In this document: positions 1-64,000 of the stretch, in pieces
Layout of the letters: every line of letters begins with the position of its first letter
Position numbering within the stretch: the stretch's first letter is position 1
Notes under the pieces: generated by a model
The model's input: the letters and a program-made list of their open reading frames with translations, nothing else
Databases searched by the model: none
What the model was told of the DNA's origin: nothing
Position numbers and translations under genes: made by a program
NCBI GenBank assembly: GCA_050331735.1
Contig: JBHJGN010000006.1
Span: forward strand, 32,001-96,000
From: Cyanophyceae cyanobacterium
GTDB lineage: Bacteria; Cyanobacteriota; Cyanobacteriia; Cyanobacteriales; JBHJGN01
Length of the DNA stretch: 64,000 bases
Direction: 5' to 3'

Positions 1-1354
1 TCACCACCTCCTCAACATCAAAACCGTCTCCGAACGGCGGGAAAATATGCTCTGGTTCCGCGTTCCTCCCAAAGTCTATTTTAAGTACGGCTGTTTGCCC
101 GTTGCCCTTCGAGATTTAACCGGCAAGAAGCGAGCCTTTATCATCACCGACAAGCCGCTCTTCGATCTGGGCATGATCAAAGAGGTGACGGATGTGTTAG
201 AGGAACTGCAAATCGAACATCAGGTCTTCTACGATGTCCAGCCCGATCCTACCCTATCCACCATCGAACTAGGCTTAGCGAGAGTCAATACCTTTCAACC
301 CGACGTGATTATTGCCTTTGGGGGCGGTTCGCCGATGGATGCGGCCAAGGTGATCTGGCTGATGTACGAACATCCCGAAGTCGAATTCGACGGCATTGCC
401 ACCCGGTTTATGGACATCCGCAAGCGGGTCTACGAGTTACCAACGCTGGGGAATAAGGCACAGATGGTTGCGATTCCGACGACTTCTGGCACGGGGTCGG
501 AAGTCACTCCCTTCGCCGTAGTCACCGACGACCGCACCGGGATCAAATATCCCCTGGCCGATTATGCCTTAACGCCCCACATGGCGATCGTCGATCCGGA
601 ATTGGTGCTGAATATGCCCAAATCCCTGACAGCCTTTGGCGGCATCGATGCCCTTACCCACGCCCTAGAAGCCTACGTCTCCGTTGTCGCCACAGAATTT
701 ACCAATGGACTGGCACTAGAAGCGATCGGTCTCCTGCTTAACTATCTCCCTCGCGCCTATAGGCTGGGGGCAAAAGACCCCGAAGCGAGGGAAAAAGTTC
801 ATTACGCGGCAACCATTGCCGGCATGGCGTTTGCCAACGCTTTCCTCGGAATCTGCCACTCGATGGCGCATAAACTCGGTTCCTCGTTCCACCTCCCCCA
901 CGGGTTAGCCAATGCGCTCTTAATTACCCACGTCATTCGCTACAACTCCACCGATGCGCCGTTTAAACAGGCGATCTTCCCCCAGTACGAGTATCCCCAT
1001 GCTAAAGAACGGTATGCCCAAATCGCGGATTATCTCCACCTCGGCGGCAGCACTCCTGACGAAAAGGTGGAAAAATTAGTGGAGGCGATCGACAAGCTGA
1101 AGCTGGAAATTGATATTCCCCTTACTATTAAAGAAGCCTTACCGGGAGAGGAACGAGAGTTCTACGAACAAATCGAAGAACTCGCCGAACAAGCCTTTGA
1201 CGATCAGTGTACGGGGGCGAATCCTCGCTATCCGCTCATTAAGGATCTCAAAGAACTCTATACCCTCGCCTATCGTGGCTGTAAAATTAATGCCGCACCG
1301 TATCACGAAGCCGAGGCAGAAGAGGGGCGAGAAATGGCAGGTAGCGTTTCTTAA
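1..1354 (+). CDS. adhE: Bifunctional acetaldehyde-CoA/alcohol dehydrogenase, C-terminal Fe-ADH half (5' end lies outside the window)
   Basis: Frame is open from base 2 (HHLLNIKTVSERRENMLWFRVP, the AdhE linker); GGGSPMDAAK, PTTSGTGSEVT and GICHSMAHKLG Fe-ADH motifs. Confidence 0.95.
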   Translation, partial: HHLLNIKTVSERRENMLWFRVPPKVYFKYGCLPVALRDLTGKKRAFIITDKPLFDLGMIKEVTDVLEELQIEHQVFYDVQPDPTLSTIELGLARVNTFQPDVIIAFGGGSPMDAAKVIWLMYEHPEVEFDGIATRFMDIRKRVYELPTLGNKAQMVAIPTTSGTGSEVTPFAVVTDDRTGIKYPLADYALTPHMAIVDPELVLNMPKSLTAFGGIDALTHALEAYVSVVATEFTNGLALEAIGLLLNYLPRAYRLGAKDPEAREKVHYAATIAGMAFANAFLGICHSMAHKLGSSFHLPHGLANALLITHVIRYNSTDAPFKQAIFPQYEYPHAKERYAQIADYLHLGGSTPDEKVEKLVEAIDKLKLEIDIPLTIKEALPGEEREFYEQIEELAEQAFDDQCTGANPRYPLIKDLKELYTLAYRGCKINAAPYHEAEAEEGREMAGSVS

Positions 1355-1798
1355 TTCTGGGGAGGCGATCACTGACAATCGACGTTGGGCGGCTTCAGAG
1401 AAGCTATCCCCTAAACTAGGGGCTTTCGTCTGTCCGCTCCAACATCGTGCTATCCCCTTTACTAGTATTCAGGGTGATGCGACCCAAGCAAAGAGGGCTA
1501 CATCCTTTTCCCAAACTACGCACTGATCACTCTAGTTTTCAGAATTGGTATCAGAGAACTCAGTTTGCTCTCTACATTTCACAAGTTTACTCAAGCCTAT
1601 TCCCAAGAATTACACCAACAACTAACAGGCACAATTGTTCCTCAAAATCGGGGAAACCAACATATTTCTCTCTTTAGGCAGATCTGCTCATTATCTCGCT
1701 TATACATGGTAATCCTTCCCAATTTGACGGGTACTTTAAGCTAGGTTTCAAAATTTCTAGAAACCTTGGCAAATGTTCAAATTTTGAAGGAAAATCTT

Positions 1799-2326
1799 AT
1801 GAAAGGCATTCTGTTTGTATCTAGTGCAATCGTATCTCTAGGATTAGGGATGACTCCGGCGATCGCCGGACAGCCGGAGGCAGCGAGCGAGTACCTGGCT
1901 GACAACCACATGGACATGGAAGCCATGATGGAAGGCGAAGTGGAGAGAGTAACTGAAACTTCCATTTTCCCGGGCTACGATCTCATTGTCGTCAGCGGAC
2001 CTGGCGAAGATAAATACTACACCTTTTACGCTAAAGATGCTGATTTAGAAGTAGGAGATGAAGTCTATTTCTCCGACAATCTGCTGTACCTCGATGACGA
2101 AGCTCAAACCGTAATTGCCGAAAGCTACATGATGACGAGAAAAGCTTACTACGACAGCGTAGAAGCGATGAGCGAATCCGTCACCGTTGTTGAAGAGCGC
2201 CGCGTCGAGATGGAAGATGATGTCATCGTTGATCGTCCTCAGGTAGAGCGCCGCACTACTGTTTACGAAGCACAACCTACCAGAGTTAAAACCAGACCAG
2301 ACGCTCCTGTGAGAGGACTATGGTAA
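1799..2326 (+). CDS. Secreted acidic hypothetical protein ending in PVRGLW
   Basis: Signal peptide MKGILFVSSAIVSLGLGMTPAIA; low-complexity E/R/P tail ending PVRGLW. ATG at 1799 preferred over TTG at 1766. Confidence 0.75.
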   Translation: MKGILFVSSAIVSLGLGMTPAIAGQPEAASEYLADNHMDMEAMMEGEVERVTETSIFPGYDLIVVSGPGEDKYYTFYAKDADLEVGDEVYFSDNLLYLDDEAQTVIAESYMMTRKAYYDSVEAMSESVTVVEERRVEMEDDVIVDRPQVERRTTVYEAQPTRVKTRPDAPVRGLW

Positions 2327-2361
2327 TTCTACTTCCTAGAAGGTTGCGCCTATAAAAAGAG

Positions 2362-2511
2362 TGGGGAAGGGGGAAGCGCCACGGGCGCAGGGAAAAGGGG
2401 AAAGGGGAAGGGGAAAAGGAATGAATTATATAGCTTGTTCCTTAACCCTGTGTTCTTGCTCCGTCCCGGAGAGACAGATTTCCCCTTCCCCTTTCCCCGT
2501 CGCGAAGCGAC
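2362..2511. repeat. Intergenic repeat family B, copy 1 (GGGGAAA arm, conserved core, TTTCCCC arm)
   Basis: Aligns by eye with 7604-7737 (GCGCAGGGAAAAGGGG..AATGAAT..AGCTT.TTCCTTA.C.CTGTGTT..CCGTCCC...GACAG.TTTCCC); lies between convergent genes. Confidence 0.75.
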
Positions 2512-2512
2512 A

Positions 2513-3007
2513 CTACACTCGTCGTCCTAAAATCGCTAAATCTCGCTCAACACCGTCGAGTTCTGCAACCTTGGGAAGGTAGCCCCACTGTTGAAACTTG
2601 AATTTATGGAATAATTGTAAACTGGGGCGATTGTGGGCAAAGATCATGGCTAGTAACGTATTGAGTCCGAGGTGAGGACTTTGTGTGATCGCTTGCTCGA
2701 GCAAGCTTTGTCCAATACCTTGACGACGATAGTCAGGGGAAACATAGATACTCAGTTCGGCGGTACGGTGGTAGGCTGGACGACCGTAGAAATCGTTGAA
2801 GCTGAGCCAGCCGGCAATTTCTTCCTGCTTTTCCATCACCCACAGAGGATGAGTGGCAGTATGACGATCGAACCAATCTTGACGACTGGCAACAGAAATT
2901 GGCTCTAAATCGGCTGTGGCTAGACGGCTTGGAATACTGGCATTGTAAATTTCGATAATAGCGGGCAAATCAGCGTTGACAGCATTGCGGATGAGGTAAT
3001 CAGGCAT
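2513..3007 (-). CDS. GNAT N-acetyltransferase, YncA/phosphinothricin acetyltransferase-like
   Basis: IIEIYN...ATAD, SIYVSPDYRRQGIG acetyl-CoA motif, HNRPSLQLF. Confidence 0.9.
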   Translation of the reverse strand: MPDYLIRNAVNADLPAIIEIYNASIPSRLATADLEPISVASRQDWFDRHTATHPLWVMEKQEEIAGWLSFNDFYGRPAYHRTAELSIYVSPDYRRQGIGQSLLEQAITQSPHLGLNTLLAMIFAHNRPSLQLFHKFKFQQWGYLPKVAELDGVERDLAILGRRV

Positions 3008-3035
3008 TCTCGGAGAAGACAGGAGTCGGAAGTTA

Positions 3036-3162
3036 TACCAATTAGAAAAAGTAATAGGAGACTTGATGAGTTGGGGGAAAGGGAAGCACAGCAGCTCTTT
3101 GCCCTTGAACCTCCAATGCTTAGTTAGTTTGGGAACTATCTGACTCCTTTCGGTAAATGGTA
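3036..3162. mobile_element. MITE family A, copy 1 (127 bp)
   Basis: Ends TACCAATT...AAATGGTA (imperfect TIR), flanked by TTA on both sides; near-identical to 5548-5682 and 16289-16436. Confidence 0.85.
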
Positions 3163-3320
3163 TTAGAAGTCAAAAATCAGCAGGACAACTTTGCACTCGT
3201 CTTGAGACTACTGATGTGTTCTGCTCTTTCTGACTATCGCTATAGTATTACCTGGCATAGATGCAGATTCGTTACGGTTTTGTTTAGATCAAATCAGTAT
3301 TAGGATTGACTACACAAAAC

Positions 3321-5393
3321 ATGACCACAGAGAATCTTTCAGTCCCGACTGCCCCACGCGCTTCAAAGCAGCCTCAAATACTAGTCAAACACGGAGACGA
3401 GCGAGTAGACAACTACTTCTGGCTGCGAGAGCGAGAAAATCCAGAAACCATTGCTTATTTAGAAGCCGAAAACGCCTATACCAAAGAGCAAATGAAGCAC
3501 ACCGAGGCGCTTCAGGAAAGACTTTACAAAGAGATGCTCGGGCGCATTAAAGAAACAGATCTTTCCGTTCCTTATCGCCTCGACGATTACTATTACTACT
3601 CTCGCACCGAAGAAGGCAAAGCTTACTCCATCTTCTGCCGCAAACAGGGAAGTCTAGACGCGGCTGAACAGGTACTGCTCGATCAAAATCAGCTTGCGGA
3701 AGGGCAGGAATTTTTTAGCGTGGGAGTCTTAGCGATTAGTCCTAATCATCAACTGCTTGCCTACTCTACCGATACGTCGGGAGCCGAGCAGTATACGCTG
3801 TGCTTCTTGGATCTAGAGACGGGGAAACTCTATTCAGAACAGATTGCCGACACCTACTACTCCTTTGCCTGGGGTAACGACAATCGCACGGTCTTCTACA
3901 CTAAAGTCGATGAGACGAATCGTCCGTACCAACTCTGGCGACACGAACTGGGAACCGATCCCAATCAGGATATGCTAGTTCATCAAGAAGACGACGAAGC
4001 GTACTTTTTAGCCGTGGGGAGAACTCGCTCCAAAGAGTTTATTTTGATGGAGTTGGGGAGTCAGGTTACGACAGAAGTCCATTATTTAGAGGCCAACGCC
4101 CCGACCGACTCTTTTCGGGTGATTCATCCCCGTCAGCCGGGCATGGAATACTCGGTGGAGCACTGGCGCGATCGCTTTTACATCGTCACCAACGACGAGG
4201 CGATTAACTTTAAGCTAATGACAGCTCCCGTCGCCTCTCCTGCTAAGGAAAACTGGGAAACCGTCATTCCCCATCGAGAAGACATAATGCTCTCGGGGGT
4301 GAGTGCCTTTGCCGATCATTTAGTGATTGCTGAAAGAACCGGGGGACTGCCCACGGTGCGAGTGCAGAAGCTGTCTACCACCCAAGAAACCTCGCTAGAG
4401 TTTCCAGAGCCCACCTATGCTGTGTTTGAAGGCAATAATCCCGAATTTAACAGCACCATCTGGCGGTTCACCTATACCTCGATGATTACTCCGGCTTCTG
4501 TGTTTGACTACAACATGGAAACCGGACATCGGGAACTCAAAAAAGAGACGGAAGTGCTCGGCGGCTATGATCGCACTCAGTACGCGAGTGAATGGCTGAT
4601 GGCTACCGCCAGCGATGGCGCTCAAGTGCCGATTTCCCTGGTGTATAGGAAGGGGATCGAAAAGGATGGCTCTAACCCGCTGTGGCTGACAGGATACGGC
4701 TCCTATGGTTTTCCTTACCCGGCCACGTTTTCTTCTACTCGACTGTCGTTGCTCGATCGGGGAGTCGTGTTTGCGATCGCTCACATTCGCGGTGGCGGCG
4801 ATATCGGACGTAAGTGGTATGAAGATGGCAAGTTTTTAAAGAAGAAAAATACCTTTACCGATTTTATTGCCTGTGCTGAATCTTTAATCGCTCAAGGATG
4901 GACCCGTTCGGATTCTCTAGTCGTTTCCGGCGGCAGTGCCGGCGGGTTGCTGATGGGAGCGGTGATGAATCTACGTCCCGATCTGTTTAGGATAGTCGTT
5001 GCCGATGTTCCGTTTGTGGATGTAGTGACAACGATTTTAGATACGTCTTTGCCCCTCACGGTCATCGAGTGGGATGAGTGGGGAAACCCCAACGAGCCAG
5101 AGTACTATGACTATATCAAATCCTATTCTCCCTACGACAATGTCGCAGCACAAGACTACCCCACTGTGCTGATCACGGCTGGCTTAAACGATTCCCGGGT
5201 TAAATACTGGGAGCCTGCTAAATGGACTGCTAAACTAAGAGATCTGAAAACCGATGACAATCAGTTGCTGCTCAAAACCAATATGGGAGCCGGACACGGC
5301 GGTGCATCAGGACGCTATGAGAGTTTGAAAGAATTGGCGTTTGAGTATGCCTTCGTGCTAGATCAACTAGGATTGAGTACTATCGCTCACTAG
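3321..5393 (+). CDS. ptrB: Oligopeptidase B (peptidase S9A)
   Basis: HGDERVDNYFWLR N-terminus, GGSAGG catalytic Ser, DSRV Asp, GHGG His. Confidence 0.95.
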   Translation: MTTENLSVPTAPRASKQPQILVKHGDERVDNYFWLRERENPETIAYLEAENAYTKEQMKHTEALQERLYKEMLGRIKETDLSVPYRLDDYYYYSRTEEGKAYSIFCRKQGSLDAAEQVLLDQNQLAEGQEFFSVGVLAISPNHQLLAYSTDTSGAEQYTLCFLDLETGKLYSEQIADTYYSFAWGNDNRTVFYTKVDETNRPYQLWRHELGTDPNQDMLVHQEDDEAYFLAVGRTRSKEFILMELGSQVTTEVHYLEANAPTDSFRVIHPRQPGMEYSVEHWRDRFYIVTNDEAINFKLMTAPVASPAKENWETVIPHREDIMLSGVSAFADHLVIAERTGGLPTVRVQKLSTTQETSLEFPEPTYAVFEGNNPEFNSTIWRFTYTSMITPASVFDYNMETGHRELKKETEVLGGYDRTQYASEWLMATASDGAQVPISLVYRKGIEKDGSNPLWLTGYGSYGFPYPATFSSTRLSLLDRGVVFAIAHIRGGGDIGRKWYEDGKFLKKKNTFTDFIACAESLIAQGWTRSDSLVVSGGSAGGLLMGAVMNLRPDLFRIVVADVPFVDVVTTILDTSLPLTVIEWDEWGNPNEPEYYDYIKSYSPYDNVAAQDYPTVLITAGLNDSRVKYWEPAKWTAKLRDLKTDDNQLLLKTNMGAGHGGASGRYESLKELAFEYAFVLDQLGLSTIAH

Positions 5394-5448
5394 TTATGAG
5401 TTGTTTAACGGCCACAGACACAGGGCATCGGAACGAACAACTCATAAC
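5393..5448 (+). terminator. Inverted repeat directly after the ptrB stop (possible 3' stem-loop)
   Basis: GTTATGAGTTGTT (5393-5405) and AACAACTCATAAC (5436-5448) form a perfect 13-bp inverted repeat; large loop, no clear U-tract. Confidence 0.4.
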
Positions 5449-5547
5449 GGCGGTCGGACGGTCGTTCTTTTCTTCTGAAACGCGCAAAGTTTCCGACTGC
5501 TTTCTGATTAAAGTTAAGTCACTCAATCAAAAGCAAAAAAACTCTTA

Positions 5548-5682
5548 TACCAATTAGAAGAAGTAATAGGAGACTTGATGAGTTGGGGGAAAGGGGAAAG
5601 GGACGCACAGCAGCTCTTTGCCCTTGAACCTCCAATGCTTGGTGAGTTTAAGGAACTCTCTGACTACTTTCGGTAAATGGTA
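5548..5682. mobile_element. MITE family A, copy 2 (135 bp)
   Basis: Same TIRs; TTA at 5545-5547 and 5683-5685; one extra GGGGAAA unit relative to copy 1. Confidence 0.85.
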
Positions 5683-5806
5683 TTACCTTTTAGGCTAAGA
5701 TTCCCAAAAGTCACTTCTTATTCAGCAAGATCTGTCTGAAGATCGGGGACAAAAAAACCTCATTCGTTCTACGGTGAGCTAATTGAGCGAAAGAGGAAAG
5801 AGATAA

Positions 5807-6556
5807 ATGGTTCCACTCAAGGATGAAAATCCGACAAGAATTACTCCCTATGTTACCTATGCATTGATTGTCATAAATGTTGTAGTGTTTATCTACGAAA
5901 TTGGCCTTGCTCCCAATCAACTCGATGGGTTCTTTCATCTGTTTGCTGTCGTTCCGAGGGAATTAACGGCAAGTTTCAACGGAATCGACGTTCATCAGCC
6001 TGTTCCAGAGTCTCTCACCCTGATTACCTCTCAATTTCTCCACGCTGGCTTTGCTCACGTGGGTTTTAATATGCTGTTTCTCTATATTTTTGGGAACAAT
6101 ATTGAGGAGCAGCTCGGACGCGTGAAATATCTCATTTTTTACCTTGCCTGCGGCGTATTAGCGGGTTTAAGCCAGTGGTTTTTCTCGGCCATGTCGGATA
6201 TTCCCTCCCTAGGAGCCAGTGGGGCGATCGCCGGAGTGATGGGAGCCTACATTCTGCGTTTTCCGGCTGCTAAAATTGTTACCTTAGTTCCTTTGGGATT
6301 CTTTTTTCCGACCTTTCGAGTTCCGGCGGTATTCTTTCTCGGCTTTTGGTTTCTAGAGCAAGCTTTAAACGGCATTGCTTCTTTTGAAGTAGCGGCTAAT
6401 GTGGGCATGGAAAGTGGCGGTGTTGCTTACTGGGCACACGCTGGCGGATTTATCTTTGGGGCCATTCTTGGTCCTCTGCTGGGTTTGTTTCCCAAGGAAA
6501 CAGGGACGGAGACTGGTGCGCTGCCAACAGATTCTTCAAAACCTTACTATCAATAG
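5807..6556 (+). CDS. Rhomboid family intramembrane serine protease
   Basis: FLHAGFAHVGFNMLFL, GASGA catalytic Ser, WAHAGG catalytic His. Confidence 0.95.
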   Translation: MVPLKDENPTRITPYVTYALIVINVVVFIYEIGLAPNQLDGFFHLFAVVPRELTASFNGIDVHQPVPESLTLITSQFLHAGFAHVGFNMLFLYIFGNNIEEQLGRVKYLIFYLACGVLAGLSQWFFSAMSDIPSLGASGAIAGVMGAYILRFPAAKIVTLVPLGFFFPTFRVPAVFFLGFWFLEQALNGIASFEVAANVGMESGGVAYWAHAGGFIFGAILGPLLGLFPKETGTETGALPTDSSKPYYQ

Positions 6557-6800
6557 GTAACAAGCTTGCGTTCGCTCCTAGCTATTCCTAAATTGGCAAA
6601 AGTGTAAGACAATACAGTTCACAACAAGAATTAAGTCGGCAATGTTACCGCTTCTATTTATTTGTGGCTTAAGATAGCCAAGCTTCAGGTTTCTGTTCAA
6701 GAAAACAACTTAATCAAAGCCTCATTTTCTTGCCATTGATAGGCTTTTGAATTGTAAATTCTTGTTGTGTGTGTTGTGAGTTGCTCTGTGATGAACCGCC

Positions 6801-7568
6801 ATGTCTCTGTTTAAGGTGCCAAAAACGTACAGCCTACTGAGTATTGGTCAAAGAGGTGTAGGAAAGACAGTATTTTTGGCAGGGAGTTATGCCGAGTTTT
6901 TGGCCAACCGACAGCAATACCGTTCTCAGCAGCTTTGGTTAGATTGCCAAGAACGTCAAGCGCAGGAGGCAATGAACAATCTTCTGCGCTACATTGTACA
7001 AACTGGTCGCTATCCGCCTTTAACGGCAAGCATTACCAACTTCAACTTTAGCCTCAAGCAACACCGGGGAGAGGGGGAGCAGACCTTGTGCCGTTTTCGC
7101 TGGTGGGATATGCCCGGTGAGTTGTGTAGCTTCGACAGTTCCGAGTTCCGTCAGTTAGTGTTTAGTTCCCACGGTTGTTGTGTCTTCATCGATGCTGAGG
7201 CTCTTGTGTATGAACCTGACTATCAACTTCAGCTCGATCGACTCATGGAGCAGGTCATCCCCATCATTATGCTAATTCATTTCAACCGACTCAACTATCC
7301 CGTGGCTCTGCTGTTAACCAAATGTGATTCTTTAGCTAACACAGCAGCTCGCCAGCAACTGCAAGAGAAGATTGAGATGATTACGAATCAGTGGAAGCTG
7401 TTGGAAATCAATCATCGCACCTTTTGCTTGGAGATTCCGATCCTGAATACGGAAAAGGGATTTTCTTTGCAAGCCAAGGGAACCTCTCAGGTACTGCTGT
7501 GGTTACTGAGCGAGATCGAAAAAATCGCTCAAAAAGGACAAAAGCTTCACTCTACCAAGGTTTGCTAG
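6801..7568 (+). CDS. Stand-alone TRAFAC-class GTPase domain protein
   Basis: G1 GQRGVGKT, G2 T (PPLT), G3 DMPG, G4 TKCD. Confidence 0.8.
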   Translation: MSLFKVPKTYSLLSIGQRGVGKTVFLAGSYAEFLANRQQYRSQQLWLDCQERQAQEAMNNLLRYIVQTGRYPPLTASITNFNFSLKQHRGEGEQTLCRFRWWDMPGELCSFDSSEFRQLVFSSHGCCVFIDAEALVYEPDYQLQLDRLMEQVIPIIMLIHFNRLNYPVALLLTKCDSLANTAARQQLQEKIEMITNQWKLLEINHRTFCLEIPILNTEKGFSLQAKGTSQVLLWLLSEIEKIAQKGQKLHSTKVC

Positions 7569-7603
7569 CAAGCTAGCTGCTTGGTCGCTATCCTGCTGCA
7601 AAA

Positions 7604-7737
7604 GCCGGGGGCAGGCGCAGGGAAAAGGGGAAGGAGAGAATGAATCAGCTTATTCCTTAGCTCTGTGTTTTTCCCCGTCCCGCAGGGACAGTTTTCCCTT
7701 TCCCCGTTCCGCTGGAACTTTCCCCTTTCCCATCCCA
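7604..7737. repeat. Intergenic repeat family B, copy 2 (overlaps the phnI 3' end)
   Basis: Homologous to 2362-2511; contains mini-hairpins GTCCCGCAGGGAC and GTTCCGCTGGAAC. Confidence 0.75.
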
Positions 7738-8796
7738 GGAGGACTCCCGCATCTTCCGCAGCATGTTTAATTCTGCTTGAAAGTCGATATAGTGCGGTAG
7801 CTTGAGGTGTTGCACAAACCCCTGGGCCTCTACGTTATCAGAATGGTACAGGACAAACTCTTCGTCCTGGGCAGGTCCACTGACTTCTTCTCCTAGCTCT
7901 TGGCAGCGCATGGCCCGGTCTACCAGAGCCATTGACATAGCCTTGCGTTCGTTGTAGCCAAACGTCAGTCCGTAGCCGCGAGTAAACTGAGGGGGAACTT
8001 CTTTGCTTCCCTTGAACTGATTGACCATTTGAACTTCAGTGATGGTGATCTCTGCGATCGCCACCTCAAATCCTAACTCTTCCGGGCAAACGATCACCTC
8101 TACCTCACCCATGCGAATTTCGCCAGCAAAGGGATGGTTCTTTCCGTAACCGCGCTGGGTCGAATAGGCCAGCCCGAGCAAAAAACCTTCATCAGCGCGG
8201 GCCAAATTCTGGAGGCGAGCATCCCGTTCCGCTGGTGTTGAGAGAGGTTTTCGAGTCAGATCGAAAGGCGACTCGTTGTGCGCGTCTTCCTCTTCGATTA
8301 AGCCTTCTTGTCCTAGAGTATCAACAATTCTGGGGACATCGGTGGGTAATGCGGACTGCTCTTCCGGGGCTAGGGGCGCACGGCCTTCGGCTGCTAGCTT
8401 AAAATCTAACAGACGATGAATGTAATCAAACGTCGGTCCGAGCTGCTGACCTCCAGGCACATCTTTAAAAATCGAAGAAATCCGTCGCCGAAGCTGCATC
8501 TTGCCGGTATCAAGAGGCTGCGAGTAGTAAAAACGGGGCAGAGTGGTGCGGTACGCCCTCAGCAAAAAGATTGCTTCTACTAGATCTCCCCAAGACTGCT
8601 TGATCGCCAGTGCGGCTAAATCAGGATCGTACAAGCTCCCTTCACACATCACTCGATCCACCGCGAGAGCAAGCTGCTGCCGAATTTGCGCTACGCTCAG
8701 TTCAGGAATTTTCCGGTCTCCTCGCCGCGATGCCTCCAACAAAGTTTCGGCATTCTCAATTGCCTGTTCTCCCCCCTTAACGGCAACATAGGGCAT
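7657..8796 (-). CDS. phnI: C-P lyase complex subunit PhnI
   Basis: YVAVKGGEQAI N-terminus, EAIFLLRAYRTTLPR, GFVQHLKLPHYIDFQAEL. Confidence 0.97.
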   Translation of the reverse strand: MPYVAVKGGEQAIENAETLLEASRRGDRKIPELSVAQIRQQLALAVDRVMCEGSLYDPDLAALAIKQSWGDLVEAIFLLRAYRTTLPRFYYSQPLDTGKMQLRRRISSIFKDVPGGQQLGPTFDYIHRLLDFKLAAEGRAPLAPEEQSALPTDVPRIVDTLGQEGLIEEEDAHNESPFDLTRKPLSTPAERDARLQNLARADEGFLLGLAYSTQRGYGKNHPFAGEIRMGEVEVIVCPEELGFEVAIAEITITEVQMVNQFKGSKEVPPQFTRGYGLTFGYNERKAMSMALVDRAMRCQELGEEVSGPAQDEEFVLYHSDNVEAQGFVQHLKLPHYIDFQAELNMLRKMRESSWDGKGESSSGTGKGKTVPAGRGKTQS

Positions 8797-8834
8797 ATTA
8801 AGTTCTCCTTAAAGAAATTGTTGATAGTTGGTGG

Positions 8835-9413
8835 TTAATTGGTTGCAGAAGTAGTTCTTGGTAAAGCGATCACCGCTGCTTGAGTGAAGAAGTAACAGTC
8901 TACTCCTAAAGGGTACGCCTGAACGTTTTCTGACCATTGCTCCCAAAAAGATACCGGGGTAGCAATCTGCAACGATCTTTCTTTTAAAATACCAGGCCCT
9001 GTCAAGCTTACCAATTGGCCTTGCTCGAAACTCTCAACCTGAATGAGCAGGCTGGTCGAGTTTTCGGGCTGTTCTGCTGTTCCCCAGTTAAAAGCTGCCA
9101 GTGGAGGCATTTCCTTCGTATCTTGAATCACGGCAAAATCTGCCCCTTGCCGCTCATCCGTAAATCGACAGCCAGTATGAAAGAGCAACCACGCTTGCAC
9201 CTCTGCCTCAAATCTTGGCTGTAGCCAGACGCTTGTTTCTAAATCTAATAAAGTCAAACAAGCCGCAGCACAGGCGGGAGTCAAACCCGCAGGAGGCGTG
9301 ATGGCGGCTGAAATTGGCTGAATCGTTCCTGGCTCAGAGAGCGCCTTTAGCAACGCCCGAAACGTCGTCTGCGAATCGTGAACTAGGTGATGAAAGCCGG
9401 GAAGAGTGGTCAT
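8835..9413 (-). CDS. phnH: C-P lyase system protein PhnH
   Basis: PGF..VHDSQTTFRALLKALSEPG, LTLLDLET, LTGPGI, YPLGVD, LPRT; start taken at MTTLPG. Confidence 0.93.
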   Translation of the reverse strand: MTTLPGFHHLVHDSQTTFRALLKALSEPGTIQPISAAITPPAGLTPACAAACLTLLDLETSVWLQPRFEAEVQAWLLFHTGCRFTDERQGADFAVIQDTKEMPPLAAFNWGTAEQPENSTSLLIQVESFEQGQLVSLTGPGILKERSLQIATPVSFWEQWSENVQAYPLGVDCYFFTQAAVIALPRTTSATN

Positions 9414-9485
9414 GGGGTGAGTCGTTATCAGTGACCAATGAACAATCAACAATTAGCAGGTACTATAAACAGCCAAGGAGATTAT

Positions 9486-9920
9486 TTATTCTCCTCGAAG
9501 CAGCGTGAAAAAATTAACTTTTGTCGCAGCGGTTTGGCGCTGTTGGGTGTCCTGCTGGCGGTGAGCGGCTTCAGCAAGAGGAGTGAGGACCGTTGTTGTG
9601 ACTGCTTCATGCCATTTCTGAAGCTGCAAAAGGGCATCACAGACGGCGGCGAGCTCGGCATGACGAGGCGATCGCCCGCCGACATAGCCAAATCCCGTGA
9701 CGTCCTCCACCACGACGACACAGCGAGTCATCGTCATTTCTCCCAGGTTAAATACCTGCCCGGTTCCCCCGGCACGTCCTCGCACCATCGTGAGTCCGAT
9801 CTCTGGTTCTCTTAAAAAGCGATAGGAAGGCAAAGAGCCTAGGGCTGCTACCTGCTGCTCTAACTGCTCTAGCGACGCTTTGGCAAGAGTAGCCATCCAG
9901 GTTTGTCTCTGAGTAGTCAT
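9486..9920 (-). CDS. phnG: C-P lyase system protein PhnG
   Basis: RQTWMATLAKA, LREPEIGLTMVRGRAGGTG..FNLGEMTMTRC, AATKVNFFTLLRGE. Confidence 0.95.
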   Translation of the reverse strand: MTTQRQTWMATLAKASLEQLEQQVAALGSLPSYRFLREPEIGLTMVRGRAGGTGQVFNLGEMTMTRCVVVVEDVTGFGYVGGRSPRHAELAAVCDALLQLQKWHEAVTTTVLTPLAEAAHRQQDTQQRQTAATKVNFFTLLRGE

Positions 9921-9990
9921 TGCTTTTAGTCGAGGAGAGCGTTGGTACTGGAACCCCCAGAATACCCGCCACGGCGTCAAATTTCAATCA

Positions 9991-10014
9991 GGCTAGACAA
10001 CCAAGCAAGTTAAG
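9991..10014 (-). promoter_or_regulatory. Possible regulatory sites upstream of phnG (GntR/PhnF-like half site; single Pho-box-like unit)
   Basis: Minus strand reads CTTAACTT (cf. the cyanobacterial Pho unit CTTAACCT) followed by GGTTGTCTAG; only partial matches. Confidence 0.25.
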
Positions 10015-10129
10015 CTGGAACTATGCGGTTTGCCTATAGGAGGATTGAGCGATGGATGCTGACGAGAAACGAGCCATGCTTAAAGGTGACTCTCTCACCA
10101 CTGAGATTCCTGCCGCTACAGTCTGCACT

Positions 10130-11542
10130 ATGAATATTCCTGACTTTAAGCGCTACGGCTATCAGGTCATTGAACCACTAGGACAAAATTCCGGGCAGGG
10201 ACGCTTGACCTACAAAGCGCTCAATTTCCAAGGACAAACTGTCGTCATCAAGCAGTTCCAGTTTGTTACCAGTACAGACTGGACAGGATACAAAGCCGTC
10301 GAGCGCGAAGTTGAAGTCTTGCAAGCGCTCAATCATCCTGGTATTCCGCGAATCTTGAAAACATTCGATTCGGGAAACGGCATCTGCTTAGTTCAAGAAT
10401 ATAAAGATGCCTCCCCTCTATCAACCCCGCGCCGCTTAACGACGGAAGAGGTTAAAAGCATTGCGATCACCGTTTTAGAAATTTTAGTCTACCTTCAACA
10501 GCAGGTTCCCCCCATTATTCATCGCGATATTAAGCCCGAGAACGTTTTAGTCGACGATCAGCTCAACGTTTACTTAATTGATTTTGGGTTCGCTCGCACG
10601 AATCACCAGCCCGGAGTAGCCCTGAGCAGTCAGGTAGCGGGAACGTTTGGTTTTATGCCACCAGAGCAGCTCTTGAATCGCCCTCTAACTCTGGCTACCG
10701 ACCTCTACAGTTTGGGGGCGACGCTCATTTGTTTGCTCAGCGGCACTGCCTCAACTGAAATTGGGACTCTCATCGACAACCGTTTTCACTTCCGCTGGCA
10801 GCCTCCTGCCCACCTCAGTCGCCGATGGAGGCAGTGGCTTCAAAAGCTAGTGCAGCCGGAGCTAAAATATCGCTTCAGCGATGCTTCTGAGGCCTTAGAG
10901 GCTCTCAACGACATCGACGCTCTCGATTTGCCCCAGACTCAGATTAACTGGCTAGGAGCAGCAAAGCAAATTAAGTTTAAAGAAACCGTTGGCAATTGGA
11001 GAAGTTCTCTCCATCAAGCCTTGCTTGCCCTCAGACAATCGCCCAGGATTCTACTCCTGTGGTGGCTGGTTTGCTTTACGGTTACTGTTTTGGTTGCGGC
11101 GGTGGGAATTAGTGCCTGGGGAACGATAACAGGAGCGATCGCCGGAGTCGCTTTGGGTGCTTTACTCGGTTCAGGAGAGGAGCAATTGGGGAAAGGAGTG
11201 CTTGCGGGAGCCAGTGGCGGAGCGCTCGCGGGAGCCGCGAGCGGGGCGACGGCTAAAATTGGGGCTGGCTTGGGCATTAGTGCTGTTGGGGGAGCCGTAT
11301 TGGGCTTTGCTCTTGCTAGTATTGCCATTGTCATCGCCCTTGACCTTTTGCTGACAGAACAGCTTAAGAGCAATCTGAGCAGTTCTCTGCTGGCGATCAC
11401 GACCGGGATTGGGGTTGGCATCGGCTTGAGAGCAGGAGTGAGTTACCTACTGCTGGTCCTCCTCAGCACAGTTCCCCTCGCTAGCGTTCTCATCGCCAAC
11501 AGACAGCGAGCGCTAGATCCGGCTGAAATCAGCAGTGAGTAG
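10130..11542 (+). CDS. Hanks-type Ser/Thr protein kinase with Gly/Ala-rich C-terminal membrane segments
   Basis: VVIK, HRDIKPEN, DFG, GTFGFMPPEQ, DLYSLG; hydrophobic C-terminus. Alternative start at 10052. Confidence 0.92.
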   Translation: MNIPDFKRYGYQVIEPLGQNSGQGRLTYKALNFQGQTVVIKQFQFVTSTDWTGYKAVEREVEVLQALNHPGIPRILKTFDSGNGICLVQEYKDASPLSTPRRLTTEEVKSIAITVLEILVYLQQQVPPIIHRDIKPENVLVDDQLNVYLIDFGFARTNHQPGVALSSQVAGTFGFMPPEQLLNRPLTLATDLYSLGATLICLLSGTASTEIGTLIDNRFHFRWQPPAHLSRRWRQWLQKLVQPELKYRFSDASEALEALNDIDALDLPQTQINWLGAAKQIKFKETVGNWRSSLHQALLALRQSPRILLLWWLVCFTVTVLVAAVGISAWGTITGAIAGVALGALLGSGEEQLGKGVLAGASGGALAGAASGATAKIGAGLGISAVGGAVLGFALASIAIVIALDLLLTEQLKSNLSSSLLAITTGIGVGIGLRAGVSYLLLVLLSTVPLASVLIANRQRALDPAEISSE

Positions 11543-11543
11543 G

Positions 11544-12509
11544 TTAAACTTGGTCGCAAGCGGCGATCGCCCCCAAAACTTGCTCGTGAATCAGGCCATT
11601 ACTGGCGACGATGCCTCGATTCTGAGCGAGTTTAGCCCCACAAGAAAACTTGAGGGGTTGCCCGTCCAAATCCGTCACCCGTCCGCCCGCTTCTTCAACA
11701 ATAATGGCTCCGGCGGCGTGGTCCCAGATGTTTTCTCGACGCGAGGAATCTTGCGGGAGAGGAATCCGCAGGTAGAGATCTGCGTCTCCTTTGGCGACTG
11801 CCCCGTACTTAGCCTGGGAGTCCATCCTCATCGGAGTGCAGCTAAGGCCCAGTTTACGAGCAATTTCCTCCTGTCGGGGGCGATCGCTATGGGCCGATTC
11901 TACGCTTTCAATCAGCCGTACGCTATCCGAACCGCCACGCTGGGACACCTGCACTGGCTGAGACGTTCCGTTGAAAGTCATCATCGTGGTTCCCTGACCG
12001 CTAACGGCGACAAAGAGAGTTCCGATGTGCTCCTGAAACGGTAACGCCGGACAGGCTAGGACGCCGAGCTGAACCTGACCATACTCGATTAAAGCTAAGG
12101 CGATCGCATACTGGTCGCCGCGAATGAATCCTTTCGTGCCGTCGATGGGGTCCAAAGTCCAGTAGCGAGCAGCCGTTTGTCCCTTGCCGCGATCAATCCA
12201 CTCTGTCAGCAGGTCTGGAGTCGTCTGCGGAACTGTTTGTCTCACTCGCTCAGTAATCTGTTCTAAAATCCCCCGATTGCTAGGCTGACGGAGCATTTGA
12301 GCATCCTCCTCGGCCACAATTGAATCGTCAGCAAACGCGGCGGATAAAGTTTGGCAGACAATGGCTTGAGAGCCTAAATCCGCTAACGTCACCGGCGACT
12401 GGTCCGCTTTAGCGAACGCTTGAAAACTTCCTTGACGGATCTGCTGGCACAGGCGAGCAGCAGCGGTAACGGCGGCGATCGCCACTTGTTGTTCTTTGAG
12501 ATGCGGCAT
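11544..12509 (-). CDS. 3'(2'),5'-bisphosphate nucleotidase, HAL2/SAL1-like (inositol monophosphatase family)
   Basis: KADQSPVTLAD, WTLDPIDGTKGF, MDSQAKY, ENIWDHAAG. Confidence 0.92.
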   Translation of the reverse strand: MPHLKEQQVAIAAVTAAARLCQQIRQGSFQAFAKADQSPVTLADLGSQAIVCQTLSAAFADDSIVAEEDAQMLRQPSNRGILEQITERVRQTVPQTTPDLLTEWIDRGKGQTAARYWTLDPIDGTKGFIRGDQYAIALALIEYGQVQLGVLACPALPFQEHIGTLFVAVSGQGTTMMTFNGTSQPVQVSQRGGSDSVRLIESVESAHSDRPRQEEIARKLGLSCTPMRMDSQAKYGAVAKGDADLYLRIPLPQDSSRRENIWDHAAGAIIVEEAGGRVTDLDGQPLKFSCGAKLAQNRGIVASNGLIHEQVLGAIAACDQV

Positions 12510-12719
12510 TAGGTTTGGAGACGGAAGATACTTTATGTTTGTACTCTCGGCAGGAGCTAAAAGTCAAACTCACAGAGCTCATAAGCACTACTCGGACCCT
12601 TTACTCGCCCCGAGATCAGCTAAAGTCTATCCAAATTAGTTTTTTCGACGAGGATTTATGGACTAAATACCTCGGAAAGCACACTCATTGTACAAGTCCT
12701 TGTTCACATCGGCCAATTT

Positions 12720-12905
12720 CAGACTACTGATTGCAGGATGCTTTGGGTTAACCACGATTACCTCCTCTAAACCCGCCGGTATGGCTCCACTAGGTACGCG
12801 TAAACATAAGCTAGTAGCTCTTGTTAGCCAGTGACTACCGATTTTTTGAGTGCTGGCTGGATAAGGATACTTGGCCCAGTCTTTGCAGCATCCTGAGACA
12901 TAACG
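12720..12905 (-). ncRNA. ssaA: 6S RNA (cyanobacterial SsaA); ends approximate
   Basis: Closing stem CAGGATGC/GCATCCTG (12734-12741 with 12888-12895). Minus strand has TATCCTTATCCAG, CGGTAGTCACT, GCCATACCG and GTTTAGAGGAGGTAA blocks that I recall from cyanobacterial 6S RNAs; about 180 nt rod-like. Confidence 0.8.
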
Positions 12906-13062
12906 GAGTGTTGAATCTCATTGGCGGAGCTTATTTTAGTCGTGCCTGATGCTAGAGATGATAAACTGTTAGCTGAGGAAAACCTGTAGAACGGTGTGCT
13001 AAACCTAACGATTCAGAATCTACAGGAATGTTTGAGTCAACAGCTTGCTTTTCTAATCACCG

Positions 13063-13671
13063 ATGCGCTCTTTTTGGACTGAACCGTTTTTATGGATTCA
13101 TTTAGCAGGAATAGCCGTCTTGCCGCTGACTTTGCAGGCGACATGGCTTGGGTTAGCGGTGGGTGAACCGATTCCTTTCTTCTGGCTTGAGTTCCTTCTG
13201 CTCGCCGCAGTTGGCATCGTTCCGATCACGCTAATGCAGCTTCGCCGTCCGTTCGATATTTTTAGCCTGCTGCTTGTTGCCGTCAGACCAGAAGCATTAA
13301 CTCCTCGTCAGCAACAGATTTTGAGTTTGTTTACAGCCGGAAAGCAGCGCCTGCTAACGGCAGTGGGAGTGTTGATTATGCTGGTGATTCTCTGGCAAAT
13401 CTATCGAGTTGCTCCCCTAGCCGCCGTTGCTGCCTCTAGTCTTCCCCAAGTCAGGCTGCTGGGTCTAATGATTGCTGCCGTAGCCTTTCTGTTGAGTAAT
13501 TTATTTATTCAGGTTCCCCTAAGCGTTTTGGGTGTATTGTTGACCGGGGAACAGGTCTTTGCTGCTGCTGAACCGTTATCCCCAGACCAGATTCGCCAGA
13601 AGTTTATCATTCCTGGTTTTCGAGTGAATCGAATTTTGCCAGCCTCGGTAACAAACTCCACAGAAAGCTAG
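13063..13671 (+). CDS. Conserved cyanobacterial membrane protein ('low-complexity tail membrane protein' family)
   Basis: EPFLWIHLAG N-terminus, RPFDIFSLL, four hydrophobic segments. Confidence 0.75.
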   Translation: MRSFWTEPFLWIHLAGIAVLPLTLQATWLGLAVGEPIPFFWLEFLLLAAVGIVPITLMQLRRPFDIFSLLLVAVRPEALTPRQQQILSLFTAGKQRLLTAVGVLIMLVILWQIYRVAPLAAVAASSLPQVRLLGLMIAAVAFLLSNLFIQVPLSVLGVLLTGEQVFAAAEPLSPDQIRQKFIIPGFRVNRILPASVTNSTES

Positions 13672-13721
13672 CGGCGAACAAGGTACATTAAAATGAAACA
13701 GTCACTGAAGAGAAGCAATTA

Positions 13722-13904
13722 ATGACTAGTTCACTTCTGTCCTCGAATGAGGCATCGGTATGGGAAAGCTTGAAGCAGGCGATTGCCCAAAGCTCTGGTT
13801 TTCAGCGCTGGCAGCAGAACAACGCCGCTCAGATTCAGCAAACGAGCTTAGATGCTCAGGTGCGTCTCTATCTGCAGGAAACTCTTAAAACTCTAGCTTA
13901 CTAA
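13722..13904 (+). CDS. Small conserved cyanobacterial hypothetical protein
   Basis: WESLKQAIAQSSGFQRW...YLQETLKTLAY, a pattern I recognise from cyanobacterial small proteins. Confidence 0.7.
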   Translation: MTSSLLSSNEASVWESLKQAIAQSSGFQRWQQNNAAQIQQTSLDAQVRLYLQETLKTLAY

Positions 13905-14449
13905 AGCTTAAGCTCAACTCCAGCATCGGCAAGAATCCCTAAGAATTTATCAAGCTGAGTGTAGGTTTCGACCAGGCGATCGCCCTCAACATGGACATCC
14001 TCAGTAGGGTAGTTTTCTAGCACTTCCAGCAAAGTAATATTACCGTCAGGTAGGGCAGAACTGACGAGGGCAGCCCGTAAAGACTGCTGACTAGCGCTTT
14101 GGGTGGGGGTGTGAATTACTTTACTCACCTGGTCAAGCAGCAGTTCTCCAGGAAGGGTGTTGAGTCCTCTCGATAGCGGAACAGGCTCGATTTCTATTTC
14201 CCGCGTCAGTACGCTACGAAGTTCTTCGGGTTCGGTGTTCGCCATTTTTAGGTAAGCTTCTAAAGAAGAAGACAGTTCACCCGTCTCGACAAAAGTACTT
14301 AGCTCAGGAACAGACACAGATTCTCTGATAAAACCGTACTTAAGCACAACAGACTCGGCTGCCTCTGTTGGATAAGCAGGCAGAACGGCAGCGGCGGTTA
14401 ATCCAAGCCCGAGCTGGGTGAATCCGTGTCCGAGCGATTGTTTGTTCAT
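13901..14449 (-). CDS. Secreted DUF1400 (alpha/beta-hydrolase-associated) domain protein
   Basis: Signal peptide then AAESVVLKYG..SVSVPELSTFVETGE, SLRAALVSSA, ITLLEVLENYPT. Confidence 0.8.
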   Translation of the reverse strand: MNKQSLGHGFTQLGLGLTAAAVLPAYPTEAAESVVLKYGFIRESVSVPELSTFVETGELSSSLEAYLKMANTEPEELRSVLTREIEIEPVPLSRGLNTLPGELLLDQVSKVIHTPTQSASQQSLRAALVSSALPDGNITLLEVLENYPTEDVHVEGDRLVETYTQLDKFLGILADAGVELKL

Positions 14450-14580
14450 GCCATTGCCTCTTTCTCTCCATAATAATGAAGCTGACTCAATTCGGTCGAT
14501 TTTAGTTTCGCCTCGCCCTTAGCAAACCGTTTAATCACAAAAAGCTAAACTGGAAGAGAAAAGTTATTGAGGCAGGTGCA

Positions 14581-15879
14581 GTGCTCAACCCGGCGATCGC
14601 AAAGTCAGTAGAGCAGCTTAGCTATCGAGTGACCGTTGGCGACGTTGCTGCTCAAGCCGGACTCGACGTTAATATTGCCCAGCAAGGATTACTTGCCCTA
14701 GCGTCAGAGGCAGGCGGACATTTACAGGTAGCAGAGACGGGGGAAATTGTCTATTTGTTTCCCCGAAACTTTCGGTCAATTCTGCGTAATAAATACTGGC
14801 GCATCCGCTTGAGGGAATGGTGGGATAGAGTCTGGCGGGTTTTGTTCTACATCATTCGCGTTTCCTTTGGCATTGTTCTGATCGCTTCTATCCTCATTAT
14901 GGTGGTGGCGATCGCCGCAATTTTCATCGCCATGAATTCCAGCCGCGATAGTGACAATCGCAGTGACTACGGTGGCAGAAGCTATGGCGGTGGCGGATTC
15001 TTCTTCCTGCCTCGTTTCTGGCTAGGACCGGAGCTTTTCTGGTTCTTCTCGCCGAACTACGGCACTCAGCGCCAACGTCGCCGTTCGGCGCCTAGTAGTC
15101 AGATGAATTTCTTTGAAGCCATTTTCTCGTTTCTGTTTGGGGATGGCAATCCCAATCTAGACTTGGAAGAGCGGCGCTGGCAAGAAATCGGCACCGTGAT
15201 TCGCAACAGTGGCGGTGCGGTTGTGGCTGAACAGATTGCTCCTTACCTAGACATCAACAACGCTGAGGATGAGGACTATATTCTACCAGTGCTGAGCCGC
15301 TTCAACGGGTATCCGGAAGTATCTCCGAGGGGCGAAATTGTTTACTACTTTCCAGAACTCCAGGTTAGCGCTAATCGACGGCGTTCCCAACCGGTGTCTG
15401 CTTACCTGCGAGAGCAGACCTGGCGCTTTAGTCAAGCCGGAAGCAATCAAATTACGTTAGCGGTGGGATTAGGAGCAGCCAACTTCATTTTGGCTCTTGT
15501 CCTTGGTTCTCTGTTGCGCGACGGCACAGTAGCCCAGTTAGGCGGATTTTTTGCCCTGGTTGCTTCCCTCTACTGGCTGTTGCTCGGATACGGAACGGCT
15601 TTTCTCGTCATTCCCCTTGTCCGCTACTTTTGGATTCAGGGTCAGAACAGCAGAATCGAGGCGCGCAACCACAAGCGGCAAGCGAGGGCAGTAGCCCTCA
15701 ATGAAGCCGATACCGCACTACGGCGGAAGATTAACTATGCCCGTCAATTTGCCAGTGAGAAGGTAATTGGAGCAGAAGATATTACTTATTCAACGGAGAC
15801 TGATCTAATCGATCAGGAGTTAGAGAACTCCGATAAAATCGATGCAGAATGGCGACGGCGATTAGAATCGGGGTCTTAG
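14581..15879 (+). CDS. Conserved cyanobacterial/plastid membrane protein of unknown function
   Basis: RVTVGDVAAQAGL, GGHLQV, FSFLFGDGNPN, GGAVVAEQIAPYL, FNGYPEV; two hydrophobic blocks. Confidence 0.75.
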   Translation: MLNPAIAKSVEQLSYRVTVGDVAAQAGLDVNIAQQGLLALASEAGGHLQVAETGEIVYLFPRNFRSILRNKYWRIRLREWWDRVWRVLFYIIRVSFGIVLIASILIMVVAIAAIFIAMNSSRDSDNRSDYGGRSYGGGGFFFLPRFWLGPELFWFFSPNYGTQRQRRRSAPSSQMNFFEAIFSFLFGDGNPNLDLEERRWQEIGTVIRNSGGAVVAEQIAPYLDINNAEDEDYILPVLSRFNGYPEVSPRGEIVYYFPELQVSANRRRSQPVSAYLREQTWRFSQAGSNQITLAVGLGAANFILALVLGSLLRDGTVAQLGGFFALVASLYWLLLGYGTAFLVIPLVRYFWIQGQNSRIEARNHKRQARAVALNEADTALRRKINYARQFASEKVIGAEDITYSTETDLIDQELENSDKIDAEWRRRLESGS

Positions 15880-15922
15880 TATGAGCCGCAATCGGGATTA
15901 AATAATCGGGACAGATTAGTAG

Positions 15923-16681
15923 ATGCCTCAACAAGCAAGTATTCAACCGAACCAATCCTACACGTTTAGCCACTATTTTGAACTTCAAGCCGACCCTGAA
16001 GCTTTACTCAGCTACTTCGACTATTCGTTTGCCAAAATCTTTTTAGAGCTTCCCAAGGAAACTTTCGATCGAGAGGAGGCAAGTAAGCTCAAACGCAAAA
16101 TAATCGAGCGCTTGCCGAAGATCTTCTTTAGTGCAGAGACAGCCAGACGAGAAGTGCTGGTGTCTCCAGTTATTCTGTCGCTCATCGATTAGCTAGATAT
16201 TCGCGTGAAGATTGAATACCCGCTCAGGGTGAGCGATCAACTCAAAGGAGTCTTAGACTATTACATTAGCTCTCATCACCACTTATTGTACCAATTAGAA
16301 AAAGTAATAGGAGACTTGATGAGTTGGGGGAAAGGGGAAGGGGTAAAGGGGAAAGGGAAGCACAGCAGCTCTTTCCCCTTGAACCTCCAATTCTTGGTGC
16401 GTTTGGGAACTATCTGACTCCTTTCGGTAAATGGTATTAGTCATTGAAGCGAAGCGAGAAGATTTAGACAACGGTTTCAATCAACTCGCTGTAGAGCTTA
16501 TTGCCCTTCAGCAGTGGCTAGAAACAGACCAAGTTATCTATGGCGCTCTCACCACCGGAACAATTTGGCAGTTTGCCATTCTCAACCCGTAACACAACAG
16601 ATTGTTCAGGATTTGCAGCTTTACCGAGTTCCGGCAGATTTAGAAGAATTGTTTAGCATTCTAGTCGGCATTCTCAAGTAG
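15923..16681 (+). pseudogene. Disrupted PD-(D/E)XK restriction-endonuclease-like hypothetical gene
   Basis: In-frame TAG at 16190-16192, MITE insertion at 16289-16436, TAA/frameshift near 16590. Reconstructed protein reads ETARREVLV...IEYP...GVLDYY...LLVIEAKREDL...YGALTTGTIWQF...LYRVPADLEELFSILVGILK. Confidence 0.85.
16289..16436. mobile_element. MITE family A, copy 3 (148 bp), inserted in a gene
   Basis: Same TIRs; flanks TTG/TTA; three extra heptamer units; removing it with one flank restores HHLLVIEAK. Confidence 0.9.
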
Positions 16682-16782
16682 AGAATTAATTTGCCATTCA
16701 ATTTACTGGAAACTAAAACAGTCTCAGTTTTCCTCATCAACCGATGGTCGAAATCCCTTTCCCCCTTCGCCCTTTCCCCGAT

Positions 16783-18558
16783 TTAATACCCCAATGTTAA
16801 AGCCCCCGTGCGGCGAGGATCGGAAGCGCCATACGGGACGCCATCAACCCTCATCACGCTCTGGGTACTGCCCATGGCGTTCCCAACCTCTACTTCATGT
16901 CCTTTAAGGGTGAGTAACTCAACAGTGTCAGCGTTTAAGCCCTGCTCAATTCTAAGCTGGTCGGGGAACCACTGATGATGAATGCGTACTGCATTGGTAG
17001 CGGCGGCAATGTTCATCCCGTGATCGATGACGTTGAGCAGAATCTGCAACGTGGTGGTAATGATCCGACTGCCTCCCGGACTTCCCGTAACCAGAAACGG
17101 TTTGTCGTCTTTCATCACGATGGTGGGGGTCATGGAGCTGAGCATCCTTTTTTCCGGCTCAATCACGTTGGCTTCTCCCCCAACTAAACCGTAGGCATTC
17201 GCGACTCCTGGCTTGGCAGTAAAGTCATCCATTTCGTTGTTAAGCAAAATGCCAGTTCCGGGAACGGTAATGCCGGTTCCATAGCTAAAATTGAGGGTGT
17301 AGGTATTGGCAACGGCGTTTCCCTCGCTATCGATCACCGAGTAGTGGGTCGTATCGTTACTCTCTAGTCGGTCAGTGCCTCCAGGCAGAATCTGCTGACT
17401 GGGTGTAGCCATTTCTAGATCAATTCTGTCTCTAATCTGCTCGGCATACTGGGGAGAAATCAGGCGAGCCACAGGAACGTCAACAAAATCGGTATCGCCT
17501 AGAAACTTAAAACGGTCAGCGTAGGCTAACTTCATGCTTTCTACCATCAGATGAATGGTTTGAGCCGTATTGTGTCCCAAAGAACCAAGGGGAAATTTCT
17601 CAAGGAGATTGAGAATCTGCACCAGATGAATGCCCCCAGAACTCGGTGGCGGCATTGAATACACCTCATAGCCGCGATAGGAACCGCGAATCGGTTCCCG
17701 CACGACGGGTTCATAATCGGCTAAGTCTTCCTGGGTAATTAAGCCTCCGTTCGCCTCCATTTCAGTCGAAATAGCTTCAGCGATCGCTCCTTGATAAAAC
17801 GCCGACTTTCCCTCTTCGGCAATCAGCTTTAAGCTGTTGGCTAAGTCTTCCTGAACTAGAATATCCCCGACTTCGTAGGGCACTCCGTCGTTATAGAAGA
17901 TTTCTTGACTAGCCGGATAGGGTTGCATCTTCTCTTGGGCAGCTACCAGGGAACTGTAGAGATCTTCATCCACCGGAAACCCCTCTTCAGCTAAGGCGAT
18001 CGCTGGCTGCAAGGCTCGCTCCAGCGAAATCGTTCCGTACTCTTCGAGGGCCAGCACCATGCCAGCAACGGTTCCAGGAACGCCAACGGCGAGGTGACTA
18101 AATTGCGATTTCTGCGGATCGGCCTCTCCCTCCTCGTCGAGAAACATATCCCGCGTGGCCGCTTTTGGCGCTTTCTCTCGATAATCGATGGCAACGGTTT
18201 CTCCCGTCTCGGCTAGATGCACCATCATAAAGCCGCCGCCGCCGAGGTTACCAGCGCGGGGTAACGTCACCGCCATTGTAAATCCAATCGTGACAGCAGC
18301 ATCGATGGCATTGCCTCCCTCTTTCAACACGTCTAACCCGGACTGAGTAGCGTACTTTTCCTGAGAGGCTACCATCCCGTTCTGGGCAATTACCGGATGG
18401 AAAATATCCTCCGAGCTGTAAATAGGGGGTTCTTGGGCGGTGGCGCTAGCCGTGAAGAGGAGGGAGACGGCGATAAACAAGCTTTTTCCTTGCTGCTTCA
18501 ATAAAGATAAGCATTGGAATCGAGCTGATGAGTGTTGAAAGGGACTCCTTACTGCCAT
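16783..18558 (-). CDS. ggt: Gamma-glutamyltransferase
   Basis: GGNAIDAA, GNLGGGGFM, IDYREKAP, TTHYSV nucleophile, NNEMDDF, RMLSSMTP, GSPGGSRI. Confidence 0.97.
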   Translation of the reverse strand: MAVRSPFQHSSARFQCLSLLKQQGKSLFIAVSLLFTASATAQEPPIYSSEDIFHPVIAQNGMVASQEKYATQSGLDVLKEGGNAIDAAVTIGFTMAVTLPRAGNLGGGGFMMVHLAETGETVAIDYREKAPKAATRDMFLDEEGEADPQKSQFSHLAVGVPGTVAGMVLALEEYGTISLERALQPAIALAEEGFPVDEDLYSSLVAAQEKMQPYPASQEIFYNDGVPYEVGDILVQEDLANSLKLIAEEGKSAFYQGAIAEAISTEMEANGGLITQEDLADYEPVVREPIRGSYRGYEVYSMPPPSSGGIHLVQILNLLEKFPLGSLGHNTAQTIHLMVESMKLAYADRFKFLGDTDFVDVPVARLISPQYAEQIRDRIDLEMATPSQQILPGGTDRLESNDTTHYSVIDSEGNAVANTYTLNFSYGTGITVPGTGILLNNEMDDFTAKPGVANAYGLVGGEANVIEPEKRMLSSMTPTIVMKDDKPFLVTGSPGGSRIITTTLQILLNVIDHGMNIAAATNAVRIHHQWFPDQLRIEQGLNADTVELLTLKGHEVEVGNAMGSTQSVMRVDGVPYGASDPRRTGALTLGY

Positions 18559-18977
18559 TACTTTCTTAAAAAGATGCTGTTGTTAAAGAGCATCTTACAG
18601 GGAAACGAGAAATCTTAACAAACTTTGTATCTGTCAACAACTCGTAACACCTTCCTCATTTTAAGAAGAGTAAAATAGAAATAAAAACAGTAACATTCAA
18701 AACTTTTTGCAAGATTCGTCATGACATCAGTGCGAACACTTTCTTAGGCAACGAATTAATTGAACAAAGTTTCTTAACCAGTAGCTCTTGATTTTTAGCG
18801 ATTGCCAATATAAATCTTATTCTTCTGCCAGATAATAGCTAGCGGTTAACGAGCTTTCAATCAGTTTTAAAAAGTTTTGAGAACTAATTGAGTAGAGTCA
18901 AGCAATAACATTCTAATTACTCTTTTTTGATTTGTTGATCTGCTTGACTCAAAAGCCTTAAATAAGGAGAAAAACCG

Positions 18978-19511
18978 ATGAACACTCACGAACTTTTGAG
19001 TCGGTATGCCGCTCAAGAATTAGATTTTGCAGAGGTTAGTCTGCATGAAGCGAGGCTTGAAGGAGCTAGTCTAAGCAGAATTAATTTAACTAGAGCTGAC
19101 TTAAGTAGTGCCGATTTTAGACGAGCGGACCTGAGTGGTGCCTGTTTGCAGCAGGCCAATCTAACAGATGCCGATTTAGGGGAAGCTAATCTAGTCGGAG
19201 CTAATTTAATTGAAATTAATTTAATTGGTGCGGAGTTGAATCAGGCTAATTTGAGGTGTGCAGACTTAAGTGGAGCAGACTTACGCTGTGCTAACCTCCA
19301 GGGAGCCAATTTGAGCGGAGCCAATCTCACCGATGTGGATGTGAATGGTGCTGACTTGAGCGGCGCTGATTTAACCAACGCTAAACTAGGAGGCACAGAT
19401 TTAAGCGTGGCTCATTTAGAAGGGGCAGATCTGACGGGAAGCACCGCTGATGAAAGAGACAGAAGACAAGTCGGTACCTCGCATCGCTGGGTAACTTGGG
19501 CTGGTCAATAA
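18978..19511 (+). CDS. Pentapeptide repeat protein
   Basis: Many A(D/N)Lxx repeats; AGGAG RBS upstream. Confidence 0.93.
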   Translation: MNTHELLSRYAAQELDFAEVSLHEARLEGASLSRINLTRADLSSADFRRADLSGACLQQANLTDADLGEANLVGANLIEINLIGAELNQANLRCADLSGADLRCANLQGANLSGANLTDVDVNGADLSGADLTNAKLGGTDLSVAHLEGADLTGSTADERDRRQVGTSHRWVTWAGQ

Positions 19512-19757
19512 TTGATGTAGAGTTCAGATAGTCTAACTATTAGGGAATATACGCTAGATTGTGCTCCTTATCTAGTAGGAGGCGATCTCTTTACCTGCGC
19601 CTTAGCACTTTTTCGCAACCCAGAGCTAGGCTTTTTACCGTTACCTTCCTCAAGGAGGATGACTGACCCCAAGACAACTCATCAAGATAGATGTCTACCT
19701 TAAATTGTCAGCAAGGCTCTTGAGCTATCCTAAGTCGAGCTACTGTTGTCGGCTCTA

Positions 19758-19839
19758 TGGGCAGAGTCGGACTCGAACCGACATGACCGAAGCCGCCACA
19801 TTTTGAGTGTGGTGCGTCTACCAATTTCGCCATCCGCCC
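19758..19839 (-). tRNA. trnL: tRNA-Leu (CAA)
   Basis: GGGCGGATGGCGAAATTGGTAGACGCA-CCACA CTCAAAA TGTGG-long variable arm-GTCGGTTCGAGTCCGAC-TCTGCCCA; CCA not encoded. Confidence 0.95.
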
Positions 19840-20693
19840 TGGATGTTAACTTTTCGATTATAGTCCTTTTGCCGACTTTCTAACAAGGATTGGTATTGTT
19901 GCGAACTGGCCCAGCGGTCGATTTCTCGGGCCCGCAGAACTGGAACTGGATGAGTTAACTGAGCAGTTTGCGCACTTTTGAGCATCTCGCCCAGTTGAGT
20001 ATTGCTGATAGCGTCGTAATCTCTTGCCTGAGCGATAAACGCTTCTAAATTGAGTTGAGGCGCTAGCGTTGGCGAACCGCCTGCCAGCTTCATCAGCACC
20101 GACATTACCACTTTCGGTTCCTGAATGGCCAGCAGCGCGGCGCGATCGCAGCTAAACTCAGCACAGCGTAACCAGGCCATCATCTGTTCCTGAAGCGACT
20201 GAGCAATGACGGCTCCCCAGGTAGGCAGTAAATTGGCTGCGAGGACCATCAGATTAGCCAACGTCAGATAAACACCGTGTTCGCACTTAAGATGCCCCAG
20301 TTCGTGCGCCATCACGGCCTGAATTTCTTCAGGGGTCAGCATTTCAATCAGAGACGTGTGCAGCACCATAAACGGTTGCTTCCCCCTCATGGCGAAGGTG
20401 TAAGCGTTGGGGACCGGATTTTGCTGGACGTAAAGCTGAGGCGGCTCTAGATCGAGCACCCGACAAGCTTCTAACAGCAGCTTATGGAGATGAGGTAATT
20501 GGTTGCCGCTGACTTGAACGCTAGAGGCAATGTTGTTGAGGTAGAAAAACTGCTCGCCCACAGGACCAAGCAGGCTGCGAACTGCTAAATCTAACCCCGG
20601 CAACTGCTTCAACGCTTGGGTAGCCTGAAAATCTAGCGGATGACGAAATTCGTTGGCGTTGAGACCAATCAGTTGAGTTTTGGAGATGCTCAT
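19818..20693 (-). CDS. M48 family zinc metallopeptidase
   Basis: PNAYT, HELGH, RCAEFSCDR, THP; the last codons overlap tRNA-Leu. Confidence 0.92.
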   Translation of the reverse strand: MSISKTQLIGLNANEFRHPLDFQATQALKQLPGLDLAVRSLLGPVGEQFFYLNNIASSVQVSGNQLPHLHKLLLEACRVLDLEPPQLYVQQNPVPNAYTFAMRGKQPFMVLHTSLIEMLTPEEIQAVMAHELGHLKCEHGVYLTLANLMVLAANLLPTWGAVIAQSLQEQMMAWLRCAEFSCDRAALLAIQEPKVVMSVLMKLAGGSPTLAPQLNLEAFIAQARDYDAISNTQLGEMLKSAQTAQLTHPVPVLRAREIDRWASSQQYQSLLESRQKDYNRKVNIQGGWRNW

Positions 20694-20800
20694 CGTGGGA
20701 AGAATTTGAATTTAATAAAGCGATTAGCTCTTAGCTAGATTTAGGGAAATCACTAAACAAGCGGCTAATCGCTAACGGCTAAGAGCTGTTAATCAAATGC

Positions 20801-21220
20801 TCAAGAGTCGAACAGCCAGCCTTTCACTCGATGCATACTTTCCCAGTCTGGTTTTCTCGCCAAACCGTCGGCAATATTTTCGGCAATATCGCTACGAATT
20901 TGAGCATCGAGTCCGAGCATCTGCTGAACGGCCTGGATATGCTGACGCACTCCTGTTTGTCCGGCATCTAGCATGGCAAGAGCCAAGTTAATTCGGGCTT
21001 GGGGCGCTTGGGGATCGAGTTTTACTCCCTTTTGCGCCGCTTTACAGGCTTTGTCGGGTTTGTCTGTTAATAGATACAGCCACGCCAGACAGCTCCAGGC
21101 AGAAGCGTTTCTGGGCGCGCGATCGCAAACGTCTTGAAATACGGGAATCAGGCTTTGAGGTGATTCTCCGGCTTTATAGCGTTCTAACCCTTCGTCAAAG
21201 AGAGCAGCAGCTTGGGACAT
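20801..21220 (-). CDS. Tetratricopeptide repeat protein (conserved next to iscA in cyanobacteria)
   Basis: AWSCLAWLYLL..ACKAAQKGVKLDPQAPQARINLA TPR-like helices. Confidence 0.8.
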   Translation of the reverse strand: MSQAAALFDEGLERYKAGESPQSLIPVFQDVCDRAPRNASAWSCLAWLYLLTDKPDKACKAAQKGVKLDPQAPQARINLALAMLDAGQTGVRQHIQAVQQMLGLDAQIRSDIAENIADGLARKPDWESMHRVKGWLFDS

Positions 21221-21250
21221 ATTAAATGAGTAATTTCGATACGCCTGATG

Positions 21251-21610
21251 CTAAACTCCGAAGGATTTACCGCAGCCGCAGGTTTGATTCGCGTTGGGAT
21301 TAGTAAACTGAAAGCCGCCTCCGATCATGGCATTGCTGTAGTCGAGAACAAGACCATAGAGATACAGCATACTTTTGCGATCGCAGACGATCTGGAAGCC
21401 GTCGTAATCAAACACCTCGTCATCGGTGCGCACGTTGCCGCTCTCTTCAAAGTCCATCATGTAGGACATTCCCGAACATCCTCCTTGGCGAATGCCCACC
21501 CGCAAGCAGAGATCCTTCCCTTGCTGAGCGCGCAGCAGGATAATATGCTTAAGGGCAGTTTCAGTTAGCTGAATGCCAGAATTAGGTTTAGCTTGAGTGG
21601 CCTGTGTCAT
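21251..21610 (-). CDS. iscA: A-type Fe-S cluster assembly protein (IscA/SufA, HesB family)
   Basis: GGCSGMSY and [14 protein letters not shown] motifs; start taken at MTQATQ. Confidence 0.92.
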
Positions 21611-21855
21611 CAGTATTAGAAACTCCGAATAGACATCAATACGAACAATTTTAATCAAGGTCTTGCCATTCTAAGAGAGCAACAAGCTTTTTTTTACTAT
21701 TCTAACGAGTAATCTCCCTCGTTTTCTAAGACGATTCAACCCTGCGGGCTTCTTTCCTTCAGGCTTGAACGCGGAATTGTTGTCTGCTGTGGGGAGAGCC
21801 GTTAGGAAGCCTTTGACCCAAGCCCTCAGAGATCGACAAGAAACCTCACTGAATT

Positions 21856-22185
21856 CTATAGACTATCCTTGCTCAAGGGAACTAAATCTCCATAGGTTGT
21901 CAGCCCAAGAAACATCGATTGATTTTCGGCAATCAATTGGCCTGTTAAAACACAGCGTTCGTCTTTTCTAGCCGTTGCTTCGATGGTGGCGCGAATATCA
22001 ACCGGAGAGAATTGGGGCCGATAGTCTCCTAACTTTTGCTGGACGTAGTTCCACAAAATATCTCTAATCAAGGCTTGGTATCCTTGAGTTCCAGAAAGTG
22101 CTTTGAGCTTGTCTTTTAAACTTCTCTCTAGACGAATACTAGTCACTTCCATCTCTGTCGTTGAAGTGCGAGAAAGAGTCCGCAT
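21856..22185 (-). CDS. Ribbon-helix-helix (CopG-like) DNA-binding protein
   Basis: VTSIRLERSLKDKLKAL...GYQALIRDILWNYV RHH pattern. Confidence 0.75.
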   Translation of the reverse strand: MRTLSRTSTTEMEVTSIRLERSLKDKLKALSGTQGYQALIRDILWNYVQQKLGDYRPQFSPVDIRATIEATARKDERCVLTGQLIAENQSMFLGLTTYGDLVPLSKDSL

Positions 22186-22213
22186 GTTTTTTCCTCTCAA
22201 TGGCGATTAATGG

Positions 22214-22231
22214 TAATACAAGTGTAGTATA
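22214..22231. promoter_or_regulatory. Near-perfect palindrome overlapping a putative -10 of the RHH gene
   Basis: TAATACA-AG-TGTAGTA (6/7 match); minus-strand TATACT at 22226-22231. Confidence 0.45.
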
Positions 22232-22376
22232 AGCTTAGTTGTTTGCCTACAGGATTTAGGGCTACGTAGTCGGAAACTGGGCAGCAGTGACTCTCAAAGA
22301 ACTGGCATAGAGCATACCTGATGAGGAACTTATTTCTTCATAAAATAAAGATCTCAAAGCATTCTTCAGTGAAAAA

Positions 22377-22796
22377 GTGATGGCAAGACTAGCAGGTTGT
22401 TTAATTTCCACTGCTTTAGTTGCAGGTTTGTTAGGAATGGCGACAGAGGCTAACGGTCAAATTGTCGTCGGACAGACTACCACTCCGCTCTCTCTTCAGG
22501 GACAGTCGGGCGGACCTGTTGATAGTAAAGGATGCGGTTTTATTGCTGCGACTCCTAATCATGCAATCAACGTGACCGATCGCCTGGACTATCTGCGACT
22601 TAACGTACAGGCGAATGGAGAACCGACTTTACTTGTCGATGGACCGGGGGGAAAATTTTGTGTTCTTGCCGATCAGGTTTCAGGAGCCAACCCGGAAATT
22701 TCTGGGGTGTGGATGCCGGGTCGTTATTCAATCTATGTTGGCGATCGCACAGGTTCTCAGCACCAGTACACCATCAACATCTCTCAGCAAAAATAG
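22377..22796 (+). CDS. Secreted beta-sandwich protein (PPC-like)
   Basis: Signal peptide; CGFI..PNH, PTLLVDGPGGKFC, GRYSIYVG. Confidence 0.7.
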   Translation: MMARLAGCLISTALVAGLLGMATEANGQIVVGQTTTPLSLQGQSGGPVDSKGCGFIAATPNHAINVTDRLDYLRLNVQANGEPTLLVDGPGGKFCVLADQVSGANPEISGVWMPGRYSIYVGDRTGSQHQYTINISQQK

Positions 22797-22798
22797 TG

Positions 22799-23176
22799 CT
22801 AATCTTCTCGGGACTGAGCCGACACGTCTACCGCTTCAACATCAATTGTGCCGGGGGGAGTCAGGCGAACAAATTGTCTTGATTCTACCTTAAGCGGCTC
22901 CTTGCAGTTAGGACATTGACACTGCGTCCCGTTAAATCCCGTGAACTCGTAGCGACAGACAGGACACTGAGATTCAACTAGGTTGCGCTGCAGCCACCAG
23001 CGAAAGACAATCCACCCTACAGCGGGCAGCAACAGAACCGCCGCCACCACAACCAGCAACCCATTGGCGAGCCAGCCGAGTCCGACTGACCCTAGCAAAA
23101 AAGCGATCAGGAAGACGGTGAGCAAACAGCTAAGGCCAGAGCTGTTGACCTGAAGTAGCTTGGGATTAGGGTTCAC
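22799..23176 (-). CDS. Conserved membrane protein with Zn-ribbon
   Basis: Two TM segments, CPVC and CPNC, PPGTIDVEA. Confidence 0.75.
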   Translation of the reverse strand: MNPNPKLLQVNSSGLSCLLTVFLIAFLLGSVGLGWLANGLLVVVAAVLLLPAVGWIVFRWWLQRNLVESQCPVCRYEFTGFNGTQCQCPNCKEPLKVESRQFVRLTPPGTIDVEAVDVSAQSRED

Positions 23177-23282
23177 GGGTAAACTCCTAGGCTCTGCAAT
23201 GGGGTGGTATTTCTATCCTAATCTAGGCTTTCCCACCGGACAACTCGTGGTGTAGCGTACAACGGCGGAACCTTGAGCAAGC

Positions 23283-24443
23283 TCAGCCAGCTAGCAGTTG
23301 CTGTAGTCTTTTAGACAAGGACTGCTTGCTGAACTTCTCTAAGGTGTGCTGGCGTAGGAACTGACCGTGACAGCGCCGATCGTTGCCTGACAAAATTTCG
23401 ATGCAGGCACGGGCAACGCTGTCGGGGTCTCGATGAGGAACCCGCCATCCTAACCGTCCGTCCTGAAGAGGATCGGCAGAACCGTCATCGTCCCCCGACA
23501 GCACGGGAATGCCGCAGACTAGAGCCTCTAGGTAAACAATTCCAAATCCCTCTTGAGAAGGCATAATGTAAGCATCGGCGACGCGGTAATGCTCTACCAA
23601 CTCTGCGGTCGGGACGAACCCGGCAAACACGACTTTTTCGGCCACTTTTAGTTCTTTAGCTAGCCTCGCTAAGCGTGGCTGGTCGTCTCCCCGACCAATA
23701 ACTAAGTACTTGAGTGCTGGAAATCGCTGGACAATTTCGGGAAGGGCGCGAATGGTGACATCTACTCCTTTGTAAATGTCTCCTGACCATAGCCGCGCTA
23801 CCGTCATGAGAACTTTAGCATCGGCGAGGCCGTATTTTTCCACTAGGGCGGTGGGTTTAGGTCCGGGGGTAAAGAGAGTGCCATCTATAGCGCAGGGCAG
23901 AATTTGCACGTTCTGGGACGGAACGCGATTGGCGGTGCAGAGGCGATCGCGGCTATAGCGGCTGATTGTCCAAATGGAATCAGCCTGCTGAAGAGCTTTC
24001 CGTTCGTAGGGGGGGAGAGGTTCCCATACTTCTTTGCCGTAGGTCAAGACGGTGTAGGGCAGCCTCAGCGGCTGGCACAGAGACCGAACTAGCGGCGCTA
24101 GCTTAATGTGCCCGCATAGAACTCGCTGCGGTCGCCGCCATCCCAAACACATTAGCAGGGCGGTGGCGAGTTTGAACCGGCCTTGCCAAGCTGGCAAGGT
24201 TTTCAAATAGTGAAATTTGATCGCTCCTGTCTCCAGAGGGTTGTGGCATCCTGGTGCATCTCGCAGTAAAAAGACTTCTGCCTGAAGAGAATGACCCGAT
24301 TGCTCTAAATAGGCTTGCAGAACGTCTTGAACATAAGACTGAATCCCCCCTTCTTGAGAAAAGATTTCTAAAAAAACGAAGACGTGACTAGTGGCTGTAG
24401 CGGTTTGTCCTAAATCACTTTTCTTCACTCTCTTCCCCCTCAT
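23283..24443 (-). CDS. Glycosyltransferase family 4
   Basis: GGIQSY, YKGVD, EGFGIVYLEA; start uncertain. Confidence 0.9.
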   Translation of the reverse strand: MRGKRVKKSDLGQTATATSHVFVFLEIFSQEGGIQSYVQDVLQAYLEQSGHSLQAEVFLLRDAPGCHNPLETGAIKFHYLKTLPAWQGRFKLATALLMCLGWRRPQRVLCGHIKLAPLVRSLCQPLRLPYTVLTYGKEVWEPLPPYERKALQQADSIWTISRYSRDRLCTANRVPSQNVQILPCAIDGTLFTPGPKPTALVEKYGLADAKVLMTVARLWSGDIYKGVDVTIRALPEIVQRFPALKYLVIGRGDDQPRLARLAKELKVAEKVVFAGFVPTAELVEHYRVADAYIMPSQEGFGIVYLEALVCGIPVLSGDDDGSADPLQDGRLGWRVPHRDPDSVARACIEILSGNDRRCHGQFLRQHTLEKFSKQSLSKRLQQLLAG

Positions 24444-24509
24444 ACAGTTGGTGCCTGCGAACAACCCTTTCTAGACTGATCGCAGGCACCTCTAAAAATC
24501 TCGGTCAGT

Positions 24510-24992
24510 TTAGAACAGGCCAAGAGTCAGCGATTTGTCGATGGGGAAAGTGGCACCAATCCCTAACCAGATAGTTACCGCGGTACCAACTAAGAAAACC
24601 GTTGTGGCGACCGGGCGGCGGAAGGGGTTTTGGAACTTATTGACGTTTTCGATAAAGGGAACCAGCATTAGACCTAGAGGAATAGCCGCCTGAGCAGCAA
24701 TTCCCAGGAGTTTGTTAGGAACAATCCGGAGAATTTGGAAGACGGGGTAGAGATACCACTCGGGCAGAATTTCTAGAGGAGTGGCAAAGGGATCGGCTGG
24801 TTCGCCAACAACGGCTGGGTCGAGGACGGCGAGGCCAACGCACAGGGCAATCGTGCCGAGGATCACAATCGGGAACGTGTAGAGGAGATCGTTCGGCCAA
24901 GCAGGTTCGCCATAGTAGTTATGGCCCATGCCTTTGGCTAACTTAGCGCGCAATTTAGGATCGGCTAGATCCGGCTTTTTTAAGGTTGACAT
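24510..24992 (-). CDS. petD: Cytochrome b6-f complex subunit IV
   Basis: MSTLKKPDL...[28 protein letters not shown] before ATG 24992. Confidence 0.99.
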
Positions 24993-25137
24993 TTTATTCT
25001 CCTGAATCTCAGAATCAGCAGGCAGTACAGTAATGTTAATCAAAATACTAGCGTTTAACGGCCACAGTTTGGTCACCTTTTCAGCAGATTTCGCCGCTGA
25101 AGATAGAAGAGGCAGGAAACGCCAGGGCGATCGCAAT

Positions 25138-25806
25138 TTACAAAGGACCAGAGATCCCTTGCTTGCGAATCATCAGGAAGTGAAGCAGCATGAAGACGGC
25201 GATGGCCCAAGGCAGCACGAAGGTGTGCAGACTGTAGAATCGGGTCAAGGTAGCTTGTCCAACGCTAGTACCGCCTCTCATTAGCTCGACAAGCTGATCG
25301 CCAACAACAGGAATTGCCGCCGGAACGCCAGAGACGATTTTCACAGCCCAGTAGCCGATCTGGTCCCAGGGTAAGGAATAGCCCGTAACGCCGAATGTAA
25401 CGGTGATGACGGCCAGGATCACTCCAGTGACCCAAGTGAGCTCACGGGGCTTTTTGAATCCACCGGTGAGGTAGACCCGAAAGGTATGCAGAATCATCAT
25501 CAACACCATCATGCTCGCTGACCAACGGTGAATCGAGCGGATGAGCCAGCCGAAGTTGACCTCATTCATGATGTACTGAACCGAAGCGAATGCCTCAGTT
25601 ACGGTAGGCCGATAGTAGAAAGTCATTGCAAATCCAGTGGCAAACTGGATTAAGAAGCAGGTGAGCGTAATTCCCCCCAAACAGTAAAAGATGTTGACGT
25701 GGGGCGGAACGTACTTACTGGTAATATCGTCTGCGATCGCCTCAACTTCTAGGCGCTCGTTAAACCATTTGTAGGCCGATGAGTTGGTTACTTGTTTAGA
25801 AAACAT
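25138..25806 (-). CDS. petB: Cytochrome b6
   Basis: [38 protein letters not shown]. Confidence 0.99.
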
Positions 25807-26191
25807 GAAGCCAGTATTTGCTGAGTAGTAAATATTATACGGATGTTTTAGATCGAAGAGGGCTGATTGAGTCGCTCGTCACTGCCTCAGTAAACCTCTG
25901 TGGTTCAAGGATTCAGAGCTGAGCCTTAATTCTCTCCATCAAATGTAACATAGCTGCTCGGCAGAATGTTAACTTTTGTTTGAGGAGATTAAGAACGCCA
26001 AGGCTAGGGAAGGTGGCCCAGAGAATTGTTACAGTTAAAGACTAGTAACGCTTTTGGCAAAATGGCTGCCCAAAGTTTTTCTCCGTTTCGTATAGAACGC
26101 TAACTTGCTACTCAACTATTCTAGTTCAGCAACAAAAGTTTAAAGCCCCTAAACTTTAAGTAATACTTAAAAAAAAGTTAACGCGGTGCTC

Positions 26192-27421
26192 ATGGGCAAA
26201 AGAGTCATTGGGGTCATGCTGACCTTTGTTCTCACAATTATCTCCTGGTGGTGGTCTCCTACTGCTGCTGCTTTTACAGAGGATCAAAAGCTACTACTAC
26301 AGTCTTGGCGAATTGTCAATCAAGCTTATCTCGACGAAACGTTTAACCATCAGAATTGGTGGCTGATTCGCCAAAAGCTGCTGAAGCGCCCTCTGACCGA
26401 GCGAGAAAAGACTTACACCGCAATCGAGGAGATGCTTGCGAGCCTGAATGACCCGTTTACACGGCTACTCAGACCTGAACAATATCGGAGTTTACAGGTC
26501 AGTACTTCTGGAGAACTCTCCGGAGTGGGGCTGCAAATTAATCTCAACGAGCAAGGAGAGCTAGAAGTGGTCGCCCCGCTAGCGGGCTCTCCGGCAGAGT
26601 CAGCCGGAATCGAGCCGCGTGATCGCATCTTAGAAATTGACGGCGTAGATACCGCTAAGCTAGCTCTCGACGAAGCCGCCACCCGGATGCGGGGGCCCGT
26701 TGGCACAACGGTTTCTTTGAAAATCCAGTCAAACGCCAGCCAAGAAACACGGACCGTTAAGCTAGTCAGGGACACAATTTCTCTCAATCCCGTTTACGCG
26801 CAGCTCGACGAGCAGCCCGAAGGCGCCAGGGTAGGCTATCTTCGCCTTAATCAGTTTAGCGCCAATGCCGTCCAAGAAATTGCTCATGCGATCGCCAAGC
26901 TAGAACAACAGGGAGCCGATGCCTACATTCTCGATCTCCGTAATAATCCGGGAGGACTGTTACAGGCAGGAATTGAGATTGCTCGCCTGTGGCTAGATAA
27001 TGGCACCATTGTCTATACGGTCAATCGGCAGGGCATGTTAGGCAGCTTCGATTCCTATGGTTCGGCTTTAACCGAAGATCCGCTAATCGTGTTAGTGAAT
27101 CAAGGAACCGCCAGCGCCAGCGAGATTTTGGCGGGGGCGCTTCAAGATAACGGGAGAGCTCTCCTAGTGGGAGAGACTACGTTTGGTAAGGGGTTGATTC
27201 AGTCTTTGTTCGAGCTTGCTGATGGCTCTGGGTTAGCCGTTACCGTCGCTAAGTATGAAACACCAAGCCATAGAGATATCAACAAGGAAGGGATAGTTCC
27301 AGATCAAGTGATTTCTCAAGCCCCCATTACTCTACAGCAGGTCGGAACAGCAGTAGATCAACAGTACCAAGAAGCGCTGCGTCTGCTGAGGGCTCACTCC
27401 GTGTTAGCCGATGCAGCCTAG
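26192..27421 (+). CDS. ctpA: C-terminal processing protease (S41), D1-processing type
   Basis: LLLQSWRIVNQAYLD, PDZ domain, DLRNNPGGLL, TASASEI, TFGKG; divergent from petB. Confidence 0.9.
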   Translation: MGKRVIGVMLTFVLTIISWWWSPTAAAFTEDQKLLLQSWRIVNQAYLDETFNHQNWWLIRQKLLKRPLTEREKTYTAIEEMLASLNDPFTRLLRPEQYRSLQVSTSGELSGVGLQINLNEQGELEVVAPLAGSPAESAGIEPRDRILEIDGVDTAKLALDEAATRMRGPVGTTVSLKIQSNASQETRTVKLVRDTISLNPVYAQLDEQPEGARVGYLRLNQFSANAVQEIAHAIAKLEQQGADAYILDLRNNPGGLLQAGIEIARLWLDNGTIVYTVNRQGMLGSFDSYGSALTEDPLIVLVNQGTASASEILAGALQDNGRALLVGETTFGKGLIQSLFELADGSGLAVTVAKYETPSHRDINKEGIVPDQVISQAPITLQQVGTAVDQQYQEALRLLRAHSVLADAA

Positions 27422-27533
27422 TTTCAGTGAGCAGTGACTAGTCATCAGCGATCCGGTAAACTAGTTTAGTCACTGACTGATAACTTTCTGAGCCTGTCAG
27501 CCTACAGTAACTAGCAACGGTGGCTGTTGTCGA

Positions 27534-28253
27534 TTAGCGTAATAGCCAGTCGTCGATCAGGTTGAGAACTGTTGTTGGTCCTAATCCTCTGACAGATTTA
27601 ACGACATCCTGGTAGTTAGCAAACGCTCGCTTCTTTCTAGCACTGATGATCCCTTGGGCTAGTTTTTCCGCACCTCGGACTTTAGAACGCTCTAACTCAA
27701 CGGCTAGTTCTGCTTCGCTCAAAGTATTGAGTGCTTCTAGAGGCTTAAGGCGCTGAGGAATTAAGCTTTCGATTTCTCTCAATCGATTGTCAGTCCTGGC
27801 TCTTTCTTGAGTTTGTTCTTCTCTAACCTGATTTAGACCTTTCTCGACCCGTAACTCCAGATTCATCAACCGCGATTCTAAAGACTGGAGACTGCCAGTG
27901 GCAGCCGCTGTATCAGTTGCTAGCGCACTGTTTCTGGCCGTAGCCGAGAGTTGCTGAAGGGTCTCTATCTGCTGAATAGCGGCTGCTTCCCTTCCTTCTG
28001 GAACGACCAACACGTTGACCATTTCTGCTTGACGAGGATTTTTCTCACTGGCTCTGACAGCAGCGTAGTATTCTAAATGACCATAAATGACTTCGTAACT
28101 TTCAAAGGCTGTTTTTTTCAAAACTAACGGTTTTAACAATCCTTCAGTTTCTAATAATCGCTCGGCGAGCCGCTCAAGATTTGCTTCCGAAAACTGGGAG
28201 CGCGGAACGTTAGAAGTAATGCTTTCTACATCTACCTTCAAAAAGGTGGCCAT
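27534..28253 (-). CDS. ParB/Srx-like N-terminal domain + coiled coil + helix-hairpin-helix protein
   Basis: PRSQFSEANLERLA..GLLKPLVL..YEVIYGH ParB-like fold lacking the GxxR arginines; C-terminal VKSVRGLGPTT HhH. Confidence 0.75.
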   Translation of the reverse strand: MATFLKVDVESITSNVPRSQFSEANLERLAERLLETEGLLKPLVLKKTAFESYEVIYGHLEYYAAVRASEKNPRQAEMVNVLVVPEGREAAAIQQIETLQQLSATARNSALATDTAAATGSLQSLESRLMNLELRVEKGLNQVREEQTQERARTDNRLREIESLIPQRLKPLEALNTLSEAELAVELERSKVRGAEKLAQGIISARKKRAFANYQDVVKSVRGLGPTTVLNLIDDWLLR

Positions 28254-29632
28254 TACTGCATCTCCATTTTGTCTAACACTTCTAGAGCCAGAGCTTCAAA
28301 TTCAGCGGCAGAAACATCAGCCGTAGAGACGGCTTTAGCATACTCAAAGATAGATTTAGGGTCGGGAACCTCTAAATCTCCGACCGAAAGAGTTTGATTG
28401 ACGCAATGGGAGAGATGCATTCTTTCTGAAATCATATTTTCCATCAGGGGAAGCTGATAGCGCTCTGGAATGATGCTTCGATGTTTAGGAAAAGTATGCT
28501 GAAGATATTTGGCATGGGTGGATATTTTAGAAGGAAGCACTCCCATAATTTTGATCGGTGGTTTTCCTAATCCTTCTTTGTTTTCGTTAATTTGTTTAGT
28601 GATAAAGTTTTTGACGCTTTCTAGTCCTTGATTAGAAAAAGGCTTAAGGTCCGAAGGAATAATTAAATAGTCAGCCGCCGTTAGCGCCACTTCTGCATAC
28701 AAATCTAGAGAGGGGGGAGTGTCGATAATGACAATATCATATTGATCTTTAACTTTTTCCAATTTTTTGACGAGGCGGAATCTACTGGCTCCGTACTGAA
28801 CTAGCTCATTTTGCCGCTCGATGAGAGTAATGTGGGAGGGAACCACATCAATTTCTGGCTGATTGAAGTAGTGAGACTGCCTGGAAAGTTCGGGAATAAA
28901 GTTAAAGTTGGTTCCTTCTAGCAAATGGTAAACGTTGCGCTCTCTAATATCATCCTCTTCTTCAAACTGAAATTTCACTAACCCCACAGCAAAGGTTGTG
29001 TTGGCTTGCGCATCGATATCAATGAGCAATACCCTTTTGCCCTTTTTTCTCAAAGCTGCTGCTAGGTTAATCGCAACAGTGGTTTTACCGACGCCACCTT
29101 TATGGTGGTAAATGGCAATTGTTTTCATAGTTGGTTGACGATTAAGGTTAAGTTGAGATGCAGCGGCACTCAGATAAGTGGAAAACTGACCAGCGTCAGA
29201 GACAGTTTGATTAAGGTTATTTTTACCGATTAACGCGTTGATACCCTCTAAATTCTGCTCGATTTGCTGACCAAGACATTGAAAAACTAACTGAATCGCG
29301 TCTTGGTCCCTCTGATAAATTCTAATTTCTCGTCCATTTGTCAACAGTCCATAGGGCGCCCTTAATCGGGTTAGATAAATTCTGAGCTTGCGCTCGTGAC
29401 GCTCTAGATTTTCTTGGGGATGTTTGGCTTCTAGGACGACAAACGGCAATTGTGTTGACGGAGACGGCATCACCCGGTTAGCGAAAGCGAGAAAATCTAG
29501 ACGGATATTGCCAAAGGCTACTTCTTGATGCCAGGTATCAGGAGAGTAGCCGAGCTTAGGCAGCAAATACTGAACAATGAGTTTACTTTCAACTTCGCTT
29601 TCGTTGCGACAAAGAGAGGGATCGAAGCTCAA
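28253..29632 (-). CDS. HsdR_N-like PD-(D/E)XK nuclease fused to a ParA/Soj ATPase
   Basis: N-terminal NESEVE..QEV..LDF..LEAK..LLTNG; C-terminal KGGVGKTT deviant Walker A, DIDAQAN, IIDTPPS. Confidence 0.88.
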   Translation of the reverse strand: MSFDPSLCRNESEVESKLIVQYLLPKLGYSPDTWHQEVAFGNIRLDFLAFANRVMPSPSTQLPFVVLEAKHPQENLERHERKLRIYLTRLRAPYGLLTNGREIRIYQRDQDAIQLVFQCLGQQIEQNLEGINALIGKNNLNQTVSDAGQFSTYLSAAASQLNLNRQPTMKTIAIYHHKGGVGKTTVAINLAAALRKKGKRVLLIDIDAQANTTFAVGLVKFQFEEEDDIRERNVYHLLEGTNFNFIPELSRQSHYFNQPEIDVVPSHITLIERQNELVQYGASRFRLVKKLEKVKDQYDIVIIDTPPSLDLYAEVALTAADYLIIPSDLKPFSNQGLESVKNFITKQINENKEGLGKPPIKIMGVLPSKISTHAKYLQHTFPKHRSIIPERYQLPLMENMISERMHLSHCVNQTLSVGDLEVPDPKSIFEYAKAVSTADVSAAEFEALALEVLDKMEMQ

Positions 29633-29929
29633 CTTTTTAGGGTAGCGTTTAAGTCAGGGGATTGTAGACTTGATTGTCTCGGAAAAGTAAGCCTCTACAC
29701 AATAGTTAAGACTACGTAATTATCGGCTTCAGGTTTACTTTCTGGAACTTCTTAGCAAAAAGTAAAATATATTACAATCGTGAAATTACGTAAAAAGTGG
29801 CGAACAGACCTTCTCGTGGTCTGTGGAGAAGGGAGAGCATCCACTTCGTCCTTGGTTATTAGTCCTTTGTCCGAATGGCTAAGGAGGTGACATCCTCCGA
29901 ATATGCCCTGTGGGGCTCAGTTAATGCTG

Positions 29930-32106
29930 TTAAGCTACGGTGGTAGTGCTAACCGGGAAGAACGATAAAGTATCAAGGCGGTCAGGGCTCACTCCCTGAA
30001 CAATTGCTAGCGTCTCGTCTTCAAAGTTGATCAAGGCATCGTTGGTTCCGTTAATGGATAGATCTCTAAAGCGGAGATTATCTAAGGCGATGAAGTCGGT
30101 GCCGACTTCAAAGTCAACAATGGTATCTGTTCCTTCGCTAGCACCGAGGACAAAAACATCTCGACCTTCCCCTCCAGAGAAATCATCCCCTTGAAGCGTG
30201 TTGTTACCCGGTCCACCCCCTAGCACATCATCCCCATACAACTGGTCGTCGTCTAAACCGCCCAGAAGCAAGTCGTTGCCGCCCTTACCGCCGAGGCGAT
30301 CGCTGCCTGCCCCGCCGACCAGAGTATCGTTGCCGCCTTCTGTTCCCCCTGGAGAGCGGCTGTTAAGGTCTCCACGCAGCACGTCATCGCCGTTGCCGCC
30401 AAAAATTTCATCATCGCCTGCTAAACCCGCGATGGTATCGCTCCCGCTACCGCCAGAAATGAGGTCAATGTTGTCGCGATCGAGGAGGGTATTGCTCTCT
30501 TCAGTGCCGATAAGACCTGTAGAAGGCGCAGGACCAAAAATAACATAGCTCTCGCCGCGGCGATCGTTATAGTCGAAGTCGTAGCCAACAATTAGATTCC
30601 CTGCACCAGGAGCGCCGATAATAAAGTCGTCAAAGCCGTCGCCATTAACGTCTCCTGCTTCGCTGACCGAGCTGCCTAAAAGATCCAAGGGATCAATGCC
30701 GCTGAGAGTAAAGCCATTAGTGCCATCTAGTTCAGCAAGATCTAAGCTCGCATCAAACCCGCTTCTGCCAAACACTACGTAGGTCTCGCCTCGGCCATTA
30801 CTATAAATGCCAAAATCACTATAAACTAGCTCTCCTGCACTAGGAGCACCGATAATGAGGTCATCAAAGCCATCACCATTAACGTCTCCCGATCCGCTCA
30901 CCGACCTGCCGGAATAGTCTTCGGCGTCAACTCCTCTAAGGACAAAACCATTGGTTCCATCTAGCTCAGCTAAATCCAAGTTTGCGTCGAACCCATTACT
31001 GCTACCGAACACGACATAGCTCTCGCCGGCTTCATAATTCCCGTTAGGATCAGCCTCATCAGCCCCAATAATTATGTCGTCAATCCCATCACTGTTTATG
31101 TCTCCAGCTTCGCTCACCGACCTGCCGGAATAGTCTCCGGCATCAATTCCTCTAAGGACAAAGCCATTAGTACCATGTACTAATCTAGCCAGATTTTGAC
31201 TAACGCCGCTTGGGAAGCTAGGAAGCGGAGGAGGAGAACTACCTAGCGTAATTTCAATCTCATAGTCGCCAGTGCTGGCAAAAAAATCAACTTCACCGCT
31301 TCCCTCTACCAAAGGATTGTATTCGGAATTAGTAACGTCGCTGACACCAATGAAGTAAGTGTCAGAGGTAGAAGTGGTAAAGTCAATTAGAGATTCAGAA
31401 CTACTGCTGCTAACACTGCTAACTTCTACTCTCTCTCCGTTTGAGTCAAAAAGCCCCAGGATTGCCTCTAGCACAAAGTCTTCTCTATCTACATGAGCAA
31501 CCAGGCGATCGCCCGCGTCAAGCTGCACCTCGAACAGATCGACATCCGCCCCTGGAGTAACGTTGAAATTATCACCAATAGCACCAGAGAAGCTAAACGT
31601 GCTCAGGTTTTCAGCGCTTAACCCCGTTGGCGTTGCGGTCGCAATGGTATCGTTCGGTTCATATGTAGGGGACTCTCAAGGGTAATTTCAAGCGAATACT
31701 CGCCAGTACTACCAAAGTCTCCACTTCCTTCTGTGAAAGGATCGTAGGAAAAATTACTATAGCCGCTGACTCCAATAAAGTAAGTATCAGAGACAACAGC
31801 GGTAAAGTTTATTAAAGAGTCTAAACTGCCAAAATCATCATCATTAACCGCAACTTCATTTCCGTTGGCAGCAAACAGACGCAAAATTGAATCTAGCGAG
31901 GAGCCGACGATATCAGCTTCAATGTCGATCGTGAGGCGATCGCCCACATCAAGCTGTACCTTAAACAGATCGACATCCGATTGAGGAGCTATATCTGGGT
32001 TATCACCAATCTCCCCAGAAAAACTCAGCCGCCCCAAATTATTAGCGCTTAAGCCTGTCGGGGTTGCGGTTGCTAGCGTATCGTTTCGTTCAGAAAAAGT
32101 TACCAT
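29930..32106 (-). pseudogene. Frameshifted secreted protein: 2x PPC-like domains, FG-GAP repeats, RTX Ca-binding repeats
   Basis: The two ORFs (31618-32106, 29930-31528) join if one C is added at the C4 run (plus strand 31668-31671), giving ESPPTYEPNDTIATATPTG, a repeat of domain 1. AGDVNGDGFDDLIIGAP and GGxGxD repeats follow. Confidence 0.8.
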
Positions 32107-33083
32107 TACTTGTTTCTTTTGAGTTGTTGGTCACACTTGAAGTGCTGTTTCAAGCGCACCAGTTGTTGCCACAAACCAACATTTACGCTGTAGCTATTCC
32201 ACAAATACATCCCCAATTTATGGCAATCCAGATTATTGCCATAAATTTTCTGCACTCAAAAATTAGTTAGCTATTCTTTCGCTAATGTTATTGCGGACGC
32301 TTTGCCTTCCTGATGATGTGTTTGCTAGGAGCAAGTTAGCGCAAATAAAATGACTCGCTCATCGACCATCAATAAAATCTGGCGGGGTACTGCTAGATAG
32401 CACTTTCTGTACTAGTTATTAAAATTTAATCCATCCTCAAATTTTTACTTCTGCTTGATAGCAGCATTTTTTGCTTAAATTACGAGTTTGATTGTCTCAA
32501 AAAGATTGGCTTTTGTGCATTAGTAAAATTACTTAGTGGTTTAATTAAAATCAAAGCTTCTTGGTTTCTCAACATCAGTAAAAATACGTAGCTATTCGTA
32601 TTTCTTTGGATTGCTTATCCTACATAGAATGAAAGGACAAATTCTACTGCATTTTTCAGTTGTGTTGCAATCGAAAAAACAACCGCATTTTTTTGAAAAT
32701 TACCAATTATTTTTAGTGGTCGCCACCAAGTAAATGAGCGAACGTTGATTGCTTTTTGCAGTCTATAAAAAGGCAAAAATAACCTGATTGGTCATTATGT
32801 TTTTTCCGAAAACGCCATTTTTAAGGACTACCAATCAATTTACTCTAGGCAACATAAACGGAGTTTTAAAGCCTAAAATTGGCTAAGCAAGACAAGAAGC
32901 AATTATAGGCATTATCAAAATTTTCTACTAAAGAACTTAAAAGTAGCAGCATCAAGACAATCCGCCCGGTATGAGGGGACGTTTTCCTGGAATTGAACTA
33001 ACTGGGGTTTTTCTAGGGCTAACTCGTTACGGTACGCTGGAAGTAACATCTAGATAGCACTCATGAACTGAGTGTTCCTTTCT

Positions 33084-34382
33084 ATGACCCAAGCGATCGC
33101 TGACTTCAAAACTCTGTCAGATGTAGACTTTGTTGAGTGGAATCAGCTAGAGTCTCCGTGGCAGGAGAGAATTACCGGAGCGATTGCCCCTGGAGGCGCT
33201 GGGCTTGACCCAATCGCGACTCGTCCTCCAAGTGCCCTCGTCTATCCCCACACGCCAGAAGCCCTGTCAGCAGCTCTTAAACTGGCTCATCAACAGCGCT
33301 TGGCAATCCTTCCCTGTGGCGGTGGGAGTAAACTCAATTGGGGAGGGCTAGTGCAAGAGGCTCAACTCGCCATTAGTACTCAGCGGCTTAATCGGATTGT
33401 TGAACATGCCGTCGGCGACTTAACGGTGACGGTGGAGGCGGGAGTCAAACTGAGGGATCTGCAAGACGTTTTGAAGTCTAAGCAGCAGTTTTTGCCCCTC
33501 GATCCGGCTTATCCTGATGAGGCAACGATGGGCGGTATTGTTGCCACCGCCGATACGGGCAGTTGGCGACAGCGCTATGGTGGAGTGCGAGATATGGTGC
33601 TCGGGCTAACTTTTGTGCGGGCGGATGGTCAGATGGCCAAAGCCGGAGGGCGAGTGGTGAAAAACGTGGCAGGGTATGACCTGATGAAGCTGTTTACCGG
33701 CTCCTATGGAACGCTGGGAGTGATATCGCAAATCACCTTCAGGGTCTATCCGCTACCGGACGCATCGACCACAGTGCTGCTCACTGGAGAAGCAGAAGCG
33801 ATCGCTACCGCTGCCCAAACCTTACGCAATTCTTCCCTTACTCCCACCGCTGCTGATTTACTTTCGGCTTCTCGAGTTCAGCAACTAGAACTAGGACAGC
33901 ACATGGGGTTGAGAGTTCGCTTTCAAAGCATCCCAGAAAGCGTTCAAGAACAAGCCACACAGCTTAAGGCGATCGCCCAAGAGTTAGGATTAACCAGAGA
34001 AGAAGTAGACGAAGCTCAACTATGGCAACCAATAAAGTCCCCCTCAGCCATACGGTGTAAAATCGGGGTCATTCCGTCTGCGGCTGTGGCTGTTCTGAGG
34101 GAGTCGGCTACTCTTACCGCTGGTCAAGGTTTTGGGCTCATGCACAACGGCAGCGGCTTAGGCACACTGTACTTAGATGAGTTGGAAATAGTAAAGAAGA
34201 TGCGAGCGATCGCTCAGAACTACCAAGGTTTTCTGACTGTGTTAGAAGCCTCTACTGCTTTGAAACAACAGCTTGAGCCTTGGGGATACACAGGCAATGC
34301 TCTTACCGTCATGCGCAAGCTTAAACAACAGTTCGACCCAAAAAATATTCTTAGTCCGGGTCGGTTTGTTGGAGGCATTTAA
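33084..34382 (+). CDS. glcE: Glycolate oxidase FAD-binding subunit
   Basis: GGGSKL, DLTVTVEAG, GGRVVKNVAGYDLMKL..GSYGTLG, FDPKNILSPGRF; adjacent to glcF. Confidence 0.9.
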   Translation: MTQAIADFKTLSDVDFVEWNQLESPWQERITGAIAPGGAGLDPIATRPPSALVYPHTPEALSAALKLAHQQRLAILPCGGGSKLNWGGLVQEAQLAISTQRLNRIVEHAVGDLTVTVEAGVKLRDLQDVLKSKQQFLPLDPAYPDEATMGGIVATADTGSWRQRYGGVRDMVLGLTFVRADGQMAKAGGRVVKNVAGYDLMKLFTGSYGTLGVISQITFRVYPLPDASTTVLLTGEAEAIATAAQTLRNSSLTPTAADLLSASRVQQLELGQHMGLRVRFQSIPESVQEQATQLKAIAQELGLTREEVDEAQLWQPIKSPSAIRCKIGVIPSAAVAVLRESATLTAGQGFGLMHNGSGLGTLYLDELEIVKKMRAIAQNYQGFLTVLEASTALKQQLEPWGYTGNALTVMRKLKQQFDPKNILSPGRFVGGI

Positions 34383-34520
34383 GTATTTTATTTAGATGCT
34401 ATCTATACAAATTTGTAGCATAGGGGAAGGGGAAAGGGGTAAGGTGGAAAGGAAAAAGTTGGGCTTATTTCTTCTCTGTTTAATGCGTCTAAAAAACTTT
34501 GTTAAATTACTACAATAACA

Positions 34521-35909
34521 ATGCAAACCTCAGATCGATCTAGCAACCTTGATGAAACCAATTCAGCGCCAAACAGCTTTGATTTTCAGCAACGTCTAGA
34601 GCAATCAGGATTCGATGCTCAACATCCGCCTCAACAAGAACTGATTGATACCTGCGTTCACTGCGGATTTTGTTTGGCTACCTGTCCGAGTTACCGCGTC
34701 ATTGGTAAAGAGATGGATTCTCCGAGAGGACGAATCTATTTGATGGACGCGATTAACAAGGGTGAAGCGACATTAGACGAAACAACGACGCAACACTTCG
34801 ATTCTTGTTTGGGATGTCTTGCCTGCGTCACCACCTGCCCATCTGGGGTGCAGTATGATCGCCTGATTGCCGCGACTCGCCCCCAGGTAGAGCGCAATCA
34901 GCCCCGTTCCTTGTGGGAAAGGCTTTATCGGCAGTTAATTTTCAAAATCTTTCCCTATCCCCAGCGCCTACGTCCTCTGCTCGTGCTGCTGTGGCTGTAC
35001 CAAGCGATCGGGCTACAGAAGCTGGTTCGCGCCACCGGAATTTTAAAGATTGTGCCTCGTTTAGCGGCGATGGAGTCTATCTTACCTAAGATTACAAGAG
35101 CTGCCTTTCGAGACAATTTTCCAGACGTTATTCCTGCCCAGGGAAAGCAGCGCTATCGCGTCGGAGTTATTTTAGGCTGCGTACAGCGTCTCTTTTTCTC
35201 TCCCGTCAATGAGGCAACCGTGAGAGTGCTAACGGCGAACGGCTGCGAAGTCGTCATTCCGAAAACCCAAGGCTGCTGTGCGGCTTTACCCGCCCACCAA
35301 GGACAGGAAGAGCAGGCACAGGCGTTGGCAAGGCAGATGATTGATAGCTTTGAGGGCACTGATGTCGATGCTGTCATTATCAACGCGGCTGGCTGCGGAC
35401 ATACCTTGAAAGAATACGAACATATTCTTGAAGACGATCCCGAATATCGAGAGAAAGCCAAGCAGTTCACCGCCAAAGTGAAGGACGTGCAAGAATTTCT
35501 GATGGAAGTAGGAGTGACTGCACCCCTTTCACCCCTAGCCGAGGACGACTTAGCAATTGTGTATCAGGATGCCTGTCACCTGCTGCACGGGCAAAAGATT
35601 AGCCTCCAGCCTCGCCAGTTGCTGCGACTCATTCCGGGAGTGACGCTCAAAGAACCGCTGGATGCTTCTCTCTGCTGCGGGAGTGCCGGAGTATACAATA
35701 TGCTTCAGCCCCTCGTTGCTGATGAACTCGGACAGCAGAAAGTTGATAATTTGCTCAATACGGGCGCACAGCTAATTGCCTCGCCCAACCCGGGCTGTGC
35801 GCTGCAAATTCAGAAACACCTGCAACGCAAAGGCAAGGAAATGAAAGTGATGCACCCAATGGAGTTGCTAGATCGTGCCATTCAGGGAGTGAAACTGAAG
35901 CTGAATTAA
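34521..35909 (+). CDS. glcF: Glycolate oxidase iron-sulfur subunit
   Basis: CVHCGFCLATCP and CLGCLACVTTCP 4Fe-4S motifs; two CCG-type domains. Confidence 0.93.
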   Translation: MQTSDRSSNLDETNSAPNSFDFQQRLEQSGFDAQHPPQQELIDTCVHCGFCLATCPSYRVIGKEMDSPRGRIYLMDAINKGEATLDETTTQHFDSCLGCLACVTTCPSGVQYDRLIAATRPQVERNQPRSLWERLYRQLIFKIFPYPQRLRPLLVLLWLYQAIGLQKLVRATGILKIVPRLAAMESILPKITRAAFRDNFPDVIPAQGKQRYRVGVILGCVQRLFFSPVNEATVRVLTANGCEVVIPKTQGCCAALPAHQGQEEQAQALARQMIDSFEGTDVDAVIINAAGCGHTLKEYEHILEDDPEYREKAKQFTAKVKDVQEFLMEVGVTAPLSPLAEDDLAIVYQDACHLLHGQKISLQPRQLLRLIPGVTLKEPLDASLCCGSAGVYNMLQPLVADELGQQKVDNLLNTGAQLIASPNPGCALQIQKHLQRKGKEMKVMHPMELLDRAIQGVKLKLN

Positions 35910-35965
35910 GTACAAAGATGGGGAGCAGTCACCTTGGTTCCGATAGTTAGCCCTACTAAAGTGCC

Positions 35966-36382
35966 ATGAGTAACACTGTAGATGTTGAAATCATTCATGC
36001 CGCAAGGCATATCATGAGCAAGCGGTATGTGGAAGGCAAGCATCATATTGGTGCGGCTATTCGGACCAAGAGTGGCAATCTATTCGTCGGTGTCCATGTA
36101 GAAGCAAGCTGCGGTCGCATTTCAGTCTGTGGCGAAGCGGTGGCAATTGGCATTGCTGCTACCTATGGAGATACTGAGATATCTCAAATCGTAGCCGTCA
36201 CTGAATCGGGCGATATTGTTCCTCCCTGCGGCATGTGTCGAGAGCTGATTTCTGACTACGCGCCCGATGCCAGAGTAATTCTTGACACTGATGATGGCAT
36301 AAAATGTGTCCCCATCCTGAAACTGCTGCCTGAAAAATATGACGGCTCAAAGTATCTCAACAGAAGAAATGCACGTAGCTAA
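35966..36382 (+). CDS. Zn-dependent cytidine deaminase family protein (blasticidin-S deaminase-like size)
   Basis: GVHVE, VCGE, PPCGMCRELI, LLP. Confidence 0.85.
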   Translation: MSNTVDVEIIHAARHIMSKRYVEGKHHIGAAIRTKSGNLFVGVHVEASCGRISVCGEAVAIGIAATYGDTEISQIVAVTESGDIVPPCGMCRELISDYAPDARVILDTDDGIKCVPILKLLPEKYDGSKYLNRRNARS

Positions 36383-36422
36383 CTAAAAGCTAATAGCAAG
36401 GCAATTGTATTAAACCATCTTT

Positions 36423-37580
36423 TTATATCGAATTGACATACTGAGCAAGTCTTTCCATTCCTTTTTCAATAGAGGTAGTATCTGTGGCGTAGGAAAGACG
36501 AATGCAGCCTTCAGCACCAAAGGCAGCCCCAGGAATCGCGGCGACGTGCTGAGACTTCAGGAGAGCATTGCAAAATTCTAAAGAGGGCATTCCGGTTTTA
36601 CTGATGTCTACAAACAGGTAAAATGCGCCTTGAGGTACGGCACAGGTTAACTGAGGAATCGAGCGGACCCCCTCTAACATAAGCTGCCGTCGTTGAGCAA
36701 AAGCCGCCACCATCTCTTCTACGCACGCTTGCGAATTTTCTAAAGCGGCGATCGCCCCGTATTGCGCAAAGGTACAGACGTTAGAGGTGCTGTGTCCCTG
36801 AAGTTTTGTCATCGCCTGAATCAGCTCGACAGGGCCAGCTAAGTAACCCACTCGCCATCCCGTCATGGCAAAGCTTTTGGCAAAGCCGTTACTAATAATC
36901 GTGCGTGCAAATGCTTCGGTTTCTCCAATACTAAGATGCTCAGCGCCATCGTAGAGAATCTTCTCATAAATCTCATCAGAAACTACCCATAAGTTCTGCT
37001 CAACCACTACCTTGGCAAGAGCGCGAATTTCGTCAGGTGTGTATACTATCCCCGTGGGGTTAGAAGGAGAATTCAGCACAAACAGCTTGGTTCGGGTCGT
37101 GATGCTGTTGCGGAGCTGTTGTGGGGTGAGTTTATAATCATTCTCTAACGATGTTTTGACAATCACGGGTTGACCCCCCGCTATCTTGACCATTTCAGGG
37201 TAGCTGAGCCAGTAGGGAGCCGGAATGACGACTTCATCTCCCGGCTCGATTAACGCCAGCATTAGATTAAATAAAGACTGTTTGCCCCCGTTGGTAATAA
37301 TCACATTCTCGCTTCGATAATTGAGGTGATTGTCTCGATACAGCTTTTTCGCAACGGCTTCTCGCAGCTTAGGTTCTCCGGCCGCAGGTCCGTACTTGGT
37401 TTTACCCTCGTCTAGGGCTTGTTGAGCAGCAGCTTTGACGTGAGCAGGGGTGTCAAAATCCGGTTCTCCGGTACTAAAGCTACAGACATCCATGCCCGCT
37501 TGCTTCATGGCCTTCGCCTTTGCGGCGATCGCCAACGTCATCGAAGGAGGAACTTGCTCGACTCGTGCTGCTAACTTCAT
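36423..37580 (-). CDS. aspC: PLP-dependent aminotransferase class I/II (aspartate aminotransferase-like)
   Basis: [33 protein letters not shown]. Confidence 0.88.
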
Positions 37581-37755
37581 TATGTTTATCTCTTGTCCTT
37601 TGCGTTTGTTGGCCTAGTTGTCCAGTCTTCCTCTCAAAGTATTCTTTTATTTAAACGAATATTGATATTTTTTTTACATAACTTTTCCCGACAGGGCTTT
37701 CAATGCGCAAAATAGGGAAGTGGTAGGATTTGAAATATAAAATAAACGTCTGATT

Positions 37756-39045
37756 GTGGCACAGGTTATTTTAGAAAACGTCTACAAAAGCTTTCCCAGC
37801 CGTTCTGGAGAAGTGGTGACAGCATCGAGTAGCCCTGTCCCACTGCCAGCCTTCAAAGCGGATGATCGTAGTGCTAAACCTCGTCGAGTCAACGTTTTGC
37901 GCTGCATCAATCTTACGATTGCCGACGGAGAATTTATGGTCTTGGTTGGACCTTCTGGATGCGGTAAAAGTACTCTTCTGCGAGTGATTGCTGGACTTGA
38001 ATCCCTCACCGGAGGCAATATCCGAGTCGGCGATCGCACCGTCAATAGTTTGGCTCCCAAAGAGCGAGACATCGCTATGGTGTTTCAAAACTACGCCCTG
38101 TATCCTCACTTAGATGTTTACGATAATCTTGCTTTTGGCTTGAGACGCACCGGGAACCAGACTCAGAAAGGAACTAGCGAGCACCTCAATCGGCACGATC
38201 AATCGCTTGCCGCTGAGTGGCTTGTCAAAGCGACGCGCCCTTTGCCTAAATCTTTGCGCTACCTCACAGAGCGAGAAAGAGCTATCGACGAACGGGTGCA
38301 TAAAGTGGCACAACTGCTGCAAATTGAACCGCTGTTGCACCGACTGCCGAAACAGCTTTCTGGCGGACAGAAGCAGCGAGTTGCCCTAGGACGAGCGATC
38401 GCTCGCAACCCCCAGGTATTTCTGATGGACGAACCGCTGTCTAACCTCGATGCCAAGCTGCGGACCGAAACTCGCTCTCAGATTGTTAAACTCCAGCGCC
38501 AGTTAGGCACAACGACGATCTATGTCACCCACGATCAGACCGAAGCAATGACGATGGGCGATCGCATTGCGGTGATGAACGAAGGCGAAATTCAGCAAAT
38601 CGCTGCGCCACTAGAACTCTACAACCGTCCGGCCAATCGCTTTGTGGCCGAGTTTATCGGTTCTCCTCCGATGAACTTTATTCCGGTGAAGTTTGCGGCT
38701 CCGCTGCTGATCACTCATCATCAGTTTCGCTGCACCCTAGCGGAAACGTGGTTTGAAGCGCTGGCTCCCTACGACGGGCGATCGCTTCTCCTCGGCGTTC
38801 GCCCTGAGCATTTTAGCCTCAGTCGTCCCGCCCCCAAAAACCTATCGGTTCAGGTCGATTTAGTCGAAGCCCTCGGCAACGACACCTATCTTTCTGTTCA
38901 CCCTGTAGATGAGCCAGAATTCTCGCTCCAGGTACGGATTTCTCCAGAAAATCAGGTGCGGCGAGGAGAAAAGATTTGGCTCTCGCTCGATCTAGACAAA
39001 ATTCATTTTTTTAATCCGCAAACAAATCACGCTATTCGCTCCTAA
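37756..39045 (+). CDS. Sugar ABC transporter ATP-binding subunit (MalK/UgpC-like)
   Basis: GPSGCGKST, MVFQNYALYPH, LSGGQKQR, DEPLSNLDAKLR, C-terminal TOBE. Confidence 0.93.
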   Translation: MAQVILENVYKSFPSRSGEVVTASSSPVPLPAFKADDRSAKPRRVNVLRCINLTIADGEFMVLVGPSGCGKSTLLRVIAGLESLTGGNIRVGDRTVNSLAPKERDIAMVFQNYALYPHLDVYDNLAFGLRRTGNQTQKGTSEHLNRHDQSLAAEWLVKATRPLPKSLRYLTERERAIDERVHKVAQLLQIEPLLHRLPKQLSGGQKQRVALGRAIARNPQVFLMDEPLSNLDAKLRTETRSQIVKLQRQLGTTTIYVTHDQTEAMTMGDRIAVMNEGEIQQIAAPLELYNRPANRFVAEFIGSPPMNFIPVKFAAPLLITHHQFRCTLAETWFEALAPYDGRSLLLGVRPEHFSLSRPAPKNLSVQVDLVEALGNDTYLSVHPVDEPEFSLQVRISPENQVRRGEKIWLSLDLDKIHFFNPQTNHAIRS

Positions 39046-39215
39046 TTTTCTTCCAGTCTTCAAAACGGTTTTGCCCCTCTTTTTTCAGTTAATGCCTGTA
39101 GAATAAAAATGCTTACACTATATTTAGTCTCTCGTTTACTTTCTAAAGAGTGAATTTAACCAGAAAGATACTGTAAGCTCTTCCCTTGCTACAGACAAAC
39201 CCTAGAACAGTTTAG

Positions 39216-39494
39216 TTAATAATAGAAAGCAATTTCTTTCTCTTTCAAAGGTTTAAAATCTGCGTCGATCAGCATCTGATTCAATTCATCTTTAGGAAGA
39301 TGCTTAGCTCCAATGCGGACAATTCGAGAGCGCATGGTGTTTGTGACCCCGCTTCGCTGACGTTGGGCTTCTAATGCCATCACTTTGTTGTACAGTTCTA
39401 GCTTAGCCGGGGGAATCGGGGTTCCATCCAAATCGAGCCCCTGAGCGATCGCGGCATCAACCGCATCTGCACCAGGATTAGCAGGCAAACTCAT
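39216..39494 (-). CDS. DUF4090 protein (Ssr1528-like)
   Basis: GADAVDAAIAQGLDLDG..RQRSGVTNTMRSRIVRIGAKH..EKEIAFY. Confidence 0.8.
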   Translation of the reverse strand: MSLPANPGADAVDAAIAQGLDLDGTPIPPAKLELYNKVMALEAQRQRSGVTNTMRSRIVRIGAKHLPKDELNQMLIDADFKPLKEKEIAFYY

Positions 39495-39583
39495 AGAAAT
39501 AAAAAGTTGGGAGAAATATGACTTGAGCTATTGTATCAGCAGAGGCGGTTCTTCAAGGCAGTCAGTTAGTTTGTCTACTGTTT

Positions 39584-40282
39584 TCAAGAAAACATTTTTT
39601 TTACGTAAATAGGCAGCACCGAGAGAAGCACCAACAGTCCCAGGGCGAGGAAAAACGGCAGGCGATCACCTCCTTGAATAGCCGCACTGCCGCTAACTCC
39701 TAGCCAGGTATAGGCAAAGGTTCCTGGGATAATGCCGATGAGGGTTGCGAACGAATAGGGAAGCCAATGGATCGGTGTCAGTCCAAAGGCAAAATTGATC
39801 GCGTTAAAGGGAGTGATGGGAACAAAGCGCACGGCGAGGACAAAGGAGAAAGGATAGCGGCGGACGGCTTGCTTAAACTTGATTAGCATCGGTTGCTGGC
39901 CAAATCTCTTCTCGATCCAGTCGTGGAGAAGATAACGAGCCGTCCAAAAAGCCCCCATCGCTCCTAACGTCGCGCCAAGCACCGACCACAGGGTTCCCCA
40001 AGCCAACCCAAACACCACGCCGCCTGCAATGGTCAGAATGGTGCCGGGGACTCCTGCAACCGTAATCACTGTGTAAATCAGGATAAACAGAATGGCAGCA
40101 CAGCAGGCGAACATATCTAGCTGTTCGACCAGAAAATCTTGATTAAACAAGACCTTCAGGGGGCCTACCGTGAGCAGTAAGGCAAAGGTAAACAGAGCGA
40201 TCGCGCTCCAGAATCTGTGGCTTTTACAGGCTTTGAGGCAGGTAAGGCTCAGTTGTTTAAACGGAGGTGGCTTTATCTTCAT
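39584..40282 (-). CDS. TVP38/TMEM64 (DedA superfamily) membrane protein
   Basis: PGTILTIAGGVVFG, GATLGA, RFVPITPFNAINF, GIIPGT. Confidence 0.9.
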   Translation of the reverse strand: MKIKPPPFKQLSLTCLKACKSHRFWSAIALFTFALLLTVGPLKVLFNQDFLVEQLDMFACCAAILFILIYTVITVAGVPGTILTIAGGVVFGLAWGTLWSVLGATLGAMGAFWTARYLLHDWIEKRFGQQPMLIKFKQAVRRYPFSFVLAVRFVPITPFNAINFAFGLTPIHWLPYSFATLIGIIPGTFAYTWLGVSGSAAIQGGDRLPFFLALGLLVLLSVLPIYVKKMFS

Positions 40283-41027
40283 CGAACCCAGAGCTGCTTT
40301 CCTGGTCAATCTCGCTATCTAAGGCTTTTCTGGCTACCTTAGTGACGTAGAGAGTCACGGCAACGGTGGCCACAAAACCGACAATGCGAATCACCCACTG
40401 GACGGTACTCGCCTGCTCGCCTTCTGGAACTCCCCCAGTAGCCAAGCTAGCCAGGTTGCCCGCCAAAGAACCGAGATAGACATACATCACCGTTCCCGGC
40501 ATCATGCCAATCCAGGAGGCGAAGAAGAAGTCTCTCAACGAAACTTGGGTGACTCCATAGGCATAGTTGAGAAACACGTAAGGAAACACCGGAGAAAGCC
40601 GCGTTAAGCCGACAATTTTCCAGCCTTCTCTCGCTACGGCGGAGTCGATGGCCCCAAATTTGGGGCGATTTTCGATCTGTTTAGCGACCCATCCCCTCAC
40701 AAAGTATCGTCCAATCAAAAACGCAGCGGTTGCGCCTAGAGTGGCGGCAATGGAAACATAAATAGACCCCTGAATGACCCCAAACAGAACACCTGCTCCT
40801 AAAGTGAGTAAAGCCCCCGATACGAGGAGCACAGCCGCCACAATGTAGATAGCAATGAAGATCGTCGGACCCCAGGAACCCAAGCTATCGATCCACTGAA
40901 GGGTATTCTGCAAGGCACTGTTAATGACGTCGGCAATTCCTAACATTTTTGCGAGCACAATTATTCCAGCGACCACGACAGCAACGACGAGCCACTTCAG
41001 AATCGAGTTTTTCTTAGTTCGTGTCAT
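40257..41027 (-). CDS. TVP38/TMEM64 (DedA superfamily) membrane protein
   Basis: LTLGAGVLFG, LTRLSPVFPY..LNYAYGVT, IGMMPGTVMYVYLGS. Confidence 0.92.
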   Translation of the reverse strand: MTRTKKNSILKWLVVAVVVAGIIVLAKMLGIADVINSALQNTLQWIDSLGSWGPTIFIAIYIVAAVLLVSGALLTLGAGVLFGVIQGSIYVSIAATLGATAAFLIGRYFVRGWVAKQIENRPKFGAIDSAVAREGWKIVGLTRLSPVFPYVFLNYAYGVTQVSLRDFFFASWIGMMPGTVMYVYLGSLAGNLASLATGGVPEGEQASTVQWVIRIVGFVATVAVTLYVTKVARKALDSEIDQESSSGFDEDKATSV

Positions 41028-41057
41028 GGGTTTGTTCTCCTTAATTGGGGTGAGGAC

Positions 41058-42065
41058 TTAGACTAAAGAACCGCCACAGCTAGAGCCGCTGCCAGCCGTA
41101 CAGCCGTAGCAATAGGGGGCTGTTTTGACTTCCTGAATTAAATCAAGACTGCCAGCCTCCAGTAGCTTTTGCACCGTTAACGTTTCGCCACTGGCCATTG
41201 TGGCCGGAACGTTTTCCATCTGGTTAAAGTCACAGTCATAGATGTTTCCCCGGTAGTCGATAGAAAGCTCATTGCGACACATTAAGTGGGGGACTGTTCC
41301 GGAGTTGTAGTAAGTTTCTAAAAACTTGAGATAGGGAACATACAGCTCTTTATATTGGAGGTACTGTTTCACTCTGCCTATCGGTAAGTTTGTAATAGTA
41401 AAGAGGCGATTGAACACAATATCAAAGTTTTCTTTCAGGAACTGCTTGTAATCTTGCTCCAGCTTGCCTTGGTCCGGGGTCAGAGAAAAGTTTTCGTTTC
41501 TGGGAACCTGCGGGTTGTAAACCAGGTCGAGAGTTAAATCGGGGTCTTTCCCGTAGCCAAAGGCATTGAGGCGCTGAATGGCCCGAATCGAAGCCTGATA
41601 AACACCGGATCCTCTCTGTTTGTCTACGTTGTCTTCTAAGTAGCAGGGCAGTGATGCCACTACTTTGAGCCGATGTTTGGCACAGTATGCGGGTAGGTCT
41701 TCAAACCCTGACTCAAAGTAAATCGTAAGATTAGAGCGCACAATGACTTCTTTCCCCGCTTGTCTCGCCGCTTCTGCTAGGGGTCTGAAACCGTAGTTCA
41801 TTTCCGGCGCACCGCCGGTTAAATCGACGGTTTGAATCTGCCCAAAGCGATTGATTATCTCAATCAACTGGTCACAAATTTGGGGCGATAGTTCTTCAGT
41901 GCGTTTGGGTCCGGCTTCTACATGGCAGTGAGTACAGGCAAGATTGCAGCGTTTACCTAAATTAATTTGCAGAACGGTGATGGAATTTTTAGCTAGAGGA
42001 GTCCCCAATTTATGAAGAAACGGAGTGACTTGCTCAGCATTCGTTTTTGTAGGAGATTGAACCAT
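41058..42065 (-). CDS. arsS: Arsenosugar biosynthesis radical SAM protein
   Basis: LQINLGKRCNLACTHCHVEAGP, DLTGGAPE, ASLPCY, YDCDFNQ, CYGCTAGSGSSCGG. Confidence 0.88.
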   Translation of the reverse strand: MVQSPTKTNAEQVTPFLHKLGTPLAKNSITVLQINLGKRCNLACTHCHVEAGPKRTEELSPQICDQLIEIINRFGQIQTVDLTGGAPEMNYGFRPLAEAARQAGKEVIVRSNLTIYFESGFEDLPAYCAKHRLKVVASLPCYLEDNVDKQRGSGVYQASIRAIQRLNAFGYGKDPDLTLDLVYNPQVPRNENFSLTPDQGKLEQDYKQFLKENFDIVFNRLFTITNLPIGRVKQYLQYKELYVPYLKFLETYYNSGTVPHLMCRNELSIDYRGNIYDCDFNQMENVPATMASGETLTVQKLLEAGSLDLIQEVKTAPYCYGCTAGSGSSCGGSLV

Positions 42066-42144
42066 TGTTTTTTCTATTGTTCGTGGTGGTAGAGCGCTCT
42101 CACGCACGGTTTTTAAAGCCTCAGAGAGCGCCCATCTTCAGAGA

Positions 42145-43341
42145 TTAGCAACATTCTCCTGAACGACAGCCGCCGATTTCATCCCCTATAGAAGTAACTT
42201 GGTAGCTATCTCCTTTTGTTTCCCTTGGGTGACGGATTTTGGTTCCGTTAAAGGTGGCCGCTGACTCCAGAGGAATATCTTCATAGGGAGGAACGGCAAT
42301 GATGTCTTGCGCGTAGGGGCCTTGAGGATTGGTTAGAATCTGGTACGTTTTATCGCAAACTGCCATGCGTTCCCCGCGACGCAAGCTGTGACCATCATCA
42401 TCGACAACCTGCTTCCAGGGGCCTTGATAAATGACTGCCTGGTGACGGTCTAAGCAGGGCCCTTCTTTGCCTTTAAAGGCCCGTATCGTCATCGACCGGA
42501 ATTCGATGCCGTTGACGACCTGCCACGGTGTTTCCTCCCGCTTGAGAATTTCAATTCCGTAAAATCCAGCCTCTACAAACATTTGGCTAAAAGCGTCTTC
42601 CCGAAAAGCCCCGGCAATACAGCCACTCCACAGGTCGGGATCGTTGAGCATCTCCGGAGTCGGGTCTTCGTCGCAGACAATATCGGAAATCACAGCCCGT
42701 CCGCCTCGCTTGAGGACGCGGAAAATTTCTCCAAAGAGCTGCTGCTTATCTTGGGGACGCACTAAATTCAGAACGCAGTTGGAAATGACAACATCAACGC
42801 TGCTGTCCGGGATCAGGGGGGCTTGGAAGCGCAGGCGATCGCACTCTGCCTCAAAAACTCCCATTTGCTCGACAGAGGTGACTGGATTGGCTCTTAACCA
42901 AGCTTCGACCTGCTCTAGATCTAGCTTGAGGTCTTGAATTTTTCCCTTGACAAATTTCGTATTGCCGTATCTCAATTTTGTCCCGATCTCTTGCCGATAC
43001 TTGCGAGCCAGCGAGAGCATCTCATCGTTAAAATCAACGCCGATGACGCTGCCCGTTGCTCCCACTTTTTGTGCTAAAATATAGCAATTTTTTCCGGCTC
43101 CAGACCCCAAATCAACCACGGTTTCTCCTTCCCTGACGTAACGAGTGGGATCGCCACAGCCGTAGTCTTTCTCGATAATCTCTGCTGGAAGTCGTTCGAG
43201 ATAATTTCCTTCATACTCAGTGGGGCAACATAAGCTAGGCTGTTGCTGCTGTGCTCCCGCTTTGTATCGTTCGAGCACAGCATCCTCAACGCTGTAGACT
43301 TGGGGGCTATTCGTATTCTGCTGACTGGTAATATTGTTCAC
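42145..43341 (-). CDS. arsM: Arsenite methyltransferase-like SAM-dependent methyltransferase
   Basis: LCCP, YGCGDP, DLGSGAG, ISNCVLNL, WSGCIAGA, C-terminal CC; directly upstream of arsS. Confidence 0.8.
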   Translation of the reverse strand: MNNITSQQNTNSPQVYSVEDAVLERYKAGAQQQQPSLCCPTEYEGNYLERLPAEIIEKDYGCGDPTRYVREGETVVDLGSGAGKNCYILAQKVGATGSVIGVDFNDEMLSLARKYRQEIGTKLRYGNTKFVKGKIQDLKLDLEQVEAWLRANPVTSVEQMGVFEAECDRLRFQAPLIPDSSVDVVISNCVLNLVRPQDKQQLFGEIFRVLKRGGRAVISDIVCDEDPTPEMLNDPDLWSGCIAGAFREDAFSQMFVEAGFYGIEILKREETPWQVVNGIEFRSMTIRAFKGKEGPCLDRHQAVIYQGPWKQVVDDDGHSLRRGERMAVCDKTYQILTNPQGPYAQDIIAVPPYEDIPLESAATFNGTKIRHPRETKGDSYQVTSIGDEIGGCRSGECC

Positions 43342-43774
43342 AGCTATCCTTTTTCTCTAGTTGGGTACGCTTGCTCACGACGGGAAAACTGCTGCTGTAG
43401 TACCCGCTGGTCAGTTACCAGTTTGACTCTTTTCAAACCTGAGTACCAAAATTATTTAAGCGACGGTAAATTAGTTTTTCCTGAGAAAAAGCTGTGTTTT
43501 TACTCAAAGTTCCGCCGGAAAAGGTACTATTCGAGAATCCCTCTAGGAAACCGGCGGCTGCTTTGAGCCAGCTCAATGACAGAAAAATTTTAGGAGACTA
43601 GTCGCGTTATCGCCCTCTTCATTCAGCCATGTCTTCGAGAACCTACGGCTAGTAATCAGTCGTTTGAGAAAGTGTTTTAGTGTCCAAGGAATTAGAAAAG
43701 GGGAAACAGGAAACGGAGTTGCTAATAATCTCTATTAGATTTCTACAGCTTCGTTTATCTTTGTAGCGCTATAT

Positions 43775-45343
43775 TTATGGCTTTAGCAAATATAAATAGT
43801 AATCGCCTTCATAGAAAGAAATACTTGTTTTAAAATCTTTTAATTTGGTAATTTTTAAATCAAAATCCGAAAAATCTATGTCTTTCTGGAGAAGAATGAG
43901 CACTTCTTTGTTCTCCTGAACCTGTATTTCTTTCATTTTTCCTATGAAGTGCTCTAAGGTTCTATTTTTTTGCTTTTGTTTTCTTGCTTTATTCCAAATC
44001 AAGTAAGTTCCGTATCGCTCAATATTATAAAAATATATTTCCTTGTTCAAATAAGCAGACAACGACGCAAAAGGAAAGTCACGAATGCCAACAACTACAG
44101 CATTTTCTAAGTCGTTATCTTTAATATAGTCAGCAACTTTTTGATTAACAGAAAAAGGCTGGACTAAATCTTTTGCATAAGCAAAAATTCCGCTAAAAAG
44201 TTGCAAACAAAGAATAGAAGACAAGAAAAAGCTTTGATACTTTTCTATGCCCCGAACTTCTGTTTTCCGCAAACGAGAGCGATTTCTAAGGCAACTGTTT
44301 AATAGCCAATAGCAGGCCAAGCTCAGAACAAACAAATAACCGACATGACGCACTCTTGTAGCAGCAGATATTGTGTGCATAAATAGCAGCATGAGGCCAG
44401 TTCCAAAGCTATATAAGAAAAAAACCGTTGGGTGTTTTCTAAAGAAAACTGCTAGAAAGGCAATAATCCCTAGTGAAACCAAAACAACTCCAACCTTACC
44501 TGCCAGCGGAAATGCTGAGGCGATATTCCTATTCCAAAACTCGTATTCTAAAAAGTAGGGAATAGGAATAAAGCTTTTCCAGATCAAAAATAGTGTCTTC
44601 GCCAGTTTGACGATATTAGCTAATACTAAGTCTACTAGAGTGTCACCCAATCTAGTATTAGCAGTTAAGTTCTGCAATTCTCCGCCAATTTTTCCGTAAG
44701 GCCGATCGGCAGGAGGCATAATTTGATAAACTGCTGAGGCCATTCCTAAAATTGCTAGATACAAACCAGTAGCAAACTGCCAATTTGTCTTTGTACACCA
44801 AGGCTTTTGAGGGTAAAAAATGTGTTCAAAGAGCAGTGTTGCTGCCAATGAAATAGCAACAAGCAACGCTATAATATTTGTATTTGCCAGCACGGCAATC
44901 ATTAGAAATAGCACGAGATAGTTTCGTTTAGGAAATAAAGCACAAAAGATAAAAATGAATAAAACACCTAGTCCATAGTTTCTACTGATAACAGCGTATT
45001 CATAGAACGGAAAGTAGCTGAAAGTAAACAAAAATTTTTGAGCTTTACTGAATGGGGAGAAGCCAACAAAAATATAAATTGTTAGAGTAGCAATTCCTAA
45101 ATGGAATAGCTGCATGCTGATAGGATTATGGGTCAACCGACTAATTAAATGTAGAAACAGATGCCATAGTCCCGGCTGACCTTCGTATTTTAAGTTTCTG
45201 AATAAGTCTGCTATAGACTGGCTATCTCTAGCAATCAACCATGCCTGGAGTTCGTCAAACCACATCTCATGTCTTAAAACACCAATTAATCCCAGAATAA
45301 AGAAAACAGACGTTAGCACTCTTGTAAGAGTTTTGTCGCTCAT
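43775..45343 (-). CDS. Polytopic membrane protein, GT-C-like (paralog 2)
   Basis: HEMWFDELQAW..RDS..YEGQPGLWH after TM1, YEYAVISRNYG; many TM segments; AT-rich. Confidence 0.7.
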   Translation of the reverse strand: MSDKTLTRVLTSVFFILGLIGVLRHEMWFDELQAWLIARDSQSIADLFRNLKYEGQPGLWHLFLHLISRLTHNPISMQLFHLGIATLTIYIFVGFSPFSKAQKFLFTFSYFPFYEYAVISRNYGLGVLFIFIFCALFPKRNYLVLFLMIAVLANTNIIALLVAISLAATLLFEHIFYPQKPWCTKTNWQFATGLYLAILGMASAVYQIMPPADRPYGKIGGELQNLTANTRLGDTLVDLVLANIVKLAKTLFLIWKSFIPIPYFLEYEFWNRNIASAFPLAGKVGVVLVSLGIIAFLAVFFRKHPTVFFLYSFGTGLMLLFMHTISAATRVRHVGYLFVLSLACYWLLNSCLRNRSRLRKTEVRGIEKYQSFFLSSILCLQLFSGIFAYAKDLVQPFSVNQKVADYIKDNDLENAVVVGIRDFPFASLSAYLNKEIYFYNIERYGTYLIWNKARKQKQKNRTLEHFIGKMKEIQVQENKEVLILLQKDIDFSDFDLKITKLKDFKTSISFYEGDYYLYLLKP

Positions 45344-45424
45344 ACAAACTGACGTGATTTTTGGCCAAAGGGTAGATTAACAGCTTAAGGTAAAAAACGG
45401 CGAGATCGCCTTCCATCTTTACTG

Positions 45425-45458
45425 CCTTGACTCTAGTAGAACCTTGACTCTAGTAGAA
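45425..45458. repeat. Perfect 17-bp tandem duplication
   Basis: CCTTGACTCTAGTAGAA x2. Confidence 0.9.
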
Positions 45459-45958
45459 CAACGTGAGCTTAGCGACTATTGGCTAAGCCAGGTGTTCCTC
45501 CAAAACAGTACCCTCAATGTTACACAATTAGCAAACTATTAATAGCTGTTTGTGCTGAGGGACGAAAAACTGACTGATACCAGACATCTCAAGCCTCTTT
45601 TCTTCTTCCTTGTCAAACCTTGCTACCGAGGACTGAGCTGGAATCGAGTCCGGTATTTCCGAAGACGCTACGCGAACACAAGCCTTGGTGAATTCCGCAC
45701 CACCTGCCTCCTGCCTCGCCTAATTTATAAGGAGGGGGATCTAAACTGGGTTGGATACGAGATGTTTTCTGGAAGTCAACTGCGGGGATTCCCCCGCGCA
45801 CACAATTAGGCAAAATAAGTACAGTGGCTCGCTCGGCCAATCCAAACGCTCCCTATACCCCTGAATGAAATTAGACCCCCGCCCGACTTTAAAACCCGAA
45901 CAATAACTGACAACCGGCGAATGATGAATGATCCGTCTGCTTTCCTGCCTAAAGTTCC

Positions 45959-47617
45959 TCAGTCTGGTTCATTCAACTTCAGGGGTGTTGCTCTCGCCAA
46001 ATAAACATTAAAGTCTTCGCTGTAAACAATACTTCCCTCAAATTGGGCCAACTTTTCAACCCGCATATCGGTAGTAACTATTGGAATGCGCTCAAGTTCG
46101 TAGTTAAGAACTATCAACACCTCTGTATTTCCTGCTTGAAACAGATTACGAGTAGCCTGCAAGACGGCTTCTGTTTCCTGCTTCTCTTCTTTCCACTCTT
46201 GCCAAAAACTGCCAAACTCGTTGTTGGTTAAGTAGTAAATTTGTTTATCTAAATAACCAGATAAAGTAGATACCCCCCGCGAGGTTGCGCCCACAATCGG
46301 TAAATCCTGATAGCCTCGCGCTTGAATATAGTTGGCGGTATCTTTGCTCATGGAAAAAGCATGTCGCAAATCCATACCGTACGCGTAAACGCCAGCGGCG
46401 ACATGGAGCACAAGCATGACTGTAAAAAGCTTGCGTCCGAGTCCTCGAAGGCGCTTCTGCCAATTCTGTAGCTGAGGAGTCTGATAGGTTTTAACAAACG
46501 GAGCTAGCCACAGACAAACCACTAACACAATAAATAAATGGCCGTAGTGTCTGATGCCGCCGCCATGAACAAAATAATAGAAGAAAATGTTACTGAAAGT
46601 GCCAAATAAATAGGTAAATAGAATTGTTGGTTTATGGCTTAGTAGATTGGCTACAGCAATTAAAATTGCTATCGATAAGATGTAACTTAAAAGAGAACCT
46701 GCTGAATAATCTAGTATTTTAGGGAAAATAACTTGGCTACTAAAGATGCTGGTATTCCAAAACTTGTGCTCGAAGATATCTGGAATTGGTATGTAGCTTT
46801 CAACAATATATGCTACAACGCCCGCAAATCTTTTCAGTTCTTGAAAAAGACTGGCTTCCCAAATAGTGTCTTGCCCAATCGAACTAACGGGACGAGCAAT
46901 CGAAAGAGACCGAAGAGGACGGCTAGTTTGTATTAACGAGAGTCCCCATCCAGCTAAGACGATTAGACAACCAATAGCTAAACGCCACCGCTGTTGCCGG
47001 GATGAAGTCGACTCTTCGCTTAGATAGAAATCCAGCAACAGAGTCAACGCCAGGGTAATGCTCAAAATCAAGGCAAAAACATTGGTATTAGCGAGTAAGG
47101 CTAAGACGAGCGCGGTCAATAAACAATGGTTCTTGCGCTGAGGAAAAAGCGTACAAAACCAAAAGACCAGTAAAATGCCAATTCCATAGTTTCGGCTCAC
47201 AATTGAGTATTCGTAGAAGAAGAAATACCCAAAGGCAAGCAACGCTCTATTGACTAACGAAAACGGAGCAAACTTGACGAGTAAGCTGGTAGTCCCTGTC
47301 GCTATCAGGATGTGAAAAATCTGCATGCTCAGTGGATTAGAAGTCCACCGACTGAGGCAATAGAGACATAAATGCCAAAGCCCGGGATGCCCTTCGTGTC
47401 TTAAATTCTGATAGAGTTCGACGACAGATGAACTATCTCTCGCCAACAGCCAAGCCTGCAGTTCATCTCTCCACATCTCGTGATGCAGAATGCCAACGAA
47501 GCTGAGGCCCAAAAAGCCCAGAATGATGAGCAGCTCAAAAGCGGCAGTGCTTTTGGCGCCAGAGAAGTGCTGGCGAACGAATGGGTCACGGAGATGCATC
47601 GTACACGTTAGCCACAA
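45959..47617 (-). CDS. Polytopic membrane protein, GT-C-like (paralog 1); true start possibly 47599
   Basis: HEMWRDELQAW..RDS..HEGHPGLWH, YEYSIVSRNYG, RHYG. Confidence 0.7.
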   Translation of the reverse strand: MWLTCTMHLRDPFVRQHFSGAKSTAAFELLIILGFLGLSFVGILHHEMWRDELQAWLLARDSSSVVELYQNLRHEGHPGLWHLCLYCLSRWTSNPLSMQIFHILIATGTTSLLVKFAPFSLVNRALLAFGYFFFYEYSIVSRNYGIGILLVFWFCTLFPQRKNHCLLTALVLALLANTNVFALILSITLALTLLLDFYLSEESTSSRQQRWRLAIGCLIVLAGWGLSLIQTSRPLRSLSIARPVSSIGQDTIWEASLFQELKRFAGVVAYIVESYIPIPDIFEHKFWNTSIFSSQVIFPKILDYSAGSLLSYILSIAILIAVANLLSHKPTILFTYLFGTFSNIFFYYFVHGGGIRHYGHLFIVLVVCLWLAPFVKTYQTPQLQNWQKRLRGLGRKLFTVMLVLHVAAGVYAYGMDLRHAFSMSKDTANYIQARGYQDLPIVGATSRGVSTLSGYLDKQIYYLTNNEFGSFWQEWKEEKQETEAVLQATRNLFQAGNTEVLIVLNYELERIPIVTTDMRVEKLAQFEGSIVYSEDFNVYLARATPLKLNEPD

Positions 47618-47710
47618 AAACGACTAGCTACAGAGATCTTAACCCTGATTTTTAAAGACTGCAAAGAGAGATGACTCTAAAAACATAGCTTTTGATTTAA
47701 CTTGGTATTT

Positions 47711-48601
47711 TTAGCGAGATTTTGTCTCTTTTCTCATTTCCCAGAAAAAGCCTGCTGCGTTCGCTATTTGTGAGATCGCAAGCACCCCTGTTTGGACAAG
47801 TCCTTGTCTTCCTTGTCCGTTTCTAAACGGGTAACTCAACAACTTGATGTAGTAGTTTCCTTCGATTTGGAAATTGCCCCATCCTTTTAGGGAGCGCGTC
47901 TGGTGGAACCGAAATGCACCCTGTCCATAGCTAAAATGCTGTCGCCAAAAGCTGCGGAGATTCATGGGGTGAGCGTGATAAATAATAACTTCAGGAGCAT
48001 ACGTCATTTTGTAGCCCTGATGCAGCCAGCGATCGCAAAGTTCCCGGTCTTCTGAAGTGGTGAAGCTTTCGTCAAATCCTCCTAAAGCGCGGAACCGTTC
48101 TGCTGGCACCACCATGTTATTAGAGGCAAAGAAGCGAGCCTGGTCTGGAACAGCATTGTAGTGTTCGTAACCCATGCTGATAATGTTCTGACTAGTTGCT
48201 GAAAAAGGATTGTTCGTGAGAGCATTAACGGTTCGTCCGCCAACAATGTCTTCTGGTGCTCGGGCAAAACGCGCTTCCAAGGCCTGTAACCAATCAGGGG
48301 CAGGAGTACAGTCGTCGTCGGTAAAGGCAAGATATTTGCCCTGAGCAGTTTGAGCCGCGTGATTGCGAGCTGCTGCGGGACCAGCATTATTTTGTCTCAT
48401 TAATCGCAGAGGAAGCCGCTCCTGAAAAGGAGCGACAGCCGCATCATATGGCTCGCTACTGCCGTCGTCTACTACAATGACCTCAAAGCGATCGCGCGGG
48501 TACTCTAGACGGGTTAAAGACTGAAGGCAATTAACTAGCTGCTGAGGACGATTGTAGGAAGGAATGATCACCGAAAATAAAATAGGTTGATTCATCTGCA
48601 C
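47711..48601 (-). CDS. Glycosyltransferase family 2
   Basis: SVIIPSYNR, VVDDGS, FTDDDC, SEDRELC. Confidence 0.92.
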   Translation of the reverse strand: MQMNQPILFSVIIPSYNRPQQLVNCLQSLTRLEYPRDRFEVIVVDDGSSEPYDAAVAPFQERLPLRLMRQNNAGPAAARNHAAQTAQGKYLAFTDDDCTPAPDWLQALEARFARAPEDIVGGRTVNALTNNPFSATSQNIISMGYEHYNAVPDQARFFASNNMVVPAERFRALGGFDESFTTSEDRELCDRWLHQGYKMTYAPEVIIYHAHPMNLRSFWRQHFSYGQGAFRFHQTRSLKGWGNFQIEGNYYIKLLSYPFRNGQGRQGLVQTGVLAISQIANAAGFFWEMRKETKSR

Positions 48602-48691
48602 TAAATCTACGCGTCTCTCTATTTTTTAGCCTGCTTAAAGCGATTTAGGTGTTAATTTGATCGCTGAATTTTTGCCTGCTGCTGTGCCATG

Positions 48692-49040
48692 CTACTCTTC
48701 TCGGCTGGACACAACCGCTTCGATAATTTCTGGGATTGTTCTCTGCAAAGCTTTTTGGCTATCGTTGTGAGCAAAATACTGGTTCTGAAAGGGCTTGACC
48801 CCGTTCTCAAACTCCCAGACAAAAGTTTTGTCGGTGATCGCTCATCTTCAACATTAGCTCAAAATACTGTCGATGGCATGATGCTTGCTACGCTTAGTCA
48901 GCTTAAAGTTTAAGGGAGTTGCCAAAGACTCTATTTCCCAAATCTCTAGCCCAATTTGCGGATTTAATCCGACTTTGGTATGGAATTAGGTCATCAATAT
49001 TGTCAGCACCGTCAAAACAAGCAGAATAAACAGGCTTCAT
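48692..49040 (-). pseudogene. Probable decayed gene remnant
   Basis: ATG at 49040 just after the FkbM gene; coding-like pieces in shifting frames (MKPVYSACFDGADNI..; LEIWEIESLATPL..; ITDKTFVWEFENGVKPF..IIEAVVSSREE*) separated by stops. Confidence 0.35.
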
Positions 49041-49062
49041 GCGACCACTGCTGCCTAGCTTG

Positions 49063-49920
49063 CTACTGGCGGACGTAGAAGAAACTTTGACCCGCACGCT
49101 CAATTTCTAAAAATCCCTGCTGTCGCAGTTGTCGACGCAGTCCGTTGACTTTGGCAATTCCTAAAACGTTTGGATGCATCTCAACAAGAAGTTTACGGAT
49201 GCCAGAGAGGTCGGCGAAACTTAACAGCTCGCCTTCGCTTCCTTGTACGTCCATAATCAGGACTGTCGGTTGAATGCGCCGAATTTCCTCATTAAGTGGT
49301 TTGACGGGAACTTCGTAAGGAGTAGTGGCCTCTTGTGCTGCAATTTGATAAGCTGACGAGCGGGCAAAATGCTCAGACACGTAAAAGGTACAGGTGCTAG
49401 TGGTGCGACCGAGCATGCACATTTTTAGGTGAGGATTGACCCCGTTAAGGGCGTAGTTCTCGCGGGTTAGACTTTCTATGGTAGGGTTAGCTTCGTAGGA
49501 ATAAACGCGCTCCCCGCCGATTTTAAGGGCGCAGGCCGTTGCCAACATGCCAATGCCCCCTCCTAGTTCCATCACAATGTCGTCTGGTTCTAATCGATGG
49601 ATCAGCAAGTGGCGCTCGTGACGAGTATGACGACCAGCCAGGAGCTTGCGAACTTGAAAGGATGACATTCTCTGATCGATGCGCATGCGAATGCCATCTA
49701 TCGTCACGAGCGATCCGTATAGGTCTGGGGAGACGGTGGGTTCTTCTGGAAGGGGTCGCTGTTGGCGATAGGCAGACTGAAGAGTGCGATAGAGCGATGG
49801 CGTTGCGGATTCCCAAGCCGTCAGGAACTGACCCCAGCGTACTCCTTGCTGTCGTCGTAGATGGCGTACCAGCAAAGCGGTATCCCACCAGTAGGAACGT
49901 AACGTATGATAAATATTCAT
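49063..49920 (-). CDS. FkbM family methyltransferase
   Basis: VMELGGGIG, YSYEANP, LIMDVQGSE, VEMHP. Confidence 0.88.
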   Translation of the reverse strand: MNIYHTLRSYWWDTALLVRHLRRQQGVRWGQFLTAWESATPSLYRTLQSAYRQQRPLPEEPTVSPDLYGSLVTIDGIRMRIDQRMSSFQVRKLLAGRHTRHERHLLIHRLEPDDIVMELGGGIGMLATACALKIGGERVYSYEANPTIESLTRENYALNGVNPHLKMCMLGRTTSTCTFYVSEHFARSSAYQIAAQEATTPYEVPVKPLNEEIRRIQPTVLIMDVQGSEGELLSFADLSGIRKLLVEMHPNVLGIAKVNGLRRQLRQQGFLEIERAGQSFFYVRQ

Positions 49921-49988
49921 GGTGCGCTATTCTTTGAATGTCGACTGCATTATAGTGCTAACGTTTTTTCTACACAACGGCGCAGCGC

Positions 49989-50699
49989 TCATTTAATTGC
50001 CAAAAAGCCTTCAAAGCAGAGGTGTTTGAAAACCGTCATGATGTCTACAAAACCAGCCCGACGCATCAGATCAATGTTCCCCTGAGTAGAAAATGGTTCG
50101 AGCATGCCTTTCAAACTGCGGCTTTTGTTGACGATTTCCTGCTCAGAAAAACCCTGCTGTAATTTGAAATCAATATAGAGTGACGACATCATATCTTGAA
50201 AGCGAGCGTCAGGAGCCCGCACTTTTTCAAAGAGGAGAAAACCGCCTCCCCAGCTAAGGCTCTGGTAAATTTTGTCGAACACAAGCTGGCGAACAGCGGG
50301 TCGGATAAACTGAATTGTATAGTAAGAAACAATCAAGTCGGCCGGCTCTAACTCCGCGTCAACGATATTAGCCTCTCGAATCTCCACTCTTGGTAAATCA
50401 GCGGTTTTCCGCTTTGCTGCTTCTACCATAGCTGGTTCGATTTCCAGCCCAATAAATGAGACATGGCGATCGCTGTTTGCTTCGGCTATCTGTCGGGTAA
50501 GTTCTCCTGTCGAGCAACCTAGTTCATAGACAGTCGATCCTGGACGAATAAAGAAATCAGACAGCGCCACCACAATCTCATGTCCTTGCCGATACTGCGG
50601 TACTGAGCGACTGACGTGACTATCAAAGGTTTCTGCGACGCTGCCACCAAAGGACCAGCGTGCGTTCGCTACAGATATTGTGTCTCCAACATCAGTCAT
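49989..50699 (-). CDS. CmoA-like (carboxy-SAM synthase-like) SAM-dependent enzyme
   Basis: WSF..VAETFDSHVSRSVPQY, YELGCSTG, YTIQFI, FEKV, FKLQQGFSEQEI. Confidence 0.75.
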   Translation of the reverse strand: MTDVGDTISVANARWSFGGSVAETFDSHVSRSVPQYRQGHEIVVALSDFFIRPGSTVYELGCSTGELTRQIAEANSDRHVSFIGLEIEPAMVEAAKRKTADLPRVEIREANIVDAELEPADLIVSYYTIQFIRPAVRQLVFDKIYQSLSWGGGFLLFEKVRAPDARFQDMMSSLYIDFKLQQGFSEQEIVNKSRSLKGMLEPFSTQGNIDLMRRAGFVDIMTVFKHLCFEGFLAIK

Positions 50700-50862
50700 G
50701 ACAGACCCCCTCACAAATCAACAAGTGACAATATTGCTTTTTCCAGTCAGCGTTTTTCTGTACTAATCTGTAATTCTACATAAAAGATGTATTTTGGGCT
50801 GTTAATTTAGAAACCAACCAAAAAAAGGATGCGATCGCCAATGATGTTGCGACCGCGCTGCC

Positions 50863-51729
50863 CTAACTATCAAAGGTATATCCTTCCAGGAACGGAAACA
50901 AGCGTATTTTAGCTTCGACTGCTTCCCTTGAACTTTGATCCCAGCTTATTTTATGTCTGCTTTTGTGCGGTGACTCAAAAACAATTTTCGTACACGCATT
51001 CAAGTAGTCCACCGATGGCTCAACTCCCAACCAGTGACAGAGGTGACGCAGTTGCGCTTTGGGATCTTCAATAAAATCTTCTTGACGAAGCTCGAAGACA
51101 TCCCCTGAATCTATCATTGCTTTCACCTTTATAACGGATGTACAAACCCTAAAATAGCGGTCTATCGTAGCCTGAAGGTCTAATGTCTTATTCTTCGCTT
51201 GCTTCAGCGCCATCGTTGCAATGTTGTCAAATGGATTGCGGACAACATGAATAAAGCGCACCGGGACTTTAACCACTTCTCGAAGCTTTTGAAGTAACTC
51301 TGGGTTAGCAGCCAGGGCCGTCACCGTAAATTCACCATGTTTATCGCCAATCACGCGAATTTTTTCAAAAGCACCTTGATATTGTCCCGATACATCATAG
51401 GTATATCCGCCTCCCCGTTTCCAAGAATGACCTCTGACTTTAGTCATTTGAAACAGTAAGTAGTAGAGTGCCTCTCGCCCAAAACCAGATTGAACGTATT
51501 GAACGGCCCGTAGTTCGTGAGCCATGACAATATCGGGATGGGCATCTAGTAAAGCCGCGACTAAACTATGTCCGCTTCTGGAATAGCCGATGAAGGTGCA
51601 GTAGGTTTCTACCTCTGAAAATGAAGGAGCAAATTGTTTTCCTGTTCTCAGAGTTACTAAATGAGCCAGACTAAACTGCACTGGCCAAGGAAGCTTTTTA
51701 CGCTTTTTCAAAAGAAGTTTTAATAACAT
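50863..51729 (-). CDS. Sulfotransferase family protein
   Basis: IGYSRSGHSLVAALLDAHP 5'-PSB loop, IGDK, IHVVRNPFDNIAT 3'-PB. Confidence 0.88.
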   Translation of the reverse strand: MLLKLLLKKRKKLPWPVQFSLAHLVTLRTGKQFAPSFSEVETYCTFIGYSRSGHSLVAALLDAHPDIVMAHELRAVQYVQSGFGREALYYLLFQMTKVRGHSWKRGGGYTYDVSGQYQGAFEKIRVIGDKHGEFTVTALAANPELLQKLREVVKVPVRFIHVVRNPFDNIATMALKQAKNKTLDLQATIDRYFRVCTSVIKVKAMIDSGDVFELRQEDFIEDPKAQLRHLCHWLGVEPSVDYLNACTKIVFESPHKSRHKISWDQSSREAVEAKIRLFPFLEGYTFDS

Positions 51730-51835
51730 TCACAGCCAACCGTAGTTTGACAAGAAACTATTTCTACTCTTTAGAAAGCTTAGCAACGAAACTGACACTG
51801 GTATACTAAGTTCGCGAGCCATTCGAGTCCAGTGA

Positions 51836-53359
51836 CTACTGATACGCCATCATCGTTGATGTTGTTTGGAGCAGATGCTGACCAAGGCGACGGGCGAGAG
51901 CCAAGATTGTGAAGGTGGGTGAGTACGACGGGCCAGTGGGAAACACCGCTGAACTGGCGACATAGAGATTATCAGTCCCAAACACTCGACAATTTGTATC
52001 GACGACCCCCTCCTCGGGGCAGCTAGCCATCCGGGTGGTTCCCATTTGATGAGCTGCGTCGGTCATTGTTTCTAAACTCGGCGGATCGTCCCCAAATTCA
52101 AAGGTTCCGAGTCCAACCTCCGCGAACCGCTGCGTCAAGAGCTGTAGCGTCTTCTCCATCGAACGACGATCCTGATCGGTGAAGCGCCAGTCAACCTCTA
52201 ACTTTCGCTGGCCGAGCGCATCGCGTTCTGTGCCTAGTTTGACGCGGCTACTCTCCTGGGGAACTTGCTCAGTCACAAATTTGACTCGGTAGGCCGCGAC
52301 CGAGCCATTGCCATCGCGGCAGGCGGGACGGCCCTGCAAGGTGCGCCAGAGGCGCTCTATTGGCTTCTCGTAGAGTGGCTTCAGGTACAAAACGTGTTCG
52401 AGCAGCTTGTGTTCTCGCTGGGTGGCATCATCGAGCGCAAAGCACACGCAGAAACGGGGTTTGGGTGCGTATTGCAGCTCGTGGGCGTATTCTTGAGTGA
52501 GGTGGCCTGGCTGGAGACTACCAGTATGGTGTTTGGGATGATCGGTGTAGAAGCGACCAACCAAGTCATGTCCATTGCCGATTCCGCCAGGAAGTTGGCG
52601 GTCGGAAGCTAACAAGAGCCGCGCGGCTTCAAAGGCTCCGGTTGCCAGAACAACAGTTTCGCCTTCAACGATGAGCTCTCGCCCCTCAAGCGAGCGGCAA
52701 GCAATCGCCGTCACCCGTTGGCGAGAAGCATCGAGCTGCAACTCAGTGGCGGTCGCGCCCAGCACGACATGCAGATTTTTGGAGCGGCGCATTTCTTCGC
52801 CAAAGCGGATTGCTGTCCGCGTCGGGGTTTCTTCCCAGTAGAAGCTACTCATTTTCAGGCCGCCTGGCGCGATTTTGGACCGAAAGGCCACAATTTCAGG
52901 ACGGTTGGCCTCTGCCTCCAAATCACCAAAGCCGTAATCTTTGGCTGCGGAGCGGTAGTACTCTAAAAGATCGGTAAAGCGGATGGGCCAACTACTGTGG
53001 GGAACCCAAGGTCTGGCCTCGAAATCCGATGGTTGCAGATATTTCCATTTGCCTGTCCAAACGTTACTCGTTCCTCCAAACTGACGTACGCGACTGACCC
53101 CACGTAGCTCAGGCGGCAAATACCGATGGTAGTAAGAGTTTGGATTTAACTCGCGATGGCGTTTGCCCAGGAAGTTTACATCATTCAAGGCCTGAATTGA
53201 GGGCTCGTATCGGTCGCGTCCGCTTTCTACGAGCACGACTTCTCGACCATGGCGCGCGAGGTATGTTGCTACCTCAGCTCCGGCAATTCCGGAGCCAAGT
53301 ACAACTACCTGTCCCCGTAGTTTCGTCTGCTCGTCTATTTCAAGAATATCGGTTAGCAT
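51836..53359 (-). CDS. GMC family FAD oxidoreductase
   Basis: GSGIAG, RQFGGTSNVWTG, VGRFYTDHP, HQMGTTRM, GVVD, PTFTILALA. Confidence 0.9.
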   Translation of the reverse strand: MLTDILEIDEQTKLRGQVVVLGSGIAGAEVATYLARHGREVVLVESGRDRYEPSIQALNDVNFLGKRHRELNPNSYYHRYLPPELRGVSRVRQFGGTSNVWTGKWKYLQPSDFEARPWVPHSSWPIRFTDLLEYYRSAAKDYGFGDLEAEANRPEIVAFRSKIAPGGLKMSSFYWEETPTRTAIRFGEEMRRSKNLHVVLGATATELQLDASRQRVTAIACRSLEGRELIVEGETVVLATGAFEAARLLLASDRQLPGGIGNGHDLVGRFYTDHPKHHTGSLQPGHLTQEYAHELQYAPKPRFCVCFALDDATQREHKLLEHVLYLKPLYEKPIERLWRTLQGRPACRDGNGSVAAYRVKFVTEQVPQESSRVKLGTERDALGQRKLEVDWRFTDQDRRSMEKTLQLLTQRFAEVGLGTFEFGDDPPSLETMTDAAHQMGTTRMASCPEEGVVDTNCRVFGTDNLYVASSAVFPTGPSYSPTFTILALARRLGQHLLQTTSTMMAYQ

Positions 53360-53499
53360 TTATGACCTCCACTAAAAACACCTTGGGTTAACAAGCGACC
53401 GTGAGTCCGCCCTATGCATTGAACATTAGCGGTCGGTGCGATAATCCTTTCCTTTGTACAGCAAAGGATTAAAACTAGGATTGGTACTTAGCTTCATTG

Positions 53500-54408
53500 T
53501 TAAACCCCTCTCGAAAAATCTCGCCAAGATTGAGAAGGCACTCCTCTTACCAGTCTTCTTCCAGACGAAGTTATACAGGCGAACGTATGAAGCGGATCGA
53601 CACTCATCGCCCAGGAAAAGCTTTTTATTGCTGCGGGGATCTGTCCGAGCTGGTATAACTTCATTGCATGGTCGAAGATAAAATTGGCATACATTTTCGG
53701 ATGCGCTTCAAAAAGCGGTCTATGTTTGTCCAGGAGGCGATTGAAGTTAGTTTGTCGCAGCGATAGGTTTGATGAAACTTGCTGACCGTGTTTAGTTAAG
53801 CGATAAGTCACGGTGGGCAACCCTAAGAGCGAACAGACTGGATTGAGTCTGAGGAACAGCTCTGTATGAATGCGAGAAGTAAATGACTCGTCGAACCCCC
53901 CAATGCTGAGCAGTACCTCGCGTTCGACAACCATTGTTTGCTTGGTATGAAACGATTGCCCCGGCTCGATCTTTTCAAGGCAGAAGTGAGACCCCCGCAG
54001 GAGAGTGGGCGGGATACGCTTTTGAATAATGCGCCCATTCTTGCCGACTACCTCCATCCCAGACAGCACTGCCACAGGTTGTGGTAGGGTTGTGCTAGCT
54101 AGTGCTTCTAGGGAAACTTGCGCCATGTGGGGCAAAAGTTGGTCGTCATCATCTAAGTAGCTGATGTAACGTCCTCGTGCCGCTTTTGCCCCAACGTTAC
54201 GCGCTACTGCCCCGCCACTGTTTTTATGTAACCGAATGAGCTTAAGCTGAGGATGGTCTCTCAGTTTTACGGAATCTGGCGAGCCATCGTCTACAACGAT
54301 AACCTCTAAATCCTCCACTGTTTGTGCTAAAGCGCTTCTAACGGCACCGGGTAGCAAATGAGGACGGTTGTAGGTGGGGATGATGATGCTAATGAGAGGA
54401 TTACTCAT
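53500..54408 (-). CDS. Glycosyltransferase family 2
   Basis: SIIIPTYNR, VVDDGS, YLDDDD, GGFDE. Confidence 0.92.
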   Translation of the reverse strand: MSNPLISIIIPTYNRPHLLPGAVRSALAQTVEDLEVIVVDDGSPDSVKLRDHPQLKLIRLHKNSGGAVARNVGAKAARGRYISYLDDDDQLLPHMAQVSLEALASTTLPQPVAVLSGMEVVGKNGRIIQKRIPPTLLRGSHFCLEKIEPGQSFHTKQTMVVEREVLLSIGGFDESFTSRIHTELFLRLNPVCSLLGLPTVTYRLTKHGQQVSSNLSLRQTNFNRLLDKHRPLFEAHPKMYANFIFDHAMKLYQLGQIPAAIKSFSWAMSVDPLHTFACITSSGRRLVRGVPSQSWRDFSRGV

Positions 54409-54695
54409 GATTTCTTAGTTTGGAACCGTAGAGAACGGGAATGGCGATCGCCTTTTGGTTAGATTATTAGGCTGAGTTGGTCATCTGCTGTAGTCCTCAA
54501 GAACGGGAGCTACGGTTGACAAGCTTTTCGTGCAAGGTTTCCCGAGTTAGTGCGTACGCTTTATAGAGCTAAATCTTTAGGGCAGCTTAAGTCTTGGCTG
54601 GTTGTCGCAAACGAATTAGTGTCGCAATAAACCACCCCAAAGAAACAGGAAGAACTGGATACCATATCGTTCTCCAATTAATAAAACCATTCAAA

Positions 54696-55181
54696 TTAAA
54701 CAAAGTACGAAGTCCTAAGTCGCTGTGCTAGAGAAAGCCCAGAATAGTAGCCAATCAGCCTCCAAGCTTGAATTGTTTCAATGTTAGAGTTGGCACGAAT
54801 TAATCTCGAAACAGCACGCATTAAGTATTTTCTACTCGCGTCCCTCAGATCAGTGTCGGTAGTATCAAAAGCCTGTTCGACAATACTATGGGACAGGCTG
54901 TCGTAGGGAATAAACAAAAGTTGTTCCGGTTTTACGAGATGAGACCCTCCTGTGGCGGTGTAAGCTCTCAGTTCTACAGCAGACACAGATGGCTTAGGGG
55001 GACGATATCGCGCTGAATATCCACTATAGAGAATCCAGGAAACGATTGGCCATGTTGACTCTCGCTTGCCTACAACCCCAACTCCCAATAGAAAAACCAG
55101 CAAAGAGATTTTTGTGAGTTGTAAAGCCTTAAGGGCGTTAGAGTTATTGGCGTATCCTGGCGAGATGACTTTGTCTTCCAT
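54696..55181 (-). CDS. Hypothetical membrane-anchored protein, probably C-terminally truncated
   Basis: TM segment then ESTWPIVSWILYS; last ~20 codons overlap an out-of-frame membrane-protein remnant (54587-54754). Confidence 0.55.
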   Translation of the reverse strand: MEDKVISPGYANNSNALKALQLTKISLLVFLLGVGVVGKRESTWPIVSWILYSGYSARYRPPKPSVSAVELRAYTATGGSHLVKPEQLLFIPYDSLSHSIVEQAFDTTDTDLRDASRKYLMRAVSRLIRANSNIETIQAWRLIGYYSGLSLAQRLRTSYFV

Positions 55182-55244
55182 AGCGGATTATGGATAACTT
55201 TAAAATCTTTGATAGCGGGTAAAAGGCGATTCAAATGTGAATAT

Positions 55245-56534
55245 TTACTTCTCCTGGCTAATTACTCTCCAGCTTCGCGGTTGATAGAACAGGCAACGGC
55301 TGGTATTTTTTCTGGAGTCTACTCGGAATCTAAAAGAGCGCACAATATCAAAAGAAAGCACTCCCTTCTTAACATAAATTTTCGCACTGTAAACCCCTTG
55401 AATTAGGCAGCAGTGAGGCATATACATCTGTAGCTCAAATTGTCCATAAGGCACATTTAGGCTAGCGTTATCATTAACAGCAGTAAGATTAAGAATGCGA
55501 TTTCCTTCTCCTGATAAGGACGTGACGAGAACACCAAGATTAACTGAAGTAATTTCTTTGTAAGCTCTGCATCTGACACACAAATAGGCTGGTTCTCCTG
55601 TTAAAGGAGACTCGATGATCTCTTCTTGTTCATCTCTAAAAAAGAGTGACAAGATATCGAGACCGAGACTTTGATGTTTCGGTTTTTCTGGCAAGGTCAT
55701 CATCCCAGGAACCGCACCCGCTCCATCTAAGGAAAGATCCTTTTCATACTGATGAATCACGGTTTCTGTTTCCCCCTCCATAACTAATTTGCCCTGTCGC
55801 AGATAGATAGAGTTTTCACAAACATTTAAAACCGTGTATGGGTTATGGGAAACTAAAATGAAAGCTGTGCCATTCTCTTTTAACTTAGCTAGCCGATGAT
55901 GGCACTTCATTTTAAACTTCACGTCTCCAACAGCCAGCACTTCATCGATTAGCAGAATTTCCGGTTCAATATGAACAGCACAAGCAAATCCTAATCGTGC
56001 TGCCATTCCAGAACTATAGGTTTGCACCGGGGCATCAATCGCCTCCCAAATTTCCGCAAAATCGACTACTTCGTCAAATCGTTCTTTAATTTCCTGAGTA
56101 GACAATCCCAAAATTGACATATTTGCATAAATATTTTCTCTACCTGTCAAAATTGGGTTAAACCCGGCTCCTAGGGCAATTAGGGGCGCCAATCGTCCTC
56201 TGACTCTGACAGAACCAGTATCAGGTTTAATCAAGCCACTAATAATTCTTAGGAGCGTACTTTTCCCAGCACCGTTTGCCCCAACCAAGCCGAGCGACTC
56301 CCCGCGCCGCAGTTGAAAGCTAATCTTGTCTAACGCCCAAAACTCTCCGTTTCTGAGGGTATCGCTTTTTCTGCGTCCTCCACTGAGTTCGCTAGCAATG
56401 TCACAGATTCCGTAAAATAGTGAGCGCCGGAGGTCGCGGCAGAACTTTTTAGATACCTGGTCAACCGCAATCGTAACTTCTGGCTTTGGCTCGACTATTG
56501 TCTGAGAGGTTCGGTCTATCATTTCGCGAGTCAT
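55245..56534 (-). CDS. wzt: Polysaccharide ABC transporter ATP-binding subunit with Wzt_C domain
   Basis: FWALDKISF, GANGAGKST, TYSSGMAARLGF, DEVLAVGD; TAATG coupling to wzm. Confidence 0.92.
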   Translation of the reverse strand: MTREMIDRTSQTIVEPKPEVTIAVDQVSKKFCRDLRRSLFYGICDIASELSGGRRKSDTLRNGEFWALDKISFQLRRGESLGLVGANGAGKSTLLRIISGLIKPDTGSVRVRGRLAPLIALGAGFNPILTGRENIYANMSILGLSTQEIKERFDEVVDFAEIWEAIDAPVQTYSSGMAARLGFACAVHIEPEILLIDEVLAVGDVKFKMKCHHRLAKLKENGTAFILVSHNPYTVLNVCENSIYLRQGKLVMEGETETVIHQYEKDLSLDGAGAVPGMMTLPEKPKHQSLGLDILSLFFRDEQEEIIESPLTGEPAYLCVRCRAYKEITSVNLGVLVTSLSGEGNRILNLTAVNDNASLNVPYGQFELQMYMPHCCLIQGVYSAKIYVKKGVLSFDIVRSFRFRVDSRKNTSRCLFYQPRSWRVISQEK

Positions 56535-57406
56535 TAGGAACTTACCCTCTCTATTACGTAGGGAATTGATAAACGGAAGGCCATCCATGTTAGCAGTAAA
56601 CCAACAAACGTGAGAAGACTAACAACCCAAAAGCTAATGGGTTCTGAGATTGACTCCGCAATGGCTAATTCTCGCGTTGTCACCAGTAAAGGGGTAGCCG
56701 GATTGAGCTTCACCAGCAGACTAAACAGTCCTTCTTGAGGAACAGGATAGACAACGGGAGTCAAGAATAGCCAGAATCCCGTCAGAATTGATAACCCTTT
56801 AGAAACGTCCTGATAAAGAACTCCTAGGGGAGACAGTAACGTACCAACTAGAGTTCCTAACATAACTAGATGGATGAGGGCGACAGGAGCTAAAATCACT
56901 GTCCAGCTAACCGAGATACGAAACCAAACAAAGATGCCAACAATCAGAATCAATTTAATGCCAAAGTTGAATAATACCTCACCGACTTTAGCAAGAATGA
57001 TCGCCTCGCGGGGAAAATTAACTCTGGCCAACATGGGTTTGGCTTTTGTTATCGCTTCGACTGGACCGCTAATGGCTTCAACAAACGTTTGCCACAGGCT
57101 TGTACTAAACATAACGTAAGCCGGATAAGGAATATCGGTCTCGCCAATATTGATAATTTGGGCTTGACCTGCCAAAGTGAATCCTATTGCCATTACAATC
57201 GGGGGGATAAATGCCCAAGCCACTCCTAAAAAAGACTGCCGGTACTGAGCACTAATATCTCGCACCATCAATCGCCATGCGAGTTCCCGAGATGCCAGTA
57301 AATCTCGCCACATCTGATTAAATAGCTGGAGCGGATGCCTAAGCAGACTCTCAGGAGTATGAAGCACTTCGAAACTGCATCTCCTTCGCACTGGTTTTGA
57401 AGTCAT
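56534..57406 (-). CDS. wzm: Polysaccharide ABC transporter permease
   Basis: RDISAQYRQSFLGVAW, VNFPRE, FLTPVVYP, LNP. Confidence 0.92.
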   Translation of the reverse strand: MTSKPVRRRCSFEVLHTPESLLRHPLQLFNQMWRDLLASRELAWRLMVRDISAQYRQSFLGVAWAFIPPIVMAIGFTLAGQAQIINIGETDIPYPAYVMFSTSLWQTFVEAISGPVEAITKAKPMLARVNFPREAIILAKVGEVLFNFGIKLILIVGIFVWFRISVSWTVILAPVALIHLVMLGTLVGTLLSPLGVLYQDVSKGLSILTGFWLFLTPVVYPVPQEGLFSLLVKLNPATPLLVTTRELAIAESISEPISFWVVSLLTFVGLLLTWMAFRLSIPYVIERVSS

Positions 57407-57418
57407 AAATACTCAAAA

Positions 57419-58477
57419 TTAACGACTTGTACGGTTTGAAGCTAAGTGGGATGGTAGCACTGCAGAGCCTTGCTGATGTGCTGGTATTTGGTGCTGGTTA
57501 GCATGGCGAGTAGTCAAATACCGATTGAGTAACTGCTCAGGTCTAACTAGTAGATTTTCGATTAGACCGCTGCCAATACCAAAGGTTAAAGACCGAACGA
57601 ATGGAATAATGATTGTTCCTCTCCTTCGCCATCCTTTCTCTAATTTTTTGTACTTGCTTTTAAAATAGCTGTCTTCAACCAAATCCCACTTCTTTTGCAG
57701 GTGCTTTAAGCTAGCACGAGTCCACTCGTCGCTCCAACGCAGCATATAAAAATGCAAATCTGTTAGCTTCAGAGGAGGGCCAGGTACATAAGTCGTAATC
57801 GAGGCTGGCTCGAAATAAACACTGCCTCCCGTCTCTCTAACACTCATGCAGAAATCTAGGTGCTCTTTAGTATTGAAGATAGCTTCATCAAGATACCCAA
57901 TGCGGTCAAAAATTTCGGTACGAACAAGCACACAGTGAAATTCTGCTAGCTCTGTCGGTTGGCGCTGAAGCTGGGGGCGAACATCTGTTACTCGTTGTCC
58001 CTGTTTATACATTTTCTCCCGCAGTCGCCTTCTGCCAGTTTTGTCAGTCCAAACATGAGATTCACCTCCGGCAAAATGAACAATTTCGTGCACTGGCTCA
58101 TTTTGACACATTAAAGGCCCGACGACTGCCGCTTCCGTTTCCTCAGCACACTCGACGAGACGAGTGAGCCATCTAGACGAGACAATTACATCATTGTCGA
58201 TAAAGACAACGTACTCGGTATCTACCTGAGCAAGACCCATATTGCGAGCGCGGTTAGGAGTAAGGTAGTAATCCGTCCGAATGAGTTGAAATTCTCGCTC
58301 CTGAGCTTGCTGTTGAAGGTAGCGCTGCACTCTCTTCGGTGAGTTTCCATCAACGTAAATTAACTTAAAAGGAATTTCTGTGTATTGGTAGATGCTTTCT
58401 AAAGATTTACGGGTACAACTAAAACGTTCCCGGGGTACAGCAACAATGGTGACTTGCGGCTCTGTCTGGTGTGTCAT
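57419..58477 (-). CDS. Glycosyltransferase family 2
   Basis: YVDGNS, ARNMG, VFIDND, EHLDFC. Confidence 0.88.
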   Translation of the reverse strand: MTHQTEPQVTIVAVPRERFSCTRKSLESIYQYTEIPFKLIYVDGNSPKRVQRYLQQQAQEREFQLIRTDYYLTPNRARNMGLAQVDTEYVVFIDNDVIVSSRWLTRLVECAEETEAAVVGPLMCQNEPVHEIVHFAGGESHVWTDKTGRRRLREKMYKQGQRVTDVRPQLQRQPTELAEFHCVLVRTEIFDRIGYLDEAIFNTKEHLDFCMSVRETGGSVYFEPASITTYVPGPPLKLTDLHFYMLRWSDEWTRASLKHLQKKWDLVEDSYFKSKYKKLEKGWRRRGTIIIPFVRSLTFGIGSGLIENLLVRPEQLLNRYLTTRHANQHQIPAHQQGSAVLPSHLASNRTSR

Positions 58478-58507
58478 GGCAACATCTCCTGAATAAGTTT
58501 AATGAAC

Positions 58508-59800
58508 TCAAGTGTTGTTTAGGAATAAATTAGGACCGATTGGCTGCGGAGTACAAGCTAATGAACCAGAGTCAGTCGCTAGTAATTGTTCGTAAACAGT
58601 AACGAGTCGATCATTAAGTTTGTGAAGATCGTAATGCTGTTCGACAAAAGCTCGACCAGACTGACCCATCTCTGCCCAAGTTTCTGAATGGTCAAGTAAA
58701 TAGCCTAGTTTTTGGGCTAAAGCATCAGCATCTCGCTCTGGCACCAGAAAACCGGAAACTCCTTCTTCGACCAACTCTGGAATACCACCATGATAGGTAC
58801 TGACTACGGGCAAACCCATTGCCATCGCCTCTTTTAAAACATTAATTGGGGCATCTTGATTGCCGTCAGCCGCCGTGACGCTGGGCGCAATAAATAGATG
58901 CGATCGCTGCAAAATTTCAATAATTTCTTGCTCGTTTTTCCAGCCGAGTAAATGAACAATGTGACCAACTTTCAGCTCATCAATGAGTTGCTGTAGGTGC
59001 GGCTTTAATTCTCCGTCACCAATAATGTTGTACTCAATATTTGGATGCGTTTCGGCTTGTTGAGCAACGGCACGAATGGCATACTCAATTCCTTTTTTTT
59101 CAACCAAACGGCCAGTAGTGGCAATGCGTACTTTTCCATCAGTGGGGAACTGACGAGAGTCAAACGGAAACTTACTAGAGTCTAATCCTGAATAGTGAAC
59201 AATAATTTTATTTGGATCGCAGCCTAGGTTGACAGCATGACTTCTAAAGAACTGGCAGTTAGCCAAAAAAAAGTCTCCAGTTTTAAAGAGTTCGTTGTAA
59301 ATCTGTTTGCCGTTCTCCTTAACGAATCTGCTAATATCATGACCGCGAAAAATTGTAATTAGCTTTGCTTGAGGAGCATTCTGTTTTTGAAATGCCATTG
59401 CCCGGAAGGCAAGACTACCAAATTGGCAATGAATAATGTCATAACTTTTACTCAAGTTAGGCACAATAGTATAGAGTAGCCACAGAGAAAGCGATTGCTT
59501 GCCGTATTTAAAAAAATTAAGTGAATGCACAACAGATGCCGGATCTCTGTAACCATAGCTAACGAGTAACGGCAAGCTCTTTACAACTCTTAAGAGAAGA
59601 TTTTGAGGGATTTCAGGAAAATAATAAGTGTGGTCGAGAAGACTGTACTTTTCTATCGCCTCATGCACCTTAATCGTATCGCCTTTTTGATCGGCGTATA
59701 TATCAACCTGATGTCCTCTGTCAAGCAAGCCGATAATTTGATTTAATATAAATGTTTCTGACAATATTGGAAAGCAGCCAACGATAAAGGCAATCTTCAT
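58508..59800 (-). CDS. Glycosyltransferase family 4, WcaL-like
   Basis: FPILSETFILNQI, GRLVEKKG, PSVTAADGNQDAPINVLKEAMAMG, HGGIPEL. Confidence 0.9.
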   Translation of the reverse strand: MKIAFIVGCFPILSETFILNQIIGLLDRGHQVDIYADQKGDTIKVHEAIEKYSLLDHTYYFPEIPQNLLLRVVKSLPLLVSYGYRDPASVVHSLNFFKYGKQSLSLWLLYTIVPNLSKSYDIIHCQFGSLAFRAMAFQKQNAPQAKLITIFRGHDISRFVKENGKQIYNELFKTGDFFLANCQFFRSHAVNLGCDPNKIIVHYSGLDSSKFPFDSRQFPTDGKVRIATTGRLVEKKGIEYAIRAVAQQAETHPNIEYNIIGDGELKPHLQQLIDELKVGHIVHLLGWKNEQEIIEILQRSHLFIAPSVTAADGNQDAPINVLKEAMAMGLPVVSTYHGGIPELVEEGVSGFLVPERDADALAQKLGYLLDHSETWAEMGQSGRAFVEQHYDLHKLNDRLVTVYEQLLATDSGSLACTPQPIGPNLFLNNT

Positions 59801-59860
59801 AACTATTATTTAGATTCTTTAGATAAGTATGCTCTTCTCTAACTTCTCTTTCATTAAGCA

Positions 59861-60784
59861 CTAATTTCTAACTGGTATGCCTCCTAGTTTAAGCCGAATG
59901 ACCTCCAAAGCAGTAATATATCTGACAAAAAGCATAACAAGAGAAACTTTAAGTTTAGGCTTCAAACCTTTTAAACGAGAGTCCCGAAAAGTACTAACCA
60001 TGAAATTTAGAGGAGGAATCAAATTTTGAGCCAAACAAATTATAAAAATCGTATTCTGTTCAAATTGTGATTTTGCTTTTCGGCATTGCCAGCTATACAG
60101 TCCCGCTGTTATTCTCATCGTTCTTCGATAGATTTGCCCCCAAGAATATCTCGCTGGATGAGCTACTTGAACATCCTCTGCATAAATCTGTTGATACCCG
60201 TGCTCAAAAACTCGCTTTCCCCACTCAAGATCGCCCCCGGATTTGAAACTGGTATCAAAATTGCCAACTTGCTCAATTACTTTTCTAAAAGTAAAAATAT
60301 TTGCAGTTGCTCCCCCTTTATATTGTTCAAGAAGTTGCTTTTGGGCAAAGGCTGTTATTTTTTCAAAAAGTTCGATAGAAGTAAGCCGGCTAGGATCTTT
60401 AAAGAAAAGCTCAATTTTGCCAGCTACTAAACCACAATTTGGTGTTCTCAGTAAAGCTTTTACTCCCTTTTCAAGCCAATCAGCAGCGGGAACGCAATCA
60501 GCATCTGTAAAAGCAATCACTTCGCCTTTAGCTAGAGCAAGTCCCCGATTTCTGGCGGCATAGGAGCCGGGAGTGCTTTCAAAAGCAGCAATTGCGCTAT
60601 CAAATTGAGCGACAACCCCTTGAATGTCTTGTCCCTCATCAGAAGCATTATCGACAACAATTACTTCATAAAGGGTTTTTGGATATGTCTGAGCTTTTAG
60701 GGCCTTTAAACAGATCTTCAAACGCTCAGCATCATTAAAAACCGGGATAACGACGGAAACAAAAGGATCGCTAAAAATATTCAT
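59861..60784 (-). CDS. Glycosyltransferase family 2
   Basis: SVVIPVFN, VVDNAS, GSYAARN, FTDADC, SGGDLEW. Confidence 0.92.
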   Translation of the reverse strand: MNIFSDPFVSVVIPVFNDAERLKICLKALKAQTYPKTLYEVIVVDNASDEGQDIQGVVAQFDSAIAAFESTPGSYAARNRGLALAKGEVIAFTDADCVPAADWLEKGVKALLRTPNCGLVAGKIELFFKDPSRLTSIELFEKITAFAQKQLLEQYKGGATANIFTFRKVIEQVGNFDTSFKSGGDLEWGKRVFEHGYQQIYAEDVQVAHPARYSWGQIYRRTMRITAGLYSWQCRKAKSQFEQNTIFIICLAQNLIPPLNFMVSTFRDSRLKGLKPKLKVSLVMLFVRYITALEVIRLKLGGIPVRN

Positions 60785-60799
60785 TCTTTTTATCTGCCA

Positions 60800-62251
60800 C
60801 TAAGTTCGCGCTGCAAACTTCTTTTGCTTTGTGTCTTCAGTATTTTTCGTGACAAACTCTTCATGATAAGACCGTTCCGTATTCACATCCCAAAGATTGT
60901 GTTCTTCTCCAAGGATATTTTTAGCGGCTAAAATCGCTGTCAGCATCGAGTGGTCTTGGTTGTTGTAGCGGTGCATGCCATTGCGACCAACGGTCTGCAA
61001 GTTCTCAAAGGTTTGCAGATAATCTTGAATCACCTGTAGGTGCTGGCGATATTCGCCGTCGTATACCGGATAAGCTTTGTGCTGACGAATCACTACCCCG
61101 TCTTCAATCTTTCCTAGATGGTCAACTAGCCCGAGATTAACCACTTCCCGACTCGCCAAATCAATTAATTCTGTCTCCGATAGCTCCCACAGCGCATCGC
61201 CTTCACTACAGAAGTACTCCATGCCCAAACACGTTTTCTTCGGGTCAGGAACCATAGCCGGACTCCAATTTTTGAAGTTTTGGATGCGTCCTACTTTGAA
61301 CTCTGGAGAATGAATATAAATCCAGTTATCGGGAAAGAGTTCTGGCTCATCGATCACGAGCGAGACAATCAGAAAATCCCGATAAGAAAGGCTGCGGGCT
61401 GCTTTAATAACTGGTTCCGGTGGCAGGGGATCGAGGCGATGGACCAGCGCTGTCACGGGCATACTAGAAACAAAGTGGTCTCCTGTCAATTGAAAGGTCT
61501 GTCCGCCTTTGCTAGCTGTGATGCTCTCAATGCGATTCCCGTTTCGCTTTACCTGGCACACTTCGGTATTGAGCCATACCGGACTCCCCTGATTTTCTAG
61601 GATTTCCTGGCAGCACTCCCACATTTGCCCGGGTCCGAGGAGGGGATAATCAAACTCTTTAATAAGAGTTTTGGTATTGTTGCTACCCGTTAGTGCATTG
61701 AGCACGGCTTTTTTGAGCGATAGACCTTTAATGCGCTGTGCTGCCCAGTCGGCTCGAATTTGGGTGCAGGGAATTCCCCAAACTTTCTCGGTGTAGGACT
61801 TGAAGAAAGTTTCGTAAAGTCTTTGGCCAAAGCGGTTGGATACCCATTGCTCAAAGTTTTCCTCGACTGGATGGGGTTGAACCTTGGCTTTGAAATAGCT
61901 CCACATAATCAGGAGGCTGTTAATGACTCCTAGATTAGCGAGAGCATTGTAAGGTTCGAGCGGATAGCTAAAAAACTTGCCATCGTAGTAGATGCGCGAC
62001 AGGCGAGGCACCCGAATAAACTTGTCTCCCATGATTTCCCGCCAAATCTGTTCGACTTCGCCTACTTTGGTAAAGAAGCGATGACCGCCAATGTCAAAGC
62101 GGTAGCCTTTGTAAACTTCTGTGCGGGCAATTCCCCCAACCTTGTCGTCCTTTTCGAGGACAATCGAGCGCACGTCTTTTTTGCCCAACTCATAGGCGGT
62201 GGTTAAGCCCGCCGGACCAGCACCGATAATTACGGTAGGGTAATAAATCAT
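60800..62251 (-). CDS. FAD-dependent oxidoreductase (UDP-galactopyranose mutase-like family found in glycan loci)
   Basis: GAGPAG, FDIGGHRFF, YTEKVWG, AYPVY, GRNGMHRYNNQDHSM. Confidence 0.8.
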   Translation of the reverse strand: MIYYPTVIIGAGPAGLTTAYELGKKDVRSIVLEKDDKVGGIARTEVYKGYRFDIGGHRFFTKVGEVEQIWREIMGDKFIRVPRLSRIYYDGKFFSYPLEPYNALANLGVINSLLIMWSYFKAKVQPHPVEENFEQWVSNRFGQRLYETFFKSYTEKVWGIPCTQIRADWAAQRIKGLSLKKAVLNALTGSNNTKTLIKEFDYPLLGPGQMWECCQEILENQGSPVWLNTEVCQVKRNGNRIESITASKGGQTFQLTGDHFVSSMPVTALVHRLDPLPPEPVIKAARSLSYRDFLIVSLVIDEPELFPDNWIYIHSPEFKVGRIQNFKNWSPAMVPDPKKTCLGMEYFCSEGDALWELSETELIDLASREVVNLGLVDHLGKIEDGVVIRQHKAYPVYDGEYRQHLQVIQDYLQTFENLQTVGRNGMHRYNNQDHSMLTAILAAKNILGEEHNLWDVNTERSYHEEFVTKNTEDTKQKKFAART

Positions 62252-62299
62252 AAAATTAGTAGCCGTTGTGAGTAGTGTGCTTTGGTAACAATGCTTTGT

Positions 62300-63367
62300 T
62301 TACGAGTCGGCTAGAGAAATTCCAGGCCGACGGGCTTTATCGAGTTGATGGCGAATGACTCCAATCGTAAAAGCTAAACCGCTGTAGAAGTAGTAAAACA
62401 GATGCCAGGGAATTGTCTGTACGGTAAAAACCAAACCGCGCTTGTGCCAAAAAAAGCGATAAACTGGCAGATTAAGGATTACAAGCACGAGCAGAAAAGT
62501 CGCGGCAGGCACTATTCCCAGAGGCTGCCAGAAAGAGCCAATTGAAGCAGCCAGAAAAAGATAGGTTAAAACGACGCTGAGCCGACTGCTAGGCTTGAGA
62601 TTTAAGTCTTTCATCACTCGCTGAAAATTATCGGGTTGGGCTTCTTGCAGGCGCAGAATGAGAGCAGTCCAAGGCAGCGCACGATAAAAAAATTCGGCTC
62701 TCAGTAGCGAGACAGGTTCCCACCGTTTCAGATGCTTAACCTGTAGCTCTTTGCACAGTCGAATTACATATCCTTTTGAACGTAGTCGGTAGCCTAACTC
62801 AATATCTTCAACGCAGGGACGGCGATAGCTTTCATCGAAGCCACCTACCGCTAGAAAAACATCTCGACGGATGGCCCCGCAGGCTCCCCAGAAAGTAGAG
62901 GCTTCCAGGCTCGCTTGTTGATGGGTATAGTGATGAAACAGATTTTTGTACTGGGAGAGAAAGTTAGGTTCTCCAGGAGTATCGTCGTAGGAACCAATGA
63001 GGGCAGCCAACCGTGAATCGGTAAAAGCCTGTTTCACTTGAGCGATCGCATCTGCACAAATTTCTACATCCGCATCGACAAAATAAAGAATTTCTCCCGT
63101 TGCCTCTTTCGCTCCTAAATTTCTCGCTTTCGCTGGTCCTTCACTGATTGGTTTTCGGATGACTCTGGCTCCAAATTCTTGAGCTAGCTGCGCCGAACCA
63201 TCCGTGTCTCCGTCGGCCACCACAATAATTTCTTCCGGTAATGGCGTTGCTTGGGATAAGCTATTTAAACAGCGGCGAAAACTAGAGCCGCCGTTATGGA
63301 CAGGAATAATAACGGAAAGTGACGGAGCCTTCAGAGAACTATGGTGATTGGCTTCTGTAAATTTCAT
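62300..63367 (-). CDS. Glycosyltransferase family 2 with C-terminal TM segments
   Basis: SVIIPVHNG, FVDAD, GGFDE, VEDIELG. Confidence 0.92.
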   Translation of the reverse strand: MKFTEANHHSSLKAPSLSVIIPVHNGGSSFRRCLNSLSQATPLPEEIIVVADGDTDGSAQLAQEFGARVIRKPISEGPAKARNLGAKEATGEILYFVDADVEICADAIAQVKQAFTDSRLAALIGSYDDTPGEPNFLSQYKNLFHHYTHQQASLEASTFWGACGAIRRDVFLAVGGFDESYRRPCVEDIELGYRLRSKGYVIRLCKELQVKHLKRWEPVSLLRAEFFYRALPWTALILRLQEAQPDNFQRVMKDLNLKPSSRLSVVLTYLFLAASIGSFWQPLGIVPAATFLLVLVILNLPVYRFFWHKRGLVFTVQTIPWHLFYYFYSGLAFTIGVIRHQLDKARRPGISLADS

Positions 63368-63666
63368 ACTGTAGGTTATGGCTAGATACAGGCTGAGTAA
63401 GGCATGCTTTCCACCAACCTTTATAACATAGATAACATGACGTTATTTAAAGTTTTTGTAAAAAGAACATGAAAAACAGATGAAAGTAAGAATTCTGTAG
63501 TGTGGGGTGCTAATTTATCTTTCTTAGTAGAATCGGGCGAGAACTTTCAGAACAATCCTTTTTGCTATTTCTGAGTCTGCTTTTTTGCTATTTAAAGTCC
63601 ATAATTGAACCAAAAAACAATCCGCTTCTCATGTTTCTGTTACTTTTCTATCACTAATTAGTTACT

Positions 63667-64000
63667 ATGAGGGAACCAAAAACTACTTTGTGGGAAAGCT
63701 TTTTGAAACCGATAGTTAGTCTGTTGATCGATGAAGATGAACTTCGTCAGCTTTACCAAAATATAGAGTGGGAGCAAGAAAGTGCTTGCCTTAGCGATCC
63801 CAGCCTAGTTTACCCGCTGTACTACAGTCGTCAGGATTTCCACGGAATTGACGGCGGCTATCTTAACCCTGAAGCGGCAGTAACCTACGACCCAGTTACC
63901 CAGTACGTTTTACCTCCTCATGAATTGTGGGTGCGGCAAGATGCCATTAAGACTGTTGGCGGAGAGCCGCGCCAAATTATCGATTTGGGGTGCGGAACGG
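63667..64000 (+). CDS. Class I SAM-dependent methyltransferase (3' end lies outside the window)
   Basis: MREPKTTLWESFLKP...YPLYY..FHGIDGGYL..AVTYDP..IIDLGCGT; open to the window end and absent from the ORF track. Confidence 0.85.
   Translation, partial: MREPKTTLWESFLKPIVSLLIDEDELRQLYQNIEWEQESACLSDPSLVYPLYYSRQDFHGIDGGYLNPEAAVTYDPVTQYVLPPHELWVRQDAIKTVGGEPRQIIDLGCGT

Follow-up and report, generated by a model that had tools for sequence, protein, structure and literature searches.

What does a ParA ATPase do when it carries a restriction-type nuclease domain and overlaps the gene of a degenerate ParB-like partner? The question is raised by two adjacent genes, here called g1 and g2, in a 64,000-nucleotide stretch of cyanobacterial DNA (the window). 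An earlier note, made from the letters alone, had read the pair as a nuclease gated by ParA and regulated by a repurposed ParB, possibly in defence. We consider it probable that g1 and g2 form a two-gene module of the effector-ParAB class (REase-ParA with an inactive ParB-(HhH)2), which derives from ParAB partition genes and has been predicted to be directed against invading DNA. The features on which the argument draws are listed below. Coordinates are positions in the whole window, and both open reading frames (ORFs) lie on the minus strand, as the earlier note had placed them.

27534..28253, minus strand: g2, degenerate ParB-like protein, 239 aa (ORF; ParB_N)
27537..27749, minus strand: g2 aa 169-239, predicted tandem helix-hairpin-helix (HhH)2 domain (VIA; HHH_6 in relatives)
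27750..27989, minus strand: g2 aa 89-168, poorly conserved pair of long helices, predicted to form a coiled coil (AF2 helices 89-115 and 122-164)
27990..28253, minus strand: g2 aa 1-88, predicted ParB/Srx-fold domain (Foldseek and VIA; G58-H-L-E-Y-Y-A-A65 in place of the GERRxRA box)
28251..28255, minus strand: TAATG stop/start overlap of g1 and g2 (the plus strand reads CATTA)
28253..29632, minus strand: g1, REase-ParA fusion protein, 459 aa (ORF; TTG start; TAA stop at 28253-28255)
28256..29128, minus strand: g1 aa 169-459, ParA/Soj-type deviant Walker A ATPase (Pfam; K178-GGVGK183-T, D205/D207, D304)
29129..29212, minus strand: g1 aa 141-168, variable linker, modelled with low confidence (pLDDT below 50 at aa 148-165)
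29213..29632, minus strand: g1 aa 1-140, predicted HsdR / type IIG-type PD-(D/E)XK nuclease domain (AF2 model and VIA-align)
29633..29929, minus strand: intergenic region upstream of the operon (short inverted repeats; tentative promoter-like site at 29766-29794)

By sequence and model, the first gene joins an HsdR-type nuclease domain with all of its catalytic residues to a complete ParA ATPase. Pfam matched HSDR_N at aa 42-111 (30.3 bits, cut-off 25.1) and AAA_31 at aa 169-350 (187.7 bits), in agreement with the two domains originally proposed, while HSDR_N_2 fell slightly under its cut-off of 25 (23.9 bits). ResIII gave a sub-threshold match (17.1 bits) over the P-loop region only, and NCBIfam returned no informative family for either protein beyond generic ParA. 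Structural comparison placed the nuclease domain more closely. The AF2 model of aa 1-140 (pLDDT 84.7, pTM 0.79) aligned in VIA-align with DrdV (Z 12.1, rmsd 2.4 Å over 120 aa), V. vulnificus HsdR (Z 11.8), BpuSI (Z 11.0) and EcoR124I HsdR (Z 8.2); Foldseek gave weak matches only (E at least 5e-3), and the clear ones needed VIA-align. Where relatives of the domain have solved structures, they are the domains with which type I and type IIG/IIL enzymes cleave.

The residues of both domains are in place. The nuclease domain carries E11/E13/E15, E37, D46, E68-x-K70 and T98-N99-G100, and the motifs that the earlier note had picked out were recovered as Q36-E37-V38, L45-D46-F47, E68-A69-K70, T98-N99-G100 and, in the ATPase, KGGVGKTT at 178-185. 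Loss of the nuclease residues among homologues had been named beforehand as a possible refutation; D46, E68 and K70 are instead invariant in 72/72 fused homologues, so that this refutation fails. On the ATPase side, K178, K183 and T184 (including the signature lysine of the deviant Walker A motif) occur in 81/81 homologues, and V181, the Walker A valine, in 24/24 relatives, a valine that is common to many ParAs. Among solved proteins, ParA 8ray and H. pylori Soj 6iub come closest (E around 1e-20). Full-length homologues share 50-71% identity with g1, and the linker between the two domains differs in length among them.

The partner is ParB-like at its N-terminus. Pfam matched ParB_N at aa 7-69 (30.7 bits, cut-off 26.3), Foldseek found Noc, ParB, PadC and KorB (E values from 1e-5 to 1e-3), and VIA ranked Srx (Z 10.7), KorB (Z 10.4) and PadC (Z 10.2) as relatives of the domain. 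The arginines of the CTP-binding box were said to be replaced, and they are: the window's protein reads YGHLEYYAA at aa 57-65, and across 80 sequences the family box reads G-H-[FL]-E-Y-Y-A-A, with G58, Y62 and A68 kept in 80/80. An arginine is found in the box only at position 60, in 13/80 sequences, the window's g2 not among them. Neither the CTP-binding arginine box (GERRxRA) nor the catalytic Box III of canonical ParB is matched by g2. The N-terminal ParA-binding motif of ParB, LG-R/K-GL (PMC12704722), is also absent, the ParB fold of g2 beginning at residue 3.

At the other end of the protein, Pfam found no HTH_ParB. HHH_3 reached 15.8 bits, under its cut-off, and the structural evidence for a helix-hairpin-helix domain is clearer: VIA matched aa 169-239 to the HhH domains of TEFM (Z 8.7), KIF22 (Z 8.4), ComEA (Z 7.5, 28% identity), DUF655 and Tex, with Z from 6.5 to 8.7 overall. 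Among 24 relatives, the C-terminal domain was called HHH_6 in 12 and DUF655 in 10, with Rho_N in its place in one. These results bear out the C-terminal HhH that had been proposed instead of an HTH. Taken together, g2 is best described from sequence and models as a ParB/Srx fold without the CTP-binding arginines, followed by a predicted coiled coil and an (HhH)2 domain that replaces the parS-reading HTH. The (HhH)2 domain probably binds dsDNA irrespective of sequence.

The two genes are bound together in their layout. Positions 28251-28255 are CATTA on the plus strand and thus TAATG in the direction of the genes, so that the TAA of g1 and the ATG of g2 share one base, as first reported. A survey of pairing, suggested at the outset, found a g2 homologue directly downstream in 79/80 related loci, the 80th being cut by a contig end. 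Nostoc supplies most of these loci, and they are not independent of one another. The g1-g2 gap is -1 in 35 loci, -4 in 22, +2 in 13, +3 in three, 0 in two, +16 in two and +62 and -31 in one each; that is, 57/79 junctions overlap by 1 or 4 nt. The genes are nearly always adjacent, and they are translationally coupled. In some Nostocales loci, g2 is followed by a third gene (cluster 11), which is unrelated to g2 (hhalign probability 0.3%), has no Pfam family and has no counterpart in the window. Promoter and terminator scans around the operon yielded nothing above shuffled expectation, and the promoter-like site upstream is accordingly tentative. Centromere-like or operator repeats beside the operon were limited to short two-copy repeats, indistinguishable from chance.

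Do the two proteins also touch? A model of g1 (aa 166-459) with g2 scored an ipSAE of 0.68, against 0.00 for the best control; that mark is reached by 116/157 solved complexes and by 2/215 mismatched pairs. Model runs agreed in at least 42% of contacts, with a partner pLDDT of at least 79. The modelled interface on g1 comprises 240-243, 279-285 and 354-355, of which the first two lie in the insert that separates the Walker A' strand from the Walker B strand; the preprint introduced below describes this insert as the partner-binding surface of ParA (bioRxiv 10.64898/2026.10.19.760177). In the model, it is the folded domain of g2 itself that docks on ParA. The prediction supports direct binding of g1 and g2, with the caveat that ParA-ParB complexes have already been solved and its pass may partly reflect likeness to them.

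Is the pair, then, simply the parAB of this genome? As in ParABS systems (Soj/Spo0J, type I ParAB), the ParA has a deviant Walker A motif, its partner has a ParB/Srx-fold N-domain and parA precedes parB. In contrast to them, the pair lacks the GERRxRA box, HTH_ParB and LG-R/K-GL, its ParA bears a nuclease domain and it is absent from the plasmids searched. Moreover, the 5.57-Mb genome (99.98% complete) contains no match to canonical parS with up to one mismatch, although a non-canonical site is possible, and no TIGR00180 ParB at E up to 0.01. In sequence terms, the pair is not an ordinary ParABS system, and on this point the earlier note was right. Nor does it appear to be a plasmid or phage partition module: tblastn of g2 against 72,556 plasmids and 50,697 phages gave no match, and none of the 4830 plasmid records matching g1 covered 80% or more of it.

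Restriction enzymes are the other obvious comparison. The nuclease domain shares the PD-(D/E)XK sub-fold and the D...ExK motif of type I HsdR and type IIG/IIL enzymes (DrdV, BpuSI, EcoR124I HsdR), whereas the motor of g1 is a ParA ATPase and not the SF2 translocase of type I HsdR, and no HsdM/HsdS occurs in the locus or within about 17 kb. The predicted lack of hsdM/hsdS nearby was upheld by a scan of the 29 other ORFs at 10-48 kb of the window, which found no methyltransferase or type I specificity domain. No self-marking partner being evident, self/non-self discrimination is left unexplained, which counts against an immune reading. Defence proteins with a ParB/Srx-fold domain outside partition, in nuclease-containing systems, are represented by GmrSD, SspE and DndB. 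There, nucleases of the HNH/DUF1524 type are fused or coupled to the ParB-like domain, which probably binds or hydrolyses NTP. Unlike these domains, g2 is a protein of its own, lacks the arginine box and has a ParA for a partner; none of the PADLOC models of GmrSD, SspE and DndB matched it.

The closest match is a system described in October 2026. The effector-ParAB system is a computationally predicted immune system, enriched in cyanobacteria according to the available part of the preprint (Li, Burroughs & Aravind, bioRxiv 10.64898/2026.10.19.760177). As that part sets it out, ParA and ParB are encoded in an operon, with an effector (most often an REase) at the N-terminus of ParA; the ParB is predicted to be inactive and has an HhH or Rho-N HeH instead of an HTH; and the ParA belongs to the ConB1 clade with a conserved Walker A valine. 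The pair shows the operonic arrangement, the N-terminal REase, the degenerate ParB site and the C-terminal HhH/Rho-N, and we found no difference from the architecture given in the available part of the preprint. It therefore belongs to a class already described there. The claim that such a pair was uncharacterised thus held for experiments, of which we found none on this class in the literature (available part of the preprint included), but not for description in print. Two earlier works do not describe the pair: MacCready et al. 2020 (PMC7182216) does not mention endonuclease or restriction, and the main text of a ParB-CTPase survey (PMC12704722) does not mention HhH or coiled coils. What we add to the available part of the preprint is a hypervariable cassette, the defence-gene neighbours of ParA-only relatives, a model of g1-g2 binding and the housekeeping context of the fused form.

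The cassette emerges from a comparison of 12 syntenic Nostoc loci. Here the flanking genes are well conserved (purD 93.4%, HisK 95.3%, GT2 92.6% identity), as is the nuclease domain of g1 (93.2%). The ParA domain stands at 76.8% (minimum 55%) and g2 at 65.1% (median 47.5%, minimum 34%), with a mean of 57.5% over g2 aa 89-168, and the divergence of ParA is correlated with that of ParB_N (r = 0.84). The boundaries are sharp. Between loci L039 and L013, DNA identity of 91-98% gives way to 51-69% precisely at the g1 linker and recovers to 88-98% precisely after the g2 stop, whereas a same-class Nostoc pair shows 87-99% across g1 and g2. The ParA domain and g2 thus appear as a sharply bounded hypervariable cassette whose parts diverge together beside a constant nuclease domain. 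We read this pattern as conflict-type evolution, which would support a role in defence. The correlated divergence could, however, come from physical linkage in one recombination block and not from co-adaptation.

In the window, the pair has housekeeping neighbours: petBD and ctpA on one side and, on the other, glycolate-oxidase-like genes and the gene of a secreted FG-GAP/RTX protein. Within about 17 kb there is neither a mobile-element gene nor a defence gene. PADLOC-DB 2.0, proposed as a check, has no model for the pair; g2 had no match, and the match of g1, to PDC-M28B (34.3 bits), covers only 44 residues at Walker A. A survey of defence neighbours divided. Among loci with ParA only plus g2, 5/8 have strong PADLOC neighbours, among them HEC-05 (5e-225, abutting the ParA gene), DrmMI/type IIG, a UvrD/GajB-like helicase, RT_UG29 and DpdF, but only 8/72 fused loci have a strong non-generic one within 6 kb, a figure with no background rate to compare. 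The pair lacks HIP1 sites, as had been claimed (47 in the window, none between 26896 and 30295), but this is weak as a sign of foreign origin, since other parts of the window have HIP1-free gaps of 4-5 kb and the absence is not significant.

Some of this evidence speaks for a different role, a housekeeping function at the nucleoid. Here a divergent chromosomal ParAB would position, space, resolve or degrade chromosome copies in polyploid cyanobacteria, the nuclease processing, for example, entangled or damaged DNA. The lack of a canonical ParB and parS in the genome fits this role, as does the fact that g2 is its only ParB_N match above the Pfam cut-off and g1 the best of its 13 AAA_31 matches. 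A purely chromosomal location also fits, and so do two points that we count against an immune reading: housekeeping genes around most fused copies, the window's included, and stable synteny within Nostocales and within Chamaesiphon. Copies outside the phylum were found in MAGs of Thiomargarita and Entotheonella, which are large or filamentous bacteria. Yet the distribution is patchy, a point that we count for the immune reading, with the fused form in about 42/301 phylum genomes (as read from the match table) and in, e.g. 2/8 and 2/5 genomes within single genera. No mutual exclusion of the fused form and canonical ParB is evident over the 301 genomes, where most cyanobacterial TIGR00180 matches cover the N-domain only and many lie on small contigs. 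Allelic classes with g2 identity of 48% or less despite flanks of at least 88% are also unlike a core segregation factor, the C-terminal DNA-binding domain swaps between HhH and Rho_N and the ParA-only relatives sit in defence islands. We regard a housekeeping role as rather unlikely.

The coupling and strict pairing of the genes, a cassette replaced by recombination, the modelled g1-g2 binding and a GC content of 41.5-45.6% against about 49-52% in the flanks would also suit a selfish, toxin-antitoxin-like cassette, in which g1 is a DNA-cutting toxin checked by g2, loss kills the cell and no dedicated anti-invader role exists. Addiction modules are common in plasmids and phages, however, and the pair is absent from the collections searched; a full ATPase and a DNA-binding partner exceed the needs of known type II toxin-antitoxin pairs. 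In addition, the ParA-only forms, which have no effector, retain this partner, from which it follows that ParA and g2 function as a pair in the absence of a toxin. We give addiction a low probability. The ParA-ParB ancestry and the low GC could, finally, mark a relic, i.e. a partition locus of a plasmid or mobile element that the chromosome has captured and that no longer functions. Against this, both frames are intact, the catalytic and ATPase residues are invariant across orders and g2 relatives are widely conserved (379 clusters at E up to 1e-30), with no plasmid or phage copy and no mobile-element genes nearby. This reading is disfavoured and in our judgement very improbable.

A role of the effector-ParAB module in defence is plausible. 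It matches an independent computational prediction (bioRxiv 10.64898/2026.10.19.760177), and both the hypervariable cassette and the defence genes beside ParA-only relatives speak for it. How might such a module work? g2 would dimerise through its coiled coil and bind DNA without sequence specificity through (HhH)2, and its remnant ParB pocket may sense the state of the DNA or a nucleotide. Its ParB-fold domain would dock on the partner-binding face of the g1 ParA and set the ATP/dimer cycle. ATP-bound g1 would form the usual ParA sandwich dimer on DNA, pairing two single-site nuclease domains so that both strands are cut; it is in this sense that we infer a ParA-gated nuclease. The target may be invader DNA or, as a suicide response, the cell's own. 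The emphasis differs from that of the preprint, whose available part proposes a ParA/ParB coat as the primary block and the effector as a back-up or suicide arm (bioRxiv 10.64898/2026.10.19.760177), whereas ours is on the ATP-driven pairing of nuclease domains.

If the prediction holds, an immune mechanism that is common among large cyanobacteria, filamentous ones included, would derive from the machinery of DNA partition: its ATP switch would travel on DNA and bring its own restriction-type nuclease, with no self-marking methyltransferase. The variable part (the ParA domain and g2) should then hold the specificity and the constant part (the nuclease) should be the effector. More tentatively, and as a possibility that we hold with some doubt, the constant HsdR-type nuclease would be aimed and licensed by a ParA/ParB-(HhH)2 specificity cassette that can be swapped by recombination. 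Were this true, cyanobacteria would tell a foreign replicon from their resident chromosomes by partition-style ParA-ParB dynamics and not by methylation, and co-evolving ParA-ParB interfaces would keep the allelic classes apart, much as in plasmid incompatibility groups.

Both genes are encoded in tandem on the minus strand, and the TAA of g1 overlaps the ATG of g2 in TAATG (plus-strand CATTA at 28251-28255). The features discussed here are:

28253-29632, minus strand: g1 (HsdR-type PD-(D/E)XK nuclease domain fused to a ParA ATPase), open reading frame of 459 aa, TTG start
27534-28253, minus strand: g2 (degenerate ParB-like partner), open reading frame of 239 aa
29930-32106: two likely secreted proteins upstream of the pair (FG-GAP and RTX repeats, 532 aa; PPC domain, 162 aa)
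32000-32999: low-GC stretch (36.6%) beyond the two likely secreted proteins

Pfam places HSDR_N at aa 42-111 of g1 (30.3 bits, cut-off 25.1) and AAA_31 at aa 169-350 (187.7 bits), with HSDR_N_2 under its cut-off of 25 at 23.9 bits. In g2, ParB_N covers aa 7-69 (30.7 bits, cut-off 26.3) and HHH_3 is sub-threshold (15.8 bits). The motifs quoted in the earlier note were all found in the two sequences. When the first 165 residues of g1 were modelled with AF2 (pLDDT 84.7, pTM 0.79), the best fold matches were nuclease domains of restriction enzymes, namely the type IIL enzyme DrdV (120 aa at rmsd 2.4 A, Z 12.1), HsdR of V. vulnificus (Z 11.8), BpuSI (Z 11.0) and EcoR124I HsdR (Z 8.2); Foldseek by itself returned only weak rows for this domain. 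Among solved proteins, the ParA domain is nearest to chromosomal Soj-type ParAs (E ~1e-20). The g2 model (pLDDT 87.5) has three parts. Residues 1-88 form a ParB/Srx fold, with Foldseek-type matches to Noc, ParB, PadC and KorB (E 1e-5 to 1e-3) and structural matches to Srx (Z 10.7), KorB (Z 10.4) and PadC (Z 10.2). Two long helices follow (89-115 and 122-164), and then a C-terminal helical domain (169-239) resembling tandem HhH domains, as in TEFM (Z 8.7), KIF22 (Z 8.4), ComEA (Z 7.5, 28% identity) and Tex (Z 6.5, 32% identity). Of 24 relatives, 12 match HHH_6 and 10 match DUF655; Rho_N replaces HhH in one of the 24, the Thiomargarita copy, and a protein atlas lists related cyanobacterial clusters with Rho_N.

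This architecture belongs to a recently predicted kind that is already in print. A computational study dated 22 Oct 2026 describes, in the part of it available to us, an 'effector-ParAB system' in which a ParA of the ConB1 clade shares an operon with a ParB that the authors predict is inactive, an effector (most often an REase) is fused N-terminal to ParA, and the ParB HTH is replaced by HhH or Rho-N HeH; the system is over-represented in multicellular bacteria such as cyanobacteria (Li, Burroughs and Aravind, bioRxiv 10.64898/2026.10.19.760177). The window's pair is like it in every architectural feature tested, namely the operonic pairing, the N-terminal REase fusion, the degenerate ParB and the HhH domain in place of the HTH. 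The same part of the preprint contains no experiment on the system, and our literature searches returned no second description, the term itself being confined to that preprint.

Many full-length relatives of g1 exist, mainly cyanobacterial and 60-71% identical. In the loci fetched from species genomes, where Nostoc dominates and loci are non-independent samples, a g2 homologue lies directly downstream of the g1 homologue in 79 of 80, and the 80th stops at a contig edge. Junction gaps in these 79 loci are -1 (35), -4 (22), +2 (13), +3 (3), 0 (2), +16 (2), +62 (1) and -31 (1). The nuclease residues, whose conservation the earlier note had made a check on its reading, are kept: D46, E68 and K70 in 72/72 sequences with the N-domain, and T98-N99-G100 in 73/73. 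K178, K183 and T184 of the ATPase are present in 81/81. The canonical arginine box of g2 reads G58-H-[F/L]-E-Y-Y-A-A65 instead, with G58, Y62 and A68 in all 80 sequences and an arginine only at position 60 (13/80). Eight loci (Nodosilinea, Phormidesmis, Vasconcelosia and similar) pair a nuclease-less ParA (285-297 aa) with the same g2 partner.

With the g2 profile, a search of representatives clustered at 50% identity reached 1713 proteins at the looser threshold (E up to 1e-3) and 379 at the stricter one (E up to 1e-30). Four of the proteins found (P0127, 836 aa; P0167, 1283 aa; P0166, 432 aa; P0136, 276 aa) each carry two stretches of g2's ParB_N subfamily and no further Pfam domain. One 389-aa g2 homologue (locus L027:6861-8030) has a second match to g2 residues 126-236, which suggests that its coiled-coil/HhH part is duplicated. 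Extra ParA-only copies, 66-67% identical to the g1 ATPase domain, stand in tandem just upstream of the fused gene in an Anabaena genome (L070:4758-5636) and in sampled genome G035 (contig C9:30070-30951).

Binding between the two proteins is supported by a model of g1(166-459) with g2, which scores ipSAE 0.68 against 0.00 for the best control, a mark attained by 116/157 solved complexes and 2/215 mismatched pairs; contact agreement between runs is at least 42% and partner pLDDT at least 79. Part of this score may come from likeness to ParA-ParB complexes, since such complexes have already been solved. The modelled contacts join the first strand (aa 4-8), aa 50-51 and aa 73-78 of g2 to g1 240-243, 279-285 and 354-355. 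Of these g1 segments, 240-243 and 279-285 belong to the insert that separates the Walker A' strand from the Walker B strand, a surface given in the available part of the preprint as the ParA partner-binding site (10.64898/2026.10.19.760177). Because the LG-R/K-GL peptide is absent from g2, the docking on ParA is, as modelled, done by the folded g2 domain.

Across the phylum, 74/301 genomes have a g1 match at E up to 1e-20; as read from the match table, 30/301 have a collinear full-length g1, and in 12 more the fused copy has a longer linker. Within genera the distribution is patchy (e.g. 2/8 and 2/5 genomes). Full pairs outside the cyanobacteria, in Thiomargarita and Entotheonella MAGs (L020 and L029; g1 55-61% identical to the window's), point to horizontal transfer. 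A tblastn search with g2 gave zero matches in 72,556 plasmids and 50,697 phages, and none of the 4830 plasmid records matching g1 covers 80% of it; no plasmid copy of this subfamily turned up in PLSDB. The window's own genome (99.98% complete) has no TIGR00180 ParB and no canonical parS at up to 1 mismatch; g2 is its sole ParB_N match above cut-off, and the g1 nuclease domain is single-copy. The only other ParB_N-like match there is an 89-aa open frame at 25.3 bits, below cut-off (contig C29:104963-105184). Mutual exclusion of the module and canonical ParB was not seen across the 301 genomes.

Around the pair, the window carries housekeeping or metabolic genes. To one side are petB/petD and ctpA; to the other are the secreted FG-GAP/RTX protein, the PPC-domain protein and glycolate-oxidase-like genes. 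As the earlier note had it, no hsdM/hsdS lies nearby: a scan of 29 ORFs in the 10-48 kb region turned up none, and no integrase or transposase either. The note's 'accessory patch' corresponds to the FG-GAP/RTX and PPC genes and the low-GC stretch, but neither defence genes nor mobile-element genes occur in it. GC content is lower in the pair (41.5-45.6%) than in its flanks (~49-52%). The pair also lacks HIP1, with no site between 26896 and 30295, but this gap is not significant given gaps of 4-5 kb elsewhere in the window. The HIP1 octamer is found 47 times in the 64 kb, where shuffled sequences predict 0.9, which marks the genome as that of a HIP1-rich cyanobacterium.

Synteny around the pair is stable within lineages, running purD, histidine kinase, Zn-ribbon gene, g1, g2, GT2 in Nostocales and dacB, g1, g2, dnaJ-TPR, rsmE in Chamaesiphon. 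A PADLOC scan of neighbours took one representative from each of 276 clusters (733 ORFs), excluded the g1 and g2 clusters and discounted Ser/Thr-kinase, oxidoreductase, desaturase and subtilase matches as generic. Strong, non-generic matches lie within 6 kb of 8/72 fused loci (SspH-like fragments, mad2, mad3, mad8, RT_XIII, PD_DExK, AbiU) and of 5/8 ParA-only loci (RT_UG29, DpdF and PDC-S09 among them), both being raw counts with no background rate. At two ParA-only loci, L022 and L023 (e.g. L023:231-10404), ParA and g2 share a strand with defence-like genes: a HEC-05 protein (PADLOC 5e-225) ending 29 nt before the ParA gene, a DrmMI/type IIG-like methyltransferase upstream and a UvrD/GajB-like helicase downstream. 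This variant may be part of a larger defence system.

Two further genes recur beside the pair. A second stand-alone ParA (294-313 aa, divergent, ~26-31% identical to the g1 ATPase) lies upstream of g1 on the opposite strand at 14 Nostocales loci (L003, L014, L015, L019, L021, L047, L049, L056, L058, L062, L065, L076, L078 and L081; e.g. L015:4571-5476, minus strand); none stands beside the pair in the window. Where g2 is of the second allele class, the next gene downstream on its strand is a third one, encoding 234-259 aa (L003, L019, L033, L052, L053, L065, L071, L073 and L078; e.g. L033:8328-9107). This third gene has no Pfam family and shows no kinship with g2 (hhalign probability 0.3%).

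A new observation here is a bounded hypervariable cassette, formed by the ParA domain and g2.

Mean pairwise protein identities among 12 Nostoc loci with common flanks
purD: 93.4%
Histidine kinase: 95.3%
GT2: 92.6%
g1, whole: 81.7%
g1 nuclease domain: 93.2%
g1 ParA domain: 76.8% (minimum 55%)
g2, whole: 65.1% (median 47.5%, minimum 34%)
g2 ParB_N: 74.9%
g2 coiled coil: 57.5%
g2 HhH domain: 61.4%

Compared as DNA, L039 and L013 share 91-98% identity as far as a few hundred bases into g1, 51-69% from the linker through the g2 stop, and 88-98% again immediately past it; a same-class pair keeps 87-99% throughout g1 and g2. These protein and DNA patterns identify the ParA domain plus g2 as the variable unit and the nuclease as the constant part. 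At least three g2 allele classes occur at one Nostoc locus, and clustering at 65% identity gives 27 over all loci. Divergence of the ParA domain tracks that of ParB_N (r = 0.84 in the 12 Nostoc loci; r = 0.85 in all 71 fused sequences, window's copy included), a correlation that physical linkage in one recombination block alone could explain.

The pair is most likely a conflict system assembled from partition parts, each step being drawn from the known behaviour of the families. A g2 coiled-coil dimer would bind DNA via (HhH)2 and might sense DNA state or nucleotide; by docking on the g1 ParA domain it would control the g1 ATP cycle. Once ATP-bound, the ParA domains would form a sandwich dimer on DNA that brings together two single-site HsdR-type nuclease domains, which would then cut. 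The cassette fits diversifying selection or allele replacement in which a specificity or switch module is the target, and a core housekeeping role is difficult to square with it. A housekeeping function in the nucleoid, an addiction cassette and a dead relic are each less well supported than a conflict system. The cassette pattern offers a direct experimental handle on the pair's function.
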